DNA from: a virus | DNA: 57,091 nucleotides | Direction: 5' to 3' (one strand) | IMG/VR virus record: IMGVR_UViG_3300018915_000004 | Location: 1 to 57,091 of that record | In this document: one piece after another, positions 1 through 57,091 of the stretch | Layout of the letters: each line of letters opens with the position of its first letter | Numbering within the stretch: position 1 is the stretch's first letter | The notes under the pieces: model-generated | Database searches by the model: none | What the model saw: only the letters and a program-made list of their open reading frames with translations | Told to the model about the DNA's origin: nothing | Translations under genes and position numbers: made by a program

Positions 1-127
1 CTGAGGCGTTTGTTTCCATAGGGTTGATTACTACCGCCCTGGCTGCTGTAGCGGGTGCTACGCTGCCTATATCTGCAATCGTCGGCTTGGCTGTAGGCGC
101 TTGGTTGGTGGTCAAGAATTGGCGGCA
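1..127. repeat. terminal overlap, identical to 56965-57091
   Basis: CTGAGGCGTTTGTTTCCATAGGG...GGTCAAGAATTGGCGGCA is present at both window ends. This implies a circularly closed contig with a 56,964-bp unit. Confidence 0.9.
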
Positions 128-1637
128 GATTCCCGCCTTTTTCTCTAAAGTCTGGGCGCGTGTCTCAACTAGTGGCAAAGCGGCTTGGACAGCCACAGCA
201 AACGCGATCAAGCCTGTTTTGGCATCGGCTAAGAGGTTGACCCCATCAATCAAAAAAGGCGCTGTATCGGTTGCTAAGTTCGCTTACCAGGGTGCTGAGG
301 CTTTTGTATCTATTGGACTAATTGGCACCGCTCTAGCTGCTGTAGCGGGTGCTACGCTGCCTATATCTGCAATTGCTGGCTTGGCTGTCGGTGCTTGGTT
401 AGTGGTCAAGAATTGGCGGCAAATTCCCGCTTTCTTTTCTAAGGTTTGGGCGCGTGTCTCGACTAGTGGTAAGGCGGCTTGGTCTGGTCTAGTCGCCGGA
501 AGTCGATCCGCTGTAAGTGCGATCGCTCCCAAATTCCAGAAACTAGGAAGCAATGTTTCAACCTTTTTCTCACAATCATGGTCAAGTGTTGCAAATGGCG
601 GCAAAGCGGCTTGGGCATGGGTTGCAGCTAGCGGCAATAAAGCTTGGTCAGCGGTTGCAGCTAGTGGCAATAAAGCTTGGGCGTGGATCGCAACTACTAG
701 CAACAAGGTTTGGGTAGGAATTGCAAACAGCGGCAAGACTGCCTGGGCATGGGTTGCAACTAGCAGCAATAAGGCTTGGAATTGGATCGCAGCTATTAGT
801 AGCAATACTTGGGCATGGGTTGCAGCTAGCGGCAATAAAGCATGGTCAGCGGTTGCAAATGGCGGCAAGGCGGCTTGGGCGTGGATCGCGGCTAGTGGTG
901 GAAAAGCCTGGGCGTGGATCGCAACTAGCAGTAGCAATACTTGGGCATGGATCGCCGCTAGTGGCAATAAAGCATGGTCAGCGGTTGCGGCTAGTGGTGG
1001 TAAGGCTTGGGCGTGGATCTCAGCTAGTAGCAATAAGGCTTGGTCAGCAATTACAACGCCAATTGCTAATTTAGGATCACAGTTTTTCAATGCAGGAGCA
1101 AACCTGATCGGACAACTGATCCAAGGCATCAAAAGCGGGATAGGCGCTATTGTTGCAACGATCGCAAACATCACAGCTAGAATTAGAGCTTTCTTGCCTT
1201 TCAGCCCTGCCAAGCAAGGCGCTCTCTCTGATCTCGATAAAGTAAGCATACTTGGAACTGTTACCGCAAATGTTAGGCAGCAATCCGCGCCCTTAGCCAG
1301 TGCAGTAGGCGGCGCTATGCAAAGCGCTAGAACTGCGATCGCGCCTATTAGTGCAGTAGGCGGCGCTACTCAAGCCGCTGGAACTGCGATCGCTCCAAAC
1401 ACTACAACCACAGCAGACGGCGGTGGTAGTTTAATAGGCGGCGCTCCAAAATTGACCCCACCAACAAGCGGCGGCGGTATCACAATTAATTACAACCCGT
1501 CAATCACCCTACCAGGCGGCGGCACTCCCACGGAAGCGGATCGCGCTACATTCAGGGAAGAGTTAGCGCGTAACAGGGATGAAATTGCAAGGATTGTTGC
1601 AAGCCTTGATCGCAACAGGGCGCGAATTGCTTACTAA
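1..1637 (+). CDS. tail tape measure protein, C-terminal part (continues the ORF that starts at 54636, across the junction)
   Basis: Open from the window start to TAA 1635-1637 and in phase with 54636..57091 (56,964 is divisible by 3). Contains 14 tandem 11-aa W-repeats. Lies between the tail chaperone and the baseplate genes. Confidence 0.85.
   Translation, partial: EAFVSIGLITTALAAVAGATLPISAIVGLAVGAWLVVKNWRQIPAFFSKVWARVSTSGKAAWTATANAIKPVLASAKRLTPSIKKGAVSVAKFAYQGAEAFVSIGLIGTALAAVAGATLPISAIAGLAVGAWLVVKNWRQIPAFFSKVWARVSTSGKAAWSGLVAGSRSAVSAIAPKFQKLGSNVSTFFSQSWSSVANGGKAAWAWVAASGNKAWSAVAASGNKAWAWIATTSNKVWVGIANSGKTAWAWVATSSNKAWNWIAAISSNTWAWVAASGNKAWSAVANGGKAAWAWIAASGGKAWAWIATSSSNTWAWIAASGNKAWSAVAASGGKAWAWISASSNKAWSAITTPIANLGSQFFNAGANLIGQLIQGIKSGIGAIVATIANITARIRAFLPFSPAKQGALSDLDKVSILGTVTANVRQQSAPLASAVGGAMQSARTAIAPISAVGGATQAAGTAIAPNTTTTADGGGSLIGGAPKLTPPTSGGGITINYNPSITLPGGGTPTEADRATFREELARNRDEIARIVASLDRNRARIAY
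245..484 (+). repeat. second copy of a ~240-bp module inside the tape measure gene (first copy 56915..57091 plus 128..190)
   Basis: Near-identical stretches encode ..AKFAYQGAEAFVSIGLI..ALAAVAGATLPISAI.GLAVGAWLVVKNWRQIPAFFSKVWARVSTSGKAAW twice. Confidence 0.8.
588..1049 (+). repeat. 14 tandem 33-bp (11-aa) repeats in the tape measure protein
   Basis: Units VANGGKAAWAW / VAASGNKAWSA / IATTSNKVWVG ... ISASSNKAWSA, with Trp at a fixed 11-residue spacing. Confidence 0.9.
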
Positions 1638-1662
1638 TGTTAGACCAAATTTGAGACATCTT
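1637..1662. promoter_or_regulatory. 26-bp quasi-palindrome copy 1
   Basis: ATGTTAGACCAAATTTGAGACATCTT. Starts in the tape measure stop codon. ATG 1677 is 14 nt downstream. Confidence 0.85.
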
Positions 1663-1676
1663 TTAGAGGTTTTGCT

Positions 1677-2114
1677 ATGCCCTATTTATTGATCGGTGAT
1701 TTGGCGATCGTAGTTCAAGCGGTTCTAAATCTTTCCTACTCATTTAAGCAAGGTTTTGTGGAACAGGAAAAGATCGAAGCGCCGCCCACATTGCAGCAAG
1801 TAGGGCGCAATCTTTCAACGCTTAGCCTTGCTTGCCGTTTTCATTATGCCTACAGTAAGCCGGATCGAATGGTTGCCTCGCTGCTTGCTGCTTGTAACGC
1901 TGCCAAACCTCTTAGCTTGGTAGACGGGAGCGGCAATTATAAGGGTAAGTACGTCCTAGAATCCGTAGACGTTGCCCCCATTAAAACGGATAGCGACGGG
2001 CGATCATTTAGTGTAGATGTCAATCTAGCATTAAAGGAGTGGAGAACCGCCGCGCCTCCACAGGAACAAATGAGCGCGGCTGCTGTTTCACCCTTCAAGA
2101 AAGTTAAATCATGA
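1677..2114 (+). CDS. P2 gpU-like tail protein
   Basis: 145 aa. Sits directly after the tape measure gene. Pattern ..LVDGSGNYKGKYVLESVDV...F.V.L.L.EW resembles gpU. Confidence 0.6.
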   Translation: MPYLLIGDLAIVVQAVLNLSYSFKQGFVEQEKIEAPPTLQQVGRNLSTLSLACRFHYAYSKPDRMVASLLAACNAAKPLSLVDGSGNYKGKYVLESVDVAPIKTDSDGRSFSVDVNLALKEWRTAAPPQEQMSAAAVSPFKKVKS

Positions 2115-2341
2115 GTGAGTACACAGAATACATTACTAGGCAAGGCGATCGCGCCGATCTAATCGCTTTCTACTTCTACGGTAGCTTTTACAGTTATCCT
2201 CAACTCTTGCTTGATAATCCGATCCTTTTGCAAAAGCCGATTAGACCGATGTTACCCAGTGGGATTGTGCTAAAAATTGCCGTAGCAGATCCCGCGCCGC
2301 AACTGGTAGATCCGGCAATGCTGCCGCCCTGGAAAAGATAG
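2111..2341 (+). CDS. P2 gpX-like tail protein
   Basis: 76 aa with start overlapping the upstream stop (ATGA). YITRQGDRADLIAFYFYG...LP.G..L.I and a C-terminal PPW resemble gpX. Confidence 0.6.
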   Translation: MSEYTEYITRQGDRADLIAFYFYGSFYSYPQLLLDNPILLQKPIRPMLPSGIVLKIAVADPAPQLVDPAMLPPWKR

Positions 2342-2360
2342 ACCAAATTTGAGCGCTCTT
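2335..2360. promoter_or_regulatory. 26-bp quasi-palindrome copy 2
   Basis: AAGATAGACCAAATTTGAGCGCTCTT. Overlaps stop 2339-2341 and ends 4 nt before ATG 2365. Confidence 0.9.
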
Positions 2361-2364
2361 AATT

Positions 2365-3363
2365 ATGGTAAGAATACCTACTTTTACCCTTACTTGGGCG
2401 GCTAAAGATGTGACGGAGAACATCAAGCCTTATGTTCAAAGTATTGTTTATGACGATAAGATCGAAGGTCAAGAAAGTGACACTATTGAGATCACCTTAG
2501 ATAACCCGCGTTTAATTTGGGCTAATGAGTGGTTACCGGATATCGGGGATAAATTAGCTTTGACGCTTGGCTATGTAGGGGAGCCGAAGCTAGGCGTTGT
2601 TGAGTTCCAGATTGACAAGATCGTCAACCGCCCTTTGACTTGTTCCGTGAGTGGCTTGGCAACGCCTACCGATCAGACGTTGCGAGAAAAGAAAACCCAA
2701 GCGTATGAAAACACATCACTCAAGCAGATTGCGGAAGCGATCGCAAGCCGCAACAAATTAACTCTTGTGGGCAAAGTTAAGGATGTGCAGATTCAACGGG
2801 TAACACAGAATGAACAAACCGATCTTGAATTTTTGCGCCAAATCTCCAAAGATTACGGTCTAATATTCAAGGTTGAAAACACGACTAAGCTTGTATTTTA
2901 TGAGGAAAAAGATCTACAGGAGAGCGCGGCAACTTTAACCATAAAGTTTGAAGAGTTATCCAGTTTTGAGATAGAGGAAAGTCAGCAAGACACCTTTACA
3001 GGCGGCAAGCTTGCCTATCAAGATCCAACAACGGGAGATCTGATCAAGGCAGAAAAAAGCGCCAAGCCTAAGGCACCTACAAAAGCCGATAACCAAAATC
3101 AGGTTAAACAGGTAGAGAACGAGCAACAAGCAAGCTTGCAAGCTGAGGAGGCGCTTAGGCAAGCCAATCAGGGACAAATAAAAGGGCGGCTTGAATTGGA
3201 AGGAATAACCCAGCTAAGCGCCGGATCTAATTTCAACTTGGAAGGGGTAGGCAAGTACAGCGGCAAGTATCAAGCGCGATCGCTTGTCCATAATTTGAAC
3301 AGACAAGCAGGATACCGAGTGACAATAGACGTGATTAGACTTGAGCCAGTAGACAGAGGTTAG
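2365..3363 (+). CDS. P2 gpD-like late control / tail protein D
   Basis: 332 aa. ..DVTENIKPYVQSIVYDDKIEGQESDTIEITLDN..GDKLALTLGY..NEQTDLEFLRQISKDYG matches the gpD pattern, and gene order is U-X-D. Confidence 0.75.
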   Translation: MVRIPTFTLTWAAKDVTENIKPYVQSIVYDDKIEGQESDTIEITLDNPRLIWANEWLPDIGDKLALTLGYVGEPKLGVVEFQIDKIVNRPLTCSVSGLATPTDQTLREKKTQAYENTSLKQIAEAIASRNKLTLVGKVKDVQIQRVTQNEQTDLEFLRQISKDYGLIFKVENTTKLVFYEEKDLQESAATLTIKFEELSSFEIEESQQDTFTGGKLAYQDPTTGDLIKAEKSAKPKAPTKADNQNQVKQVENEQQASLQAEEALRQANQGQIKGRLELEGITQLSAGSNFNLEGVGKYSGKYQARSLVHNLNRQAGYRVTIDVIRLEPVDRG

Positions 3364-3366
3364 TAA

Positions 3367-3915
3367 ATGCAAGGATCTCTCAAATTACATAAAGGCACAA
3401 TCTCAGCAATCGATCCGGCAACACAACGAGCGCGTGCGTTTATCCCCGATCTGAACATCCCTACATGGTGGCTAGCTGTCCTCAACTTCCACAGTCTAGA
3501 CAGCGCCTCTTACTGGATGCCAGATCTACAGCAACCCGTCTGGGTGCTTACCGATCCACAGCTTAGAGACGGGGTAATCTTGGGTGGGTACTACCACGCT
3601 AAGAATAAGGCGATCGCATCTTCGGAAGATCTGATCCTCCACAAAAGCAAGGACGGATCGCAATTCAGCTTTGATCGCAAATCTCACGAGTTGAACGCTA
3701 GTGTCAAAGACGGCGCGATCAAGTTAAGTAACTCTGGTGGCGCGTCAATTTCGCTTAACCCAGACGGCAGCATTGAATTAAAATGTACAAATCTAACCAT
3801 TAACTCAGGCAAGGTTGCCTACAAGGGCGGCTCATACACTTTGAATGGAAAAGAGGCGGCAAGCCTCAACGCTTTAGATAATGGTGGATTCACGATAATC
3901 TCTAGAGGTTGGTAA
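3367..3915 (+). CDS. gpV-like baseplate spike/assembly protein
   Basis: 182 aa. The N-terminal OB-like segment GTISAIDPATQRARAF...VWVLTD..DGVILGGYY resembles baseplate protein V. Confidence 0.7.
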   Translation: MQGSLKLHKGTISAIDPATQRARAFIPDLNIPTWWLAVLNFHSLDSASYWMPDLQQPVWVLTDPQLRDGVILGGYYHAKNKAIASSEDLILHKSKDGSQFSFDRKSHELNASVKDGAIKLSNSGGASISLNPDGSIELKCTNLTINSGKVAYKGGSYTLNGKEAASLNALDNGGFTIISRGW

Positions 3916-3918
3916 CAG

Positions 3919-4140
3919 ATGACAGAGTTTACAGTAAACCAAGTTGGACAGGGCGCGATCATCTTTCGAGTATTAAGCAGCGCGGCAGCGGCGACTATTA
4001 CCGCTCTTAGAACCGGATCAACGGCTTGGCAACAGTTCAACACCGATGCAGCAGGGACGGCAGGAACGGCGATCAATTTGACACAACCGGGCGCGGCAGG
4101 GTCAACGATTGCTAACTTTAGCTGGCGAATCGTTGCATGA
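3919..4140 (+). CDS. hypothetical small baseplate-region protein
   Basis: 73-aa Ala/Thr-rich ORF packed between the gpV-like and gpW-like genes. Confidence 0.55.
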   Translation: MTEFTVNQVGQGAIIFRVLSSAAAATITALRTGSTAWQQFNTDAAGTAGTAINLTQPGAAGSTIANFSWRIVA

Positions 4141-4523
4141 CTTATTCAACTGACGAATGGTATTTGATAGAGGAAGTTTGGAAGCAAGGACAGATCGGAG
4201 CGCCGCAAGTTGTCTCAAATTTGGGCGATCTTAAGCAATGTATTGAGACGATCTTAAAAACCTATCCAGGTCAAGACAGTCTTAGACCTTTTGGATCGCG
4301 CATCCTTGACCACATCGACTTACCCATAGACATAGCCAGACCGTTGATCATCAGGGACGCTATAGACGCGATCGCCCTGTGGGAGCCAAGAGTAAATGTC
4401 CAAAGGGTTGTGGTAGAAGGCAACGTTGCCAAGGGTGAGTTGCTTTTGACTGTCTATTGGACGGTTAAAGATAGTACTACCTCAGGAGAGGCAGCGGTTG
4501 CATTTAGGAGCGCGATAGTATGA
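4137..4523 (+). CDS. gpW/gp25-like baseplate wedge protein
   Basis: 128 aa. ..CIETILKTYPGQDSLRPFGSRILDHID..IRDAIDAIALWEPRV matches the GPW/gp25 signature. Confidence 0.8.
   Translation: MTYSTDEWYLIEEVWKQGQIGAPQVVSNLGDLKQCIETILKTYPGQDSLRPFGSRILDHIDLPIDIARPLIIRDAIDAIALWEPRVNVQRVVVEGNVAKGELLLTVYWTVKDSTTSGEAAVAFRSAIV
4207..4232. promoter_or_regulatory. 26-bp quasi-palindrome copy 3 (inside coding sequence)
   Basis: AAGTTGTCTCAAATTTGGGCGATCTT, encoding QVVSNLGDLK of the gpW-like protein. Confidence 0.8.
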
Positions 4524-5848
4524 CATTTTCAGGCGCGGCTGAGAGAATACCGCCTAAACCCGTTTTTGTTGATATCGATCCGGCAAAAACACACACTGAG
4601 TTAGTCGCTAACTTCTCGCGGCTGCTGAGTAAGACCATCTACCCTGCACAGTATGAGTTCTTACTTGCAGATTTTGCTACTTATCTCTATACACTCGCTC
4701 AGATAGAGTTTCAATACACTGGCGAACAATCGTTAGTAAATTACGCAACAGGCGCAAACTTGGAGCAACTAGGCGCGTTGCTAGGGGTTGTGAGGTTGCC
4801 AGCGTCGGCAGCGCTTTCAACCTTGCGCTTTTTTATCGACGTTGCCCAAACCGTTGACATCTTCATACCAAAAGGCACCAGAGTCAGAACTGCTGACAGG
4901 AAGGTTGTTTTTGAAACAACAGAGGATGGTTTTATTCGTGGTACTCCAAGCGGCTCAACGGCGCGTAATACTGCTGTACTGATATTGGCGCGATCGCAGC
5001 AGACAGGCGATCTGACTAATCGCTATGTTGCTGACTCTATCAACGCAATTATCGATCCTCCTGCCTCTCCCATTGAGGTCAAAGTAACCAATACAACAAT
5101 CTCAAGCGGCGGTGTAGGGGATGAAACAGATGATCGTCTAAGGTCAAGAATTAAGTTAGCTCCTGCTGCATTTAGCGTTGCAGGGTCAATTGAGGCTTAC
5201 AGGTATTTCGCGCTGTCAGCGTCGCCGTTTATCCAAGATATCGGCGTTGTATCCCCTGATCCAAATTCAGTGATCAGTGAGCTACAGGCGCTAGTTTCAC
5301 AGGTAAGCGCGGCTGTCCAGGCAGCGACAACACTTGTAGACGCTAAAACCGTTGCCATGACAACGGCAAGTAGTAACGTTGCAAGAGTTCAAGCAACCGT
5401 TGCCCCACTAGCAAGAGTGAGGATCTACGTCTTGACTCAGGCAGGGTTGCCAACACCTGAGATCAGAGCGCTTGTAGCAAGTAGGTTAAATGCTGACAGG
5501 GTAAGACCGCTCACAGACTTGGTTGAGGTGTTAGATCCTTTGCCAGTAGACTACACAATCAATATTAGATTGACGCTCTACAATTACGCTGTTGCTGATA
5601 GTGCAATATCCCAGACAAGGGGAGAGATAAAGAAAATTACGGATAACTGGGCATCAAGGCTAGGCGCTGATATTGTGCCAGAGCAGTTAATTAGCGCGAT
5701 CGTGCCTATCGCTTCTCAGCAAGGCGGCGTTTATGGCGTGTTTAGGGTTGAAATTGTCTCGCCTACCTACCAGGCGCTAAACATTACACAGTGGGCAAGA
5801 TTGACCGAGCCGCCGACAATTACAGTTGTAGGAACAACAACGGGTTAA
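4520..5848 (+). CDS. gpJ-like baseplate protein
   Basis: 442 aa. Start overlaps the gpW stop (ATGA). Size and position match baseplate J. Confidence 0.7.
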   Translation: MTFSGAAERIPPKPVFVDIDPAKTHTELVANFSRLLSKTIYPAQYEFLLADFATYLYTLAQIEFQYTGEQSLVNYATGANLEQLGALLGVVRLPASAALSTLRFFIDVAQTVDIFIPKGTRVRTADRKVVFETTEDGFIRGTPSGSTARNTAVLILARSQQTGDLTNRYVADSINAIIDPPASPIEVKVTNTTISSGGVGDETDDRLRSRIKLAPAAFSVAGSIEAYRYFALSASPFIQDIGVVSPDPNSVISELQALVSQVSAAVQAATTLVDAKTVAMTTASSNVARVQATVAPLARVRIYVLTQAGLPTPEIRALVASRLNADRVRPLTDLVEVLDPLPVDYTINIRLTLYNYAVADSAISQTRGEIKKITDNWASRLGADIVPEQLISAIVPIASQQGGVYGVFRVEIVSPTYQALNITQWARLTEPPTITVVGTTTG

Positions 5849-5849
5849 T

Positions 5850-6512
5850 ATGCCTAGCGGTATCAGACCATATTTAGAAGGAGACGCGGATCGGCGCTTG
5901 ATTCCATCAAGTGTCAGGGATGAAAGGGCGATCGCTTTTCTACAGCTTGTTTGGGGTCTGTTGTATTTCGATACAGACAAACTTGAGTTGTACAACATTG
6001 ATACAGTGCAATCTGATGTAATACCACATTTATTGCAGCAGTTTAGGTTAGAGGGTTTTCTGCCTGACAACTTACCAGAGGATCGCCGCCGCGCCCTATT
6101 GAAACGAGCAATTGAGATCTGGCGCTACATTGGCACTAGGTACGGGATAGAGTTAGTTGTTGAAATCAGTCTCAATATCAAGATCGGCTTTGTTGAATGG
6201 TGGGAACTCAACACAACACCCCATACTTTTGTTGTAACTCTCTCGATTGACGATTCCCAACAAACCTACTTAGGTGATCTGGGTACAGCTTTACAGACTC
6301 GCGTAATCGCAATTATTAACGCGAGTAAACCACCGCGATCGCATCTATTGAGATTGGATCTATCATTGGATGCTGAAGCAAGGCAGAGGATCGCGGTTGT
6401 CCGTAACAATCATGAGTTGATAATGAATTTTGATGTTTGGCGCTCTGTTGATGGACGATCTAGACCAGCGATCGCTGCTGTCTCAGGTGGGTTTGAACTT
6501 ATAGCAAGGTAA
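5850..6512 (+). CDS. gpI-like tail protein
   Basis: 220 aa, directly after the gpJ-like gene. ..LIPSSVRDERAIAFLQL...IPHLLQQF resembles P2 tail protein I. Confidence 0.65.
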   Translation: MPSGIRPYLEGDADRRLIPSSVRDERAIAFLQLVWGLLYFDTDKLELYNIDTVQSDVIPHLLQQFRLEGFLPDNLPEDRRRALLKRAIEIWRYIGTRYGIELVVEISLNIKIGFVEWWELNTTPHTFVVTLSIDDSQQTYLGDLGTALQTRVIAIINASKPPRSHLLRLDLSLDAEARQRIAVVRNNHELIMNFDVWRSVDGRSRPAIAAVSGGFELIAR

Positions 6513-6517
6513 TAAAA

Positions 6518-7903
6518 ATGTTCGCTCTTAGAATTACAACAGCAGGAAGAAACGCGGCGATCGCGGCAAACAACGCGGGCGCAAGTATCACAATCAATCG
6601 GATTGCAATAGGGACGGCGCGGCGTGAGCCGCTAATTACTCACACAGCGTTAGGCGCGGAAGTTGCAAGAGTTCCTATTCTGCGATCGCAGCAGATAAGC
6701 ACAAACACGCGACAACTAGATTACGAGTTTCCTGGAAGCTCTAACAATCCAGGGGTAGCGTGTAACCCAGTGGGAGAAGTAGGCTTGTTTTTGACTGATG
6801 GGACGTTGTTCGCCTACTGGTCTGATACGGTGAGCGTCCCTGCTGCTAAATCAACTACAACAACCCTAAGAGGATCGCTTTTCCTAGTCCTGGATGACTT
6901 ACCCGCGTCGGCAATCACAATACAGGCAACCCGCTTTGAGCCACTAGTGGTTTCCTTTGCTGGCAGTGGTGGAGAGGGCGATCTAGTCCTGCCAACTGGA
7001 ACCACTAGAATGACTGGGCGGCGACGCTTAAGGAATTTTAGATTACCAAGCGGCGCAACATTGATTGTAGAAAAATTCCTTCAACTCGATTGCACAGGAG
7101 AAGCAATCTTTGAGCCGGGAAGTACAGTGAACATTCTTGAGGCTTCACCGGGCGGCGGTAACGTGATCTCTAGTGGGATGGCATCGGTAACTCTATTTGG
7201 CTTTGCTATGGGACAGAACTTTGGATCTCAGGGCGGTTATGGTACAAACGCTTTTAGATATCCCAATGATCTATCCCCTGTCGGGAGTGGTGGGCAAGCT
7301 GGCGCAATCAACAAGGGTGATAACGCCGTAACTAACACAATACAGACAGGCAAGGCAGGAGACGGAGCCGGATGTCTAATCGTTAAAGCTCAAGTTGGTT
7401 TTAGAGTAGGCGGTACAATTAACGCAAACGGCGGCAATGCAGTCAACCCAACAATTAGCCCAAACAACACCGGAACGGCTTCTACAGCCTCAGGGAGCGG
7501 CGGCGGCAGCGGTGGGGGTATCAGCTTACAATCTCCGGGCTATGCAATTTTTGATCCAACCTTTGTCGCTAACCTTAATGGCGGCAACGGTTCAGACGCG
7601 GTAAGGACAACCACAACAACTGCTAACGGCGGCGCACCCGGATCGGGAGGTACAGGCGGGATCTTTGAAGCGATATCGCCAAATTTACCCGCAACAATTG
7701 CAGGGACGATCAACGTTTTGGGCGGCTTGTCTGGATTATTCAATGCTGGCAATATTGCAACACAGCCGGGACTGTCCTCATTTTTCCCAGGCGGTACAGG
7801 CGGCGCTTTTGGTAACGATGCCGTCAATCTGTCTAGTTCATCCCCTGGAGGTCAATATAGACAAAATTCAGGTAGGATCGTCCTGTTGTCATTCTTACCT
7901 TAA
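6518..7903 (+). CDS. tail fibre protein (P2 gpH-like N-terminus, Gly-rich C-terminus)
   Basis: N-terminus ITTAGRNAAIAANNAG.SITINRIAIG...VGEVGLFLTDGTLFAYWS parallels the N-terminus of P2 gpH. Confidence 0.75.
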   Translation: MFALRITTAGRNAAIAANNAGASITINRIAIGTARREPLITHTALGAEVARVPILRSQQISTNTRQLDYEFPGSSNNPGVACNPVGEVGLFLTDGTLFAYWSDTVSVPAAKSTTTTLRGSLFLVLDDLPASAITIQATRFEPLVVSFAGSGGEGDLVLPTGTTRMTGRRRLRNFRLPSGATLIVEKFLQLDCTGEAIFEPGSTVNILEASPGGGNVISSGMASVTLFGFAMGQNFGSQGGYGTNAFRYPNDLSPVGSGGQAGAINKGDNAVTNTIQTGKAGDGAGCLIVKAQVGFRVGGTINANGGNAVNPTISPNNTGTASTASGSGGGSGGGISLQSPGYAIFDPTFVANLNGGNGSDAVRTTTTTANGGAPGSGGTGGIFEAISPNLPATIAGTINVLGGLSGLFNAGNIATQPGLSSFFPGGTGGAFGNDAVNLSSSSPGGQYRQNSGRIVLLSFLP

Positions 7904-7908
7904 TCCGT

Positions 7909-8493
7909 ATGCCTAGGCGCTTTTTTGTAGACATAGAACCGGATAGCGATCGCGGTCAAATAGTTGGAGAGTACAGAGGGATTGATATTGATCAGTATCA
8001 AACCATTGAAGCGATCGCCGCCGCCGATGACCTAGACCCAGACGATCTAGGGCGTTTGTACTACAAGAATGGAGAAGTTCGGGTTAAGCCAGAGCTACCA
8101 ACACCAGGGCGCTTTTACTGGGACATTGACGCGGAAGATTACCGCGAGATCCTAGACGTGTCAGGAATACCACGATCAGCCAACTACTCAGGCTTAAACG
8201 CCGATCTATCCCCTAATGGGAAACTAGGGCATTTACTCATAAAAGCAATGAACACAAAAGCGTCTCCTATGTTGCAAGGGATGCTCCCTACTGCGATCGC
8301 TTTTGGCAATCTTGACGCTCTTAAGACTTGCCTTGAGGCGATCGTTGGTCAGATGCCAGCAGACAGCCGTTTTACAGTGGAGGAAATGACGGCGCTTGCT
8401 AACTCGTTTAAAGCTAATAACATCCCTGCAAAGATTGTTGTAAAAGAAAAGTTATTGACCGCCGCCGTCTCAATCCAGGTCATTCCAACTTAA
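7909..8493 (+). CDS. hypothetical protein (possible tail fibre assembly or accessory protein)
   Basis: 194-aa ORF directly after the fibre gene and last in the + strand structural block. Confidence 0.55.
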   Translation: MPRRFFVDIEPDSDRGQIVGEYRGIDIDQYQTIEAIAAADDLDPDDLGRLYYKNGEVRVKPELPTPGRFYWDIDAEDYREILDVSGIPRSANYSGLNADLSPNGKLGHLLIKAMNTKASPMLQGMLPTAIAFGNLDALKTCLEAIVGQMPADSRFTVEEMTALANSFKANNIPAKIVVKEKLLTAAVSIQVIPT

Positions 8494-8500
8494 ACAAAAT

Positions 8501-8526
8501 AAGAGCGCCCAAATTTGAGACAACTT
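8501..8526. promoter_or_regulatory. 26-bp quasi-palindrome copy 4
   Basis: AAGAGCGCCCAAATTTGAGACAACTT, between the convergent genes ending at 8493 (+) and 8592 (-). Confidence 0.8.
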
Positions 8527-8533
8527 GGGCGCT
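8503..8533. terminator. hairpin at the convergent gene junction
   Basis: AGCGCCCAA (8503-8511) pairs with TTGGGCGCT (8525-8533). The loop contains half of motif copy 4 and the U-tract is weak. Confidence 0.4.
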
Positions 8534-8591
8534 TATTGGTTAGGGCATTACTCTGTCTGGCTGCTGTAAGTGAGTAGAGGGCGCGATCGCC

Positions 8592-8843
8592 TTAAAGGTT
8601 GTTTCTCAGTTGTTCGGCAACTTTCAGGTGAAATTGCAAGCGCTCATACTCTGGCGAGTCTTTATCTGTAAAATCCTCTTTACATTGCCTTAGAGCTTCC
8701 GCTTTAACCTGATCTAGATCGCTTTGATCATCGAGGTTGTCACGCCCATAGAGAGCGTCAATGTAGTCTAGTAGCGGCGATACCTCTGCTTGATCTTTCA
8801 CCCATTGATAAGCCTCATTGAAGCCTTGGTAGTACATACTCAT
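8592..8843 (-). CDS. hypothetical protein
   Basis: 83-aa ATG ORF with no recognisable motif. Confidence 0.6.
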   Translation of the reverse strand: MSMYYQGFNEAYQWVKDQAEVSPLLDYIDALYGRDNLDDQSDLDQVKAEALRQCKEDFTDKDSPEYERLQFHLKVAEQLRNNL

Positions 8844-8874
8844 TGGTTTCGTAGTTGTAGTTGAGAAGAGTGGA

Positions 8875-8894
8875 CAGGGCGCGATCGCGCCCTG
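8875..8894. repeat. 20-bp perfect palindrome centred on HIP1 (copy A)
   Basis: CAGGGCGCGATCGCGCCCTG in the spacer between two - strand genes. Identical to 9135-9154. Confidence 0.9.
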
Positions 8895-8906
8895 AGTTAA
8901 GAAGAT

Positions 8907-9107
8907 CTACCAGTAATTTGTGTATTTGACAGATCCATCCTTAGAGACAAACTTTTTCTCTAACACCTCTCTGTCTCCATCCGGTGTTCCTGCTTGCCAT
9001 CCTGCCGAACTTCCGTCATAGTTCCGCGCTTGATGCGCTTTGATTCTTGTCCAGTATTCAACACCATAAGCTGTTTTTACAACCTTGAAATGTTCTTGTT
9101 TTTGCAT
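8907..9107 (-). CDS. hypothetical protein
   Basis: 66-aa ATG ORF preceded by AGGAGA. Confidence 0.6.
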   Translation of the reverse strand: MQKQEHFKVVKTAYGVEYWTRIKAHQARNYDGSSAGWQAGTPDGDREVLEKKFVSKDGSVKYTNYW

Positions 9108-9134
9108 TGTTTTTAGTCTCCTGTTTTGATTTTG

Positions 9135-9154
9135 CAGGGCGCGATCGCGCCCTG
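9135..9154. repeat. 20-bp perfect palindrome centred on HIP1 (copy B)
   Basis: CAGGGCGCGATCGCGCCCTG in the next intergenic spacer. Confidence 0.9.
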
Positions 9155-9162
9155 TCTAATTT

Positions 9163-9522
9163 CTAGCGTTGCCCTGTTGCAGCGCGGCGGATCGTTGCTT
9201 GGCCGTTGATGGCTGTTACTGCCTGAGTAACAACGACAGCAACAACGCGGCAGATTGAATGGCGGCGCGCCCAGGCTTGCTCAGTAGAAATTGCTGCGAT
9301 AACCTCACGGCGAACCGATTCAACAACCGCCTTAAACTGCTCAGCATTAAAAGGGATGTGAGCAACCTTGCCGCCGTCTACAACAACTTTGACCGTTGCA
9401 ACCCCATCTAGCAAAAACACGCCTTTGATGCTGTCTAGTGTGTAATGAACTGTGAGGTCAGAGCAGGAGTTGAGAACTTTAGCTGTGACGCGCTTGATGT
9501 AATAAGAGAAGGAGGGTGTCAT
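9163..9522 (-). CDS. hypothetical protein
   Basis: 119-aa ATG ORF. Confidence 0.6.
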   Translation of the reverse strand: MTPSFSYYIKRVTAKVLNSCSDLTVHYTLDSIKGVFLLDGVATVKVVVDGGKVAHIPFNAEQFKAVVESVRREVIAAISTEQAWARRHSICRVVAVVVTQAVTAINGQATIRRAATGQR

Positions 9523-9548
9523 ATAATCGAGGTTGAACTTTAGTAAGG

Positions 9549-9570
9549 GAGGCGCGATCGCCTCTTTTTT
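9549..9570 (+). terminator. GC hairpin plus T6
   Basis: GAGGCG-CGAT-CGCCTC followed by TTTTTT. The orientation fits termination of + strand read-through. Confidence 0.45.
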
Positions 9571-9583
9571 CTTGTCTTCTAGA

Positions 9584-9593
9584 AGTATAACAC
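9584..9593 (-). promoter_or_regulatory. extended -10 decamer GTGTTATACT
   Basis: Exact decamer on the - strand, 9 nt downstream of motif copy 5 and upstream of gene 9163..9522. Confidence 0.7.
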
Positions 9594-9602
9594 CTTGCCT
9601 GG

Positions 9603-9628
9603 AAGATGCAACAAATTTGAGACATCTT
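9603..9628. promoter_or_regulatory. 26-bp quasi-palindrome copy 5
   Basis: AAGATGCAACAAATTTGAGACATCTT. Identical 26/26 to copy 21. Confidence 0.9.
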
Positions 9629-9671
9629 TTTAGGTGATAGAGTAAGCGGATCTTGCTTACTCTATTTAGTG

Positions 9672-10250
9672 CTAGCGGCGGTTAGAGTAATTGGGTTCCC
9701 AGTTAAACTCATCCTCCTCATCAGCATCAGGACTAAAACCACACTGAGGACATACAAACCCATTAGGCGGCGGCAGATAACCCTTGATTTCTTCCACTGC
9801 TTCATCGTTTCTTAGCAGCAACTCATACGCCTCATCAGACTTACCCGCAAGCCATCCCACAGCCGCGATCAAGGCTTGCTCTCGACCTCTATAGTACGTT
9901 TCTCCATCAGGAGGACTAAAGGGCGCAAAATCACCGCTAGAGGCAGCAAGGCAACCGTAAGTTAGATCCCAGTATCCACTAGAGCGATCGCCCTGCCTCT
10001 CATCTCTTGGATTAGGGTCTAAAACTTCGGTAATTGCCAACTGATTAGGGAAGTGCAGATCTGAAGCTGGCAGGGCGTTCAACAGGGCGGCAACTTGCTC
10101 TAAAGGCTGTCTTGCTATCCGGTTGCTCATTATCCGCGCCTTAACCTGCTTGCTAAACTCATCCCAGGCGCTAACGCGGCGCGATCGCTCATCTGCGATC
10201 GCCTGAATCTCTCGGAAGCCTAAAACAATCTCATCATTGCTCTCATTCAT
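9672..10250 (-). CDS. hypothetical protein
   Basis: 192-aa ATG ORF with a C-terminal CPQCG motif. Confidence 0.6.
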   Translation of the reverse strand: MNESNDEIVLGFREIQAIADERSRRVSAWDEFSKQVKARIMSNRIARQPLEQVAALLNALPASDLHFPNQLAITEVLDPNPRDERQGDRSSGYWDLTYGCLAASSGDFAPFSPPDGETYYRGREQALIAAVGWLAGKSDEAYELLLRNDEAVEEIKGYLPPPNGFVCPQCGFSPDADEEDEFNWEPNYSNRR

Positions 10251-10293
10251 TAGCGGCTCTATCCTAAAGTTAGGTTTCTACATTTTAAAAGCT

Positions 10294-11085
10294 ATGGTCA
10301 CCCTAGAACCGGATCTATATCCTTTACTCAGTCGGCTTGCAACAACGTTGAACGCATCAATGGAAGTTCAAACGTTGGATATTGCAATCGCCAAGGAAGT
10401 GCAACAGATCTTGCAGGTCTGTAAAAGCGGTAAATATTTACACGGTTACTATCAGGGCGGAATAGACGGCAAAATCGGCAACCAAACCCGCGCCGCGTTT
10501 GCCGCTTTCAAGGCAGATCACTGGCTAGAATTTCCTGATGAAATAGGGCGATCCACTATCGCCGCTCTATTGGAAGTCGGGCGCGGCGTTCATCCTGTCA
10601 GTGAACAAGCGGCTAATTTTAATCAAAAGCCTTTACCTGAGGCAGGACAAAAGACAGGCGCTAAAATGACGCTCCCAACGGGAGAGATCGTCTACAGCAA
10701 TCAATGGATCTATCCTGGGTGTTATTTAACATGGGGCGAGTTCACAGCGAACTGTACCCGCAAGCTAGAACATAAATATCTGGTGGCAAATGCGATCGCC
10801 TACGCTAAAGTTTTTGGTTGGGTGCGTGACAAGTACGGCAGCGCGATAATATTGACTTCAGGCTATAGACCTCCCGCGATAAATAGAGCAGTGGGAGGCG
10901 CTAGGCAGTCAATGCACCTACAAGCACTCGCGGGAGATAAGCGCCCTCTAGATGGCAATTTGCCGCGCCTCCTAGAGGTAATGAAGGCATCGGCATTTAC
11001 AGGAATAGGTCTGGGCGGCTGTAAAGGATTTCAACACGGAGACTTAAGACCAGGCGATCGGGTTGTGTTTGGGTATGGGTGCTAA
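10294..11085 (+). CDS. endolysin: peptidoglycan-binding domain plus peptidase M15 (M15_3-like)
   Basis: GGIDGKIGNQTRAAFAAFK (PG-binding) and SGYRPPAINRAVGGARQSMHLQALAGD...GIGLGG..FQHGDLR (M15 metal ligands). ATG 10294 preferred over the TTG at 10237 used by the ORF track. Confidence 0.8.
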   Translation: MVTLEPDLYPLLSRLATTLNASMEVQTLDIAIAKEVQQILQVCKSGKYLHGYYQGGIDGKIGNQTRAAFAAFKADHWLEFPDEIGRSTIAALLEVGRGVHPVSEQAANFNQKPLPEAGQKTGAKMTLPTGEIVYSNQWIYPGCYLTWGEFTANCTRKLEHKYLVANAIAYAKVFGWVRDKYGSAIILTSGYRPPAINRAVGGARQSMHLQALAGDKRPLDGNLPRLLEVMKASAFTGIGLGGCKGFQHGDLRPGDRVVFGYGC

Positions 11086-11086
11086 T

Positions 11087-11112
11087 TCGTTAGACCAAAT
11101 TTGAGACATCAT
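11087..11112. promoter_or_regulatory. 26-bp quasi-palindrome copy 6
   Basis: TCGTTAGACCAAATTTGAGACATCAT, 1 nt after the endolysin stop codon and abutting a 13-bp-stem hairpin. Confidence 0.85.
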
Positions 11113-11147
11113 GCAGGGGTAGCAACAACTAAGATTGCTACCCCTGC
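11113..11147. terminator. 13-bp perfect hairpin between convergent genes
   Basis: GCAGGGGTAGCAA-caactaaga-TTGCTACCCCTGC. No clear U-tract on either strand. Confidence 0.55.
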
Positions 11148-11151
11148 AACT

Positions 11152-11892
11152 TTAGAGCGCCGCGATTAATTCCTTAGCTAAATCGTTAATACTGCCAATC
11201 CCTCTAAGCGTCTTACGTTTGCCGCTCATCACTAAATCAATTCGTTGCTGCTTTTGACCTAAGAGGGCATCAATCATGATATCAATGTCGCTAAGCTGCA
11301 ACCATATCGCGTTAACTGTAGATTTTTGCCCGATTCTATGCGCTCTGTCCTCTGCTTGTTCCGCGTCGCCTGGTGTCCAGGGGCGATCGCACATAATCAC
11401 ATAGCTTGCCGCTGTCAGGGTTAAGCCTACGCCTCCCGCTCTTATTGTTCCTACAAATGCTTTAGACGTTCCTGCCTGGAAGCGCTCAACCATGTCTTGA
11501 CGCTTATCTGATTCAACGTCGCCTGTCAGCAACTCTACTGAGGTTGTCTCGCCTAACGTTGCCGCGATCGCTTTGGCTGATTCTAAAAACTCAGTAAAGA
11601 TGATCACTTGTTCGCCGCTTTCTAGTAGTTCCTGTACTGTCTCAATCGCTGCTGCTGCCTTGTACTTGCTCCCAATCCGGCGCAATGCTTGCAGGGTTAC
11701 TAAAACCTCAGCATCCGGATCAACCTCTCCCAGTTCGGCGCGGCGGCGGAAGTCAGCAACAGCGGCTTGTATTTCTGAGTTGTAAGCGGCTTCATCGGCG
11801 GCGCTTAAGTCAATTGGACGGAGCGATCGCAACTTCTCAGGCAAGTCTAAACAGTCATGCTTTTTACGCTGCAAGATCACGTCTTGTGTCAT
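11152..11892 (-). CDS. stand-alone SNF2-family helicase C-terminal lobe
   Basis: ..ILQRKKHD.LDLPEK.., FTEF......L, LTGDV....RQ..V.RFQ, GGVGLTLTAAS.VI..D..WTPG...QAEDRAHRIGQ (motifs IV-VI). No DEXH N-lobe nearby. Confidence 0.7.
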   Translation of the reverse strand: MTQDVILQRKKHDCLDLPEKLRSLRPIDLSAADEAAYNSEIQAAVADFRRRAELGEVDPDAEVLVTLQALRRIGSKYKAAAAIETVQELLESGEQVIIFTEFLESAKAIAATLGETTSVELLTGDVESDKRQDMVERFQAGTSKAFVGTIRAGGVGLTLTAASYVIMCDRPWTPGDAEQAEDRAHRIGQKSTVNAIWLQLSDIDIMIDALLGQKQQRIDLVMSGKRKTLRGIGSINDLAKELIAAL

Positions 11893-11906
11893 CTTGGCAA
11901 GGTCAT

Positions 11907-12335
11907 CTAGACAAGCCGCGCCCTGGTTATCCCAAACTTGCTTACCTGTCCTAGAGTTGACAACTTTATAACCTGCCTGACAATATCTTTTTTCATAGGC
12001 ACGGCAGTTTTTGCGGGAATCGCAGCAACACTGGTTGCCTTGCCGTTGCTGTTGTTTTCCTCAGTTGCCTTTAACCGCTCCTCAATGATCGATCTTGTTG
12101 TTCCTAGTTCTTCGGCATTCATTCGTTGCCCTAAGACAGCGATCGCAATTTGCCGCCCTATCGATCCTTGCTGCCTCTCTTGCGGGTTTAGTTGCGTTGC
12201 ATTGCGTTCTAGGGAGTCTAGAAAGCACTCAAAACCGATCCGCGCTTCTAAGAGAGAGGCGTTGTCACTAAACACACTGATCACCTGTTTAAAGGTTGTA
12301 GCAGGATCGATCATGTCTGGGTTGATTATCGCCAT
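11907..12335 (-). CDS. hypothetical protein
   Basis: 142-aa ATG ORF. Its start lies 4 nt from motif copy 7. Confidence 0.6.
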   Translation of the reverse strand: MAIINPDMIDPATTFKQVISVFSDNASLLEARIGFECFLDSLERNATQLNPQERQQGSIGRQIAIAVLGQRMNAEELGTTRSIIEERLKATEENNSNGKATSVAAIPAKTAVPMKKDIVRQVIKLSTLGQVSKFGITRARLV

Positions 12336-12339
12336 AATT

Positions 12340-12365
12340 AAGATCGCTCAAATTTGGTCTATCTT
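12340..12365. promoter_or_regulatory. 26-bp quasi-palindrome copy 7
   Basis: AAGATCGCTCAAATTTGGTCTATCTT. Identical 26/26 to copy 31. Lies between the -10 decamer and ATG 12335. Confidence 0.9.
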
Positions 12366-12370
12366 GCAAA

Positions 12371-12380
12371 AGTATAACAC
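12371..12380 (-). promoter_or_regulatory. extended -10 decamer GTGTTATACT
   Basis: Exact decamer on the - strand, 5 nt upstream of motif copy 7. The predicted TSS falls at the motif edge. Confidence 0.65.
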
Positions 12381-12392
12381 CAAGTAATAGCG

Positions 12393-12842
12393 CTAGATCA
12401 ATGAGTCGCGGATCTCTTGCTCTTGTAGTCGCTCCTCATCGAGTTGCCGCTCTAAGCGATCGCGCTCCTGCTTGGCTTTGTTGATAGAGACGTTGTTTAG
12501 CAGATGGAGCAACCTTGCTGAGTCTTGATCTCTGCCCATCTTTTTAAGGTTGTCGGCTGTCTCTACCACTAAACGGGCGCTCTGAAAGCTTGTGGCTCTC
12601 ATCCCAACTTTGACGGCGATCAAGCTTACACTACGACCGCGCTTACTGGTCACTGGCAAGCCGCCCTTGTTTTTGTTCCTGCTTGCGGCGCTTTTGCGCT
12701 GTCTCCCTAGCTCTGTTTCATGGCACCAGAAAAGATCCAACGCCATCCTTACACGCTCCTCTACAAGCAACTCTACCAAACAACTCTCATCTGGGTTATC
12801 GACATTTTCAATCGTTGCGATCGCTAAACTCTTCTTATTCAT
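12393..12842 (-). CDS. hypothetical protein
   Basis: 149-aa ATG ORF with a basic central region. Confidence 0.6.
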   Translation of the reverse strand: MNKKSLAIATIENVDNPDESCLVELLVEERVRMALDLFWCHETELGRQRKSAASRNKNKGGLPVTSKRGRSVSLIAVKVGMRATSFQSARLVVETADNLKKMGRDQDSARLLHLLNNVSINKAKQERDRLERQLDEERLQEQEIRDSLI

Positions 12843-12846
12843 GATT

Positions 12847-12872
12847 AAGTTGTCTCAAATTCAATACATCTT
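12847..12872. promoter_or_regulatory. 26-bp quasi-palindrome copy 8 (degenerate core)
   Basis: AAGTTGTCTCAAATTCAATACATCTT, 4 nt from ATG 12842. Confidence 0.65.
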
Positions 12873-12882
12873 AGTGTAGCAC
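12873..12882 (-). promoter_or_regulatory. -10 decamer variant GTGCTACACT
   Basis: 8/10 match to the decamer, directly abutting motif copy 8 on the - strand. Confidence 0.45.
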
Positions 12883-13944
12883 TTAGCCCAAATTCTTAAG
12901 GGCAAGCAATCTCACGAATTCAGGCGATACAGCATAGCCAAAACCAACACCCGCGATCGCGGGTACATCGGGATACTGAAACCAATCAGGGAAGCCACAG
13001 ATCCGGCGTATGTGAGAGAGGTTAAGCGTCTTCATCTCACCTCGGATCATTGCGTCCATGAAATACCAACGGTTAACCAAGACGTTATGATCGTTGGGTT
13101 TGCGGTCTGTAAACATCATTCTGATTATTGTTGGCGCTACCTCAAACGCTGTTCTGATCTTATGTTCGCCGCCGTGGTACGCTTTGCGCTCAATCAGTAA
13201 AGTGCTGCTATCCTCTCCAAAATGGTATTGATGAGCTTCAATTGCAACCTCTTGCCCTGGCAACAGGCGATCGCTTGGCAACTTGCGGAACGGCAGATCG
13301 CCGCAAGCCTCATACCATCCATAGCGGCGCGTAGGTGTTGGGAAGTACCACGGCTTAAGGTCTGCTTTCCAGGCTAGCAACCAATACCTGATCCGATCTT
13401 GTGCAATGCCGTAATCAGCCATGTTGACGATCCTATGCTGGTAAAGATAGCCGTTATCATCTAGTGTCCTGTAAAGGATCTTTGCTCCCTCGCTATAAAC
13501 AAACGCGGCAACCTGTTCAACCGTCACAACTTCAGGAGCGATCGCTTCTATGCCTGTTGAGAAGCTTTTTACATTACTCACATCTCCCTCAGTCTCACCT
13601 GTGCTGTGAGTATTGACGTTGCTCAAGTTCGAGCAAACAGGCGATCCGTGATACCAGTAAACTGAGCCACGTTCAACCATGTCGAAATTACGCGCCGCTG
13701 CTTCCTGAACTGTTATTAAATGCGATGTGTGACCGTAGCGCCCATAATTAAGCTCTTGAATCTTGCCAAACTCCTTAGAGAGGATCGGTTTTCTTGGATC
13801 AAATTCAATGCTACCTAGGGGAGTAACAAGATCACTCATTAACGCGCCTGTCTCAACGCCGCCTAGACCGCTAAAAGCAGTTAAAAGGGTGATAGGGCGT
13901 TTTATGTTTGCGGAAGGTCTAGAGGCTTTTAAGGAGGCAATCAT
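12883..13944 (-). CDS. DNA (cytosine-5) methyltransferase
   Basis: Motif I LLTAFSGLGG, motif IV GSPVCSNLS (catalytic Cys), motif VI TVEQV, motif VIII QDRIRYWLLA. Confidence 0.8.
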   Translation of the reverse strand: MIASLKASRPSANIKRPITLLTAFSGLGGVETGALMSDLVTPLGSIEFDPRKPILSKEFGKIQELNYGRYGHTSHLITVQEAAARNFDMVERGSVYWYHGSPVCSNLSNVNTHSTGETEGDVSNVKSFSTGIEAIAPEVVTVEQVAAFVYSEGAKILYRTLDDNGYLYQHRIVNMADYGIAQDRIRYWLLAWKADLKPWYFPTPTRRYGWYEACGDLPFRKLPSDRLLPGQEVAIEAHQYHFGEDSSTLLIERKAYHGGEHKIRTAFEVAPTIIRMMFTDRKPNDHNVLVNRWYFMDAMIRGEMKTLNLSHIRRICGFPDWFQYPDVPAIAGVGFGYAVSPEFVRLLALKNLG

Positions 13945-13969
13945 CTGTTAAATCAAATAGGGAAAAATG

Positions 13970-14012
13970 GGCAAGAAAAAGGGCGGCTGTGCATTATCTG
14001 CGATCGCCGCCC
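13970..14012 (-). terminator. rho-independent terminator
   Basis: On the - strand: GGGCGGC, an 18-nt loop, GCCGCCC, then TTTTTCTTG. It follows gene 14029..16095. Confidence 0.7.
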
Positions 14013-14020
14013 TGAATATT

Positions 14021-14046
14021 TTGATAGCTCAAATTTGAGACATCAT
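14021..14046. promoter_or_regulatory. 26-bp quasi-palindrome copy 9
   Basis: TTGATAGCTCAAATTTGAGACATCAT. Encodes the last residues (..MMSQI*) of the ParB-domain protein. Confidence 0.85.
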
Positions 14047-16095
14047 GGCAATTAATACGCGGCTCATCAGGTAAGCCTTGATCTCTTCATCCGTTGGGAG
14101 AGATTCGATCAACTCTTCTGCCGCCTCTCCCTGCCTCATGTAGCCGTTCCAAACCCCATCACTATCCAACTCAATCCGTAGGCTGTAGCCTTGCCATTGG
14201 CACTCAGTACCTACCCAAATAGGAAGCTTGATCACTTCCTTGGCATCAAGCGTGGAAGTTGCGATCATCTCCCGTTGGAAGGTTACAAGGCAATGTCCAG
14301 AGAAAACCCGCTCAAAATTTAGCTTATCCTCAGGATTCTTAGAGTAAAACAGGATCGTTGTGTCGTAGCGGTTTGTAGAGCTTCCGCTTTCTTTAGGCTC
14401 TCCCTCTTTAGGGAAGAGATTGTTGTAACGGAAGATCTCACCCTCCTCAAACTCCAAGCGACCACCCCACTGGGCAACAGTAAAACCATGCTTTTTAATG
14501 AGCGCCTGACACGTTGGCAGGTTTGTAATAGAGTTCTGGCTAATAATGAACATCCGATCAACTTGCCCCAATTCAATCCAGTAAGCGAGCGCTTGGAAGC
14601 ATTTAACCTGCTCTCCCCACAAGACATTGGCAAAAACATCTCCCTTAACCTCATTGACGTAGTTAGATCCTTCCTTCTTTAAGAAGTCATCAACAACCGT
14701 GTACTGATGGGTAGAGGGAATGTGATCCAAGTTGGTCAAGTCAGCGAAAGCATCATAATCAAACTCATTGCGCTTGATGGTTTCCAAGCACATATCGACT
14801 ACAAAGCGCTTAGTAAGGCGGTTGTCGCTTGGCTTATCGCCGTAGTCATCCCGCGCCTGTTTAGCTAGCCTCCATACGGCGCGTTGCTCATCAGATGCGT
14901 TGATCCAACGATCGCGGCAAGCTGGCTGTAACTCCTCAACCTCTTTCTCTAGCGCTTCTAGCTCCTCCTCTGGCATCTCATCAAGTGGGTTGCTTTCTAC
15001 TACAGCCGCCGCGCCCTTGCTTCCGTTGCTTGCAGCAGCGCCGCCGCTGTTGCCTCCTCCTCCTCCACTGCCAGCATTACCGCTGCCACTGTTTTTCTTG
15101 CCTTTACCCCTGGTAATCACGGCGTTACGTTCCGCGATCGCTCGTTTAGCATCTGCGATCGCCTTGGTTGCGTTGGTTCGGCTTTTGTCCGTACTTAAGA
15201 GGTTATGGCAAGCCGCGATCATAACTTCATCAGTCAGGTTTTCACGGTCTTTATCGCGTTGGTAGATTTGCTTGAGGGAGATTGCCGCGTGAGTTGATTT
15301 TGTTCTTACCTGCTTCCATAGGCTCACTAACTCCTCATTCTTAATCCCTTCTAAAAACTTGTCTACCGTTAACTGATTTTGTAGATCAGTTGGCTTCATT
15401 CCTAGCTTTTCCGCAACGATCCTGATTGCCTTGCCTTGCTCCTCCTTAGGAACTCCCGTTATTCTGGCTTGCGATCGCCGCTTATGTGCCTTGAGTTGCT
15501 CAATCTCGATCAACACTGCTGCCTCAGCAAGGATAGTATCGCGGCTCTTATTCTCACGATATTGATTCTCCTTGATGAGCGCTTCTAGCTCATCCTCTGG
15601 GCTGTCAAAGCGCTTAACGATTACTGGGACTAGGCTAATCTTTTTAGTGTTGTGTAACCGCTCTGACTCTTCATTGATCTGGTTTATGCAGAAATTGCGG
15701 CGGTGTCCTGAGATGATTAATCCCTCAGGAGTGATGATGTACTCCGATACATAAGGGGAGTCGCTGTTAAGAAGCTCATAAAGCTTTTGGGTTTCCTCAT
15801 CCCCTGCATAAATTACCTTGTTTTTGGGATGAGGAACTAAGAGGCTAGGATCGACTTTAATGATCTGCAATTCATCAGCGCTTAAATCACCTGAAACCTG
15901 GTGATACTTGCGGATCACGGCATGAATTGCGATCTCGCGATCGCTTGTCAAACTGCCAGACCAAACCAAGTTGCCATCATCTAGCAAACAGGGGTAGTAA
16001 TTGCCCTCAACTTCTTTAACTGAAAGTGTGTATTGACCTTCCTGCCGCTGAAAAGAAAGCTGATTTGCTGGGATTGCTTCAATTGTTGCTGTCAT
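14029..16095 (-). CDS. ParB-like nuclease domain protein fused to a Dam-like (phage N6-adenine methyltransferase fold) domain with an atypical catalytic motif
   Basis: ParB/Srx box ..PHPKNKVIY...IISGHRRNFC. Gly/Ser linker. The C-terminal block order FDYDAFAD / VFANVLWG / MFIISQNSIT / GGRLEFEEG follows Dam family blocks, but NVLW replaces (D/N)PPY. Start trimmed to ATG 16095 because the track GTG at 16143 lies in the -10 decamer. Confidence 0.65.
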   Translation of the reverse strand: MTATIEAIPANQLSFQRQEGQYTLSVKEVEGNYYPCLLDDGNLVWSGSLTSDREIAIHAVIRKYHQVSGDLSADELQIIKVDPSLLVPHPKNKVIYAGDEETQKLYELLNSDSPYVSEYIITPEGLIISGHRRNFCINQINEESERLHNTKKISLVPVIVKRFDSPEDELEALIKENQYRENKSRDTILAEAAVLIEIEQLKAHKRRSQARITGVPKEEQGKAIRIVAEKLGMKPTDLQNQLTVDKFLEGIKNEELVSLWKQVRTKSTHAAISLKQIYQRDKDRENLTDEVMIAACHNLLSTDKSRTNATKAIADAKRAIAERNAVITRGKGKKNSGSGNAGSGGGGGNSGGAAASNGSKGAAAVVESNPLDEMPEEELEALEKEVEELQPACRDRWINASDEQRAVWRLAKQARDDYGDKPSDNRLTKRFVVDMCLETIKRNEFDYDAFADLTNLDHIPSTHQYTVVDDFLKKEGSNYVNEVKGDVFANVLWGEQVKCFQALAYWIELGQVDRMFIISQNSITNLPTCQALIKKHGFTVAQWGGRLEFEEGEIFRYNNLFPKEGEPKESGSSTNRYDTTILFYSKNPEDKLNFERVFSGHCLVTFQREMIATSTLDAKEVIKLPIWVGTECQWQGYSLRIELDSDGVWNGYMRQGEAAEELIESLPTDEEIKAYLMSRVLIAMMSQI

Positions 16096-16133
16096 TTGTT
16101 TAAGTACCTGTGTGTTTTTCTCTGTCTCACCTG

Positions 16134-16143
16134 AGTATAACAC
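16134..16143 (-). promoter_or_regulatory. extended -10 decamer GTGTTATACT
   Basis: Exact decamer on the - strand, 39 nt upstream of ATG 16095. Overlaps the edge of motif copy 10. Confidence 0.7.
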
Positions 16144-16167
16144 CGTAATTCAAATTTGAGACATCTT
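16142..16167. promoter_or_regulatory. 26-bp quasi-palindrome copy 10 (one half degenerate)
   Basis: ACCGTAATTCAAATTTGAGACATCTT. Confidence 0.65.
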
Positions 16168-16181
16168 AAAACACTTTCTTC

Positions 16182-16207
16182 AAGATGTCTCAAATTTAGC
16201 CTATCTT
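16182..16207. promoter_or_regulatory. 26-bp quasi-palindrome copy 11
   Basis: AAGATGTCTCAAATTTAGCCTATCTT. Overlaps the helicase stop at 16196. Together with copy 10 it forms GAGACATCTT-N14-AAGATGTCTC. Confidence 0.75.
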
Positions 16208-17932
16208 GTCTATCGCCTTAATCGTTTGCTCTAGTTCAATCAAGCTGATGTTAACGCTAGTTGATCGGATGCGTTCAAGCTTGCCAGTTACATCCTTTAC
16301 CATCTCACCCGGATCAATCACAGGGCGATCAGATGGGATCTCAAACTTCTGGATAAGCGCCGGATCGAAAGCAGGGCGATCGCTGGAACGTCCTAGTTCT
16401 AGAGACAGTTGCTTATTTTGCCATCTATCCGGATCGTCTGATAGAAATGAATGGCGTTTAAAATACGCCTTTACTTCTGCCGCTTGCTCTGGCGTTGGGT
16501 TTGGGTAGATGGCGTTTAGCTTCCATCCGTCTAACGGATAAGTCCTGAATCGACTATAGAAGCGTCTATCGGCAAAGTCAGGCGGCTTATCTTTATCGAA
16601 AGCGTATCTTAACCAACGCCTATAAAAAGCGATCTTCTCTTGCTCCTCCCTGACTAATTGGATCATGTCGCCGCCTGGTGCAATCCTTGGGCGCTGATGA
16701 ATTGTAAACTCAAACCCACAGTCACAGAACCTTGCCCCCACTGGGACGTGTTTACCACAACCGCCTTGTGTAACAGGGCATTTTTTACGCGGCGCTTCGC
16801 CGGATACTTTTAGATCTGATTCATAGAGGCTTGCCTCGGTAATGTTGAGATCTTCAAAATAAGGATATTTGTTGCCAAACATCCCTACGCAATCCAGGGC
16901 GATCGCGTCTCGTTTCTTGCTCCCGTCTGGATAAGTGTGGCTACGGACTATACGCCCTATCATCTGGATTGCCAGCGCCGCGCTATTGGTATCCCGCGCA
17001 AAGATTCCACACCTAGCGTTAGTAGCATCAAACCCCTCAGTAAGTGCCATGCAGGAACAAAGGATCAAGATCGTGTTTGGGTTGTCACTCTTGAATGATT
17101 TAAATATCTTGTCCCTTTGCCCTGGTGATGTCTTACCATGCACCATTGCCGCCTTGACTCCTACAGCCTCAAACGCCTGGGTAAGCGCCCTAGCAAAAGC
17201 AACAGAAGGACAAAAGGCGATCGTTTTGCTGTCTTGTCCTATCTTGAGCCAATTGTCCACAATGTACGTGATCCTAACGTCAATCTTTCCCGCGCCCGCG
17301 TTGGGTACATCGTAGTAGATCGGCTGTACTAACACGCCATCTTCAATCAATTGGCGCGGCATCGGAGCGCACGTTATGAACTCATAAATATCACCTAATG
17401 ACTCACTCGATTTCAGGCGGTAGGGCGTTGCAGTCAACCCAATAGACAGCCAACGATCGCGGTGATCTGGGTTGAGTTTGCAATAAGTCAGAGTAGGCGT
17501 GAGAGTGAGGGCAACTCCCGAAAAATTGATAACGTGACATTCATCGTAGATTACTACGTCTGGCTGAAACCACGAGAGCAACCGCTCAAGATCGCGGCGG
17601 CTCTCTTGCTCCTCATCAGGGGTAAGCGTTTGAAAAGAGGCAATCTGCATTAAAGCGGATCGATCCTCTTTCCAGCCTCCCGCGACTACGCCGCTTTTGA
17701 TTCCCCAAGCACCCACAGCGTTGATCGTTTGTTCGATCAAAGGGTTGCGATGAACCACAAACAGAACGCGCTTACCAAGCCGCCTCACGTAGTCGTAGAC
17801 GATCATTGAGGCAATCATTGTCTTACCCGCGCCCGTTGGGGCAACGATCAACCCTCTGGTCTTACCCCTGGAAAATCCCTTGTAAATCTCTTGTTGGCAT
17901 TTAGTCTGATAATCCCTTGGCTGTGGTGTCAT
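16196..17932 (-). CDS. SF2 DEAD/DEAH-box (ResIII-type) DNA helicase with a C-terminal zinc-ribbon region
   Basis: Motif I APTGAGKT, motif II DECH, motif III LTATP, motif VI QMIGRIVR. Also CPVTQGGCGK..FCDCG. Confidence 0.9.
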   Translation of the reverse strand: MTPQPRDYQTKCQQEIYKGFSRGKTRGLIVAPTGAGKTMIASMIVYDYVRRLGKRVLFVVHRNPLIEQTINAVGAWGIKSGVVAGGWKEDRSALMQIASFQTLTPDEEQESRRDLERLLSWFQPDVVIYDECHVINFSGVALTLTPTLTYCKLNPDHRDRWLSIGLTATPYRLKSSESLGDIYEFITCAPMPRQLIEDGVLVQPIYYDVPNAGAGKIDVRITYIVDNWLKIGQDSKTIAFCPSVAFARALTQAFEAVGVKAAMVHGKTSPGQRDKIFKSFKSDNPNTILILCSCMALTEGFDATNARCGIFARDTNSAALAIQMIGRIVRSHTYPDGSKKRDAIALDCVGMFGNKYPYFEDLNITEASLYESDLKVSGEAPRKKCPVTQGGCGKHVPVGARFCDCGFEFTIHQRPRIAPGGDMIQLVREEQEKIAFYRRWLRYAFDKDKPPDFADRRFYSRFRTYPLDGWKLNAIYPNPTPEQAAEVKAYFKRHSFLSDDPDRWQNKQLSLELGRSSDRPAFDPALIQKFEIPSDRPVIDPGEMVKDVTGKLERIRSTSVNISLIELEQTIKAIDKIG

Positions 17933-18191
17933 TGTTGCTTATTGTGGTTTGACCGAAGCGATCGCCTAAAGATTCCCTCAAGTCTTTAACCGAGGTGTAA
18001 CCCTCAAGAGTTGCCAACTTAGACAGGGTAGAGTCTAGTAGTTTGTGACGCTCCAGTAATATCCAAAGCATCAAAACCGTATTTAGGAATGATGAAAAGC
18101 TTCTAAAATTCCAGCTATTTTGTGTCTCAGCGATCCAATCATATACCTGTGTCCAACTGTAAAAAGCAAGTTGAGCTTTGTTAGTCGCCAT
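17901..18191 (-). CDS. hypothetical protein
   Basis: 96 aa from ATG 18191 (MATNKAQ..). The track start at 18281 lies inside motif copy 12. Confidence 0.5.
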   Translation of the reverse strand: MATNKAQLAFYSWTQVYDWIAETQNSWNFRSFSSFLNTVLMLWILLERHKLLDSTLSKLATLEGYTSVKDLRESLGDRFGQTTISNNDTTAKGLSD

Positions 18192-18255
18192 TGTCAGTTT
18201 TAATAAAGTGCAATACCCTATCTTAGCTTGAAGGCACGTTAAGGCAATACACTCT

Positions 18256-18281
18256 AAGATGTCCCAAATTTGGGCGATCAT
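18256..18281. promoter_or_regulatory. 26-bp quasi-palindrome copy 12
   Basis: AAGATGTCCCAAATTTGGGCGATCAT. Overlaps stop 18278-18280. Confidence 0.85.
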
Positions 18282-19075
18282 CTTGGTGTTTCCTGCTCCT
18301 GTGATCGCTCTAGTTGTTGAACGTTCCGAGCAATTGAGGCGCTTAACTCAATCATGCCAACAAGCACCCAGATCCCAACAATTGCAGAAATTAGAATCTG
18401 AAACTTCCAGGGGATTTGTGGTAGCTTAATCCCTGCATTATTCCAGAAGTCACCCACCTTTGCCGCCGCGCTTTTTAGCCTAGCGCCTCTTGCAGGGCGA
18501 TCGCCGCCGCCCTTGCCGCCTTTATCTTCCCTGTCATCCTTGCCGCTCCTGCTGTCTTTATCGCCTCCCTTGGGCGGTATCCAGGTCTGATCCTCATTCA
18601 GGTAGCAGATGCCAACGCCGTTGTGATCCGCCAAGTTGGCAGCATTGCGCCCACCCCAGTAGATCTTGTCACTCCAAGGCGCAAGTCCGATCAGGATCGG
18701 CTGATGAATTGCGCCTAAAAGCTGAGTGTATGACCGTGCCTGGTTGGTTCCCATAATCACGCCGTTTCGGTCTAAAAGCTTTTTAACCTCTAAAACCTGC
18801 TGTGGCTTGCCGTCCTTATAAATGACAATATCCGCCTCAGCATTGCCGCCCTTGGGTAGCTGTATAGGGACGTTTTCTTTAACTGTATAGCCTGACTCTC
18901 TTAGCTTTTTGGCGATCAGTCTTTGAAGATCCAACTCTTTCCAGTCTTTAGGTAGTTTTGCTCTTTTTACCCACTCTCGCGGATCAATTCCAAGGCGGCT
19001 GCTTGAGTATTCATCTTTGGCACGGCGCTTGGTGATTTCTGCCGCTCTAGCTTGCCGAAGTTTAACCCGCTTCAT
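18278..19075 (-). CDS. PD-(D/E)xK-type nuclease-like protein with a C-terminal transmembrane helix
   Basis: ..LIAKKLRESGYTV...NAEADIVIYKDGKPQQVLEVKK resembles the HsdR-N/restriction-fold D...E.K motif. Hydrophobic ILISAIVGIWVLVGMI near the C-terminus. Confidence 0.45.
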   Translation of the reverse strand: MKRVKLRQARAAEITKRRAKDEYSSSRLGIDPREWVKRAKLPKDWKELDLQRLIAKKLRESGYTVKENVPIQLPKGGNAEADIVIYKDGKPQQVLEVKKLLDRNGVIMGTNQARSYTQLLGAIHQPILIGLAPWSDKIYWGGRNAANLADHNGVGICYLNEDQTWIPPKGGDKDSRSGKDDREDKGGKGGGDRPARGARLKSAAAKVGDFWNNAGIKLPQIPWKFQILISAIVGIWVLVGMIELSASIARNVQQLERSQEQETPR

Positions 19076-19436
19076 TTTGGCTTCTCTCCCTGTTTAATTG
19101 ACTTGCTAGATCATCAGCCTCTTGTGGTGTTAATCCTGCTTTCATTACATCAAACTCACAAAAGCGCTTCCCTACAAGGGAGCTACGCCGGATAATAGAG
19201 CAACGGCGCGGTGAAGTTTGACAAATATGATAAGCGCCGCGATCGCTAAGTAAGCGCGCTTCTTTGATAGTGCCAGCAAGAGAGCGGATCGTTGAATTGG
19301 TACTCATTTTATAAAGGAGCGTATCAGCGTTCTGGTAATCAATCACCGCTCCTCTCAATTCCTTGAGTCGCAATTCTAAAGCGGCAATTTCACTTTTAAC
19401 AACTTCTAAAGCTTCCGACTCTCGTTCTAGTGGCAT
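19062..19436 (-). CDS. hypothetical protein
   Basis: 124-aa ATG ORF. The ATG lies 9 nt after the -10 hexamer, giving a near-leaderless arrangement. Confidence 0.6.
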   Translation of the reverse strand: MPLERESEALEVVKSEIAALELRLKELRGAVIDYQNADTLLYKMSTNSTIRSLAGTIKEARLLSDRGAYHICQTSPRRCSIIRRSSLVGKRFCEFDVMKAGLTPQEADDLASQLNRERSQNEAG

Positions 19437-19445
19437 GGTCTTAAT

Positions 19446-19455
19446 GGTATAACAC
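19446..19455 (-). promoter_or_regulatory. -10 decamer variant GTGTTATACC
   Basis: 9/10 match, 14 nt downstream of motif copy 13. Confidence 0.6.
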
Positions 19456-19469
19456 TCTTACAGCTTAGC

Positions 19470-19495
19470 ATGATGTCTCAAATTTGGTCTAACTT
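19470..19495. promoter_or_regulatory. 26-bp quasi-palindrome copy 13
   Basis: ATGATGTCTCAAATTTGGTCTAACTT. Overlaps stop 19494-19496. Confidence 0.85.
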
Positions 19496-21359
19496 AGTTG
19501 TCATCTTCACTCACCCTAGACTCAATTTTTAAGAGGTGCATGATTCTATGTATCCGTTGCCTCAAAGATTCACCTGTGACGCGATCGCGGCTCTCGGTAG
19601 AGCTTCCGATACTCACGCCATAAACGGCTGTCAGAAGGCGGTTAACTTCTCTAATATTTGGTTCCGCTCCCTTGGTGGCAACGGATCGCCAATTAGTCCA
19701 CCAATCAACTGCCTTGAGTTCCTGAGGTGTAATTTCATAAGTGACAGGCTTGGGCAACTTCCCAGGCTTGTAAGCCATCATGAAGTCTATCTTTTCCTGG
19801 TAGCTTGCCTCAGTCATTGCGCGGCGGCGCGTCTCCTCCCTTAAGCCATCAAAGCTGATGGGGATCTGTAACTGCTGCTCAGTTTCAACCGGAACTCTTA
19901 GGGAGTTGAAAGGGAATCCGCCAAATTGCCTAAATTCTTGTTCTAGCGATCGCGTCTTGTTAGCTGCTGGCATCATTTTCAGAAACCAAGACTCAACCGT
20001 CTCTCCTAGTTGCGGTTTGGCAACCAGACCCCAATCAGAAATCATCCCATCAAAGCAACCCTCTATCGCTTTCTTCCCTTTTGCGCCTCCCTGCCAAGGC
20101 TTAAAGAACAGCGTAAAGTTGCCGTCCTCATCAATTGCAGAATTGTAGTAATTCAGCATAACGCCCTTGCTTTTAAACCACAGCAAGACGTTATACGCTT
20201 TGCTTTTGTGATCATGACTCCAGGGATTTTCAGGCAGCAAAATATCTTTTGATGATGCTAGCTCCTCCTCTGCACTCATATAGCGACTTTTCCAGTCTTC
20301 AATCTCCTCTTGAAGGCGGTTAACCTCGATTACATGAGGCAACAGCCATTGCTGGTAGGTTGCCTCATAATGCTCTTGTAAATTTGCCTTAGCCTCCTCT
20401 AGTTCTTGATTAGCCTGATCGATTAAATCGTTTAACTCTTGCTGTTTAGCTTCCAGTTGTTTGTTAAGTGCTTGCCGCTGCTTCTCTAGCTTTTCCTCAT
20501 TCTCTCTATTAAACTCATCCGAGATCAGATCTATCGCTTTTTGCTTTTCTTGCTCGAACTCTTCCTTAAGTACCTCTATCTCCTCCCTTGCCTTTTGTTT
20601 AGCCTCCTCAGCCTCCCGTAGAGCATTAGCAACCGTTTCTTGCGCCTGAGCGCGTTCTAGAGCCAATTCTCGATTAATGCGATCGCGTTCAATCTCCAGT
20701 TCTTTTCTGTCAGTCTTCAGGGCGCTCTCAAATTCTGCCCAAAGCAACTTGCCGCGCAATCTCCAATGCTGCCTTGCTCGTTTAATAGATTGCGCGGCGC
20801 GGCGGCGAACTTCCGCAACGTCTGCCCTTAGGGACTTCTCAACCAACTGGGCATTGTGCTGCAACTGCTCAGCTTTAAGTCTTGCCTCCTCAAGGATGCG
20901 ATCGCGCTCCGCCTCAGAATGGTTAATTGTTGCCAGTGCGATCGCTTTGGCGTTGCTCTCAATCGCCTGGACTTCTGACCACAGCGCCTCTACTTCTGCC
21001 TCTGCTTTTTGCTTAAGACGAATCGCCTCACTTTCAGCAATTGCCTTAATAGTTACCGCCTCCTGCAAATCTGCCTCAACTTGCCGCAATTGTTGCTCAA
21101 TCTCGGAACGGGTGATAAGAAGCGATCGCTCAGTGAGAGCGGCTTTTTCTTCTAGGGCGCGGTGCTCATTCTCTAAGCGCTCAGCCTCACTCTTTCTATC
21201 TTTGATTTTGCCTAGCTCACTAGCAGCAAGGGTAAGACCAGGGATGGACAAAACACCAGAGCTAATTAACTTAAACTGCCAATCAAAAGGCGTGAGAAGT
21301 AAGCCTATGCCTATCAGGGCGCTAGCTAGTGGAATAATCGGATCTTTGTCTTGCTTCAT
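19494..21359 (-). CDS. large coiled-coil membrane protein
   Basis: 621 aa. N-terminal hydrophobic helices, about 330 aa of heptad-like E/K/Q/A-rich sequence, and a globular C-terminus. Confidence 0.7.
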   Translation of the reverse strand: MKQDKDPIIPLASALIGIGLLLTPFDWQFKLISSGVLSIPGLTLAASELGKIKDRKSEAERLENEHRALEEKAALTERSLLITRSEIEQQLRQVEADLQEAVTIKAIAESEAIRLKQKAEAEVEALWSEVQAIESNAKAIALATINHSEAERDRILEEARLKAEQLQHNAQLVEKSLRADVAEVRRRAAQSIKRARQHWRLRGKLLWAEFESALKTDRKELEIERDRINRELALERAQAQETVANALREAEEAKQKAREEIEVLKEEFEQEKQKAIDLISDEFNRENEEKLEKQRQALNKQLEAKQQELNDLIDQANQELEEAKANLQEHYEATYQQWLLPHVIEVNRLQEEIEDWKSRYMSAEEELASSKDILLPENPWSHDHKSKAYNVLLWFKSKGVMLNYYNSAIDEDGNFTLFFKPWQGGAKGKKAIEGCFDGMISDWGLVAKPQLGETVESWFLKMMPAANKTRSLEQEFRQFGGFPFNSLRVPVETEQQLQIPISFDGLREETRRRAMTEASYQEKIDFMMAYKPGKLPKPVTYEITPQELKAVDWWTNWRSVATKGAEPNIREVNRLLTAVYGVSIGSSTESRDRVTGESLRQRIHRIMHLLKIESRVSEDDN

Positions 21360-21415
21360 CTCATACTCCTACAAAAAAGCTACCCTCACGCAGGGTAAGG
21401 GTAGCGAAATTTTCA

Positions 21416-21901
21416 TCACAAGACGGCAACGAGCAAGCATATCGCCGCTAATGCGATCGCTATAGTTGCCGTAGCCTGGGCGCGTGACAAATTGCCCTCT
21501 AAAGCTTTTTTCTCAACACGTATCTGATTAAAGTAGTATTTAGCTCCTTCTGCCTGAGACTGCCAGCTACTTGCCTCCTTCTTCCAGTAAGCCGCTGCAT
21601 CCTCTAGATTTGCGGCGCGTTGTTTCCAGGCGATCGCCTCAGCATACTCTAGTCGCGCCCTTTGCTCCCAAACATTAGGCGCGTTTTTGACACTCTCTAG
21701 AGCCGCCTCATAACGTGCCTTTAATCGTTCAACCTCATCAGCGCAATCTTTAAGCGCTGCCTCAATGCGCTGTTCGCAATCATTAACGCAATGTCCAATT
21801 ACCGATTCAAGGTGATCATTGCATTCTTGTGTAGACATTTTCCCACTATCGTTGTGAATCGAAGCGACAAGATCGCTTACCTCTAGTTGCTGTTGTGTCA
21901 T
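21416..21901 (-). CDS. coiled-coil protein with a C-terminal membrane anchor
   Basis: 161 aa from ATG 21901 (MTQQQLEV..). The track start at 21979 reads through motif copy 14. C-terminus IAIALAAICLLVAVL. Confidence 0.6.
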   Translation of the reverse strand: MTQQQLEVSDLVASIHNDSGKMSTQECNDHLESVIGHCVNDCEQRIEAALKDCADEVERLKARYEAALESVKNAPNVWEQRARLEYAEAIAWKQRAANLEDAAAYWKKEASSWQSQAEGAKYYFNQIRVEKKALEGNLSRAQATATIAIALAAICLLVAVL

Positions 21902-21929
21902 TGTTTTTATGAAGAAAATAAGAGCGCCC

Positions 21930-21955
21930 AAGATAGCCCAAATTTGAGCGCTCTT
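21930..21955. promoter_or_regulatory. 26-bp quasi-palindrome copy 14
   Basis: AAGATAGCCCAAATTTGAGCGCTCTT. Confidence 0.9.
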
Positions 21956-21959
21956 AAAT

Positions 21960-22124
21960 TTACTTGTTACTGGCAACAATCATCAAGGCTATTAATGCAA
22001 CTGTTGCCACGATCGCCGCTGTGGGTAGGGAGTAGATCCCAATCAGGACAACGCTACCTAACGCGGCATAAGTAAGCAGGATCGCCGCGAGGGCGATCGC
22101 TGCATGAATCAAGAACAGTTGCAT
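21960..22124 (-). CDS. small two-helix membrane protein (below the ORF track cutoff)
   Basis: Hand-translated as MQLFLIHAAIALAAILLTYAALGSVVLIGIYSLPTAAIVATVALIALMIVASNK. The ATG lies 4 nt after the upstream stop. Confidence 0.45.
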   Translation of the reverse strand: MQLFLIHAAIALAAILLTYAALGSVVLIGIYSLPTAAIVATVALIALMIVASNK

Positions 22125-22128
22125 TGAC

Positions 22129-22839
22129 TTAAACGATTACTCCTTTACGCGCTGACTCATTGTTACCTGTTGCCTTTTTTGCTAGGGTCGCCGTCAATAT
22201 CTGATTGCGCTTAGCAGTGCTTTTGTCGGCTTGATGAGTCTTGACGTAAAGATCCGATCCGGTTTTCCGCTCAACTTGGGCGCGGATCTTGCTCTTGAGA
22301 TCAAGCATCACTGAACTGTGACGCGCTTCATCAGCAGCGTTAGCAGTGTTGTTAACCTGTGTTGCCGTTCGGCTCTCTTGCTCTGCAATCTCGTATTCCT
22401 TGCGGCTATCGCGGATCGCTTCAATCTGTACGTTCTTCTTAGCAATCGAGATCTGGATAGAGTTGCGAAGCTGGGTGAGTTCAGTTAACTGCCGCTGTGC
22501 TGTAACGTCATCGGTTAAGCCGTAGCGAGTAATTAGATCCTCAACGCTTGCATCTCCATCCACCAATTTGATCAGCCATTCGTCAGCAGCCTCAGCCCTT
22601 GCGATCGCCTTGTTATTAAGCGTCTCGCTCAGTTGCTTAGCTTTGCTCAGTAACTTGGTTGTTAGTTCGCTTAAACCGCTGTCACTGGCGCTGACGGCAC
22701 CGTCGCCGCTGTTGCTGCCGCGATCATCATTGCGCCCAGTGTTGACAAGAGCGGAAGCATTAGAAGCGCTAGGGGTAATAGGCGCGGCGTTTTCGGTTGC
22801 TGCTTGGGCTGTCTCTTGGTTCTTTCTTGATTTAGGCAT
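22129..22839 (-). CDS. hypothetical protein
   Basis: 236-aa ATG ORF with a low-complexity N-terminus. Confidence 0.6.
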   Translation of the reverse strand: MPKSRKNQETAQAATENAAPITPSASNASALVNTGRNDDRGSNSGDGAVSASDSGLSELTTKLLSKAKQLSETLNNKAIARAEAADEWLIKLVDGDASVEDLITRYGLTDDVTAQRQLTELTQLRNSIQISIAKKNVQIEAIRDSRKEYEIAEQESRTATQVNNTANAADEARHSSVMLDLKSKIRAQVERKTGSDLYVKTHQADKSTAKRNQILTATLAKKATGNNESARKGVIV

Positions 22840-22924
22840 GGTGTCTCACTTGTCTGTTTTTTGTGTGTACATTGTGACCCCCAAAATGATCGCCACCCTT
22901 CCCTTAGTCACTAAGACGATCCCG

Positions 22925-23096
22925 TAGAACTCCGTAAAATCGAACTTTTTTAGAACTTTGGCTCAAAAATGGCGCTTCTCGGAACTAGAATTCTAGGAAC
23001 TCTAGCGGCTCAATTCTAGGCATAACACTGGAACTCAGCAGAATTCTAAATCGAATTAATCGGAACTTTTTAGAACTTAGAATCGGGTTGATTCTA
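22925..23096. repeat. cluster of short repeats (GAACT x8, TAGAACT, AGAATTCTA) in a 345-bp ORF-free spacer
   Basis: CGAACTTTTTTAGAACTT (22941) and CGGAACTTTTTAGAACTT (23061). 12-bp palindrome CTAGAATTCTAG (22985-22996). AGAATTCTA (23040). Confidence 0.8.
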
Positions 23097-23109
23097 ATTG
23101 GTGAGGTGG

Positions 23110-23141
23110 ATCGGATCGGAAGCACCGATCAGTGATCCGAT
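23110..23141. other. hairpin built from GATCGGATC-type words
   Basis: ATCGGATC (23110-23117) pairs with GATCCGAT (23134-23141). Confidence 0.5.
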
Positions 23142-23162
23142 GCCTGATCCGAGACTTGATTT

Positions 23163-23188
23163 GAGATAGACCAAATTTGAGCTATCAT
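23163..23188. promoter_or_regulatory. 26-bp quasi-palindrome copy 15
   Basis: GAGATAGACCAAATTTGAGCTATCAT. Overlaps stop 23185-23187. Confidence 0.85.
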
Positions 23189-23415
23189 GAATTCCCGTCC
23201 CTAGGGGTTTCCTTTTCCAATGCCTCTCTTAGTTCCCTGTTGTAATCCGCCGCCCAGTCATTACCCCTAGAATTAACGTAGAAAGTACTACTGAGAAAAG
23301 AAGCACCGAGGGCGACAACGATCACTACCTTGTTACCCTTAGTGGCGGTGGTTATCACAGCAACGCCAAGAGTAGCAATCACGCAAATAAACCAGAATCT
23401 ACTTGTCTTTGACAT
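23185..23415 (-). CDS. small membrane protein (two predicted helices; holin-like topology)
   Basis: 76 aa. Hydrophobic segments FWFICVIATLGVAVITTA and VVIVVALGASFLSSTF. Confidence 0.55.
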   Translation of the reverse strand: MSKTSRFWFICVIATLGVAVITTATKGNKVVIVVALGASFLSSTFYVNSRGNDWAADYNRELREALEKETPRDGNS

Positions 23416-23432
23416 GATGTGTCAGTGAATGT

Positions 23433-23825
23433 TTACCAGAGTTTGAGAGGCGTGTTGCTTGGTAACAGGTTCCCGTTGCGATCAATGTATGCAATGTTGC
23501 CGCCATCAAGTGCGATCGCCTCACAAATCAGTTGACCGTTGCAATCATACTCAGCTACGCCGTCCACCGCATCTATAAATAGTTGCCACTCCTGCTTAAT
23601 GGCGTTACCAAGCCGCGCCAAACCGCGCCGCGCTTTTTGCCAATTGTTACCCAGTGCCAAGCCTAAGATCCCGCGCTCCATCTTTTCTCTCTCCTGCTCT
23701 GATAGATGTCTGATTAATTCAAGTAATTCTGTTAAATGACGTTCATCAACTAGGATGCACGTCTCTTTAGTTTTGAGGTACGTTTTCCCCCTAGCTCGGA
23801 TAAATTTTGCCTCGCTGTTTCCCAA
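23433..23825 (-). CDS. hypothetical protein (start uncertain)
   Basis: 130-aa ORF overlapping the upstream gene by 76 nt. Alternative ATG at 23681. Confidence 0.5.
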   Translation of the reverse strand: MGNSEAKFIRARGKTYLKTKETCILVDERHLTELLELIRHLSEQEREKMERGILGLALGNNWQKARRGLARLGNAIKQEWQLFIDAVDGVAEYDCNGQLICEAIALDGGNIAYIDRNGNLLPSNTPLKLW

Positions 23826-24634
23826 GGGTCTATGAGCGCATCCTCCCCCAAGCGTTGATCCTCTGGGATCTCTTTTCCCTCAGCGATCGCCGCTTCTTGC
23901 TCTTGATGCTTTTTGAAATTGTCTTGCCACTCTTGCCGCGCCTCTACCCTGTCCTGCTCAGCATCGGCTTGAGCATCAATCACGGTCTGAAGATTCACCC
24001 CAAACAAGCGCTTGGATAGATCGGATGTTCGGCTAGTGTTTTCAGCTAGCTCTACCTCCATTGAGTCGAGTTCGTCATTTAAGCGATCGCTATGCTTAAG
24101 CCTTGCAATGAGCCGCCCTGCCGAATCTGCCTCGATCAGACGCTCCTCTCGCTGGTAGCCTCTCAGGGCGTGTAACTCCTCCTCCCTGGTAAAGCAAGAT
24201 AGGTCAAGATCCTTAACTAGCTGTTGCGTTACCCCTGCCGTCTTAGCAATGCCTCGAACTTCTGAGAGGGTTAAGCGGCGTGTCTCAGTTGCGATAATGT
24301 CGCCGCCCTTGGGTTGCTCTTGACTGTCCTGTGTTGCGGGTTGTGTTGCCTCTTGTTGTGGAGCAGCAGCGGCAAGCTTAAGGGTTGTGTCTCGCCCTTG
24401 CTTAGTTGCGAGTAGTGCGTCTACTTTGTCTTGAGCAATGATTGTTGTTGATGCGCTGTCAACGGCGATCGTAACTTTCATACGCTTGAGTAAAGGGATC
24501 GTCTCTTGCGTTGATAAGTTGAGTTGATCGGCTAACCATCCCAGCGAGTTGATCGGGTAAACTTCTTGTGTTGCGGTTTTTGGCGTTGTTACTTCTGTCA
24601 CGGTTTGAATCCCTCCAGTATTTCTTTTATCCAA
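23750..24634 (-). CDS. hypothetical protein
   Basis: 294-aa ATG ORF with acidic, coiled regions. Confidence 0.6.
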   Translation of the reverse strand: MDKRNTGGIQTVTEVTTPKTATQEVYPINSLGWLADQLNLSTQETIPLLKRMKVTIAVDSASTTIIAQDKVDALLATKQGRDTTLKLAAAAPQQEATQPATQDSQEQPKGGDIIATETRRLTLSEVRGIAKTAGVTQQLVKDLDLSCFTREEELHALRGYQREERLIEADSAGRLIARLKHSDRLNDELDSMEVELAENTSRTSDLSKRLFGVNLQTVIDAQADAEQDRVEARQEWQDNFKKHQEQEAAIAEGKEIPEDQRLGEDALIDPWETARQNLSELGGKRTSKLKRRAS

Positions 24635-25146
24635 TCGATCTGATCTATGGGTATATTTTTAGATTTTGCCCAAACGTAGGGATCAGAATGTTTTTTGCTT
24701 GTATTGCATTTAAGGCAAGCTGGAACAATGTTATACAGTGCGTGATCTCCACCTTTAACTAAAGGGATAAAATGGTCTATTGTTAGATTCCCTTTGCACC
24801 CACAATAGGCGCAGCAGTTAGCAAACCATTCAAGCAACTGATTCCATTGATGTTCGCTCCACTCTATTACAAATGCCTTCCTGACACGAGCGCGACGCTT
24901 ACAGGAATGTTGTCTGTTTTGTTCTCTGTGGGCAACCCTGTAGTTTTTGCTCCATACGCGCCTATACTCTTTTTCTTGTAAACAATAATCCTCCTTCTGC
25001 TTGAGTATTCTGATTCTATTTTTCTCGTAATAAAAGCGCTGCCTTTTTATGTGGCAGTTCACACAACGGTTATCGCTTAAATACCTCAAAGTCAACTCAC
25101 AGCGCTTACATGGCTTACCATTATGGGTTTTAACTTGGTTGCTCAT
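24598..25146 (-). CDS. HNH endonuclease (paralog 1 of 3)
   Basis: CAYCGCKGNLTIDHFIPLVKGGDHALYNIVPACLKCNTSK plus an N-terminal CKRC..CVNC. Start trimmed to ATG 25146. Confidence 0.85.
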   Translation of the reverse strand: MSNQVKTHNGKPCKRCELTLRYLSDNRCVNCHIKRQRFYYEKNRIRILKQKEDYCLQEKEYRRVWSKNYRVAHREQNRQHSCKRRARVRKAFVIEWSEHQWNQLLEWFANCCAYCGCKGNLTIDHFIPLVKGGDHALYNIVPACLKCNTSKKHSDPYVWAKSKNIPIDQIDWIKEILEGFKP

Positions 25147-25603
25147 AACGCTTGTTAAGTGCATCCCTGACAAATAAATGATCATTCCAATCACGCATTA
25201 AAAAGCCTATTTCTTGAAGTAATTCGGCTTGTCGTGTCATGAGTGGCAATTTATCAGGCTTTACTTTTTTCCTCACTGGGTACGGAATACCAGCTTTTTC
25301 AGCCGCGCTTATTGCGGCTATTTCCTCAGCCAGATCCGCCCAGTATCGCGGGTATCGTTCCAAACAGATGCTCTGATACTCTTTCAACTCTTCAAAAGCA
25401 ATCTCTCGATACCTCATCAGGGCGTGATCAGACGCGCCCAAGCCCAAAAGCTTAAAACGGCTTTTTAGAAAGTTAATAGTTACCCATCTTGGATAGGGTA
25501 AGTTCTTTAGTTCGTTATCCGCCGCGATCGCGCCTTGAGCCGCCTTGAGAGCGTCGTCAATCGAGAGGCGCGTCACGGTTGCTTCATACAGCGCGATTGT
25601 CAT
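25130..25603 (-). CDS. hypothetical protein
   Basis: 157-aa ATG ORF. Confidence 0.6.
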   Translation of the reverse strand: MTIALYEATVTRLSIDDALKAAQGAIAADNELKNLPYPRWVTINFLKSRFKLLGLGASDHALMRYREIAFEELKEYQSICLERYPRYWADLAEEIAAISAAEKAGIPYPVRKKVKPDKLPLMTRQAELLQEIGFLMRDWNDHLFVRDALNKRYEQPS

Positions 25604-25694
25604 TTCTTGAGTCTCCTGCTAAAAACTGCTTGCGATCCAAGCGATCGCTTCCCTTTAACGTCTACAGCTTCTTTACCCACCACTCGCGCGGCTT

Positions 25695-25704
25695 GTGCTA
25701 TACC
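25695..25704 (+). promoter_or_regulatory. -10 decamer variant GTGCTATACC on the strand opposite to the flanking genes
   Basis: TGnTATACC extended -10, an 8/10 match to the phage decamer. Confidence 0.4.
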
Positions 25705-25740
25705 TGCAAACTAGGATTTTTTTGTATTGACTTCGGATGA

Positions 25741-25778
25741 GGGATCGGATCTCACTTCGGTTGCCGTTGTCCGATCCC
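25741..25778. other. 9-bp perfect hairpin (GGGATCGGA family)
   Basis: GGGATCGGA, a 20-nt loop, then TCCGATCCC. Confidence 0.7.
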
Positions 25779-25815
25779 CTTGTAGTTTTCATAATGCACC
25801 GCAAGTTACTAAAAA

Positions 25816-25861
25816 GCAACCCTAAGTAACTGCATAGTTACCTATGGTTACTTAGGGTTGC
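25816..25861. other. 46-nt near-perfect palindrome
   Basis: GCAACCCTAAGTAAC-TG-CATAG-TTAC-CTATG-GTTACTTAGGGTTGC: a 15-bp stem plus a 5-bp stem. Confidence 0.85.
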
Positions 25862-25953
25862 ATTGGAATGTTTCAGTACTTGGTTAAATAGCGGCGATTA
25901 ACGGTATAATGCCAAGCCGCTACAATTAAGAAAGTAAATGCACCTATTTAGTT

Positions 25954-25980
25954 GCGCCGCTTAAGCAACGGCGCTTTCCT
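25954..25980 (+). terminator. hairpin plus T-rich tail
   Basis: GCGCCG-cttaagcaa-CGGCGC followed by TTTCCTT. Confidence 0.45.
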
Positions 25981-25985
25981 TATAC

Positions 25986-26011
25986 AAGATAGCTCAAATT
26001 TGAGACATCTT
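25986..26011. promoter_or_regulatory. 26-bp quasi-palindrome copy 16
   Basis: AAGATAGCTCAAATTTGAGACATCTT. Overlaps stop 25994-25996. On the - strand it is followed 1 nt later by TATAAG. Confidence 0.9.
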
Positions 26012-26311
26012 AGAATCAGGAGGCAAAGCGATCCAATCACGCGCCGCGATCGCCGCCGCCTCCTCATTTAGATAGATCACACGCCGCTGCTTGTTTTCCC
26101 CATACCTGTAAACTTGCCGCCCAGTTGCAGGGACAAAAAAATCAATCTTGCCCTCAATACCGTCCACAGTAAGTGAGGCTTGCACAAATAGCGCTCCCAG
26201 TACAAAAGTGCTGTTAATGTCTTGGACTAAAGCGAACTTGCCCAAAAGGTCTAAAAACTGGTCTAAGGCTTGCTGCTGTTTGTTACTGCTCATCAGGTTA
26301 GAATTAATCAA
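25994..26311 (-). CDS. hypothetical protein
   Basis: 105-aa ATG ORF. Confidence 0.6.
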   Translation of the reverse strand: MINSNLMSSNKQQQALDQFLDLLGKFALVQDINSTFVLGALFVQASLTVDGIEGKIDFFVPATGRQVYRYGENKQRRVIYLNEEAAAIAARDWIALPPDSKMSQI

Positions 26312-26402
26312 GATCAGTTGAAAAGCTGTCTGTTAAGCGCCGCTTTGACCCCTGAGAGAGAGATAGGCGGCGCTTCTCAATAGATACCTCAGTCAAAAGC
26401 CT

Positions 26403-26519
26403 ATGTTGCTAGACACGTTGATACTTACGGCGATCATGCTTACGATCGCCCTATCCCTTGCCGTTGGTGTTCTTGCTTTCTTTTTAGTTGTCATCATGGG
26501 GTTTAACCCCAAGGACTAG
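26403..26519 (+). CDS. possible 38-aa hydrophobic peptide, opposite in orientation to its neighbours
   Basis: Hand-translated as MLLDTLILTAIMLTIALSLAVGVLAFFLVVIMGFNPKD, a single predicted TM helix. Below the ORF track cutoff. Confidence 0.3.
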   Translation: MLLDTLILTAIMLTIALSLAVGVLAFFLVVIMGFNPKD

Positions 26520-26520
26520 A

Positions 26521-27168
26521 CTAAAAGCCTACGTCAATATCAGCTATTGAGATATTGCCCAAGCCATTAAAGCGGCTCCGCCCGTCAAGTGTCACCGCTT
26601 CACCTGTCTCTACAGTCCTAAGCTCAATAATGCCGCCTACCCCATGACTGAGCGCTGGCAGCGTAGAGGGTGCGATCGCTTGAGCCTCTTTGCCTCCTTT
26701 CTGCTGACACTGAATCGAGCGATACATTTTACAATGATCCAGAAACTCAGAGCGTTTCCATTCTAGGTTTGGTAAAAATGACATTTCTGCCAGTGTTCCC
26801 GTCCTGGATAATGCATGAGCGTGAACAGGAGCAAGCGAGGCTATGTAAGCCCTCCTCCGTTCTGTGTCCACCTTGTCCGTGGACTTTGCGATTTGTATCA
26901 ATACTTTGATTTGGTGCCAAACCTCGCTATCCTCATATTCCTCAAACAAGGCGCGATCGCCCTTGACTAGATTGACGAACTCGTCAGTGGGCGGAAGGAA
27001 AGAGGAACGCCGAATCGTCAATTCAAAAGCCTTGTCAAACTCCTCGTCAGTAAGCGCCTGATTGCAAACCAGAAACCACACATCCTTGATCTCTTCACTC
27101 AATGGCTTCTGAAAGTATGCCAGCAGCGCCGTAAGCTTCTTCGTAAAGTTATGCACGTTGTTGATCAT
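26521..27168 (-). CDS. hypothetical protein
   Basis: 215-aa ATG ORF in the replication-region operon. Confidence 0.6.
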   Translation of the reverse strand: MINNVHNFTKKLTALLAYFQKPLSEEIKDVWFLVCNQALTDEEFDKAFELTIRRSSFLPPTDEFVNLVKGDRALFEEYEDSEVWHQIKVLIQIAKSTDKVDTERRRAYIASLAPVHAHALSRTGTLAEMSFLPNLEWKRSEFLDHCKMYRSIQCQQKGGKEAQAIAPSTLPALSHGVGGIIELRTVETGEAVTLDGRSRFNGLGNISIADIDVGF

Positions 27169-27419
27169 GGGTTCTCCCTCTCGGTTGCTACACTGACATC
27201 AAGATTCCCTGTATTGCCAATCTCCTGAGATTGTTTGTAGTGCTGTCTCACAGCGACGCTAACAATCCCGCTCATTGCTCTATCCCAATCATAGCGATCG
27301 CACCCAATCAGGGCGCAAGCTTCCAGGGCGGTAAATTTACCCTCGAAATATCCGTTAATTGCAGGTAGCCAATCAGATTCTATCAATTGCTCTGTTCTGA
27401 AACTTAGTGTAACTTTCAT
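27165..27419 (-). CDS. hypothetical protein
   Basis: 84 aa from ATG 27419 (MKVTLSF..), preceded by AGGAGG. The track start at 27521 reads through motif copy 17. Confidence 0.6.
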   Translation of the reverse strand: MKVTLSFRTEQLIESDWLPAINGYFEGKFTALEACALIGCDRYDWDRAMSGIVSVAVRQHYKQSQEIGNTGNLDVSVATERENP

Positions 27420-27443
27420 TTGCCTCCTGTTAGTCCTGGGTGT

Positions 27444-27453
27444 AGTGTAACAC
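27444..27453 (-). promoter_or_regulatory. -10 decamer variant GTGTTACACT
   Basis: 9/10 match, 9 nt downstream of motif copy 17 and 24 nt (including AGGAGG) upstream of ATG 27419. Confidence 0.7.
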
Positions 27454-27462
27454 TCGTAAATT

Positions 27463-27488
27463 AAGATCGCCCAAATTTGAGCTATCTT
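27463..27488. promoter_or_regulatory. 26-bp quasi-palindrome copy 17
   Basis: AAGATCGCCCAAATTTGAGCTATCTT. Overlaps stop 27487-27489. Confidence 0.9.
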
Positions 27489-28350
27489 ACCCAAACCCGA
27501 TAGCCTTGCTCTTGTCCTCAAGCGCCGCGATCGCCCTCTCCCAGTCTGTAAGGACTAAAGAAGTAACCATCATGTTTGCAATCTGGCTTGAATGAATCGG
27601 CGGCGCAAACAGATCGAGGCAATCGAGCATTGCAACACAAACAAGCTTACTAAAGCTCTCCCGCGCCGTTGATGTCGGCAACCACGAGATCGCCTCGCCT
27701 AGTATCTTATGGCGCAATACTGAAAAGTTAAACTGTGTCAGACTTTCATAGCTATCTAAGACCAGATCCGGATCTGATTCAACAAACTCCTTAACCATCG
27801 GATGATTTATGAATTGGTCAAAGCTTTGTTGCGGATCGGTTGCCGCCGCAATTTGATCCGGCAATGATTTGAGAATTTCTACAACGTCCCAGCGATCGCG
27901 GCAATGCTTGATCATTTCATCCAAATCAAACTTACCTTTAAATTGGTATCTCTGGGCGATCGCAAAATTGACAACCTCGCAAGTTTTGCGCGGGTTTTTG
28001 GGGATATCTTTCTCAAAGCTGAATACCTCCCAAAAGCGACGATTAAACAGCTTAAGACGTTGCTGAGTTGCCTTAGGTTGTAGCTTCTCTAACGCTTGTT
28101 TCCCTTCCTTGGATAGGGAGCGGCGATCGCAATACTTAGTTTCAGTAGTGACGCGGTAATGTTTCCAGCAAGGGCGCAAAATCTCACCCTTAGCCAAAAA
28201 TACAGCCTCAGAACACAATGAGCAGACTAAACCCAGGCGCTTGTTGTCGCTGTGGTTGCAATCGGCGGCGTAGTAAAGTTTACCTCCCTGGTAGATGCTT
28301 GATGCCCAGTCTCGATCTAACGTCTCTTTCCCTGTGATTGGATGTTTCAT
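27487..28350 (-). CDS. hypothetical Cys-rich protein
   Basis: 287-aa ATG ORF preceded by GGAGG. The N-terminus carries CNH..C..C...C..H. Confidence 0.65.
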   Translation of the reverse strand: MKHPITGKETLDRDWASSIYQGGKLYYAADCNHSDNKRLGLVCSLCSEAVFLAKGEILRPCWKHYRVTTETKYCDRRSLSKEGKQALEKLQPKATQQRLKLFNRRFWEVFSFEKDIPKNPRKTCEVVNFAIAQRYQFKGKFDLDEMIKHCRDRWDVVEILKSLPDQIAAATDPQQSFDQFINHPMVKEFVESDPDLVLDSYESLTQFNFSVLRHKILGEAISWLPTSTARESFSKLVCVAMLDCLDLFAPPIHSSQIANMMVTSLVLTDWERAIAALEDKSKAIGFG

Positions 28351-28391
28351 TGTTTTACCTCCGTTGGTATGATACCACGCAACAATCAGAC

Positions 28392-28417
28392 AAGATAGCT
28401 CAAATTTGGGAGATCAT
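28392..28417. promoter_or_regulatory. 26-bp quasi-palindrome copy 18 (in a divergent promoter region)
   Basis: AAGATAGCTCAAATTTGGGAGATCAT, between the divergent genes 27487..28350 (-) and 28523..28810 (+). Confidence 0.85.
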
Positions 28418-28445
28418 AGACAACTTGCCCAATTCCTGAGAAGCC

Positions 28446-28455
28446 GTGTTATACT
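28446..28455 (+). promoter_or_regulatory. extended -10 decamer GTGTTATACT
   Basis: Exact decamer, 28 nt after motif copy 18 and 67 nt upstream of ATG 28523. Confidence 0.7.
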
Positions 28456-28522
28456 AATCTCAAGCGCGACAGCCGCGCCCAATGATTTGACCTAAGCATT
28501 TATTCTCAATAAGCGAGAATTA

Positions 28523-28810
28523 ATGAGAATGGCAAAACTCAAGGATTTTATGAAACCTCGCAATCAAGCAAGATACAAAGCAATTTTGAAGCTGGCAGCG
28601 CGGCAAGAGGGCGTTACTAGGCACGAAGCGATCGCCGCCTTAGGATCGCCTAACTCAACCGTTGATGCAATGCTTAAACGGCTGTTGGATGAGGACAGGG
28701 CACTTACTTACACGTTTGAAGCGCGATCACTCTCAGCTTGGCGCGGCGTTTCCTGCCAGAAAGAAGTCAGGGTTTATAGACTTGCTAAGATAGGAGCGCC
28801 GCTGCCATGA
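28523..28810 (+). CDS. small winged-helix-like DNA-binding protein (tentative)
   Basis: 95 aa. ..QEGVTRHEAIAALGSPNSTVDAMLKRLL..VYRLAK has a helix-turn-helix plus wing pattern. Confidence 0.45.
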   Translation: MRMAKLKDFMKPRNQARYKAILKLAARQEGVTRHEAIAALGSPNSTVDAMLKRLLDEDRALTYTFEARSLSAWRGVSCQKEVRVYRLAKIGAPLP

Positions 28811-28853
28811 TTTAACAATCGTTTCAGCTTGCTGTTTTCATGTCATTGTTTTA

Positions 28854-28889
28854 GCCCTCAATCCCTACAAGATAGAGGGCGTTTTTTTT
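28854..28889 (+). terminator. rho-independent terminator
   Basis: GCCCTC, a 15-nt loop, GAGGGC, then G followed by T8. Confidence 0.7.
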
Positions 28890-30387
28890 ATGCAGGTTTA
28901 GAGCGCTGTTGTTGCCTCATCTCTTCAAGCTGTTTTTTGAAATCTTCAGGCATAGGCGATCGCTCAACTGTACCCTTAGCCTGATTATTGCCTGAATCAG
29001 GGCTAGGCGCTCCCTGGACAGGCGAGGCAGTGTTTTGTGAGCAATCCACCACGGAGGCACTAGAGGCGGCTTGCTGCTGCTGTAATTTGCGGAAGCGATC
29101 CGCGTCCGTTTGGGCGGCTATCTCGTGATCCACCTGTGAGCCGCCGCCTTTTTTGTTCGCCCTTGCGATCGCTGCTTGCTTGAACTTCTCAGGGTTGCTC
29201 ATAAACTCTTGCCATTCATCAACGCTTAGACACAGGGATTGCCATTTTGTTGGATCTTTCTCGTAACTCCTGATCGTGTCTGCTGCTTTTTTGGTTGCTT
29301 GCTCATCGTTCCAATAGCGCCAAGCAAAAAACTTAAGGAAGCCACGATCAAGATCGTTGCAATGTTGCCCAAGGATTCTACGGGTTTTAGTCCTGTAAAG
29401 GTAGATACGATCGCACATCACGCGATCCGCAAGTGCTTGCAATTCCTCTTGGGTATATGTTCCCAGGTTGTCACCATTGCCGTATGCCTCCTCTAACTCA
29501 TCTATCCTCTGTTGCCCTACCAGGAACCGAGGCGCTTTAGTATTGTTATCACGCGCTGCCTCGGAACCTTGATCTAATGAATCAATAAGGCTGTTACAGA
29601 CAGTGTAAGTATTGTTATCAAGATCGCCCAAATTTGGGACGGCTTGAGAATTGCGATCGCTTGCTTCCGGTTGCTCCAACTCCAAAACTTCTACTTCAAC
29701 GGATTGGCTTTGTGTGTGTGTGTCTGACTCCTGCGCGCGCGCGTTAGTCTCACTCAAATGATCTAATTTAATTTGATCTTTTTTTGTTTCTTCTATATAG
29801 ATGAACGTGCCATTTTGTGTACCTTCGATAGTGCCATTTTGTGTACCTTCGATAGTGCCATTTTGTGTACCTTCGATAGTGCCATTTTGTGTACCTTCGG
29901 ATTTTTCCGATAGTGCCAATTCTGGTACTATCGGATTTTGCGTTGTTTCAGCCATTACAGCCTCTAAAATCAACTTTCCAATAGTCTCAGGATTGGGTCT
30001 GTAAAATTTTGTTCGATTCCAGCTTTTTACTACACATTGTGCTGAAATGACATAATTCGATTTTTCTAAGTCAAGCAATAAGCGTTGCAGCGATCGCTTG
30101 CTTCCGAGCGCTGGGTAAATTTGCGCCCACTGTTCGTACGTTGCTGCTGTCCACCATTCGCCATCCTGAAAATAATGTGTTTTGCCATGCAATGCGTTGT
30201 ATTGGCACCAGTCTTCTATGACCTCTACAAACAGAGCTTGATTAATCCCTATCTTGTTTGCGACCTGCCAGATTAACTTTGTGTACTTGAGTCGATGCAA
30301 TGTCTTGTACGCCGCGATCGCTGATGCTGTTGAAATAGTGTCTTGCGATGCTGACGTATTACGTGTTATACTTTTTCTCAATTCCAT
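28888..30387 (-). CDS. replication initiator-like protein (N-terminal HTH) containing in-frame iteron repeats
   Basis: N-terminus ..IGINQALFVEVIEDWCQYN...DGEWWTAATYEQWAQIYPALGSKRSLQRLLLDLEKSNYV resembles DnaD/replisome-organiser type HTH domains. EGTQNGTI occurs four times. Confidence 0.5.
   Translation of the reverse strand: MELRKSITRNTSASQDTISTASAIAAYKTLHRLKYTKLIWQVANKIGINQALFVEVIEDWCQYNALHGKTHYFQDGEWWTAATYEQWAQIYPALGSKRSLQRLLLDLEKSNYVISAQCVVKSWNRTKFYRPNPETIGKLILEAVMAETTQNPIVPELALSEKSEGTQNGTIEGTQNGTIEGTQNGTIEGTQNGTFIYIEETKKDQIKLDHLSETNARAQESDTHTQSQSVEVEVLELEQPEASDRNSQAVPNLGDLDNNTYTVCNSLIDSLDQGSEAARDNNTKAPRFLVGQQRIDELEEAYGNGDNLGTYTQEELQALADRVMCDRIYLYRTKTRRILGQHCNDLDRGFLKFFAWRYWNDEQATKKAADTIRSYEKDPTKWQSLCLSVDEWQEFMSNPEKFKQAAIARANKKGGGSQVDHEIAAQTDADRFRKLQQQQAASSASVVDCSQNTASPVQGAPSPDSGNNQAKGTVERSPMPEDFKKQLEEMRQQQRSKPA
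29620..29645. promoter_or_regulatory. 26-bp quasi-palindrome copy 19 (inside rep coding sequence)
   Basis: AAGATCGCCCAAATTTGGGACGGCTT, encoding AVPNLGDLD. On the - strand TACACT lies 12 nt downstream. Confidence 0.75.
29807..29930. repeat. four 24-bp direct repeats plus a degenerate fifth copy: candidate iterons / origin
   Basis: GTGCCATTTTGTGTACCTTCGATA at 29807, 29831, 29855 and 29879 (last copy diverges at its end). Flanked by an AT-rich tract at 29757-29800, (TG)6 at 29711-29723 and (GC)5 at 29733-29743. Confidence 0.75.
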
Positions 30388-30581
30388 TGCTTTGATTGTC
30401 TGTGATCCGCCGTAGCGGTAGGACTCACGGCGGTTGTGTACAATGCCCTCTCCTCTGATTTGCTACTCTGGGAGAGGGCGCAACTTTTTGCGGGATGCTT
30501 ACCTACCAGCAGCCCTCAAAAAACTTTAGATTAATTACCTAGCGGAAATATACAGGGAATGTACGGATCAAGGGTGTGATA

Positions 30582-30770
30582 TTAATCACCCTGGTTTTTG
30601 AGTTTTCTCAGTAGCTCATCTACCGCAAGTTGTAGCAGCCCTTGATTGTTGACTCCTAGTTGCTGTTTTAACGCCTCAACTTCTGATACTTGTTCTGCTG
30701 GAACTCTCCAGCCAAGGGTAGGGCGCTTTTCGTTAAATCGGTTGTGCTTGGTGTCACTGTAACTGTTCAT
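30582..30770 (-). CDS. ribbon-helix-helix (CopG/Arc-like) protein
   Basis: 62 aa. A beta-strand segment TLGWRVP is followed by two helices, AEQVSEVEALKQQLG and NQGLLQLAVDELLRKL. First gene of the operon containing rep. Confidence 0.55.
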   Translation of the reverse strand: MNSYSDTKHNRFNEKRPTLGWRVPAEQVSEVEALKQQLGVNNQGLLQLAVDELLRKLKNQGD

Positions 30771-30771
30771 G

Positions 30772-30783
30772 GTCGCTAGCGAC
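30772..30783. promoter_or_regulatory. 12-bp perfect palindrome next to the RHH start codon
   Basis: GTCGCTAGCGAC, 1 nt upstream of ATG 30770 on the - strand. Confidence 0.6.
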
Positions 30784-30815
30784 TTTAAGATATAAACAAT
30801 CTTCTATAGGGTATC

Positions 30816-30838
30816 CTGTCAAGTGTTATACTGTCAAG
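30816..30838 (+). promoter_or_regulatory. rightward early promoter: GTGTTATACT bracketed by the direct repeat CTGTCAAG x2
   Basis: CTGTCAAG-TGTTATA-CTGTCAAG. The decamer is at 30823-30832. On the - strand each repeat reads TTGACA. ATG 30861 lies 28 nt downstream and is preceded by AAGAGG. Confidence 0.7.
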
Positions 30839-30860
30839 CAGTTATTAAGAGGCGATCGCA

Positions 30861-31289
30861 ATGGCAAAACCATCAGGGCATTTAGGATCAGTAGTCAGTA
30901 TGAGCGCCGGACATTTTGGATCGACTATTAACGGATTAAATCAGCCGATCTTCATTCCTTGCTCTGTGTGCCAGCAGGGAGGTAAGCAGGTAGAGGCTTA
31001 TTGGCTGAATGAGGAGACAGGGGCGCGGCTATGTGAGCAACACTCGCAAGGCTATCTGAAAGTCAAAAACCATCCTGTCACCAAGTTTTGTTGCAATTCT
31101 TGCCCTGATTCCTTGCCTGACTGGGTAAAAGAGGAGATGAGGATCGGTGAGTTAATTTACTTTGTTGTTGACACTGGCAACCGCGATCTAGTGGAAACGC
31201 TAGAGGGCGAGTTTGATCCGCCTGTCAGTCTGCCTGACTTGCTCGACTCTTACGGGTTTAATTCGGTACATATTATTGAGGAGGGCTAA
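30861..31289 (+). CDS. hypothetical Cys-rich protein
   Basis: 142-aa ATG ORF with CSVC...CEQH...CCNSC. Confidence 0.65.
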   Translation: MAKPSGHLGSVVSMSAGHFGSTINGLNQPIFIPCSVCQQGGKQVEAYWLNEETGARLCEQHSQGYLKVKNHPVTKFCCNSCPDSLPDWVKEEMRIGELIYFVVDTGNRDLVETLEGEFDPPVSLPDLLDSYGFNSVHIIEEG

Positions 31290-31291
31290 AA

Positions 31292-31792
31292 ATGCAACAG
31301 CAATTGCTACTACCCAGCGAGACAGACCGATCGCGCCGCGCCAAGGAATACTTGAGATCCAAGCTTGTGTATCCCTTTGAGATCTTGAGGATTGAGCGCC
31401 GCGCTGCAACAATCACGCATCCCATCTACAAAAGGGCGGTGATTAGCTTGGTAGGTGAGAAAGAGTATCACGAGCAACGCGAGGCAAGATCGCTCAAATT
31501 TGAGACATCATTGACGCTCAAGGAATTGCCGGATACTGAAGAGTTTAAGGATGCGATCGCCTATTTTTGGGCGTGTTGTGCAAATGAGATTGATCTCCCT
31601 GAAATGTTGACACTAGAGCAAGAGTTAAGGGAGATACGCGATCGCTTTCGTGTCTACTGGTCTTTGTATGAGTGCAACTGGCAACAATGCCTCTTGTTGT
31701 TGCAGGACTATCCCGACGAATTATGCTTAGAGAATATCAACCGAGCCAAGCAGGAGTTAAAGCGCCGTGATAGAGCTAAAACAATTGCCTGA
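31292..31792 (+). CDS. hypothetical protein
   Basis: 166-aa ATG ORF, 2 nt after the upstream stop. Confidence 0.65.
   Translation: MQQQLLLPSETDRSRRAKEYLRSKLVYPFEILRIERRAATITHPIYKRAVISLVGEKEYHEQREARSLKFETSLTLKELPDTEEFKDAIAYFWACCANEIDLPEMLTLEQELREIRDRFRVYWSLYECNWQQCLLLLQDYPDELCLENINRAKQELKRRDRAKTIA
31486..31511. promoter_or_regulatory. 26-bp quasi-palindrome copy 20 (inside coding sequence)
   Basis: AAGATCGCTCAAATTTGAGACATCAT, encoding ARSLKFETSL. On the - strand GTGATACT follows after ~14 nt, so an antisense promoter is possible. Confidence 0.75.
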
Positions 31793-32111
31793 GGACGATC
31801 CGATATTTCAAGAACGGATTGAGCGCTTATATCAGTTGGCGCGTGAGTGGATCACGTTGCCAGCAGGAGAAGCGCCGCAACAGCTTACAGAAGTTAAACG
31901 GCGCTTTGCCCTCTATTGGACTCATGAGGCGCGGCACAATATGAACCCGGATGACTGGAGAGCGTATCTTCAAGAGTGCCTAGAGATGCCTGGATATTTG
32001 ACCACAAGCAACGCGGAAGCAATGGAGGCGGCGATCGCTAATGATTTAGATAATCTTGCTTTGGTCGTTCCTTCAGGTTATTACCTCGATCTTCCACCTT
32101 GGCTCAAGTAG
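31767..32111 (+). CDS. hypothetical protein
   Basis: 114 aa with a GTG start overlapping the upstream gene end. Confidence 0.5.
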   Translation: MIELKQLPEDDPIFQERIERLYQLAREWITLPAGEAPQQLTEVKRRFALYWTHEARHNMNPDDWRAYLQECLEMPGYLTTSNAEAMEAAIANDLDNLALVVPSGYYLDLPPWLK

Positions 32112-32133
32112 CGATCGCCGCCGCGTGTTTTGA

Positions 32134-32160
32134 GGGTGCTATTTGCGCCCTGTTTTTTTT
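32134..32160 (+). terminator. rho-independent terminator
   Basis: GGGTGC-tattt-GCGCCC followed by TG and T8. Confidence 0.65.
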
Positions 32161-32477
32161 GTGGGCTGTTTGTCGGCTTCTGTTTTCTTAGCTTTCTTTG
32201 CTTCCGCTTGTTTCTGCTTTTTAAGGAACTCTGCCCACTGCTCAGTGATGCGCGTACATACCTTTATGCAGGTTAAACAATTGACGTTTTCGGGGTTGCT
32301 GTTTGCTTTTAACAGCATCGACTTAAAACCGCCCTTGTTCTCAACGCCGCAAGGGTATCCAGTAAAGTGAACTTTGTTGCCTGATTTCATTTGACTTCTC
32401 AATAAATTACCTATCTCTATCTTGAAAGCAACAAAAGTTGCTTTTAGCTTAATCAGGCTTGTTTGATAATCTTTCAT
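32139..32477 (-). CDS. hypothetical basic protein (start uncertain)
   Basis: Lys-rich C-terminus. The track start at 32573 overlaps the DUF4031-like gene by 125 nt. ATG 32477 or 32390 is more plausible. Confidence 0.4.
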   Translation of the reverse strand: MKDYQTSLIKLKATFVAFKIEIGNLLRSQMKSGNKVHFTGYPCGVENKGGFKSMLLKANSNPENVNCLTCIKVCTRITEQWAEFLKKQKQAEAKKAKKTEADKQPTKKTGRK

Positions 32478-32811
32478 CTGTTGTTGCCTCTCTTGCTGCT
32501 TTAAGGGTTGATCGGTGTTCTTTAAGGTGTTTGAGCATCCCATAGGTTGAAATCTCTTGAGCGCCGTTAGCAACAGCTAGCGATCGCTTAGTGGGTACTA
32601 GGTCATAATGTGGTAAGCTCCCTTTTGCCTGAAACCAAGATCGCTTTAATCCTATTCGCCAAGCTAGATCATGCAACTCTTCTAAGTTTGCAATTGTGAC
32701 TGGGTAGGCGTAGAGGTGACACCACTGATGATTATGCCTCTCGCCTACTTGCCGCGCCGCCTCATTCTTTTCTATTCCTGCTTGAAAGAGTGGATCAACG
32801 TAGATTGTCAT
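32449..32811 (-). CDS. DUF4031-like protein
   Basis: MTIYVDP...WCHLYA....ELHDLAWRIGLKRSWFQ...PHYDL....R..A...GA matches my recollection of the DUF4031 pattern. Confidence 0.55.
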   Translation of the reverse strand: MTIYVDPLFQAGIEKNEAARQVGERHNHQWCHLYAYPVTIANLEELHDLAWRIGLKRSWFQAKGSLPHYDLVPTKRSLAVANGAQEISTYGMLKHLKEHRSTLKAAREATTDERLSNKPD

Positions 32812-32881
32812 TGTTTAGCCTCTTAAAAGTATTGCCGCCGCCCAGTTAAGGACAGCGGCGCGGATTGCTGCGATCGCGTTT

Positions 32882-33253
32882 TTAATCGACTTGCCATTCA
32901 ATGTAGACACCCCACCGCCGCGCTAGCTTAATCTGGACAGTGCTTATGATGTCCCAAGCGTTAGCGAGATAGTCGCAAGCCTCATCATTCCGGCGATCGC
33001 TCCATTTGTCATGTAGTTTTTGATATTCTCGGTTAAGTGTCATGTTGCAACCGGATCGGGCTACATTAAAAAGCTTTTGAACGTCGCTATCTACAGCCGC
33101 CTCAGTTTTCCAGTGCTTGAACTCAATCCCCTGCTGGTAGATCCGAGTTGTCCAGTTTGTGTCGTATTCGCCGCCGTCCCAGGCTTGCTGGAAAGCTTGC
33201 AGGTGATGAGATGTCCAGAATAACGCGATTGTGTCTTTTAGTGGTGGGTTCAT
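32882..33253 (-). CDS. hypothetical protein
   Basis: 123-aa ATG ORF. Confidence 0.6.
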   Translation of the reverse strand: MNPPLKDTIALFWTSHHLQAFQQAWDGGEYDTNWTTRIYQQGIEFKHWKTEAAVDSDVQKLFNVARSGCNMTLNREYQKLHDKWSDRRNDEACDYLANAWDIISTVQIKLARRWGVYIEWQVD

Positions 33254-33741
33254 TCGGGTTGCTCCTGTTGCTTTTGCTTCTCTTTAGATAGTATCGTACT
33301 TTCTCCTAAAGATGCAACAAATTTGAGACATCTTTCCTCTACCTCTTTTTGTTCCAGCGCTGATTGATATCTGGCAGTTAGTAAACGTTGCTGTAACTCT
33401 AGCCGCGCTGCTTCTTTTTCTTGGTTAATCCTGATGATTTCCAGATCTGCCGCTATCTTCTGCTTAATGTAAAAATCGTACTGCCAGAGCAAGAAGCGGA
33501 TTTTCCGCCGTGGGTGTTGGATAGCATCAAGTAATCGAGTATTAAAACGCCAGATTGCCAGATTGACTCTACCCATAGGCGATCGCCAGAATTCTTTTAC
33601 ATCTTTGCAATTGGTTGCTTGGATCTGTGTCTTGCCTGGATGTGTTTCTATCCAAGCTTTGAGCGATCTTTCCTCATCTAATTGCCCAGACCATGTTAGA
33701 GCGTCGATCAGTCTCCATTTAGTTTGTACATTCTGATCCAT
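33250..33741 (-). CDS. hypothetical protein
   Basis: 163-aa ATG ORF. Contains motif copy 21 near its 3' end. Confidence 0.6.
   Translation of the reverse strand: MDQNVQTKWRLIDALTWSGQLDEERSLKAWIETHPGKTQIQATNCKDVKEFWRSPMGRVNLAIWRFNTRLLDAIQHPRRKIRFLLWQYDFYIKQKIAADLEIIRINQEKEAARLELQQRLLTARYQSALEQKEVEERCLKFVASLGESTILSKEKQKQQEQPE
33290..33299 (-). promoter_or_regulatory. -10-like GTACGATACT
   Basis: The GATACT hexamer lies 13 nt downstream of motif copy 21 and 36 nt upstream of ATG 33253. Confidence 0.5.
33309..33334. promoter_or_regulatory. 26-bp quasi-palindrome copy 21 (inside coding sequence)
   Basis: AAGATGCAACAAATTTGAGACATCTT. Identical to copy 5. Encodes RCLKFVASL. Confidence 0.85.
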
Positions 33742-34367
33742 CTTTCTATTCCTTTTGTTACTGCAATAAAGGCAATTTGTTCAATAGAGAAAAAGTCTTG
33801 ATTTTCATACCATGCTAAAGGATGTAAATCGTTCTTTGAACTATTGCAGCGAACACAGGCAGGGACTAAGTTAGATAAAGCGTGATCGCCTCCTCTACTG
33901 ATTGGGTAGATGTGATCTAGTGTTAGCTTTTGACTTGATCCGCAGTAGGCGCAAGTATTGCCAAATTCAGCAAATAACCTGTCTATGTCTTCTTTTAAAA
34001 TTGTTTCTAACTTTACTTTTCTTGTCCGCGATCGCCTTGCTTGAGAATTTAGCCGCCCTTGTTTTCTCGATTTTTCTAAATCTTTTTGGTATTGCCGTTT
34101 CTTTTCTTGTTTTTGCCGAACCGGATCGCTTTTTCGCCTAGCTCTCATTTGCTCTGTTTTTCTGGCTCTTATCTCTGGCTGAGATTCGTATGCTTTCTGC
34201 TGTACCTTTAGCCGTTCTATGTTTGCGTAGTAATAGTTAATTGAGCGCTCTCTGTTGCAGTCTATACAGCCGTCGTTGTCACTTCGTCTTAATCCCTGAT
34301 GCCCTCTTTTGCAAGGATTCCCTAAATACCATAAACCTGAAACAATGTTGGGGTGATCTGCGTCCAT
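33708..34367 (-). CDS. HNH endonuclease (paralog 2 of 3)
   Basis: CAYCGSSQKLTLDHIYPISRGGDHALSNLVPACVRCNSSKND plus an N-terminal CKRGH..CIDC. Confidence 0.85.
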   Translation of the reverse strand: MDADHPNIVSGLWYLGNPCKRGHQGLRRSDNDGCIDCNRERSINYYYANIERLKVQQKAYESQPEIRARKTEQMRARRKSDPVRQKQEKKRQYQKDLEKSRKQGRLNSQARRSRTRKVKLETILKEDIDRLFAEFGNTCAYCGSSQKLTLDHIYPISRGGDHALSNLVPACVRCNSSKNDLHPLAWYENQDFFSIEQIAFIAVTKGIERWIRMYKLNGD

Positions 34368-34490
34368 AACTGCAAGTGATTTATATGGACTCTAAGAATA
34401 CTTAGAGTTCTTTTTTGTTCCTAAAAATACTATACAACGCCTCGTTCTCTTAGCTAATATTGGGTGATGCACTGAAAACAGGTTTTTATT

Positions 34491-34856
34491 ATGCCTAATG
34501 GTTATTTAAGGGACGATGAGATTGAGGGAACCAAGCCCATAAAAGTCACGCCTTCTCCTCTTGGTTTTGAGTCTCAAAGAAGTGTTTTGTTGATGAGGGC
34601 TAATGGTCAAAGCTTGGCTACCTACTTGTGGAATTCTGTTGTAGCCGGATCTGGTAGCGACAACAATCAGCGAGTTATAGAGCGCGCCATTGCTGAGGAA
34701 ATGAAAGTTCTTGAGTTCATGGGATTACCCTGCGATTATGTAAGCGCGGCGCGATCGCTCTTAGTTGATTCTGGCGTTTACGAGTTAACCGATAGCGGAT
34801 TGCTTATTCCCAGTTCTGGAAGGAAAGCTAACGACGATACGATCTTGGAGGACTAA
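34491..34856 (+). CDS. hypothetical protein
   Basis: 121-aa ATG ORF. TAATAT lies upstream at ~34456. Confidence 0.6.
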   Translation: MPNGYLRDDEIEGTKPIKVTPSPLGFESQRSVLLMRANGQSLATYLWNSVVAGSGSDNNQRVIERAIAEEMKVLEFMGLPCDYVSAARSLLVDSGVYELTDSGLLIPSSGRKANDDTILED

Positions 34857-34862
34857 GATCGG

Positions 34863-34908
34863 ATCAGGGATCGGATCAGTAGGCGGATACTCCGATCCGA
34901 TCCCTGAT
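34863..34908. terminator. 15-bp perfect inverted repeat (GGGATCGGATC family)
   Basis: ATCAGGGATCGGATC, a 16-nt loop, then GATCCGATCCCTGAT, directly after stop 34856. Confidence 0.6.
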
Positions 34909-34909
34909 T

Positions 34910-34935
34910 GAGATGTCTCAAATTTGAGCTATCTT
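34910..34935. promoter_or_regulatory. 26-bp quasi-palindrome copy 22
   Basis: GAGATGTCTCAAATTTGAGCTATCTT, followed after 10 nt by GTATCATACT. Confidence 0.9.
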
Positions 34936-34945
34936 AATCAACAAA

Positions 34946-34955
34946 GTATCATACT
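34946..34955 (+). promoter_or_regulatory. -10 decamer variant GTATCATACT
   Basis: 8/10 match at the usual distance from the motif. Confidence 0.5.
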
Positions 34956-34974
34956 CGGTTGTCAGCAGCCTTGG

Positions 34975-34988
34975 AAGTATGGCACTAT
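34975..34988 (+). promoter_or_regulatory. 14-nt element AAGTATGGCACTAT (copy 1 of 2)
   Basis: Identical to 36730-36743. Lies 29 nt upstream of ATG 35018. The predicted TSS is at the edge of motif copy 23. Confidence 0.5.
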
Positions 34989-34993
34989 TAGAG

Positions 34994-35019
34994 AAGACGT
35001 ATCAAACTTGAGACATCAT
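34994..35019. promoter_or_regulatory. 26-bp quasi-palindrome copy 23 (degenerate)
   Basis: AAGACGTATCAAACTTGAGACATCAT. Its last two bases are the AT of ATG 35018. Confidence 0.65.
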
Positions 35020-36097
35020 GGACTTTAACCAACGCCGCCAACTGAGAAACGAGTTACGGGAGATTCAACGGGAATTAAGACAACCTTTGCCGCCTGAGGC
35101 ACACTTGATCCGTGAGATTAAGGGCGGCGATCTTTACATCTACCTCAATTGGGAGGCTGTCAGGGATTGCTTAGATGAGTTTGTACCAGATTATGAGCTA
35201 ACACTTCAACAGCCTGTAATTGATTATCAAGCTAACCTTTGCATCGGCGTAGGACGGTTGACAATTTGCGGCGTGTCAAAGGAGGCATTAGGCAGCGTCC
35301 CAATTAGCGAGAAAAGCAGTAAAGGTAATGAGATGCTACGCGGCAATTGTGTTGATAGGTGTCACGCGGAAGTTTTCAAAAATTGCGCGGAAGCTTGGGG
35401 TATTGGTCGATACATAGGCGATCAACTGTTTTGTCTTCAATATCTCAAAGCTAATTTATCAGCCCTGCCTCAAGAGTATCGAAATAAGCTCAATGTCATT
35501 ACAAGCCAGTTACAGCAGAAGCTTAGGAAGGGAGAAAATGTGTCTATGTATGGCACCTCTCAAACGGCGCGGCGTGTTGCTCCATCTGAAAGCACCGATC
35601 TACTGGGCGCGATGAATGGAGATTTAAAACCCAAGTCAAAAGCGATCGCCTCAACGCCGCGCCCAAGCAAGCCGCGCCAGATCGAGCAAGCCGCGCCCAT
35701 TGCCGATCCTCCACAGCAACCCGCGCCGCAACAACAGCAAGATTCGTTGCCGCCTGAGTTGTATCCACAGCACAACACAATAATTAACCAAGCGGCAAGT
35801 ACTGCCAATGTCTCTAAGGGTTGGATCAGGGACTATTTAGGCAAGAGTCGAGAGGGATTAAAGCCAGGACATCTCAACCCTGATGATATGCTGATCCTGC
35901 TGGAAGCGATCGCCGTTCAAGGCTTCACTGCAAAGTATCAGGATGCAAAAGCTTGCCGCGCCGCCTACCGCGCTAAGCTGGCAGTTTTAGCGCCAGAGGG
36001 ATCGGGTTTAACTCAAGCTGTGAAAGCTTTTGAGTTGTTTTGTGAACAGTCACAACAACTGAAAGCACCCGTGTTGTCAGGCGGCAGGAGTAACTGA
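35018..36097 (+). CDS. Rad52/Sak-like single-strand annealing protein (tentative)
   Basis: ..IKGGDLYIYLNWEAVRDCLDEFVP.YEL......NLCIGVGRLTICG... resembles the N-terminal annealing domain. The C-terminus is Pro/Gln-rich. Confidence 0.5.
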   Translation: MDFNQRRQLRNELREIQRELRQPLPPEAHLIREIKGGDLYIYLNWEAVRDCLDEFVPDYELTLQQPVIDYQANLCIGVGRLTICGVSKEALGSVPISEKSSKGNEMLRGNCVDRCHAEVFKNCAEAWGIGRYIGDQLFCLQYLKANLSALPQEYRNKLNVITSQLQQKLRKGENVSMYGTSQTARRVAPSESTDLLGAMNGDLKPKSKAIASTPRPSKPRQIEQAAPIADPPQQPAPQQQQDSLPPELYPQHNTIINQAASTANVSKGWIRDYLGKSREGLKPGHLNPDDMLILLEAIAVQGFTAKYQDAKACRAAYRAKLAVLAPEGSGLTQAVKAFELFCEQSQQLKAPVLSGGRSN

Positions 36098-36099
36098 TC

Positions 36100-36717
36100 A
36101 TGGTAGAGGCGGCTGTAAAAGCCTCTAGAGTTGCCGTCAATGTCTCCAAGGCAGGATATACAACTTGGGTTGATAAATGCAGCAACACCACGATTCTAGA
36201 GCTAGTAGACATTGAGATTGTTTGGGGCGTAAAACCTGCTGATCGCTGGCAAGGGCAACTTGTAAAAGATCCTGATGTCCTCAGGATCTTAGACAAGATA
36301 AAAAGATCGTCCACATTAGGCGCTAAATCTTACGCCGCTAAGTTAGATAAGCTCAGCTTCCTAGATTATCGTTTTGGCGCTTGCCAGCAATTACTTACAA
36401 CTGAGGACGGCAAGAAGCATCCTTGCAATGCGCCGATCGCCATTCCTGGTTTGGATGGCTGGAAGTGTTGCCGCTGTAACTGGGTACACAAAACAGACCT
36501 AACAGCCATTACAACCCAGACACGCAAGGCAACGCGGAAGCCTAGAAAGATCGAGCAAGTACCGTTGCCTGAATTGCCATCAAGTCAGTTGGCGCTATTT
36601 GAGGAAACAACACCAACGCCAGTAGAGGCAGAAGTTGCCGCCGTCTGGTCACTCCCCACGGAGGAGGATCAGGAGGCGGCAAGTTTAGAACTGATCGAGC
36701 AATACGCCGATGATTGA
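36100..36717 (+). CDS. hypothetical protein
   Basis: 205-aa ATG ORF with C..P......WKCCRC and an acidic tail. Confidence 0.6.
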   Translation: MVEAAVKASRVAVNVSKAGYTTWVDKCSNTTILELVDIEIVWGVKPADRWQGQLVKDPDVLRILDKIKRSSTLGAKSYAAKLDKLSFLDYRFGACQQLLTTEDGKKHPCNAPIAIPGLDGWKCCRCNWVHKTDLTAITTQTRKATRKPRKIEQVPLPELPSSQLALFEETTPTPVEAEVAAVWSLPTEEDQEAASLELIEQYADD

Positions 36718-36729
36718 CGCTATAGGGTC

Positions 36730-36743
36730 AAGTATGGCACTAT
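36730..36743 (+). promoter_or_regulatory. 14-nt element AAGTATGGCACTAT (copy 2 of 2)
   Basis: 27 nt upstream of ATG 36771. Confidence 0.5.
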
Positions 36744-36770
36744 CGAGGATCATTCGTTGCACTTGACCCT

Positions 36771-37301
36771 ATGACTTACAACAAGTATTCAACAGCCCTG
36801 GCAACGCCTATTTATCAGGCGTTGCTAGCATTAGAAACCCTGACACCCAAGCAGGAGTTGACTCAGGTAATAGAGTTTGATTTCTTGCCGCCGACGCTCA
36901 ATGACCTGTTACGCGCTGGTAAGGGTGAAAATGGGCGATATATGCTCTCAGAGTGTAAGCGGGTTGCCCAGGCGAGGGCGATCGCCTGTATTAAGCAGCA
37001 AGGGATTAAACCTTACTCAGGTAGAGTCTGGCTAGAGTGTTGTTGGTTTACAAGCTTTCAGCATGACCATGACAACCTTGTAGCAGCCCTTAAAGCGATC
37101 CTTGATGCTTTGAGTGACCTCAACATTATTATTAATGACAACCTTCAAGCGATCGCCGCGCCGCCTCTCCACTGGCATGAAAAGCTAGGCAAAGGAGAGG
37201 AGGATCATGTAACCCTTGTTTTGAGCAACACGCCGCGACACAACATAGAGCGCTATAAGCTTTATTTAGATGCGCTAACTGATGCTCTAGACTCTTTCTA
37301 A
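36771..37301 (+). CDS. RusA-like Holliday junction resolvase (tentative)
   Basis: LPPTLNDLLR...HDHDNLVAALKAILDALSDLNIIINDN parallels the RusA PPS.N and D.DN..K...DAL....DD blocks. Confidence 0.5.
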   Translation: MTYNKYSTALATPIYQALLALETLTPKQELTQVIEFDFLPPTLNDLLRAGKGENGRYMLSECKRVAQARAIACIKQQGIKPYSGRVWLECCWFTSFQHDHDNLVAALKAILDALSDLNIIINDNLQAIAAPPLHWHEKLGKGEEDHVTLVLSNTPRHNIERYKLYLDALTDALDSF

Positions 37302-37302
37302 A

Positions 37303-37342
37303 ATGATGTCTCAAATTTGGGCGATCATTCTTGAGACATCTT
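37303..37342. promoter_or_regulatory. 26-bp quasi-palindrome copy 24 plus an extra half-site
   Basis: ATGATGTCTCAAATTTGGGCGATCAT (37303-37328) followed by TCTTGAGACATCTT. Confidence 0.85.
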
Positions 37343-37349
37343 GAGAGCG

Positions 37350-37359
37350 GTGTGATACT
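37350..37359 (+). promoter_or_regulatory. -10 decamer variant GTGTGATACT
   Basis: 9/10 match, 7 nt after the extra half-site and 30 nt upstream of ATG 37390. Confidence 0.6.
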
Positions 37360-37389
37360 ATTAAATCAATTAACCACGAGGATCGATAA

Positions 37390-38349
37390 ATGCCTAGGAC
37401 ATCAAAAGCGGCGGCGGCAGTAAAGTCAGCAACTCCAAAAACCCCAAAAACAAGAACGGCTACCAAACCAACGGCAAAAGCAGCGGCAGTCTCAGCCGCT
37501 CAAAAGAAAATTGACGATCTAGCTGAGCGTATTAAGGTTGAAGGGTTTGTGATTGCCAAGACAGAGGGCGGCAAGTATGCGATTAAGAAAAAAGGTGGAC
37601 GCAAGCCAATCCAGGACGGCTTAACGATTGCTGGCGTTGAGGCTTGGGTTGTTGGGTATTTTGCCAAAAGCAAGGAAACAACGGAACAAACGGCAGCAAA
37701 GCAGGAGGCGATCGCGCTTGAGGAAGATGAGGAGGTTGAGGATCACGAGTGGGAAGAAACAAAAAGCGGCAATTTAAAAGTCTATCTTCTCCAATATCGA
37801 GGACAGTTTTTAAAACTTGTAGAGGCTAATTACGATCCCGATCTTTGGGCTGTTTACCTCGGTAAAGTCCTTAAAGCAAATGCTGTTAAAGGTCTAGACA
37901 ATGCCAAGAAAGCAGCAACTGACGCGGCAGATAAAGAACACTCACAACAGCTTGTAGAGGCAACGGCAGACGCGATCACGGCGGCAACAACGGCAGAGGA
38001 TGAGGAGGAACAAGAATTTCTTGCTAACTTACCAAGCCGCAACCCAAACACGAAGCCAGAACTAGCAGCGGCGCTTAAGGCTGTCTTTGATTTTCCAGCA
38101 GAGGGCGAATTTATCGGAACGGCGGCAACGCCTACTGAGGAGATTAATAAGCAACTCAGCAAGCTTGCGGAAAAGCAATCTAAGGGAGAGTTAACCGTTG
38201 CCGATGTGTGCAAGGTCATAGGGGTAAATGAAACTAGCAACCGTTTAGAAATTGCTCTAAAACTTGCTATCAATGGGATTGAAGTTTTATTTCTGAGTGA
38301 TAATCGCGTTGAGCTAACAACCGCCGCGCCTGAGGTGATACCCTTTTAG
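37390..38349 (+). CDS. hypothetical protein with a histone-H1-like basic N-terminus and an acidic core
   Basis: KAAAAVKSATPKTPKTRTATKPTAKAAAVSAAQKK at the N-terminus. Confidence 0.6.
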   Translation: MPRTSKAAAAVKSATPKTPKTRTATKPTAKAAAVSAAQKKIDDLAERIKVEGFVIAKTEGGKYAIKKKGGRKPIQDGLTIAGVEAWVVGYFAKSKETTEQTAAKQEAIALEEDEEVEDHEWEETKSGNLKVYLLQYRGQFLKLVEANYDPDLWAVYLGKVLKANAVKGLDNAKKAATDAADKEHSQQLVEATADAITAATTAEDEEEQEFLANLPSRNPNTKPELAAALKAVFDFPAEGEFIGTAATPTEEINKQLSKLAEKQSKGELTVADVCKVIGVNETSNRLEIALKLAINGIEVLFLSDNRVELTTAAPEVIPF

Positions 38350-38409
38350 TAGTTTGTGAGCATAGGTAAGCAAGGGAGGACGGCAACGCCTCTCTTTTTT
38401 TGTGCCTAT

Positions 38410-38435
38410 AAGAACGCTCAAATTTGGGACAACAA
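38410..38435. promoter_or_regulatory. 26-bp quasi-palindrome copy 25 (one arm degenerate)
   Basis: AAGAACGCTCAAATTTGGGACAACAA, after a T7 run and 27 nt upstream of ATG 38463. Confidence 0.7.
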
Positions 38436-38462
38436 GGATAATGAAATTTTAGCTTCTCTCTC

Positions 38463-39083
38463 ATGCTTAAACTCTCCAAGGCAGCAGTAAACCTCCTTAG
38501 GCAAGCCTCAGGTGATAAGCCTGTGATGTCTAAAGATACGCGGCGCAATTACCGCGATCTTGAATCAGCCTATGGGCGCTTGGCTCAAGTTTTTCTCTAT
38601 GTAAATCAGGATGCGATCGCTGATCTTCCTGGTGAGAGCATTGACGATATACACTCGGTAATCAGCCGGATCTATGAGTCGCTATACTGGGCGCGGCGGT
38701 CACTTACCGCGCCGCCTAACGATGGTTACTCGCGGATCACTTGGTCTGTGGTTGATGAGAAAAAGAACGGCGTGATTGCTGAGTGCTACAGGCTAGTGAG
38801 CGATCGCCTAGTTCGCTACTGTCCTCCTAATTTGTTTTTAGAAAACAGCTTGATCCGCCTAAGCAACTCCTATGCAATCGCGGCAGATGTAACCGCAATC
38901 TCAACCAGTATCCTTAGATCGCGCCGACATCGGCAGCAAGATCCAAAGCATAAAGAACAAGGGCAGATTAGTGATCTTGCAGGATGTAAGCTTGCTGATG
39001 GATCTTGCATTACTGATTGTAAGATTGCTGATAGTTCGTGTCCTGCGTTTCATGCTCTAAAGGCGGCGTTACTACCTCGCTAG
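38463..39083 (+). CDS. hypothetical protein
   Basis: 206-aa ATG ORF. C-terminal CK(L/I)AD.SC occurs twice. Overlaps the convergent gene by 74 nt. Confidence 0.55.
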   Translation: MLKLSKAAVNLLRQASGDKPVMSKDTRRNYRDLESAYGRLAQVFLYVNQDAIADLPGESIDDIHSVISRIYESLYWARRSLTAPPNDGYSRITWSVVDEKKNGVIAECYRLVSDRLVRYCPPNLFLENSLIRLSNSYAIAADVTAISTSILRSRRHRQQDPKHKEQGQISDLAGCKLADGSCITDCKIADSSCPAFHALKAALLPR

Positions 39084-39765
39084 TCTCCTCCATTGCTTTT
39101 ACTTTGTTTTCAACGCCCTTGAGCGCTTGCTGTAGCCGCTTTAAAGATTCAGTCTGCGAGATTGCGTCTTTCTGTCCTTTTAGGTAGTTCACTTGACCGT
39201 GTATTGAGCGGATCTCATCATAAAAACTTTTGAGTAGGGCGAAGCGCTCCTGCAATACCTCATACCTGTAGTTGTCTATTTTTTCATCTAAGAGGCGATC
39301 GCTTTTTTCCAGCGCTTTGATAATCTCGCCATGTTCGGCAAAGCTTCCCCTTAAACTCGCCTGTTGCAGCATTAGCGAATCAATCCTTCCCTCAAGGCGT
39401 TTTACCATAGCTTCAAAGGATTCTGAGACAGTCTTGATCGTCGCGGCGTTTGCTGTTGCCCTCTCCCGCGCCTGTTCTAGCTTGTCTTTCTCGCGCTCGC
39501 TGTACCACTGCCAGTAGGTTGTAGCAGCAGTGACCACAATGCCGATCCAAACCTCCGTCCCAACTTTGCTGACTTTTTCCCCTACTTTGTAGCGCCGATC
39601 TGCCCACTGAAAAACAATCAAGCCGATTGCAACGATTAAACCAATCCTGACAAAAGCAATTATGGTTGAGGTCGCCTCTTTCCGCCGCCCTCTGGGAGGC
39701 GTTACTATTGGCGGCGGCGTTTCATTCGTCGGCGGCGTAGAGTTCGGGGGGAATGTAGGTGTCAT
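39010..39765 (-). CDS. membrane coiled-coil protein
   Basis: 251 aa. Pro/Thr-rich N-terminus, two hydrophobic helices, then a coiled coil. Confidence 0.6.
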   Translation of the reverse strand: MTPTFPPNSTPPTNETPPPIVTPPRGRRKEATSTIIAFVRIGLIVAIGLIVFQWADRRYKVGEKVSKVGTEVWIGIVVTAATTYWQWYSEREKDKLEQARERATANAATIKTVSESFEAMVKRLEGRIDSLMLQQASLRGSFAEHGEIIKALEKSDRLLDEKIDNYRYEVLQERFALLKSFYDEIRSIHGQVNYLKGQKDAISQTESLKRLQQALKGVENKVKAMEETSEVVTPPLEHETQDTNYQQSYNQ

Positions 39766-40204
39766 CGCTTAGGGGTAAATTGTCGCTGACTTTATTGTGT
39801 GGGCGTAAGTATATAAATTTTACGCTGCCTTTTAGTAGTGACACCTCATCTCTATCTTTTAGTAGAACTTTTTCCCCTACTTCCAGTTTTCGGCTGTTTA
39901 CCCAGGTTCCTATCTGGCTTGAGAGGATAGGGGCGTTAGGATTGGCGATCGTAGCCTCGCCTGGTCTGCCGTCCATGATTTCAAAATCATTTTGCTCATC
40001 CCATTTAAACATCGTGGCATGATAGCGGCTGATCGCTGCTCCTGCTGCGCCCTTAGCATAATCTATCCGCAACTCACAATCTTTTGCCCTGCCAACGCGG
40101 ATTGTAGGGAATGTTAAGTGTTTACGGCGGATCTCTATCCAGTCAGAGCGATCGCCTGGATAGGGTTTATACAATAAGATTACCGTTGCTATGATCTGGC
40201 TCAT
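39722..40204 (-). CDS. FHA domain protein
   Basis: ..IRVGRAKDCELRID....ISRYHATM......FEIMDG.......GTWVNSRKLEVGEKVLLKDRDEVSL follows the G-R...S-x-x-H...N pattern. Confidence 0.65.
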   Translation of the reverse strand: MSQIIATVILLYKPYPGDRSDWIEIRRKHLTFPTIRVGRAKDCELRIDYAKGAAGAAISRYHATMFKWDEQNDFEIMDGRPGEATIANPNAPILSSQIGTWVNSRKLEVGEKVLLKDRDEVSLLKGSVKFIYLRPHNKVSDNLPLSDDTYIPPELYAADE

Positions 40205-40218
40205 ACCTAGGGGTTTAT

Positions 40219-40476
40219 ATGAATTCTACCGATAAACGAACTGCAACGCCTGTTGCTGAAATCTTGCAAGCCTCGACACCACATTGTCTTGCTATTTGCG
40301 CGGCGCTGATCTCGATTGCCGCAATTCTCAGCAACTCAACTGATTCTGTAAAGATTGCTTTTGCAGGAGCGGCGGCGACGGGTTTGGGCGCGGCGGCAGG
40401 TTTAGCACGATCGCCAGATAGTAAGGCAGGAGTAAAACAGATCAGCAACGCTGAAAACGTAGACGTAAATTTATGA
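40219..40476 (+). CDS. hypothetical small protein with one hydrophobic segment
   Basis: 85-aa ATG ORF preceded by AGGGG. Preferred over the overlapping TTG-start - strand ORF. Confidence 0.4.
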   Translation: MNSTDKRTATPVAEILQASTPHCLAICAALISIAAILSNSTDSVKIAFAGAAATGLGAAAGLARSPDSKAGVKQISNAENVDVNL

Positions 40477-40478
40477 TG

Positions 40479-40504
40479 AAGATAGACCAAATTTGAGCTA
40501 TCTT
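40479..40504. promoter_or_regulatory. 26-bp quasi-palindrome copy 26
   Basis: AAGATAGACCAAATTTGAGCTATCTT, 2 nt after stop 40476. Confidence 0.9.
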
Positions 40505-40513
40505 TTAAGACTG

Positions 40514-40523
40514 GTGTTATATT
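40514..40523 (+). promoter_or_regulatory. -10 decamer variant GTGTTATATT
   Basis: 9/10 match, 9 nt downstream of motif copy 26. Confidence 0.65.
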
Positions 40524-40529
40524 AAATAA

Positions 40530-40870
40530 AGAGGTGACTCACTCGCACCCGGATCGCTACAGACCGTGAGTGAAGTTAGAGAGAGGGCAAGACGCGGCGC
40601 TTAACGTCCCAAGGACGCTCTAAGATGAAGCCAAGCTTAAAAATCCCCTGCTCATTGTCAAACCTTGATCGGCGGTTCAGCCCTGGTGGTAAGTCCCTTG
40701 ACGGCAATAAACCCAGGCATTACCCAAGGCAAGAGGGAGACTCTAGGCGGCAGACAAGGATCTCTGATGGACAGATCAAGCCAATGATCAGAACAAAGCA
40801 GAGTTGAGTGAGTGAGGCGATCGCAACCTTGCCCCAAAACCAAACAGTAAAACCAAGCAAAAGTAAATTA
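40530..40870 (+). ncRNA. candidate ~340-nt structured leader or ncRNA
   Basis: No convincing ORF between the predicted TSS and ATG 40871. Local hairpin 40539-40546/40566-40573. Possible long-range pairings CTCACTC (40538)/GAGTGAG (40806) and CTTGATC (40664-40670)/GATCAAG (40774-40780). Confidence 0.25.
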
Positions 40871-41077
40871 ATGAGCGTTTTCTATTCCCATAAAGACTTA
40901 AATGAAATCAATTGCCGTCAAAGTGTTCTTAATATAATTTGTGCTACCGATCAAGTGAGGCTTGTTTCTTTCGGTAAAGAAAGACGCTTCCAAGCTATTG
41001 ATCTACGCTGTGAAAATGGTAGATGGCAAGTTCAGGACAGTGATCAAAAATGGTATTCTACTTTTTTCTGCGAGTAA
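40871..41077 (+). CDS. hypothetical protein
   Basis: 68 aa from ATG 40871 (MSVFYSH..). The track uses an upstream GTG. Confidence 0.5.
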   Translation: MSVFYSHKDLNEINCRQSVLNIICATDQVRLVSFGKERRFQAIDLRCENGRWQVQDSDQKWYSTFFCE

Positions 41078-41081
41078 AGCT

Positions 41082-41312
41082 ATGGATGAATCTACAAGCC
41101 TGGAACGGCAAATTGTTGATGTATTTAACGCCAGAGGTTTTATCTCTCGCCCTTTTGTTGTTTGTCCTCTTTCCTTGGCTGAATCTTATTTGAATCAGAC
41201 ACCTAATCTATCCGCCTTAGATGTTCTTGTTGTTAGAGACGAAGATTTCGCAGAAGTTTTGGAGTTAGCGAGGCGCTCTAATCGGGTTGTATCCTTTGTT
41301 GAATTGGCTTGA
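41082..41312 (+). CDS. hypothetical protein
   Basis: 76 aa from ATG 41082 (MDESTSLE..). Confidence 0.5.
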   Translation: MDESTSLERQIVDVFNARGFISRPFVVCPLSLAESYLNQTPNLSALDVLVVRDEDFAEVLELARRSNRVVSFVELA

Positions 41313-41347
41313 GGCGATCGCAGCCTTGCTCCCAAAATTAAATAAAA

Positions 41348-41373
41348 AAGATGTCTCAAGTTTGTTGCATCTT
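41348..41373. promoter_or_regulatory. 26-bp quasi-palindrome copy 27
   Basis: AAGATGTCTCAAGTTTGTTGCATCTT. This is the reverse complement of copies 5 and 21 with one core change. Confidence 0.85.
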
Positions 41374-41384
41374 CCAGGGCAAAA

Positions 41385-41394
41385 GTATTACACT
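41385..41394 (+). promoter_or_regulatory. -10 decamer variant GTATTACACT
   Basis: 8/10 match, 11 nt after motif copy 27 and 25 nt upstream of ATG 41420. Confidence 0.55.
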
Positions 41395-41419
41395 CAAGGA
41401 ACAACAACAGGTAAGCGCA

Positions 41420-41782
41420 ATGTTAGATCAAAAAGTTACTTGGTTAGGATCGGAAGTTAAGCCAGTCAAAAGCGGCAATTTAATCTCTTTTAGGTTGTTT
41501 ACAAAAAAAGGCAGTCAGTACAACGGAGAGAGAGGCGCGGCTCACATACCCGCTAAATTGTTTGGTTGCTCCCTGATTAACCTGCCTGATATGTTCTACT
41601 CTGTCAGGGTTATGGAAGGGCGGCAAGTAGAGGTGAGTGTTCTTGCTTGGAGAAACGGAGAATACAAGATCTCGTATTGTGGGCATAAATACTGGGCGGC
41701 TGATCATTGCGTTGCTGTTGATCCCCCCTACGCTGAGGCGATCGCTTCTTGGATTAACCTGAGTCAGCGGCAAGCAATATAA
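41420..41782 (+). CDS. hypothetical protein
   Basis: 120 aa from ATG 41420 (MLDQKV..). The track start at 41351 lies inside motif copy 27. Confidence 0.55.
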   Translation: MLDQKVTWLGSEVKPVKSGNLISFRLFTKKGSQYNGERGAAHIPAKLFGCSLINLPDMFYSVRVMEGRQVEVSVLAWRNGEYKISYCGHKYWAADHCVAVDPPYAEAIASWINLSQRQAI

Positions 41783-41786
41783 GAAA

Positions 41787-41835
41787 CAGGGCAAGGTATT
41801 TAAAAGAGGTTGCCGCCCTTGCCCTGGTTTGTCTT
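41787..41835 (+). terminator. rho-independent terminator
   Basis: CAGGGCAAGG, a 20-nt loop, CCTTGCCCTG, then GTTTGTCTT. Confidence 0.65.
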
Positions 41836-41865
41836 CGGATCTCATTATCCTCCTTATCCGCCTTG

Positions 41866-41891
41866 ATGATGTCTCAAGTTTGAGCGATCAT
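41866..41891. promoter_or_regulatory. 26-bp quasi-palindrome copy 28
   Basis: ATGATGTCTCAAGTTTGAGCGATCAT. TATGTA lies 11 nt downstream. Sits at the head of the packaging/structural operon. Confidence 0.85.
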
Positions 41892-41916
41892 TAAGGCGGT
41901 AGTATGTAAAAGGATA

Positions 41917-42483
41917 TTGCTTTGTGAGGTTGCAAGGTTGGTTAGGAAACAGAGGAAAATTCAGCAGCAGGAAGAGACACCAGAACAAGCGAGGCAGCAG
42001 CTAGAGGAGGCAGCAGAGGGCAAGCCAGAGATAGAGATTCTAGAGACAAAGCAGCATTTGATCGCGCCGGATCTCGATTTTATTGGTGATTTCTCACCCT
42101 GGCAAATCCAAGCGCTTATCCCTCTTGCTAGAGGAGACAACGCGCCTAAGGTTGCCGCAAAGATAGGGAAAGATGTTAAAACCTTATACCGGATCATGGA
42201 CGATCCGGATTATCGGAAAGCTTTGGAGGCTACAACCTCTTATCTGTACACTTACGGTTTAAGAAATTGCGCGATCGCAACCGTTGAGGCGACAGACTTC
42301 TTGCGGAAAACCTTAAGAGATGAGGACGCAAAAACAGCCGATAGACTTAAGGCGGCTCAGATAATTATTGACCAGGGCGATCGCTGGCAAAATCAGCGCT
42401 TAGAGGTGAAACTAGCCGAACTAGAGAAGCAGCTAAAGGCGCGGCTAGAGAATGAGGCAAAGCTAACTGAGGAGGAGGAGTGA
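41917..42483 (+). CDS. terminase small subunit (tentative)
   Basis: 188 aa with a TTG start. HTH-like ..ARGDNAPKVAAKIGKDVKTLYRIMDDPDYRKAL. Lies directly upstream of the large terminase, with start/stop overlap. Confidence 0.55.
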   Translation: MLCEVARLVRKQRKIQQQEETPEQARQQLEEAAEGKPEIEILETKQHLIAPDLDFIGDFSPWQIQALIPLARGDNAPKVAAKIGKDVKTLYRIMDDPDYRKALEATTSYLYTYGLRNCAIATVEATDFLRKTLRDEDAKTADRLKAAQIIIDQGDRWQNQRLEVKLAELEKQLKARLENEAKLTEEEE

Positions 42484-44030
42484 CGGCAACCAAGCGCCAA
42501 TTGCAACGCCGCCTAACTGCAATTGAGAAGCAATCAGCGCTTGTAGAAATCAAACCATTAACCAAAAGGCAGCGATCGCAACGTCGCTGCCTTCATTTGT
42601 TCCTTAAGGGCGCTTGGGACGTTTTAGAGCCTAGGCGAACTTTGGAGGACAACTGGCACCTGGAATTGATTGCAGAGTACCTGGAAGCAATCAGCGCGGG
42701 AGAGTTGCAAAAAGTACTGATCAACATTGCGCCGCGCTCTCTTAAATCGGTTGAATGTTCCGTTTGCTTTCCCTGCTGGGATTGGTTGCATAACCCTTGG
42801 CGGCGGTTCTTGTGTATGTCCTACAGCGGCTTGCTAGCGAATGATCACAACGACCTGAGGCGATCGCTCATCAAGTCTAGTTGGTATCAGACCCTATGCC
42901 AGGGAAAAATTGTATTGTCATCAGGAGCAACACGCGGAACATCGCAGCAGGTTAAAAACCGGATCTCTGAATTTGCCAACAACTACCGAGGGCAAATGGT
43001 CAGCCGTGGTTTAGAAGGATCGGTCACAGGCGTAGGCGGCGACATTTTACTTTTTGATGACCCTAACAACCCTGAGAAGTCGGAAAGTAAAAGCGATCGC
43101 CAAGGCACAGAGAAAAAGTTTAGAGATTACGCTTTTGGGCGGCGTAACAATGCTAAAACGGCGGCGATCTTGGTTATTCAGCAACGCACCCACAAGAAAG
43201 ATGTTAGCGGCGTTGTAATTGATGATCTCAATGAGGGTGACTGGGAGATCATCAAGCTACCTACCCACTGTAGAAGCTATACAGAGGTAAAGTTTCCTAG
43301 AAGTGGGAAAACCATCATTAGAGAGCCTGGTAGCTTTCTACAGGCTTCTAGGCATGGGGAAAAAGAAGACAAGGAAGCTAAAAAGATCCTGGGTAGCTTG
43401 ATGTACTCAGGCAGACACGATCAGTCGCCAATTGATGAGGAGGGCGGCATATTCCCGCGTAAATGGTACAGAATACCTCTGGCTAAGTTGCCGCCGCGCC
43501 GCGCCCTTGCAATGTCAGTTGATGCAAGCTTTGGATCGACATCGGCAACAGCAAGCTTTGTTGTTGTGGGTATGTGGGCGATCGCCTACCCTAACTTTAT
43601 TCTTTTGGATGTTTGGCGCAAGCGTTGCGGCTTTTCTGAGACTAAAAAAGCGATCCGCGATATGCGCTCAAAATGGCAACCCTACGGCGCAATCTTGACA
43701 ACGCTGATTGAGAAAAAAGCAAACGGCGCGAGCGTCTTAGAAGATCTACAGCTAGAATTCCCTGGTTTGATTCCCTATGACCCTAAGCAAGACTCAAAGC
43801 AAGCTAGGGCAAATTTTGCCGCGCCGTTTTATGAATCTGGCAACGTTCTTGTATTGGATGACCCGGACGCGCCTTGGTTTGTTGATTACCAATTAGAGTT
43901 AGAGGGTTTCCCTAATGGGGAGGACGATGATCAAGTTGATATGTCGGCTCAGATCATTGCCTATTTTATCCACAAGTGGAGGAGACAGCAGCAGGAGCAA
44001 GAAGGAACCACGGCAACAATGAACGGCTGA
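42480..44030 (+). CDS. terL: terminase large subunit
   Basis: 516 aa. ATPase blocks INIAPRSLKS and LLFDDPNNPE. C-terminal nuclease block ..SVDASFG...EKKANGASV..L......P....K..RA...AP..ESG.V......W......E...FPNGEDDDQVDM. Confidence 0.85.
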   Translation: MTATKRQLQRRLTAIEKQSALVEIKPLTKRQRSQRRCLHLFLKGAWDVLEPRRTLEDNWHLELIAEYLEAISAGELQKVLINIAPRSLKSVECSVCFPCWDWLHNPWRRFLCMSYSGLLANDHNDLRRSLIKSSWYQTLCQGKIVLSSGATRGTSQQVKNRISEFANNYRGQMVSRGLEGSVTGVGGDILLFDDPNNPEKSESKSDRQGTEKKFRDYAFGRRNNAKTAAILVIQQRTHKKDVSGVVIDDLNEGDWEIIKLPTHCRSYTEVKFPRSGKTIIREPGSFLQASRHGEKEDKEAKKILGSLMYSGRHDQSPIDEEGGIFPRKWYRIPLAKLPPRRALAMSVDASFGSTSATASFVVVGMWAIAYPNFILLDVWRKRCGFSETKKAIRDMRSKWQPYGAILTTLIEKKANGASVLEDLQLEFPGLIPYDPKQDSKQARANFAAPFYESGNVLVLDDPDAPWFVDYQLELEGFPNGEDDDQVDMSAQIIAYFIHKWRRQQQEQEGTTATMNG

Positions 44031-44065
44031 TATATACTTGGAGTGATGTACTTCTGATTAGTAAA

Positions 44066-44299
44066 ATGACAGATAAAACGATTCAAGATTTTGTTGATTT
44101 TGTGAATCGGGAATGTATTGGCAAAGTCATTCAAAAAGCTTACACTCTCCCTAATTTTGTCCCTGCTGTAAAAATTGAGTTTAATGACGGATCATCTGTC
44201 GAAATTTTCGGGGAACATGATGAAGGCTTTTGTATTGACTGGGCAGAAGAAACCACAACAGCAGATAACAATCATTTAGATGTCTCAAATTTGAGCTAA
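44066..44299 (+). CDS. hypothetical protein
   Basis: 77 aa from ATG 44066. The C-terminus ..DVSNLS* is encoded by motif copy 29. Confidence 0.5.
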   Translation: MTDKTIQDFVDFVNRECIGKVIQKAYTLPNFVPAVKIEFNDGSSVEIFGEHDEGFCIDWAEETTTADNNHLDVSNLS

Positions 44300-44302
44300 C
44301 TT
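44277..44302. promoter_or_regulatory. 26-bp quasi-palindrome copy 29
   Basis: TAGATGTCTCAAATTTGAGCTAACTT. Ends 4 nt before the portal ATG 44307. Confidence 0.85.
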
Positions 44303-44306
44303 AATT

Positions 44307-45827
44307 ATGGTCTATGGTAAAGAACCGACAACGCGATCGCAGCAAAAGCGCGATCTTTTGGGGATTGAAGAAAAGTGGAGCTACTACCGAGGTGATCATG
44401 TCGATCATTGGATCGGCATCAAGCCTGACATCTCAACCGAAATAGGGAAGAAAAACGCCGATGCAATTACCCGACTATTTCAATCGGTTAATATACTTCA
44501 AAAAGTAACCGATTTTCATGTTGATGCACTGATCGGAAACGATCCGGCGCTTACCTTTGAGGGAGCGAATAAGGCAATCTTAGACGATCTTGGGCGGCAA
44601 CTTTGGAAGCAATGGACATCTAGCCGGATCGGAGATGACTTTATACACCCAATCAGCAAAGCTGTTACCAGTGCCAAGGCAACGGGTTATGGTTACTTAA
44701 GAATATGGACACCGCCGCAATTTTTAAGCAGCCCTATCTTGTCGCGGCGCGTTGCTCTCCACTCTCCCGATCCTGAAAATGTAGAAGTGATCAAGGATAA
44801 TGACGGGTTCATAAAAGATATCCGGTATCATTTCTACGATCAAGATAGCCGCAAGACTGAAAGACAATATATCAACGCCCAAGGTTTAACCGTGTTTGAG
44901 TATCTAGACTCAGCGGGAAACCTTGAGCCGCTTTTGTTTGAGGATGGTTCGCCTATCCTGAGTGAAACTGGTGATCCTCAATACCGAACATTTACGATTA
45001 ATTTAGGCGGCAACTATACGATCTATGAGTTGCGGCTTGAGTCGCTTATCAATGAATCAACCAAGCGCAATCAGAACGCGATCAATCATGCCTTGACTAT
45101 GATTCCTCGCGGGAATGAGCTTTCAGGCTTCCTTGCTCGATTTTTTACAAATGCCAGACCGCCCGGTAATTGGGTTTTGAAAGATGATGGAACATCCGAA
45201 TTCCAAGCCGATGAAAACGGTTTGGTAATTGGCGCGGGTATCGTTAACTTTGTCTCAGGGTTGCCAATACGTGACCAGGCGGGAGAGATTACGGATTATA
45301 CAGATGTAGGTGTTCACTCCGATCCGCCGCTGCCTATTACAAGCTTTCGTGAATCGTTTGAGCTATTTAACGCCGTGATTCATCTTCAATGCAATCAAGG
45401 GCATTTACTCAGCTATTCACTTACTCTTTCAGGGCGATCAAGAGAGGAATTAAAAGCTGAATTTATTACAGGGTTGACCAAAGATCAATCCCCAATTGAG
45501 GCGATTTTTTCTGAGTTGCTAACAGCCGCGATCATGATGATTCTGCCCAACGGCGGCGCGTTCACAACAACAGTGCAATTACGCCTAAGCTTGGGCAAGC
45601 CTTCACCGGAAGAGAGGAAAGGGATCATTGAAGCTTACAAGGAAGGATTGATCTCTAGGGAATCAGCGATCGCACAATTAGGGATGGTAGATGATCCTTT
45701 AGCTGAAATAGATAAGATTGAAAAGGAAAAAGCAGCGGAAGCGCCGCCGCCTCCCGCTCCAACAACGCCGCCTTTAATCATTACAGGGAATGGAAACAAT
45801 GGAGGAAACAACGCAGGAAGCCAGTAA
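44307..45827 (+). CDS. portal protein
   Basis: 506 aa. The position after the terminase genes and the size fit a portal. No specific family recognised. Confidence 0.7.
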   Translation: MVYGKEPTTRSQQKRDLLGIEEKWSYYRGDHVDHWIGIKPDISTEIGKKNADAITRLFQSVNILQKVTDFHVDALIGNDPALTFEGANKAILDDLGRQLWKQWTSSRIGDDFIHPISKAVTSAKATGYGYLRIWTPPQFLSSPILSRRVALHSPDPENVEVIKDNDGFIKDIRYHFYDQDSRKTERQYINAQGLTVFEYLDSAGNLEPLLFEDGSPILSETGDPQYRTFTINLGGNYTIYELRLESLINESTKRNQNAINHALTMIPRGNELSGFLARFFTNARPPGNWVLKDDGTSEFQADENGLVIGAGIVNFVSGLPIRDQAGEITDYTDVGVHSDPPLPITSFRESFELFNAVIHLQCNQGHLLSYSLTLSGRSREELKAEFITGLTKDQSPIEAIFSELLTAAIMMILPNGGAFTTTVQLRLSLGKPSPEERKGIIEAYKEGLISRESAIAQLGMVDDPLAEIDKIEKEKAAEAPPPPAPTTPPLIITGNGNNGGNNAGSQ

Positions 45828-46035
45828 GAGCGCCCTAGACAGTATCACGGCTAACCCTAACGTCTTTGACGGTCAATTATGGGCGATCGCCCTCACAGAG
45901 CTAATAGAGCGCAATAAAGACAATCCTCACTTCAAGTTAGATAGGGATCTACTTACGGTATGGTTTAGCAATGCAATCATGGCAGGTTATGACCATGCAA
46001 AAAAGGAACTAAGAGAAGACACTTACAACGGTTGA
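45790..46035 (+). CDS. hypothetical protein
   Basis: 81-aa ORF overlapping the portal gene end. Confidence 0.5.
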   Translation: METMEETTQEASKSALDSITANPNVFDGQLWAIALTELIERNKDNPHFKLDRDLLTVWFSNAIMAGYDHAKKELREDTYNG

Positions 46036-46121
46036 CATTGGGAACATTCAGCGCGTTGGTAGCGTCTAAGAAAGCACCCGCCTCGGTCTATTTGGGCGGG
46101 TGTAGTCTTAACGTTAGATCA

Positions 46122-46742
46122 ATGGACGTAATTCTTAATCCTGAAGTTCCCTGTGGTTTCTACTTGGGAAAACTTTGTAAGTTAGAGCATAGATGGCAAG
46201 GACTGCCACAATCCCTTAGATATTCCAGCACTAGGCAGTGTAAAGAATGTAAAAGTAATTGGCGGCAAGCTTCAATTGCACCTAGTGCTGGTATTGAATA
46301 TTTCAGAAATTACAAAGCAGTGAACAGAGCAACAATAAGGCGGCAACAGCGAGAAAGGCTTTTAGATCCTGTCAAGGCGGCTAAAGATCTCCAACAAAAA
46401 AACGCTTACAAGAAAACAGTTAAAGGGAAACTTTCAGACAAGCGGTATAAATACAAACGTCGAGCATTAGAGTCTACGGCTTACAATGCTCAAGAACTTA
46501 GCGATCGCTTTGCTATGTTTAACAATATTTGTGCCTACTGTGGCACTCTTGATGTACTTACCGTAGATCACTTTGTTGCACTTTCACGCGGCGGCAAAGA
46601 TGAAATCTTTAACATTGTTCCCGCTTGTAGGCGCTGCAATTGCTCAAAGAACGATAGGGAGGCTTGGGACTGGTATAGCAATCAATCGTTTTTTGACTGG
46701 TATGCTTGGAATGTGATAATGGAAGTTCTAGAAATAAGTTGA
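46122..46742 (+). CDS. HNH endonuclease (paralog 3 of 3)
   Basis: CAYCGTLDVLTVDHFVALSRGGKDEIFNIVPACRRCNCSKND plus an N-terminal CKLEH..CKEC. ATG 46122 preferred over the TTG at 46032. Confidence 0.8.
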   Translation: MDVILNPEVPCGFYLGKLCKLEHRWQGLPQSLRYSSTRQCKECKSNWRQASIAPSAGIEYFRNYKAVNRATIRRQQRERLLDPVKAAKDLQQKNAYKKTVKGKLSDKRYKYKRRALESTAYNAQELSDRFAMFNNICAYCGTLDVLTVDHFVALSRGGKDEIFNIVPACRRCNCSKNDREAWDWYSNQSFFDWYAWNVIMEVLEIS

Positions 46743-46743
46743 C

Positions 46744-46769
46744 AAGATAGCCCAAATTTGAGACATCAA
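46744..46769. promoter_or_regulatory. 26-bp quasi-palindrome copy 30
   Basis: AAGATAGCCCAAATTTGAGACATCAA. Starts 1 nt after the HNH stop and ends 4 nt before ATG 46774. Confidence 0.85.
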
Positions 46770-46773
46770 AATT

Positions 46774-47475
46774 ATGAACATAGAGCAGTTACTAGCATTG
46801 CTTGGGACGATTGAGGCAGTAAGTAAAGACACAATCGCGGGTATCCGTTCCGCTTATGAAGCAGCAACACGGGAAAGTGAGACGTGGAAAAAGAGGGCAG
46901 ATAAGGCAGAAGCCTCAGTTACCCGACTTAATGAGTTGATCGGCGGTTCTGATAAAGATGCTAAGACAGCATTAGAAGATCTGCAAAAGAAAATTACAGA
47001 CTTGACGGCTGAGCGCGATCAGTTCAAAACTAAGAGCGAGTCTTTGGAAGCGGATATCAAACGCGCCCAAAAGCTTGATCAACTGGGTGCGATCGCTGCC
47101 AAGGCAGGAATTGATCGAGAGGGATTAGCAACAGCGATCAAGGCAGGGTTGCTCCCAGAGGATAAAACGGTTGTTGTGGGAGAGGGCGACGCGGCAAAAA
47201 TTCAGGTAGACGGCAAAGATATTAAGGAATTTTTGAAAACTCAGCCGTTTCTTGAGAGGGCGCTGATCGTCCCTCCTGCCAATGGTAGTGATCAAGGCAA
47301 CCCAGACGCTAACACCAACAATGGACAACTACAGCCTCAAAATCAACAGCAAACGCCTACGGGAGGGCAACAGCAACAAACACCCACAGCAGGAACAAGC
47401 GGCGGCAATGCTGGCAAAAATCCAATTCTAGGGGCGATCGCTGAACTAGGGTTCAAAGTTCCAGGGGTGAAGTAG
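46774..47475 (+). CDS. scaffolding protein (GP20-like)
   Basis: 233 aa. Coiled-coil N-terminus, ..GIDREGLATAIKAGLLPED..IQVDGKDIKEFLKTQPFL.., and a Q/G-rich tail. Positioned before the capsid genes. Confidence 0.6.
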   Translation: MNIEQLLALLGTIEAVSKDTIAGIRSAYEAATRESETWKKRADKAEASVTRLNELIGGSDKDAKTALEDLQKKITDLTAERDQFKTKSESLEADIKRAQKLDQLGAIAAKAGIDREGLATAIKAGLLPEDKTVVVGEGDAAKIQVDGKDIKEFLKTQPFLERALIVPPANGSDQGNPDANTNNGQLQPQNQQQTPTGGQQQQTPTAGTSGGNAGKNPILGAIAELGFKVPGVK

Positions 47476-47545
47476 ACTGTAAAAAGCTAACCTCACAAGT
47501 CTAAACACTTTGGGTAATTGCGCGATACAAGCGAACGGTAAAAGT

Positions 47546-47582
47546 AAAAAGGGATCAACGCTGCCTGTTGATCCCTTTTTTT
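47546..47582. terminator. bidirectional rho-independent terminator
   Basis: AAAAA-GGGATCAAC-gctgcct-GTTGATCCC-TTTTTTT. Confidence 0.8.
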
Positions 47583-47637
47583 ATCCTAAGAAAGGAGCTT
47601 TTCTCATGGTGTCTTCATCTTAACCCACCGTGAAAAA
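47546..47637 (-). ncRNA. candidate ~90-nt sRNA
   Basis: Bounded by a consensus promoter (TTGACT-17-TATACT with a TGT extension, 47644-47672) and the strong terminator. Has no ORF and contains CUCCUUUCU. Confidence 0.45.
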
Positions 47638-47643
47638 TTAAAT

Positions 47644-47672
47644 AGTATAACACTTATTAGGTTGAGAGTCAA
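47644..47672 (-). promoter_or_regulatory. strong sigma70-type promoter: TTGACT - 17 nt - (GTGT)TATACT
   Basis: Exact decamer at 47644-47653 on the - strand and a -35 TTGACT at 47667-47672. It points away from all neighbouring genes. Confidence 0.7.
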
Positions 47673-47698
47673 TTAAGATTAGCTGAAGCAGGGTGATC

Positions 47699-47710
47699 TT
47701 GTGATATAAG
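47699..47710 (+). promoter_or_regulatory. -10-like TTGTGATATAAG upstream of the capsid genes
   Basis: TGTGATATA extended -10, ~32 nt upstream of ATG 47742. Confidence 0.45.
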
Positions 47711-47741
47711 AGACTAAGACTCTCTAGGGTTTTAAAACCTT

Positions 47742-48200
47742 ATGCCGACACCTAAGCAAGTGATTTTTGGCGAGTTCGACAAGACCGATCCGAACTGGCT
47801 ACAAAGTAAAATCACAGATCCTAAGATCACTATCCCAGGCGGCGTTAGACTTGCGATCGCCTCTTTTAACGTCGCTCCCTATTTGCAGGAGGACGGGCGC
47901 GTGTTTGTTCCAGGCGGTACGGCGATCGCTAGGTCTTACGTGGATCGAGCAAATAACACAGGCTATCAGCTTTTAACTGATGCCTTGGCTGTTGCTGTCC
48001 TTGCAGACCCTACAGCCTATGAAGTTGCTGTAACCCTACATGATCGTTGGGACATTAAGGACGAAAACCACGCTGATGGGGTACAACCGAGGGCAGGAAA
48101 TCTCATTCTTGAGAACTTCTTGCCCAACTACCCAACACTTACCGCAAATCAGCTAAAAGTGCTGAGAAGCAACTATCAACTAATTTTGGGGCGCGAATAA
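47742..48200 (+). CDS. hypothetical head protein (in the position of a decoration protein)
   Basis: 152-aa ATG ORF between the scaffold and major capsid genes. Confidence 0.5.
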   Translation: MPTPKQVIFGEFDKTDPNWLQSKITDPKITIPGGVRLAIASFNVAPYLQEDGRVFVPGGTAIARSYVDRANNTGYQLLTDALAVAVLADPTAYEVAVTLHDRWDIKDENHADGVQPRAGNLILENFLPNYPTLTANQLKVLRSNYQLILGRE

Positions 48201-48206
48201 GCAAAC

Positions 48207-49355
48207 ATGGATCTAACAAGTATCTTTGAATTTATCGCCGCGTTTATTAAAGGCGGTTTTATCAGGACGATCGCCCAAGATCCGCGCATCCAGTTTGGGA
48301 CGGAGCGCCGCCCTTTGCTTTTGGCTCAATATCTCCCTGTCGTCAGGACTGATACAAACGTACTAGTCGATCAGATCCTCCGGTTTGGAGAACTGATCGC
48401 AGATGACGGATCGCCTATGGCACCGCCGCAAATTAAGCGCCCTCCTGCTGCTGCCTTGCCAATGACCACAAGGTTAGGACATTTAGACATAGCGGTTCAG
48501 ATGTCGGGAGAAGATATGCAACGCCTTGGTAATCTGCTTACTGGAACGGATCGAAGCGCCGCCCAAGGTTTTGTTGCAAGATGGCTCACAACTAACGTAA
48601 GACTCGCGCTTGAATCCAAGGCAGAATTGCAACGCGCCCAAGCGATCGCAGATGCCAGGGTTTCAATTGTGAATAAAGACGGTGACACCCTCCAAGTCAA
48701 TATCCCAAACCCAGCAGGACATAGGGTACTTGTTCCCTCTGGAACTCTTGCCGCTCCTGCTGGCTGGTATGCCGATGGGTACGATCCGCTGATTAACGAT
48801 ATTTTGCCTATGAAGCAGCTATTAGCTTCTAAAGGCTATGTCATCCGAGCGATTATCTATTCAACTCGGATTCAGGGCGTGTTGCTCTCGAATGACACGA
48901 TCATCCGTAGATCAGGCGGCGGCGGCATCGTTGTCACCTCAACGGGGCAACTTCAACCGATCCTTGGATCGACCAACGACGCGGCGCTAGGCGCTTTGTT
49001 TGCCGCCAATGGCTTGCCTATCCCTACGATTTATGATCGCTTCTACAACACGCAGGTAGGAAGCTATCGCTACATCAGTGATGACAAGATGATCTTTATC
49101 TGTTCAACTGGACAGGATAGAGAAATAGAATTTTTGACCGAGCAAGGCTTAAAACGGGAATTACTGGGCGATGTCTTAGGCTACTACGGAGAGGGTATCT
49201 CAGCAGGGCAGATCACCTCAGGGACGGTGATCACCCTCAAGACAAGTGACGTTAAGCCAGTTGGTATTTACTGCGAAGGATACCGCGAGGGCTTCCCAGT
49301 AATCCAACACCCCGAAGCGATCGGGGTGATCACGATTCCAGCGCCCACAGCATAA
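48207..49355 (+). CDS. major capsid protein (lambda gpE-like, tentative family)
   Basis: 382 aa. Position, size and C-terminal ..GYREGFPVIQHPEAIGVITI are reminiscent of the gpE family. Confidence 0.7.
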   Translation: MDLTSIFEFIAAFIKGGFIRTIAQDPRIQFGTERRPLLLAQYLPVVRTDTNVLVDQILRFGELIADDGSPMAPPQIKRPPAAALPMTTRLGHLDIAVQMSGEDMQRLGNLLTGTDRSAAQGFVARWLTTNVRLALESKAELQRAQAIADARVSIVNKDGDTLQVNIPNPAGHRVLVPSGTLAAPAGWYADGYDPLINDILPMKQLLASKGYVIRAIIYSTRIQGVLLSNDTIIRRSGGGGIVVTSTGQLQPILGSTNDAALGALFAANGLPIPTIYDRFYNTQVGSYRYISDDKMIFICSTGQDREIEFLTEQGLKRELLGDVLGYYGEGISAGQITSGTVITLKTSDVKPVGIYCEGYREGFPVIQHPEAIGVITIPAPTA

Positions 49356-49368
49356 AAGAGGTTAAAAG

Positions 49369-49821
49369 ATGGCAACCAAAAAACCAGTTAAAAACCTGAC
49401 AGGTAGCGCAATAAGCTACAGAGGGAAAACTTACCCGATAGGCGCGGAAATTCCAGGCGATCTTGCGGCTGAGATGGGTTTAGAGTCGTTACCCGCTCAA
49501 ATTGCAGGGCAACAATCACAACAGCAACAACTGCCAATAACAATCAATGAGCGCGATCCTTTTGCGATCGCCGCCGCTCAATTCATTGCCCCTCCTCCCG
49601 CTCCTGCTAGCAGGGAGATCCCGGCAACATTGCAAAATGAGCCGTTAACGCCTTCAAGCAATGTTATTGATCTTGAGGATCAAGAATTGCCTGAGAACTT
49701 AGAAGGACTGGAGGAGCAACCGCCGCAAGAAGGGAAACAGGCAATTGATGAGCAAGGGGAACAACCGCCGCCGCCTCCTGAGACTGAAGTTAAAAAGAGT
49801 AGAAGATCTACCAACTCTTGA
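49369..49821 (+). CDS. hypothetical Pro/Gln-rich protein
   Basis: 150-aa ATG ORF preceded by AAGAGG. Confidence 0.6.
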   Translation: MATKKPVKNLTGSAISYRGKTYPIGAEIPGDLAAEMGLESLPAQIAGQQSQQQQLPITINERDPFAIAAAQFIAPPPAPASREIPATLQNEPLTPSSNVIDLEDQELPENLEGLEEQPPQEGKQAIDEQGEQPPPPPETEVKKSRRSTNS

Positions 49822-50207
49822 CAATGATTAACTCTGAACAGGCGATCGCTTTTATCCGCGCAATTCCTGCCGTTGCCGTTGTTTACAACAGTAACCATGA
49901 TCCGTTTATTCATAGTCTACTAGAGGCAACCAAGGGACAATTGCCCGTTGAGGAGGGCAAGCCACATCAATATTATTACCGTGTGTGGTTCGCCGCTTAC
50001 AGGTATTTACAACAATCTCCTGAACTCTTCCGAGTCAAAAAGCATGATCGGACGGAATTAGGTAGTTATGAATCTCCTCTCACGATGCTTTTGGAGCAAC
50101 AGGCGGCAGAGGATAGGCGGCTAGGGTTGCTCATCCCCGTAGGTCAATCAACGCTTGCACCAGTAGATCACTACACTGTCTCAATCAGGACAACAACCGA
50201 ATTTTAA
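49818..50207 (+). CDS. hypothetical head-tail region protein
   Basis: 129 aa with start overlapping the upstream stop. Confidence 0.6.
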   Translation: MTMINSEQAIAFIRAIPAVAVVYNSNHDPFIHSLLEATKGQLPVEEGKPHQYYYRVWFAAYRYLQQSPELFRVKKHDRTELGSYESPLTMLLEQQAAEDRRLGLLIPVGQSTLAPVDHYTVSIRTTTEF

Positions 50208-50231
50208 GATCGCTCAAATTTGGTCTATCTT
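50206..50231. promoter_or_regulatory. 26-bp quasi-palindrome copy 31
   Basis: AAGATCGCTCAAATTTGGTCTATCTT. Identical to copy 7. Overlaps stop 50205-50207 and ends 3 nt before ATG 50235. Confidence 0.9.
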
Positions 50232-50234
50232 CTC

Positions 50235-50645
50235 ATGGTTAATGTTTACAACTTGCAACTCTTCCAAAAAAGTACATTGCACTTTGACGGGGCAACTCAA
50301 CAGGCAGGGTATGACAAGCTAGGCAACCCGATTGTTTTACGCGATCGCAGGATCACCGTGGTTGCTCAGTTGGATCTTGACATAGGAGCGCAAAACGAGA
50401 GAAGGCAAGACATCGATCCAACGGAAGATAAAAGCGTTATTTACACGGGTCATATAATCTCAATCGAGGGCGGCAACGGTAGCTTGCCCGCGATCGGTAC
50501 ATCTGGCGCGGGAACGATTAACGGACAGGATGGAGCGGTTGAGCTATTACCTATTGGGCAAAGCTCAATAGGATTCACTAATGATCTTTTTGGAAAGCGG
50601 ATCAAGGTGAAATTTACCACGGTCACTGAGTACGGAAGGATCTAG
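50235..50645 (+). CDS. hypothetical head-tail region protein
   Basis: 136 aa from ATG 50235. The track TTG at 50220 lies in motif copy 31. Confidence 0.6.
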   Translation: MVNVYNLQLFQKSTLHFDGATQQAGYDKLGNPIVLRDRRITVVAQLDLDIGAQNERRQDIDPTEDKSVIYTGHIISIEGGNGSLPAIGTSGAGTINGQDGAVELLPIGQSSIGFTNDLFGKRIKVKFTTVTEYGRI

Positions 50646-50648
50646 CCG

Positions 50649-51074
50649 ATGCCAGCAAGGGTAATCAAATTCTCAACAACCGTTGATAAGGCTGAATTAG
50701 AGGTATTTTTTAGGCGCTCTGAAAAGCTTAAATATCAAGATCGCCCTGCAAAAAAATACATTGCCTACTTACTAGAGCAAACTCAACAACAATTTGAAGA
50801 TGAGGTTGATCCAACGGGTAAACCCTGGAAAAAGTTGAAACCCTCAACCCTAGCAAACAAGCGAACCGACAAGATCGGAACTGAAACCAGGGCAATGAGG
50901 CGATCAGTCTATGGGCGGCTTACTAAAGCAGGGAGAGGAGAAATAGCCTTTAAAGTGCCTTACGCGCCGTTTTTTGATAAAGAGAGGAGATTGCTAGGGA
51001 CAACACCAGAGCGGGAAAGAGAGGGTCAAAGGATCTTTGAGGAGCATTACCAGAAGTACTTGGGAGGCGTTTAG
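50649..51074 (+). CDS. virion morphogenesis / tail completion protein (Mu gpG / P2 gpS-like)
   Basis: ..QFEDEVDPTGKPWKKLKPSTLANKR..KIG..T.AMRRSV resembles the phage virion morphogenesis family. Confidence 0.6.
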   Translation: MPARVIKFSTTVDKAELEVFFRRSEKLKYQDRPAKKYIAYLLEQTQQQFEDEVDPTGKPWKKLKPSTLANKRTDKIGTETRAMRRSVYGRLTKAGRGEIAFKVPYAPFFDKERRLLGTTPEREREGQRIFEEHYQKYLGGV

Positions 51075-51077
51075 AGC

Positions 51078-51611
51078 GTGGTTGACTTCCTGAAGGTTTA
51101 TGAGGCGGTTGCGGCAAGATTGCAACCCTTGAGAGAGGAGGTAGAGGCAGCAGGGCTATTAGTCAGAGCGATCGCCGGGGATGAGAGCATAGGTAGGGAG
51201 GGCGGCGACAATAAAGGGAGCGTCTATTTTTTTGTAGCAACTGGGCGATCGCAACAATCCGAGGTTATTGGCGTTGTCATTCAAACGGCGGTTTTTGTTC
51301 TTAAGGTTGTCGTTGAAACCCCTAGTCATTATGGGGAGCAAGGAAGCCTTTATTTAACCCAGCGTTGCCTTGAGTTGCTAGTGGGTTTTAAAGTCCCACA
51401 GGGTAAGCGCGGCTTGTACTTCCTAGAGATGAAGACTTTTCGCGATCGCGCTACCTGGATAATAGAGTTAGACTTTGCGCTTGAGGTAGTTTTACAGGAG
51501 GCATTAGAGGAACAATATGAGCCGTTGTTAAAAACAATTATTTACACACAGGACGATCAGGAATTTGTAAGAGTGGAAGCGGGAGACTTGCCGCCAATAC
51601 CAGAACCCTGA
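51078..51611 (+). CDS. hypothetical structural protein
   Basis: 177 aa with a GTG start, in the head-tail joining region. Confidence 0.55.
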   Translation: MVDFLKVYEAVAARLQPLREEVEAAGLLVRAIAGDESIGREGGDNKGSVYFFVATGRSQQSEVIGVVIQTAVFVLKVVVETPSHYGEQGSLYLTQRCLELLVGFKVPQGKRGLYFLEMKTFRDRATWIIELDFALEVVLQEALEEQYEPLLKTIIYTQDDQEFVRVEAGDLPPIPEP

Positions 51612-51674
51612 TATTGAGTTCTACGGTTATTGAGTGCTTGACATATAATCAAAGCAATCCAAACAAAAAACAGA

Positions 51675-51956
51675 ATGACTAAATTCTCAAGGTTCATCTA
51701 CGGGGGTCATTTACCCGTTAGCGGCTTAACTTTTCCTGCTACTGCTGAAAGTGGCTCAACTGAAGTAGAAGTGATCCTGAATCCAGGTAAAGAGGTTGAA
51801 ATCCCCTCAGGATTTGTTGCTTCTCCCAATGTTCAAAGCTTGATTGAGAATGGACATTTAACACCAGTAGAGGAGGAACCGACTAAAGAACAGGAGTTAG
51901 AGCAACCTCCTGCAACAACAAGCCGCGCTAAAAATACAACACCAGAGGGTAAATAA
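51675..51956 (+). CDS. hypothetical protein
   Basis: 93-aa ATG ORF whose stop overlaps the sheath start. Confidence 0.6.
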   Translation: MTKFSRFIYGGHLPVSGLTFPATAESGSTEVEVILNPGKEVEIPSGFVASPNVQSLIENGHLTPVEEEPTKEQELEQPPATTSRAKNTTPEGK

Positions 51957-53383
51957 TGACAGCCTTTTTGCATGGTATTGAGACACAATACCTCAACGCT
52001 GGCGGTGTCCCAATTTTTGACACGCCAACAACAATCATAGGGATTGTAGGGACGGCACCAAAAGGAGCGGTTAATGAGGTGACTTTGATCACTTCAGACA
52101 CTCAAGCCGCTGAGGTGTTTGGTATAAGAAAATCTGGCTATACGCTAGCTTATGCGTTTGATGCCATTTATGATCACGGCGGCGCGTTGATGCTTGTTGT
52201 CAATGTCGCTGATAAAGTCGCCGTTGTTGCTCCCGCCGATCGCACGTTTAACAATGAGACTGAACGCGCAATGATCGGGAGGCAATATGTAAGCGCTGTC
52301 ACTGTTACGAACGCGGCGGCTACAACAACCTATAGCCCTGTTACTGATTACACGCTAGACAGCGATCAGGGAATTATCACGCGCCTCTCAACTGGCACGA
52401 TTCCCAAGGGCGGAACTGTAAGAGTTGGTTACAGTTTTATAGATCCTTCCTTAGTTGTTCCTGCTGACATTGTGGGCGGCGTATCGGTAACAGGGAAGAG
52501 GACAGGCTTACACGCCCTACTCAATGCCTCAGCTAAATATGGTCTATCTCCAACGTTAGTAATAGCGCCTGGGTTTAGCCCTCTAAGTTCAGTTAGTTCT
52601 GAAATGAACGCGATCGCGGATCGTCTTCAGGCTGAGCGCTACATAGATGCTTCTATTGGCGCAACATTTGATCAAGTACTGGCAGGGCGCGCAAGCGGCG
52701 CGGCACCTGTTAGCAATTTCAATACGGCTAATTTAAGGGCGTTGCTGTGTTACCCACATTTAAAGCGCTTTGATGTGGATACAGGCGCGGAAGCCTTAGA
52801 ACCTTATAGCCAGAGAGCGGCAGGTTTACGCGCCCAAACCGATAGAAGGTTTGGTTTCTGGTATTCTCTCTCTAATAAAGAGATCCAAGGGGTTGTCGGG
52901 GTAGAGAGAGAGCTTACAACCTCTTTTGATGATCCTCTTTCTCAGAATCAAATTTTGAACTCTAGAGGGATCTTTACATACCTGCAAGTAGAGGGCGGCG
53001 GCTTGCGTAGTTGGGGCAACAGATCCGCCGCTTTTCCCAGTATCACAACTCCTGATAACTTTCTAGTTATTCAACGGGTAAGAGACATTATTGCCAAGGG
53101 TATTCGCCGCGCTAGTTTGCAGTTTATCGATCTACCTATAAACGGTGGCTTGATTGATGCGATCCGGGTTTCCATTCTTGCCTACTTCCAAGAGAAAACC
53201 GTACAAGGAGCATTACTGCCAGGTTCACAATGCTTGTTCCTTCCAGGGGATAACCCTGCTTCAGCGATCGCTAAAGGGCAACTCATATTTACCACGGTCG
53301 TTTTCCCTCCTCCTCCCTTAGAGAAAATCGTTGATAAGCAGGTTTTAGATATCAGCCTTGCAGCAAGCCTAATAAGAGCATAG
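51956..53383 (+). CDS. contractile tail sheath protein
   Basis: 475 aa. N-terminus FLHGIETQY......TIIGIVGTAPKGAVNEVTLITS..QAAEVFG is typical of sheath proteins. Confidence 0.8.
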   Translation: MTAFLHGIETQYLNAGGVPIFDTPTTIIGIVGTAPKGAVNEVTLITSDTQAAEVFGIRKSGYTLAYAFDAIYDHGGALMLVVNVADKVAVVAPADRTFNNETERAMIGRQYVSAVTVTNAAATTTYSPVTDYTLDSDQGIITRLSTGTIPKGGTVRVGYSFIDPSLVVPADIVGGVSVTGKRTGLHALLNASAKYGLSPTLVIAPGFSPLSSVSSEMNAIADRLQAERYIDASIGATFDQVLAGRASGAAPVSNFNTANLRALLCYPHLKRFDVDTGAEALEPYSQRAAGLRAQTDRRFGFWYSLSNKEIQGVVGVERELTTSFDDPLSQNQILNSRGIFTYLQVEGGGLRSWGNRSAAFPSITTPDNFLVIQRVRDIIAKGIRRASLQFIDLPINGGLIDAIRVSILAYFQEKTVQGALLPGSQCLFLPGDNPASAIAKGQLIFTTVVFPPPPLEKIVDKQVLDISLAASLIRA

Positions 53384-53393
53384 GAACAAAAAA

Positions 53394-53909
53394 ATGACTC
53401 AGATAATCAGAAATCTGAATACTAGCGTAATTTGGATCGCTGGGACGGACTTTCAAGGACTCGTTAAGGATGTCGAGCTTCCAGAGCTAGAAAGCGAAAT
53501 AGACGACGATGGGAGATCAGGCTTAGTAGGTATTAGCCCAAGCTTTGTAGGGATACAAAAGCCTGAGGCAACATTTACCTTTGCGTCTTGGTCAATCCGT
53601 TGGGCGCATGAATTCACAGACCTAACCAAATTAATCTATGTAACATTTCGGGGCGCTCTAGCTGATTCCCGCGATGCTACAAATGTACAACCCTATGTTG
53701 TGACAGTGGCAGGATTGAGCATGAAAGCGCCTATGGGCGGCGCGTCTCCTCAAGAAAATACAGAATGGGAGTGTGGTTTGCACGTAACTGCCATCCGGCA
53801 AACAGTTGATGGTACGGAAATACTTAATTACAACGCTGAAACCAACGAATATAGTGTACTTGGAAAAGATATCCTGAAGAGTACACGCCAAGCGCTAGGA
53901 CTTGTTTAG
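53394..53909 (+). CDS. tail tube protein
   Basis: 171 aa. ..NLNTSVIWIAGTDFQGLVKDVELPELESE..D.....G resembles major tail tube proteins. Follows the sheath gene. Confidence 0.75.
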   Translation: MTQIIRNLNTSVIWIAGTDFQGLVKDVELPELESEIDDDGRSGLVGISPSFVGIQKPEATFTFASWSIRWAHEFTDLTKLIYVTFRGALADSRDATNVQPYVVTVAGLSMKAPMGGASPQENTEWECGLHVTAIRQTVDGTEILNYNAETNEYSVLGKDILKSTRQALGLV

Positions 53910-54453
53910 TATGACTAAGACCGTAAAACTGAAAGGAGACAGGATCGCAGAAGTCAAACCATTGACAGCGAGAGATTTTTTTGAATTCAACGAACAAGCG
54001 CAAAAATTAGGGGCATCGGCGGCTAGCTTAGGTCTGTTTTTGAAGGCGGTCACAGTAAACGGTGAACCCGTCACACCCGAAAATATTAATCAGCTTCTAA
54101 GGTTTCGCGATCGCCTTAAGGTTGATGCTTTTGTTTTTAAGGTGGACGGTGAACCGAAGATCAACGACGGCGCGGATCAGTTTTTTGACTCGGAAGATTT
54201 CACCCTGCCAGACGGCAGACGGATCGAGGTGCTTGATCCTGATGGGTCACTGTATGATTCTTATGTTGCAACTCAAGGCAAGAGTTACAGCAAAGCGCTC
54301 GCCCTTGCATTTAAAGGGTTGTTTACGATTGACGGTAAGCCGTTGGACGATCAAGCGCTAGACACTCTTTACCCTGAGGGACTAGGCTTTGAGGCGGCGG
54401 CGCTTTTACTCCCCTACTTAGTGAGTTTTTTTCAACCCTCCCAAGCCCCCTAG
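53902..54453 (+). CDS. tail assembly chaperone (P2 gpE / lambda gpG analogue)
   Basis: 183 aa, between the tube and tape measure genes. Carries a slippery heptamer near its 3' end. Confidence 0.7.
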   Translation: MFSMTKTVKLKGDRIAEVKPLTARDFFEFNEQAQKLGASAASLGLFLKAVTVNGEPVTPENINQLLRFRDRLKVDAFVFKVDGEPKINDGADQFFDSEDFTLPDGRRIEVLDPDGSLYDSYVATQGKSYSKALALAFKGLFTIDGKPLDDQALDTLYPEGLGFEAAALLLPYLVSFFQPSQAP

Positions 54454-54602
54454 ACCTGATCGCCCTTTGTAAAGTAACGGGTTGGAGTTTAAGCGATTTT
54501 GAAAAAAAAAGCTTTTCTTCAATCCGTTTTTGGTTGAAACAAGCAATTGAGTATCAACGCTTGGAGGTAAAAGCAACAAAAGAAGCAAGCAAGGGCAAGT
54601 AA
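53902..54602 (+). CDS. predicted -1 frameshift extension of the tail chaperone (gpE+E' / gpGT analogue)
   Basis: Slippery T TTT TTT at 54426-54432 in the zero frame. The -1 frame stays open for 56 more codons (..WSLSDFEKKSFSSIRFWLKQAIEYQRLEVKA..) to TAA 54600-54602. Confidence 0.6.
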
Positions 54603-54604
54603 AA

Positions 54605-54630
54605 GTGATGTCCCAAATTTGAGCTATCTT
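54605..54630. promoter_or_regulatory. 26-bp quasi-palindrome copy 32
   Basis: GTGATGTCCCAAATTTGAGCTATCTT. Ends 5 nt before the tape measure ATG 54636. Confidence 0.85.
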
Positions 54631-54635
54631 AATCT

Positions 54636-57091
54636 ATGGCTGTTGATGTAAGAATTCAGGTACAGTTACAGGATTTGACCGCCGCCGGATTTCAGGCAAT
54701 GGCGGCAAACTCCCGCGCCGCTTTTAACTCAATGCAAGGCGGTATTGCAAGGATGCAAGGGGCATCAGGGAGAATAACCGCAACAGGACAGGATCTTGCC
54801 CAAACAGGGTTGATGATTGCCGCGCCTATTGTTGGCGTTGGTGTTGCAGCGGCGCGGGAGGCGATCGCCGTTGAGTCAGCTATGGCAGATGTTAACAAGG
54901 TTTTGGGGCGATCTGAGTCGCAAATGGCAGGAGTAGAGCAAGGGATTATAAACCTATCAACCCGTGCCAAGGATGCTCTGCCCCTGCCTGTTGTCGGCTT
55001 GGCTGATATTGCGGCGGCAGGTGGATCGCTTGGGATTTCCGCCAAGGAGATTTTAGGGTTTACAGAAGTTACGGCAAAAATGGCGACCGCTTTTGACATG
55101 ACTGCTGAGCAAGCAGGAAGCGCGATCGCAAATATGCGGAACGTCTACAGCCTTGATTCTAAAGGCGGTGTAACTGAGGTCACTCAATTAGGGGATACGG
55201 TCAACACGCTTAGCAACAACATGGCGGCGCGAGCGGGTGACATCGTTGAGGCGATGACCAGGATCGGCGGTACTACTCGCAACTTTGGATTAGCCAAGGA
55301 ACAATCAGCCGCGCTTGCTGCTTCAATGATTGCGCTGGGTAACGCGCCTGAATTGGCGGCAACAGCCATTAACAATATTTTGCCAGCGCTTCAAGGCGCT
55401 ACAGGTCAAACCAAGCGCTTTAAAGAGGGTTTGGCAATGGCAGGTATTAGCGCCGAGGGTATGTCCTCAATGGTTCGGAAAGACGGCGTAGCTGCAATTA
55501 ATACTCTACTCATTTCCCTTAACAAGCTAGAGCCACAGTCAAGGACGCTAGCCATACAAAAAATGTTCGGCGCGGGTATTGATGCTCGTGTACTGGCAAC
55601 GCTAAGCAACGACGCTGGACAGTTTGCCAGAGCGCTAGGACTTGTTAGCGATCGTGGCAAGATGGCAGGGTCAATGCAGCGAGAATTCGAGATCCGGGCA
55701 GCGACAACTGGCAACAGCCTGATCATCATGAAAAACAACCTAACGGCAATGGCGATCACGTTAGGCAAGATACTTCTACCGACGATTAATCAGCTAGTAA
55801 GAATTATCAATCCTATCCTTTCAGGAATAGCGGCATTTGCTGAAGCTAACCCAGGCTTAACACGCTTGATTGTCACTGGGCTAGCTGTAACAGCCGCTTT
55901 TGGTGGGTTGCTCGTGATTGCTGGCAGTTTGGTGTTTTTTGCAGGGCAAGCCATTGGAGCAATCGCAGGTATCGCGGGCGCAATTGGTTTTGTTGCTACA
56001 GCCGCGACAGGTGGAACGGTTGCGGTTGGCGGTTTGGTTGCCTCAACAGGGGTAGGAGCGGCGGCGGTTGCTGGCGGCGCTGGTGTTGCTTTTTCCGCTC
56101 TGGCAGCGGTTGCTCTCCCTCTTGGCGTGTTGGCGTTGGGCGCTTTCTTGTTAATCAGGAATTGGCGCAAAATTCCCGCCTTTTTCTCTGGGCTATGGTC
56201 TGCGATCGCAAATAGTAGTAAGGCGCTGTGGGCTGGCTTAATTTTAGGATGGCGAACTGTTACAAGCGAGATTGCCAGATCAAGAAATGTTGTTGTTTTT
56301 GATACTGAAACAGCAACAGGACAAACCAAGCAATTTAGGCAAGGTCTGGCAATGGCAGGTATCAGCGCCGATCAAATGTCCTCAATGGTTCAAAAGGACG
56401 GCGTAGGCGCGATTGATCGCTTGATTGATTCTCTTGATGACTTGGATCAAGCGTCTCGCAGAGTAGCAATAAAAAAGATCTTTTTTTCTGGCAATGATAC
56501 TCAAGCCGTCTCATCGCTAGGAAGTAGCGCGGCTCATCTTTCTACAGCGTTTAAATCAGTTGGCGATCAAGGAAAAGTTGCCGGATCAGTGCAACAAAAA
56601 TTTGCTATCAGTGCATCAACAACAGCGATCGCAACCGCAAGACTAGAGAGCAATCTCGCGTCAATCTCTCTTATTCTGTCAAAAGGTATAATTCCTGCAC
56701 TCAATCAACTGGTAGCAATGATTGATCCGGCTGCTGCTAAGTTGTCAGCATTTGCCGAAGCTAACCCAGAGGTAACAAAACTAGCTATAGGCGCTTTAGC
56801 TGCTGTCGGCGCTTTTGGTAGCTTGTTTGTTATTGCTGATAAAGTTGCTTCTCGCGTTGCGGGAATGTTTGCGCCCATTGAACCCGCTAAGGCAGCAATT
56901 GACAAAGCAACAGCCTCAGCATCAAAGGGCGCTGTGTCGGCTGCTAAGTTCGCCTACCAGGGCGCTGAGGCGTTTGTTTCCATAGGGTTGATTACTACCG
57001 CCCTGGCTGCTGTAGCGGGTGCTACGCTGCCTATATCTGCAATCGTCGGCTTGGCTGTAGGCGCTTGGTTGGTGGTCAAGAATTGGCGGCA
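54636..57091 (+). CDS. tail tape measure protein, N-terminal part (runs off the window end and continues at base 128)
   Basis: Hand-translated from ATG 54636 with no stop through 57091 (MAVDVRIQVQLQDL...AMADVNKVLG...). Absent from the ORF track because it has no stop inside the window. The - strand ORFs across this span are shadows. Confidence 0.85.
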   Translation, partial: MAVDVRIQVQLQDLTAAGFQAMAANSRAAFNSMQGGIARMQGASGRITATGQDLAQTGLMIAAPIVGVGVAAAREAIAVESAMADVNKVLGRSESQMAGVEQGIINLSTRAKDALPLPVVGLADIAAAGGSLGISAKEILGFTEVTAKMATAFDMTAEQAGSAIANMRNVYSLDSKGGVTEVTQLGDTVNTLSNNMAARAGDIVEAMTRIGGTTRNFGLAKEQSAALAASMIALGNAPELAATAINNILPALQGATGQTKRFKEGLAMAGISAEGMSSMVRKDGVAAINTLLISLNKLEPQSRTLAIQKMFGAGIDARVLATLSNDAGQFARALGLVSDRGKMAGSMQREFEIRAATTGNSLIIMKNNLTAMAITLGKILLPTINQLVRIINPILSGIAAFAEANPGLTRLIVTGLAVTAAFGGLLVIAGSLVFFAGQAIGAIAGIAGAIGFVATAATGGTVAVGGLVASTGVGAAAVAGGAGVAFSALAAVALPLGVLALGAFLLIRNWRKIPAFFSGLWSAIANSSKALWAGLILGWRTVTSEIARSRNVVVFDTETATGQTKQFRQGLAMAGISADQMSSMVQKDGVGAIDRLIDSLDDLDQASRRVAIKKIFFSGNDTQAVSSLGSSAAHLSTAFKSVGDQGKVAGSVQQKFAISASTTAIATARLESNLASISLILSKGIIPALNQLVAMIDPAAAKLSAFAEANPEVTKLAIGALAAVGAFGSLFVIADKVASRVAGMFAPIEPAKAAIDKATASASKGAVSAAKFAYQGAEAFVSIGLITTALAAVAGATLPISAIVGLAVGAWLVVKNWR
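56965..57091. repeat. terminal overlap, identical to 1-127
   Basis: See feature 1-127. Confidence 0.9.

Follow-up and report, generated by a model that had tools for sequence, protein, structure and literature searches.

Analysis of the window (the whole 57,091-nucleotide stretch of DNA) identified a locus that is probably a theta-type phage replication module whose origin lies within the initiator gene itself. An origin within a gene is an already known kind, as in phage lambda and the staphylococcal RepA_N plasmids, and is found here in an unannotated family that also occurs on Nostoc plasmids. The source is an uncultivated 57-kb cyanobacterial phage whose terminase is approximately 30% identical to its best match among collected phages, and the rep locus yielded zero blastn matches among 50,697 phage records. 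The features of the locus, with the evidence for each in parentheses, are as follows.

28888 to 30387, minus strand: rep gene, 499 aa (ORF, PHROG, AF2 model, dnaB-linked homologues)
28891 to 29520, minus strand: helical C-terminal domain, aa ~290 to 499 (identity to P0002, P0160, and P0161)
29663 to 30360, minus strand: exchangeable specificity cassette of N-terminal domain, iterons, and AT tract (blastn breakpoints, alignment)
29711 to 29743, unstranded: alternating purine-pyrimidine tracts, (TG)6 at 29711 to 29722 and (GC)5 at 29733 to 29743 (sequence)
29757 to 29806, unstranded: AT-rich tract with two GATC sites, candidate DNA-unwinding element (AT scan)
29807 to 29902, unstranded: four 24-bp iterons (TRF)
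29906 to 29935, unstranded: 30-bp palindrome TCCGATAGTGCCA-ATTC-TGGTACTATCGGA (full dyad version of the iteron core)
29941 to 30330, minus strand: predicted N-terminal winged-helix DNA-binding domain, aa 20 to 149 (AF2, Foldseek, BFVD)
30343 to 30372, plus strand: likely promoter TTGCGA-18-TGtTATACT, antisense over the rep start codon (scan match)
30379 to 30489, plus strand: candidate antisense RNA of ~105 nt (fold -44.2 kcal/mol, z -2.8)
30582 to 30770, minus strand: 62-aa putative ribbon-helix-helix (RHH) regulator (ORF)
30772 to 30838, unstranded: putative divergent control region with candidate operators (repeats, promoter; conserved in relative L002)
36734 to 36746, plus strand: isolated exact 13-nt iteron half-site ATGGCACTATCGA (sequence search)

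Using TRF, an array with a period of 24 bp, 3.9 copies, 100% matches, and a score of 186 was found at 29807 to 29899, bearing out the four head-to-tail 24-bp repeats (29807 to 29902) of the preliminary description. Apart from the 33-bp repeats at 577 to 1048 in the tape-measure gene, no array in the genome is stronger than this one; the array at 577 to 1048 was itself considered as an origin and rejected, as it codes for the 11-aa repeats of the tape-measure protein. Units 1 to 3 are identical (GTGCCATTTTGTGTACCTTCGATA), and unit 4 (29879 to 29902) deviates in the last 3 nt. Translated in the rep frame, the array reads EGTQNGTI three times and then EGTQNGTF (aa 164 to 195 of the 499-aa ORF), so that three of the four EGTQNGTI copies described earlier stand. 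The unit is semi-palindromic: on the gene strand, an A4 tract separates a weak half (CGAAGGTAC) from a strong one (TGGCACTATCG), and adjacent sites share a TCGA overlap; in the form TCGAAGGTACAC-AAAA-TGGCACTATCGA, its halves agree at 7 of 12 positions. The palindrome at 29906 to 29935 has 13-nt arms (12/13 complementary) around a 4-nt spacer, half-sites that agree at 11 of 12 positions, and 20/28 identity with the iteron unit. Its left arm holds a fifth core (CGATAGTGCCA, 29908 to 29918), which is what had been taken for a degenerate fifth repeat; the core exists, but at an offset of 34 nt rather than 24. In gene orientation, the palindrome arm ATAGTACCA (coding for IVP) corresponds to the Nostoc-type iteron, and the palindrome is likely a high-affinity site for a Rep dimer. 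Compared with the Nostoc units, those of the window are not a plain inversion; the sites are semi-palindromic around the A tract, and the difference lies in which half is the strong one.

The core CGATAGTRCCA (at most 1 mismatch) has seven matches against 1.06 expected, five of which lie at the iteron locus, and no further matches to the iteron 30-mer were identified in the metagenome and viral collections. Generically, an iteron-type theta origin comprises at least three phased direct repeats of ~17 to 24 bp adjoining an AT-rich unwinding element, together with the cognate initiator gene; here, four 24-bp repeats and a palindrome, an AT tract, and an initiator gene in cis were found. The 24-bp period corresponds to a nonintegral number of helical turns, compared with 21 bp in relatives, which counts against reading the array as an origin.

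The AT content of the tract at 29757 to 29806 is 80%, compared with an average of 52.6% across the genome, and the 40-bp windows at 29742 to 29818 form the AT maximum of the 57-kb genome (0.825), with one other cluster reaching 0.80. The AT-rich tract, (TG)6, and (GC)5 previously reported beside the repeats are thus all present, and the two alternating tracts are close to where the exchangeable cassette has its distal edge, both being kept in L002, where similarity resumes. The GATC sites of the AT tract are not informative, as the genome-wide density of GATC is 11.3/kb owing to 124 copies of HIP1 (GCGATCGC). Another AT-rich spot (33962 to 34032) was rejected as an origin since it falls within a gene for an HNH endonuclease and lacks repeats. 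The cumulative GC-skew minimum at ~29 to 31 kb is uninformative on the origin because gene orientation switches at the same place. DnaA boxes occur in many, although not all, iteron origins; no TTATCCACA-like site (at most 1 mismatch) was found in 28800 to 31000.

Rep comprises a winged-helix N-terminal domain, a disordered linker, and a helical C-terminal domain. PHROG matches were confined to phrog_11233 and phrog_6493, with 'replication initiation protein' (PHROG 11233) at 1.3e-8 and a DnaD-like match at 4e-5, on Rep aa 40 to 171. Among the models against which an HMM search had been proposed, a DnaD-like one was thereby recovered, but RepA_N (PF06970) and phage O were not: no Pfam family matched the 499-aa protein at an E value of ≤1, and neither did any NCBIfam model, the matches to NCBIfam FliH being discarded because they fell far below cutoff and were confined to the repeat/linker region. 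In the AF2 model, the N-terminal domain (pLDDT about 80 to 90) consists of helices and a beta-hairpin wing at aa 113 to 131, and aa 150 to 290 are disordered; the array and palindrome together (29807 to 29935) code for aa 153 to 195, inside this disordered stretch. The staphylococcal RepA_N initiators 4pql, 4pt7, and 5kbj came first or close to first among the Foldseek matches in the PDB, covering 108 to 128 of ~130 residues with a TM (target) of 0.50 to 0.56 and a probability of 0.94 to 1.0, at weak E values (0.04 to 0.16), and MarR/PadR winged helices scored alongside them. BFVD matches at an E value of ≤1e-3 (n = 15) included phage replication proteins. The C-terminal domain, whose helices are of low confidence in the AF2 model, shares 45 to 86% identity with P0002, P0160, and P0161, whose N termini differ. 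It matched no family, and no additional relatives of it were found in the metagenome and viral collections; we infer that it is a putative replisome-recruiting domain.

The family of the N-terminal domain includes 1,425 representatives, some of which carry DnaB_2, DnaA_N, or Cdc6_C domains; none of 91 family members matched PF06970. Scans of the collections provided 19 relatives, comprising Nostocales genome contigs and one IMG/VR contig. An array of about three 21/22-bp core repeats directly follows the N-terminal domain in 18 of the 19 scanned relatives, and core repeats of this length occur at the same position in two further complete Nostoc plasmids. In all 19 relatives sharing the N-terminal domain, the array is followed after 2 to 46 bp by a tract of 75 to 82% AT. 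The repeat unit is not the same from one relative to another. The hexamer core ATAGT[G/A] codes for I-V at 37 sites, for N-S-D at 25, and, in reverse, for G/V-T-I at 10, and is almost missing outside the arrays. Because the core persists in three coding registers, it is the DNA and not the peptide that is under selection. The iteron type follows the clade of the N-terminal domain, and the motif of the recognition helix changes together with the core.

On three complete Nostoc plasmids (CP031942.1, pCENA543b [CP023282.1], and CP151106.1 unnamed7), a Rep homologue lies directly upstream of dnaB, and no other annotated initiator was present in the regions examined. These homologues, annotated merely as 'hypothetical protein', are 48 to 55% identical to Rep in the N-terminal domain and display the same layout of winged helix-turn-helix, ATAGTG-core array, and AT tract. 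They differ from the phage module in their C-terminal domain, in the dnaB gene directly downstream, in having 21-bp units plus 42/51-bp composite units, and in that the core sits on the opposite strand relative to the gene. RHH_5 genes (5e-11 and 4.5e-6, above the curated cutoff) directly precede the Rep homologues of pCENA543b and CP151106.1, the position that the 62-aa ORF holds in the phage; in CP031942.1, the small upstream genes encode an HTH_26 protein and an unassigned ORF, not an RHH protein.

In L002, the cassette at 29663 to 30360 is replaced en bloc. Both L002 and a second relative, L025, keep the C-terminal domain and have different N-terminal domains, each with its own array. The L002 domain is of the HTH_36/'O-like' type, matching PHROG 'replication initiation O-like' families as well as PF13730 (just under Pfam's cutoff), and is accompanied by a 24-bp array of 5.9 copies with GGCGG-AAAA-CCGCC; no AT tract adjoins the array in the L002 cassette, which counts against the origin reading. 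L025 carries a third type of N-terminal domain and a 21-bp array of three copies. A sibling genome, 100% identical, has two iteron units compared with four here, this 48-bp indel being the sole difference between the two genomes over 21.4 kb. The identity of the four units and the difference in copy number between siblings indicate that the array has very recently grown by slippage and that two units are evidently enough; this, too, counts against the origin reading.

A RepA_N/pSK41-type theta replicon is a closer known analogue than pMV158. The Rep protein of pSK41 binds four Rep boxes located centrally in rep, and these in-gene boxes are the origin; the linker coded by the ori is dispensable, and an antisense RNAI is aimed at the leader (PMC5703833). 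In pPR9, the N-terminal domain and ori have been swapped together, the incoming domain being PF13730 (PMC5703833, PMC7145576). The RepA_N replicons (pSK41, pSK1, and pTZ2162; PF06970) provide the best, although weak, PDB fold match (DnaD-like) to the predicted N-terminal winged helix. The phage module resembles them in iterons that are central within rep, code for the linker, and are semi-palindromic, with inverted arms converging on an A tract; in a variable, lineage-specific C-terminal domain; in an antisense RNA (here a candidate) of two stem-loops against the rep leader; and in the exchange of N-terminal domain and ori as a cassette, with C-terminal domain and upstream control region kept. 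It differs in that a PF06970 sequence match is absent and the fold match is statistically weak, in belonging to a myovirus-like phage with cyanobacterial hosts rather than to Firmicutes plasmids, in the pronounced AT-rich tract adjoining the iterons, in the RHH-like gene upstream, and in having plasmid relatives that encode their own DnaB.

The N-terminal domain of lambda O binds iterons and its C-terminal domain recruits a helicase-loading partner; in related phages, N-terminal domain and iterons co-vary, and the host replisome is used. The parallel with lambda O that had been drawn, an initiator with an in-gene origin, is well supported by the comparative and structural evidence. In both, the initiator gene contains iterons and, after them, an AT-rich region. 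The window's N-terminal domain has no O-like matches, unlike that of L002, the iterons are perfect 24-bp tandem repeats rather than spaced 19-mers, and no P-like loader gene was found, the downstream ORFs (287, 118, and 215 aa) having no informative match.

The upstream ORF had been described as a 62-aa RHH protein in the same operon as rep. It exists on the same strand, separated from rep by a structured 194-nt gap, but the RHH assignment found no HMM or significant fold match: no Pfam family matched at an E value of ≤10, the lone PHROG match was a family of unknown function (E = 0.03), and none of ten Foldseek matches was significant (E ≥ 1.1), although at least six of the ten were RHH proteins (Arc, NikR, and omega). 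The AF2 monomer contains helices at residues 25 to 38 and 43 to 61, with the preceding stretch unmodelled (pLDDT 63), and a homology search recovered no relatives beyond its own copy and that of L002. The promoter motif TGTTATACT was found seven times in comparison with 0.24 expected; five of the seven sites precede a start codon on the same strand by 28 to 67 nt, and six carry a -35 element of the form TTGnnn. The likely antisense promoter over the rep start, whose -10 element is kept in L002, is a new observation. The candidate antisense RNA is complementary to the rep start codon and leader and contains stem-loops at 30407 to 30433 and 30445 to 30479 followed by T5; its 3' end is uncertain, as the T-run starts 5 nt past the stem. 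L002 shows ~95% conservation of this region, all changes falling in loops, and the RNA had no Rfam match, nor had any part of the window. In the divergent region, a perfect palindrome (GTCGCTAGCGAC) abuts the start of the 62-aa ORF, two direct repeats TAT(C/A)CTGTCAAG occur at 30812 to 30823 and 30827 to 30838, and a rightward TGTTATACT promoter lies at 30824 to 30832.

The anatomy and layout of the locus, the conservation of the core, the co-variation of N-terminal domain and iterons, and the linkage to dnaB were established computationally. From these we infer a mechanism in which the winged helix of Rep (aa ~20 to 149), probably dimeric, would recognize the core ATAGTGCCA/TGGCACTAT, occupying the palindromic site at 29906 to 29935 and then the four phased iterons at 29807 to 29902. 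The resulting nucleoprotein array would destabilize the adjacent AT tract at 29757 to 29806, and the C-terminal domain, constant when N-terminal domain and iterons are swapped, would recruit a helicase/primosome. This machinery would be that of the host, as no recognizable DnaB, primase, or DNA polymerase was found encoded in the phage genome; that none is identifiable is to be read alongside two large unannotated proteins (704 and 621 aa) with no informative PDB or family match. The iteron-coded stretch would serve as a disordered linker, leaving the DNA free to evolve as binding sites. Two regulatory layers may act on Rep supply, which would probably be limited by the antisense transcript starting at 30364 to 30372 (plus strand) and possibly also by the 62-aa RHH-like protein.

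Iterons serve control functions in iteron plasmids, and it is conceivable, if unlikely, that the repeats are Rep control sites (autorepression, titration, handcuffing, or incompatibility) with opening elsewhere, for example at 30388 to 30581 or 30771 to 30860. A half-site over a gene start (36734 to 36746) suggests that Rep may also regulate, a copy number of two or four is tolerated, and L002 shows high conservation of both the gap and the divergent region. Neither of these regions is AT-rich or contains the core, whereas the array lies immediately beside the genome's AT maximum and the array-plus-AT-tract layout is conserved family-wide; in pSK41, moreover, the in-gene Rep boxes are the origin (PMC5703833). 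That the array arose by slippage in a tolerant linker and has no function, its likeness to iterons being coincidental, is improbable. Although the units are perfectly identical, a 48-bp indel is all that separates two genomes, the linker is predicted to be disordered, and repeat units vary among relatives, slippage would not account for a hexamer core found in three registers and both orientations in divergent relatives and only in arrays, for its co-variation with N-terminal domain clade and recognition helix, for the adjoining palindromic version of the core, for three unrelated N-terminal domains that each bring their own array, or for an AT tract that, among relatives with this N-terminal domain, is always found beside the array.

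Marginally less probable again is a PadR/MarR-like transcription regulator, not an initiator, for which the repeats would be operators. The initiator and DnaD-like PHROG matches argue against it, as do the adjacency to dnaB on three complete plasmids with no other annotated initiator in the regions examined and the DnaB_2, DnaA_N, or Cdc6_C domains of some family members, even though a PDB-sequence profile search yielded PadR-type wings alone (E ~1e-3), many Foldseek matches are MarR/PadR proteins, and one best BFVD match is named a transcriptional regulator. A length of 499 aa with a large C-terminal domain is also atypical for PadR/MarR, and an in-gene array beside the AT maximum of the genome fits an origin better than operators. 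RepB of pMV158 belongs to the HUH rolling-circle nucleases, and the repeats do not include its dso. In pMV158, copG, a small gene for an RHH-type repressor, is followed by the antisense RNAII, over the translation-initiation region of rep, and by repB (PMC5703833). The order here of small RHH-like gene, antisense promoter, and rep resembles copG-RNAII-repB (PMC5703833), and the pMV158 parallel drawn previously holds for this gene order alone: no Rep_2, HUH, or other nuclease family match was obtained in Pfam, PHROG, and NCBIfam scans, the N-terminal domain is a winged helix, and the homologues pair with DnaB on plasmids of 30 to 44 kb, typical of theta replication. A pMV158-type rolling-circle replicon with a CopG repressor, countertranscript RNA, and RepB nickase is very improbable.

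The theta-type module represents a concrete, testable candidate origin and initiator for an uncultivated cyanophage without a close sequenced relative, and assigns a function to 'hypothetical proteins' as the apparent initiators of several 30- to 45-kb Nostoc plasmids. The family is a clear-cut natural case of binding sites inside a coding region that are selected as DNA, the core being read in three registers, and further exemplifies modular exchange of N-terminal domain and iterons. Few replicons are available for filamentous cyanobacteria; shuttle vectors for these organisms might be built on modules of Rep and in-gene ori, with the small regulator genes found upstream, as candidate minimal replicons. 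On a broader and distinctly speculative proposal, this would be a plasmid-type RepA_N-like theta replicon shared by Nostocales plasmids and a tailed cyanophage, in which cassette exchange allows escape from incompatibility or initiator-targeted interference and RHH protein and antisense RNA exert dual control. If true, the RepA_N-like initiator architecture would extend to cyanobacteria, the phage might, by means of copy-controlled circuitry, be maintained outside the chromosome as a plasmid-prophage, and Rep might regulate other genes via isolated half-sites, such as that at the start of a RusA-like gene. This exact 13-nt half-site (36734 to 36746) lies in the loop of a perfect 12-bp inverted repeat (36722 to 36733/36761 to 36772) that overlaps the gene start, and the estimated probability of an exact 13-mer occurring by chance in 114 kb (both strands) is ~0.002.

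The preliminary description had read a 499-aa ORF and the repeats within it as a replication initiator with an in-gene iteron origin. This core reading is well supported computationally, with domain matches, a conserved layout, a DNA-level core, cassette exchange, and dnaB context all pointing to a putative initiator gene (rep) that carries its own candidate origin. The features of the region are as follows.

28853-28889, hairpin GCCCTC...GAGGGC followed by T8, between the rep stop codon and a convergent gene for a 95-aa HTH-like protein (28523-28810, + strand), of which it is likely the terminator
28888-30387, - strand, rep
29711-29743, (GC)5 and (TG/CA)6 alternating tracts beyond the AT tract, prone to Z-DNA formation
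29757-29806, AT tract
29807-29899, repeat array
29906-29935, palindrome
30582-30770, - strand, gene for a 62-aa protein, a putative ribbon-helix-helix (RHH) regulator
Near the 62-aa gene, candidate operators: GTCGCTAGCGAC palindrome and TAT(C/A)CTGTCAAG repeats

Using TRF, 3.9 perfect copies of the 24-bp unit were identified in frame with rep, bearing out the fourfold repeat reported there; units 1 to 3 are identical, the last 3 nt differ in unit 4, and the encoded peptide is EGTQNGTI three times followed by EGTQNGTF. The degenerate fifth copy was correct insofar as the core is present next to the array, but it is better described as a 30-bp palindrome (TCCGATAGTGCCA-ATTC-TGGTACTATCGGA) with the junction core of the repeat in both arms. 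With one mismatch allowed at most, the core CGATAGTRCCA is found seven times genome-wide, where 1.06 matches would be expected; five of the seven lie at this locus (four direct and one inverted). The AT-rich and alternating tracts reported near the repeats are also present; the former, adjoining the array on the other side from the palindrome, is 80% AT, and the 40-bp windows overlapping it are the AT maximum of the entire genome.

On the gene strand, the unit with its shared TCGA ends reads TCGAAGGTACAC-AAAA-TGGCACTATCGA, sharing 20 of 28 positions with the palindromic site CCGATAGTACCA-GAAT-TGGCACTATCGG. As the half-sites match at 11 of 12 positions in the palindrome and at 7 of 12 in the array unit, the array is a chain of semi-palindromic sites, each centered on an A-tract and pairing a strong half with a weak one. 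Units of Nostoc relatives (ATAGTGCCA-AAAAA-TGGatggc) have the strong half on the opposite side from those of the window. The site anatomy fits the published description of RepA_N iterons, which are semi-palindromic repeats with inverted arms converging on a poly-A tract (PMC7145576).

The HMM search proposed in the preliminary description for the 499-aa protein succeeded in part: aa 40 to 171 matched two PHROGs, number 11233 ("replication initiation protein", 1.3e-8) and a DnaD-like one (4e-5), but the protein had no Pfam or NCBIfam match. An exhaustive HMMER search with aa 1 to 150 returned 1425 cluster representatives; almost none of the 91 sampled carried a Pfam domain, the few exceptions being DnaB_2, DnaA_N, Cdc6_C, or HTH_36. 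In the AlphaFold model, aa 20 to 149 form helices with a beta-hairpin wing at high confidence; disorder is predicted for aa 150 to 290, including the repeat-encoded stretch, and helices of low confidence for the C-terminal part. Among PDB sequences, a profile of the N-terminal domain found PadR-type regulators alone, with the match confined to their recognition helix and wing (E of ~1e-3). By fold, its best PDB matches were 4pql, 4pt7, and 5kbj (TM 0.50 to 0.56, with weak E values of 0.04 to 0.16), the alignments spanning essentially the whole domain of ~130 residues. Going by their PDB titles, 4pql and 5kbj appear to represent the same staphylococcal RepA proteins as 4PT7. The latter is cited among the staphylococcal pSK41/pTZ2162 RepA structures (PMC7145576). 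Viral structure models gave 15 matches at E<=1e-3, and the named ones among those listed include several phage replication or replicon-initiation proteins.

Homologues devoid of repeats would have spoken for a low-complexity insertion, as the preliminary description put it; arrays were found in 18 of 19 relatives. These 19 N-terminal-domain loci comprise genome contigs of Nostoc, Anabaena, Nodularia, Komarekiella, Tolypothrix, and others, and one IMG/VR contig. The array (period 21/22, ~3 units) directly follows the N-terminal domain and is often extended by 42/51-bp composite units with the same core, and a stretch of 75 to 82% AT lies 2 to 46 bp beyond the array position in all 19 loci. Over 21,452 bp, the sibling genome L001 and the window show 0 mismatches and differ by a single 48-bp gap, which leaves L001 with two units instead of four; this difference between otherwise identical genomes indicates that the array is mutationally hot and that two units are tolerated.

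The shared core, ATAGT[G/A], is almost absent elsewhere in each 5- to 8-kb locus and is read in three coding registers: as ATA-GTG, I-V ("IVP"/"IVQ"), at 37 sites; as aAT-AGT-Gat, N-S-D, at 25 sites; and on the opposite strand, as G/V-T-I, at 10 sites, the window's units among them. What is conserved is thus the DNA and not the encoded peptide. The clades of the N-terminal domain match the iteron types exactly, and the motif predicted for the recognition helix shifts with the core (...QRLLL with GTGCCA, ...QKRLL with TCACTA-A-TAGTGA, and ...Q(H/N)LLL with GTGCA). As these contrasts are few and phylogenetically linked, the covariation is supportive of specificity rather than proof of it.

Five Nostoc relatives have a pair of heptamer arrays in opposite orientation, first (GGGTGTA)n and then (CTACACC)n, which together could form a long hairpin. 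The pair is located downstream of the iterons, at a distance of ~0.7 to 0.9 kb and close to the rep-dnaB junction:

L004, 2432-2556
L008, 5282-5409
L014, 4118-4273
L018, 5183-5319
L019, 3205-3341

Two further loci have an extra tandem array (72 bp, 2.7 to 3.9 copies) further downstream within the Rep gene (L010, 4745-4938; L011, 4898-5178).

Locus L002 shares ~91% identity with the window over the 62-aa gene, the gap, and the initial rep codons, and again from ~29662 onward, with the ~700 bp between (window 29663-30360) replaced. The incoming segment codes for a different domain, also of initiator type (HTH_36, 2.8e-5; PHROG "replication initiation O-like"), brings its own ribosome-binding site and start codon, and has its own array (24 bp, 5.9 copies) with GGCGG-AAAA-CCGCC in each unit. 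L025 shares the C-terminal domain with the window (45% identity) and has a third N-terminal domain, with a 21-bp, three-copy array in the equivalent place. In L002, the ancestral rep start (ATGGAATTGAGA...) remains as a 24-codon upstream ORF (1262-1336) whose TGA stop is closely followed by the new start codon, which is served by a strong AAGGAGG ribosome-binding site that came with the cassette; the (GC)5 and (TG/CA)6 tracts are kept (~1880-1925) beside the unrelated cassette. An exact 17-nt direct repeat (GCGATCGCTTGCTTCCG) occurs twice within rep (29653-29669 and 30090-30106); the former copy marks the distal breakpoint of the swapped cassette, suggesting that recombination may occur at HIP1-containing repeats.

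Three complete Nostoc plasmids (42.9, 44.1, and 31.8 kb) carry a Rep homologue, annotated "hypothetical protein", directly upstream of dnaB. In two of them the homologue is preceded by a bona fide RHH_5 gene; in the remaining one, CP031942.1, the small genes upstream are one for an HTH_26 protein and an unassigned ORF. No DnaB, primase, or polymerase was recognizable in the phage genome, and the helicase would therefore be the host enzyme. In the mechanism we infer, Rep dimers would occupy the palindrome and fill the four units cooperatively, the complex would open the adjoining AT tract, and the cassette-independent C-terminal domain would bring in the helicase/primosome. The arrangement is of a known kind (lambda O, RepA_N), the in-gene initiator-origin of lambda O/ori-lambda following the same principle. 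The proposed mechanism matches the documented design of pSK41, in which four Rep boxes in the middle of rep are bound by the N-terminal domain of Rep, the central region encoded by ori serves as a linker that can be dispensed with, and DnaG is contacted by the C-terminal domain (PMC5703833). The L002-type replacement likewise parallels pPR9, where the N-terminal domain and ori (~500 bp) were swapped for a PF13730-type domain with retention of the C-terminal domain and upstream control region, giving a compatible replicon (PMC5703833). The Rep family is unannotated and undescribed for cyanophages or Nostoc plasmids in the searchable literature.

Autoregulation of an RHH operon, also part of the earlier reading, is plausible, and its pMV158 parallel proved a superficial analogy. 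The 62-aa protein has weak support as an RHH regulator; genes in the equivalent position on two Nostoc plasmids encode true RHH_5 proteins. Between the 62-aa gene and rep, a 194-nt gap contains two strong stem-loops, and no sense-strand terminator was found in it, so that read-through from the 62-aa gene into rep is possible. The 9-mer TGTTATACT occurs seven times in the genome against 0.24 expected:

9584-9592, - strand
12371-12379, - strand
16134-16142, - strand
28447-28455, + strand
30364-30372, + strand
30824-30832, + strand
47644-47652, - strand

A TTGnnn -35 element lies 16 to 19 nt away at six of the seven sites, and five lie 28 to 67 nt upstream of same-strand start codons; together with the excess, this argues for a genuine promoter element, probably an extended -10 motif defining a promoter class of the phage. 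As the copy at 30364-30372 faces the rep start codon, beyond which lie the two stem-loops and a T5 run, an antisense RNA of ~105 nt, with an uncertain 3' end, is predicted over the rep start; alternatively, the transcript might read on through the 62-aa gene in antisense. The -10 element and stems are conserved in L002. The predicted RNA resembles pSK41 RNAI and pMV158 RNAII (PMC5703833). The orphan copy at 47644-47652 has a leftward orientation within the rightward block of structural genes (between 46774-47475 and 47742-48200); as only tiny ORFs follow it, it may be the promoter of an antisense or small RNA. A perfect inverted repeat of 12 bp (ATAGGGTCAAGT/ACTTGACCCTAT; 36722-36772) extends into the start codon of a RusA-like resolvase gene (36771-37301). 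As the loop of 27 nt contains an exact copy of a 13-nt iteron half-site (ATGGCACTATCGA), the repeat may be a Rep-responsive regulatory hairpin.

The first and last 127 bp of the window are identical (1-127 and 56965-57091), indicating a complete circular assembly and a genome of ~56,964 bp. It encodes a contractile-tailed phage (large terminase, portal, major head protein, tail sheath, baseplate, tape measure, endolysin, and RusA-like resolvase), with leftward genes at ~9.2 to 30.8 kb, a rightward block beyond, and a divergent control region (30771-30860) between. No close relative and no DNA match was found among 50,697 deposited phage genomes, the best terminase matches among those listed being ~29 to 32% identical. 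The HIP1 octamer GCGATCGC (124 copies), GATC at 11.3 per kb, and a C5 cytosine methyltransferase gene (12883-13944, - strand) are signatures of a cyanobacterial host and methylation-related adaptation. A degenerate array of 13 33-bp copies (577-1048) was rejected as an origin, as it encodes 11-aa repeats (AWAWVAASGNK-like) of the tape-measure protein, whose ORF (24-1637) apparently runs on across the circular junction. Of two HNH endonuclease genes (24598-25194 and 33708-34367, both - strand), the latter contains the second-most AT-rich spot of the genome (33962-34032).
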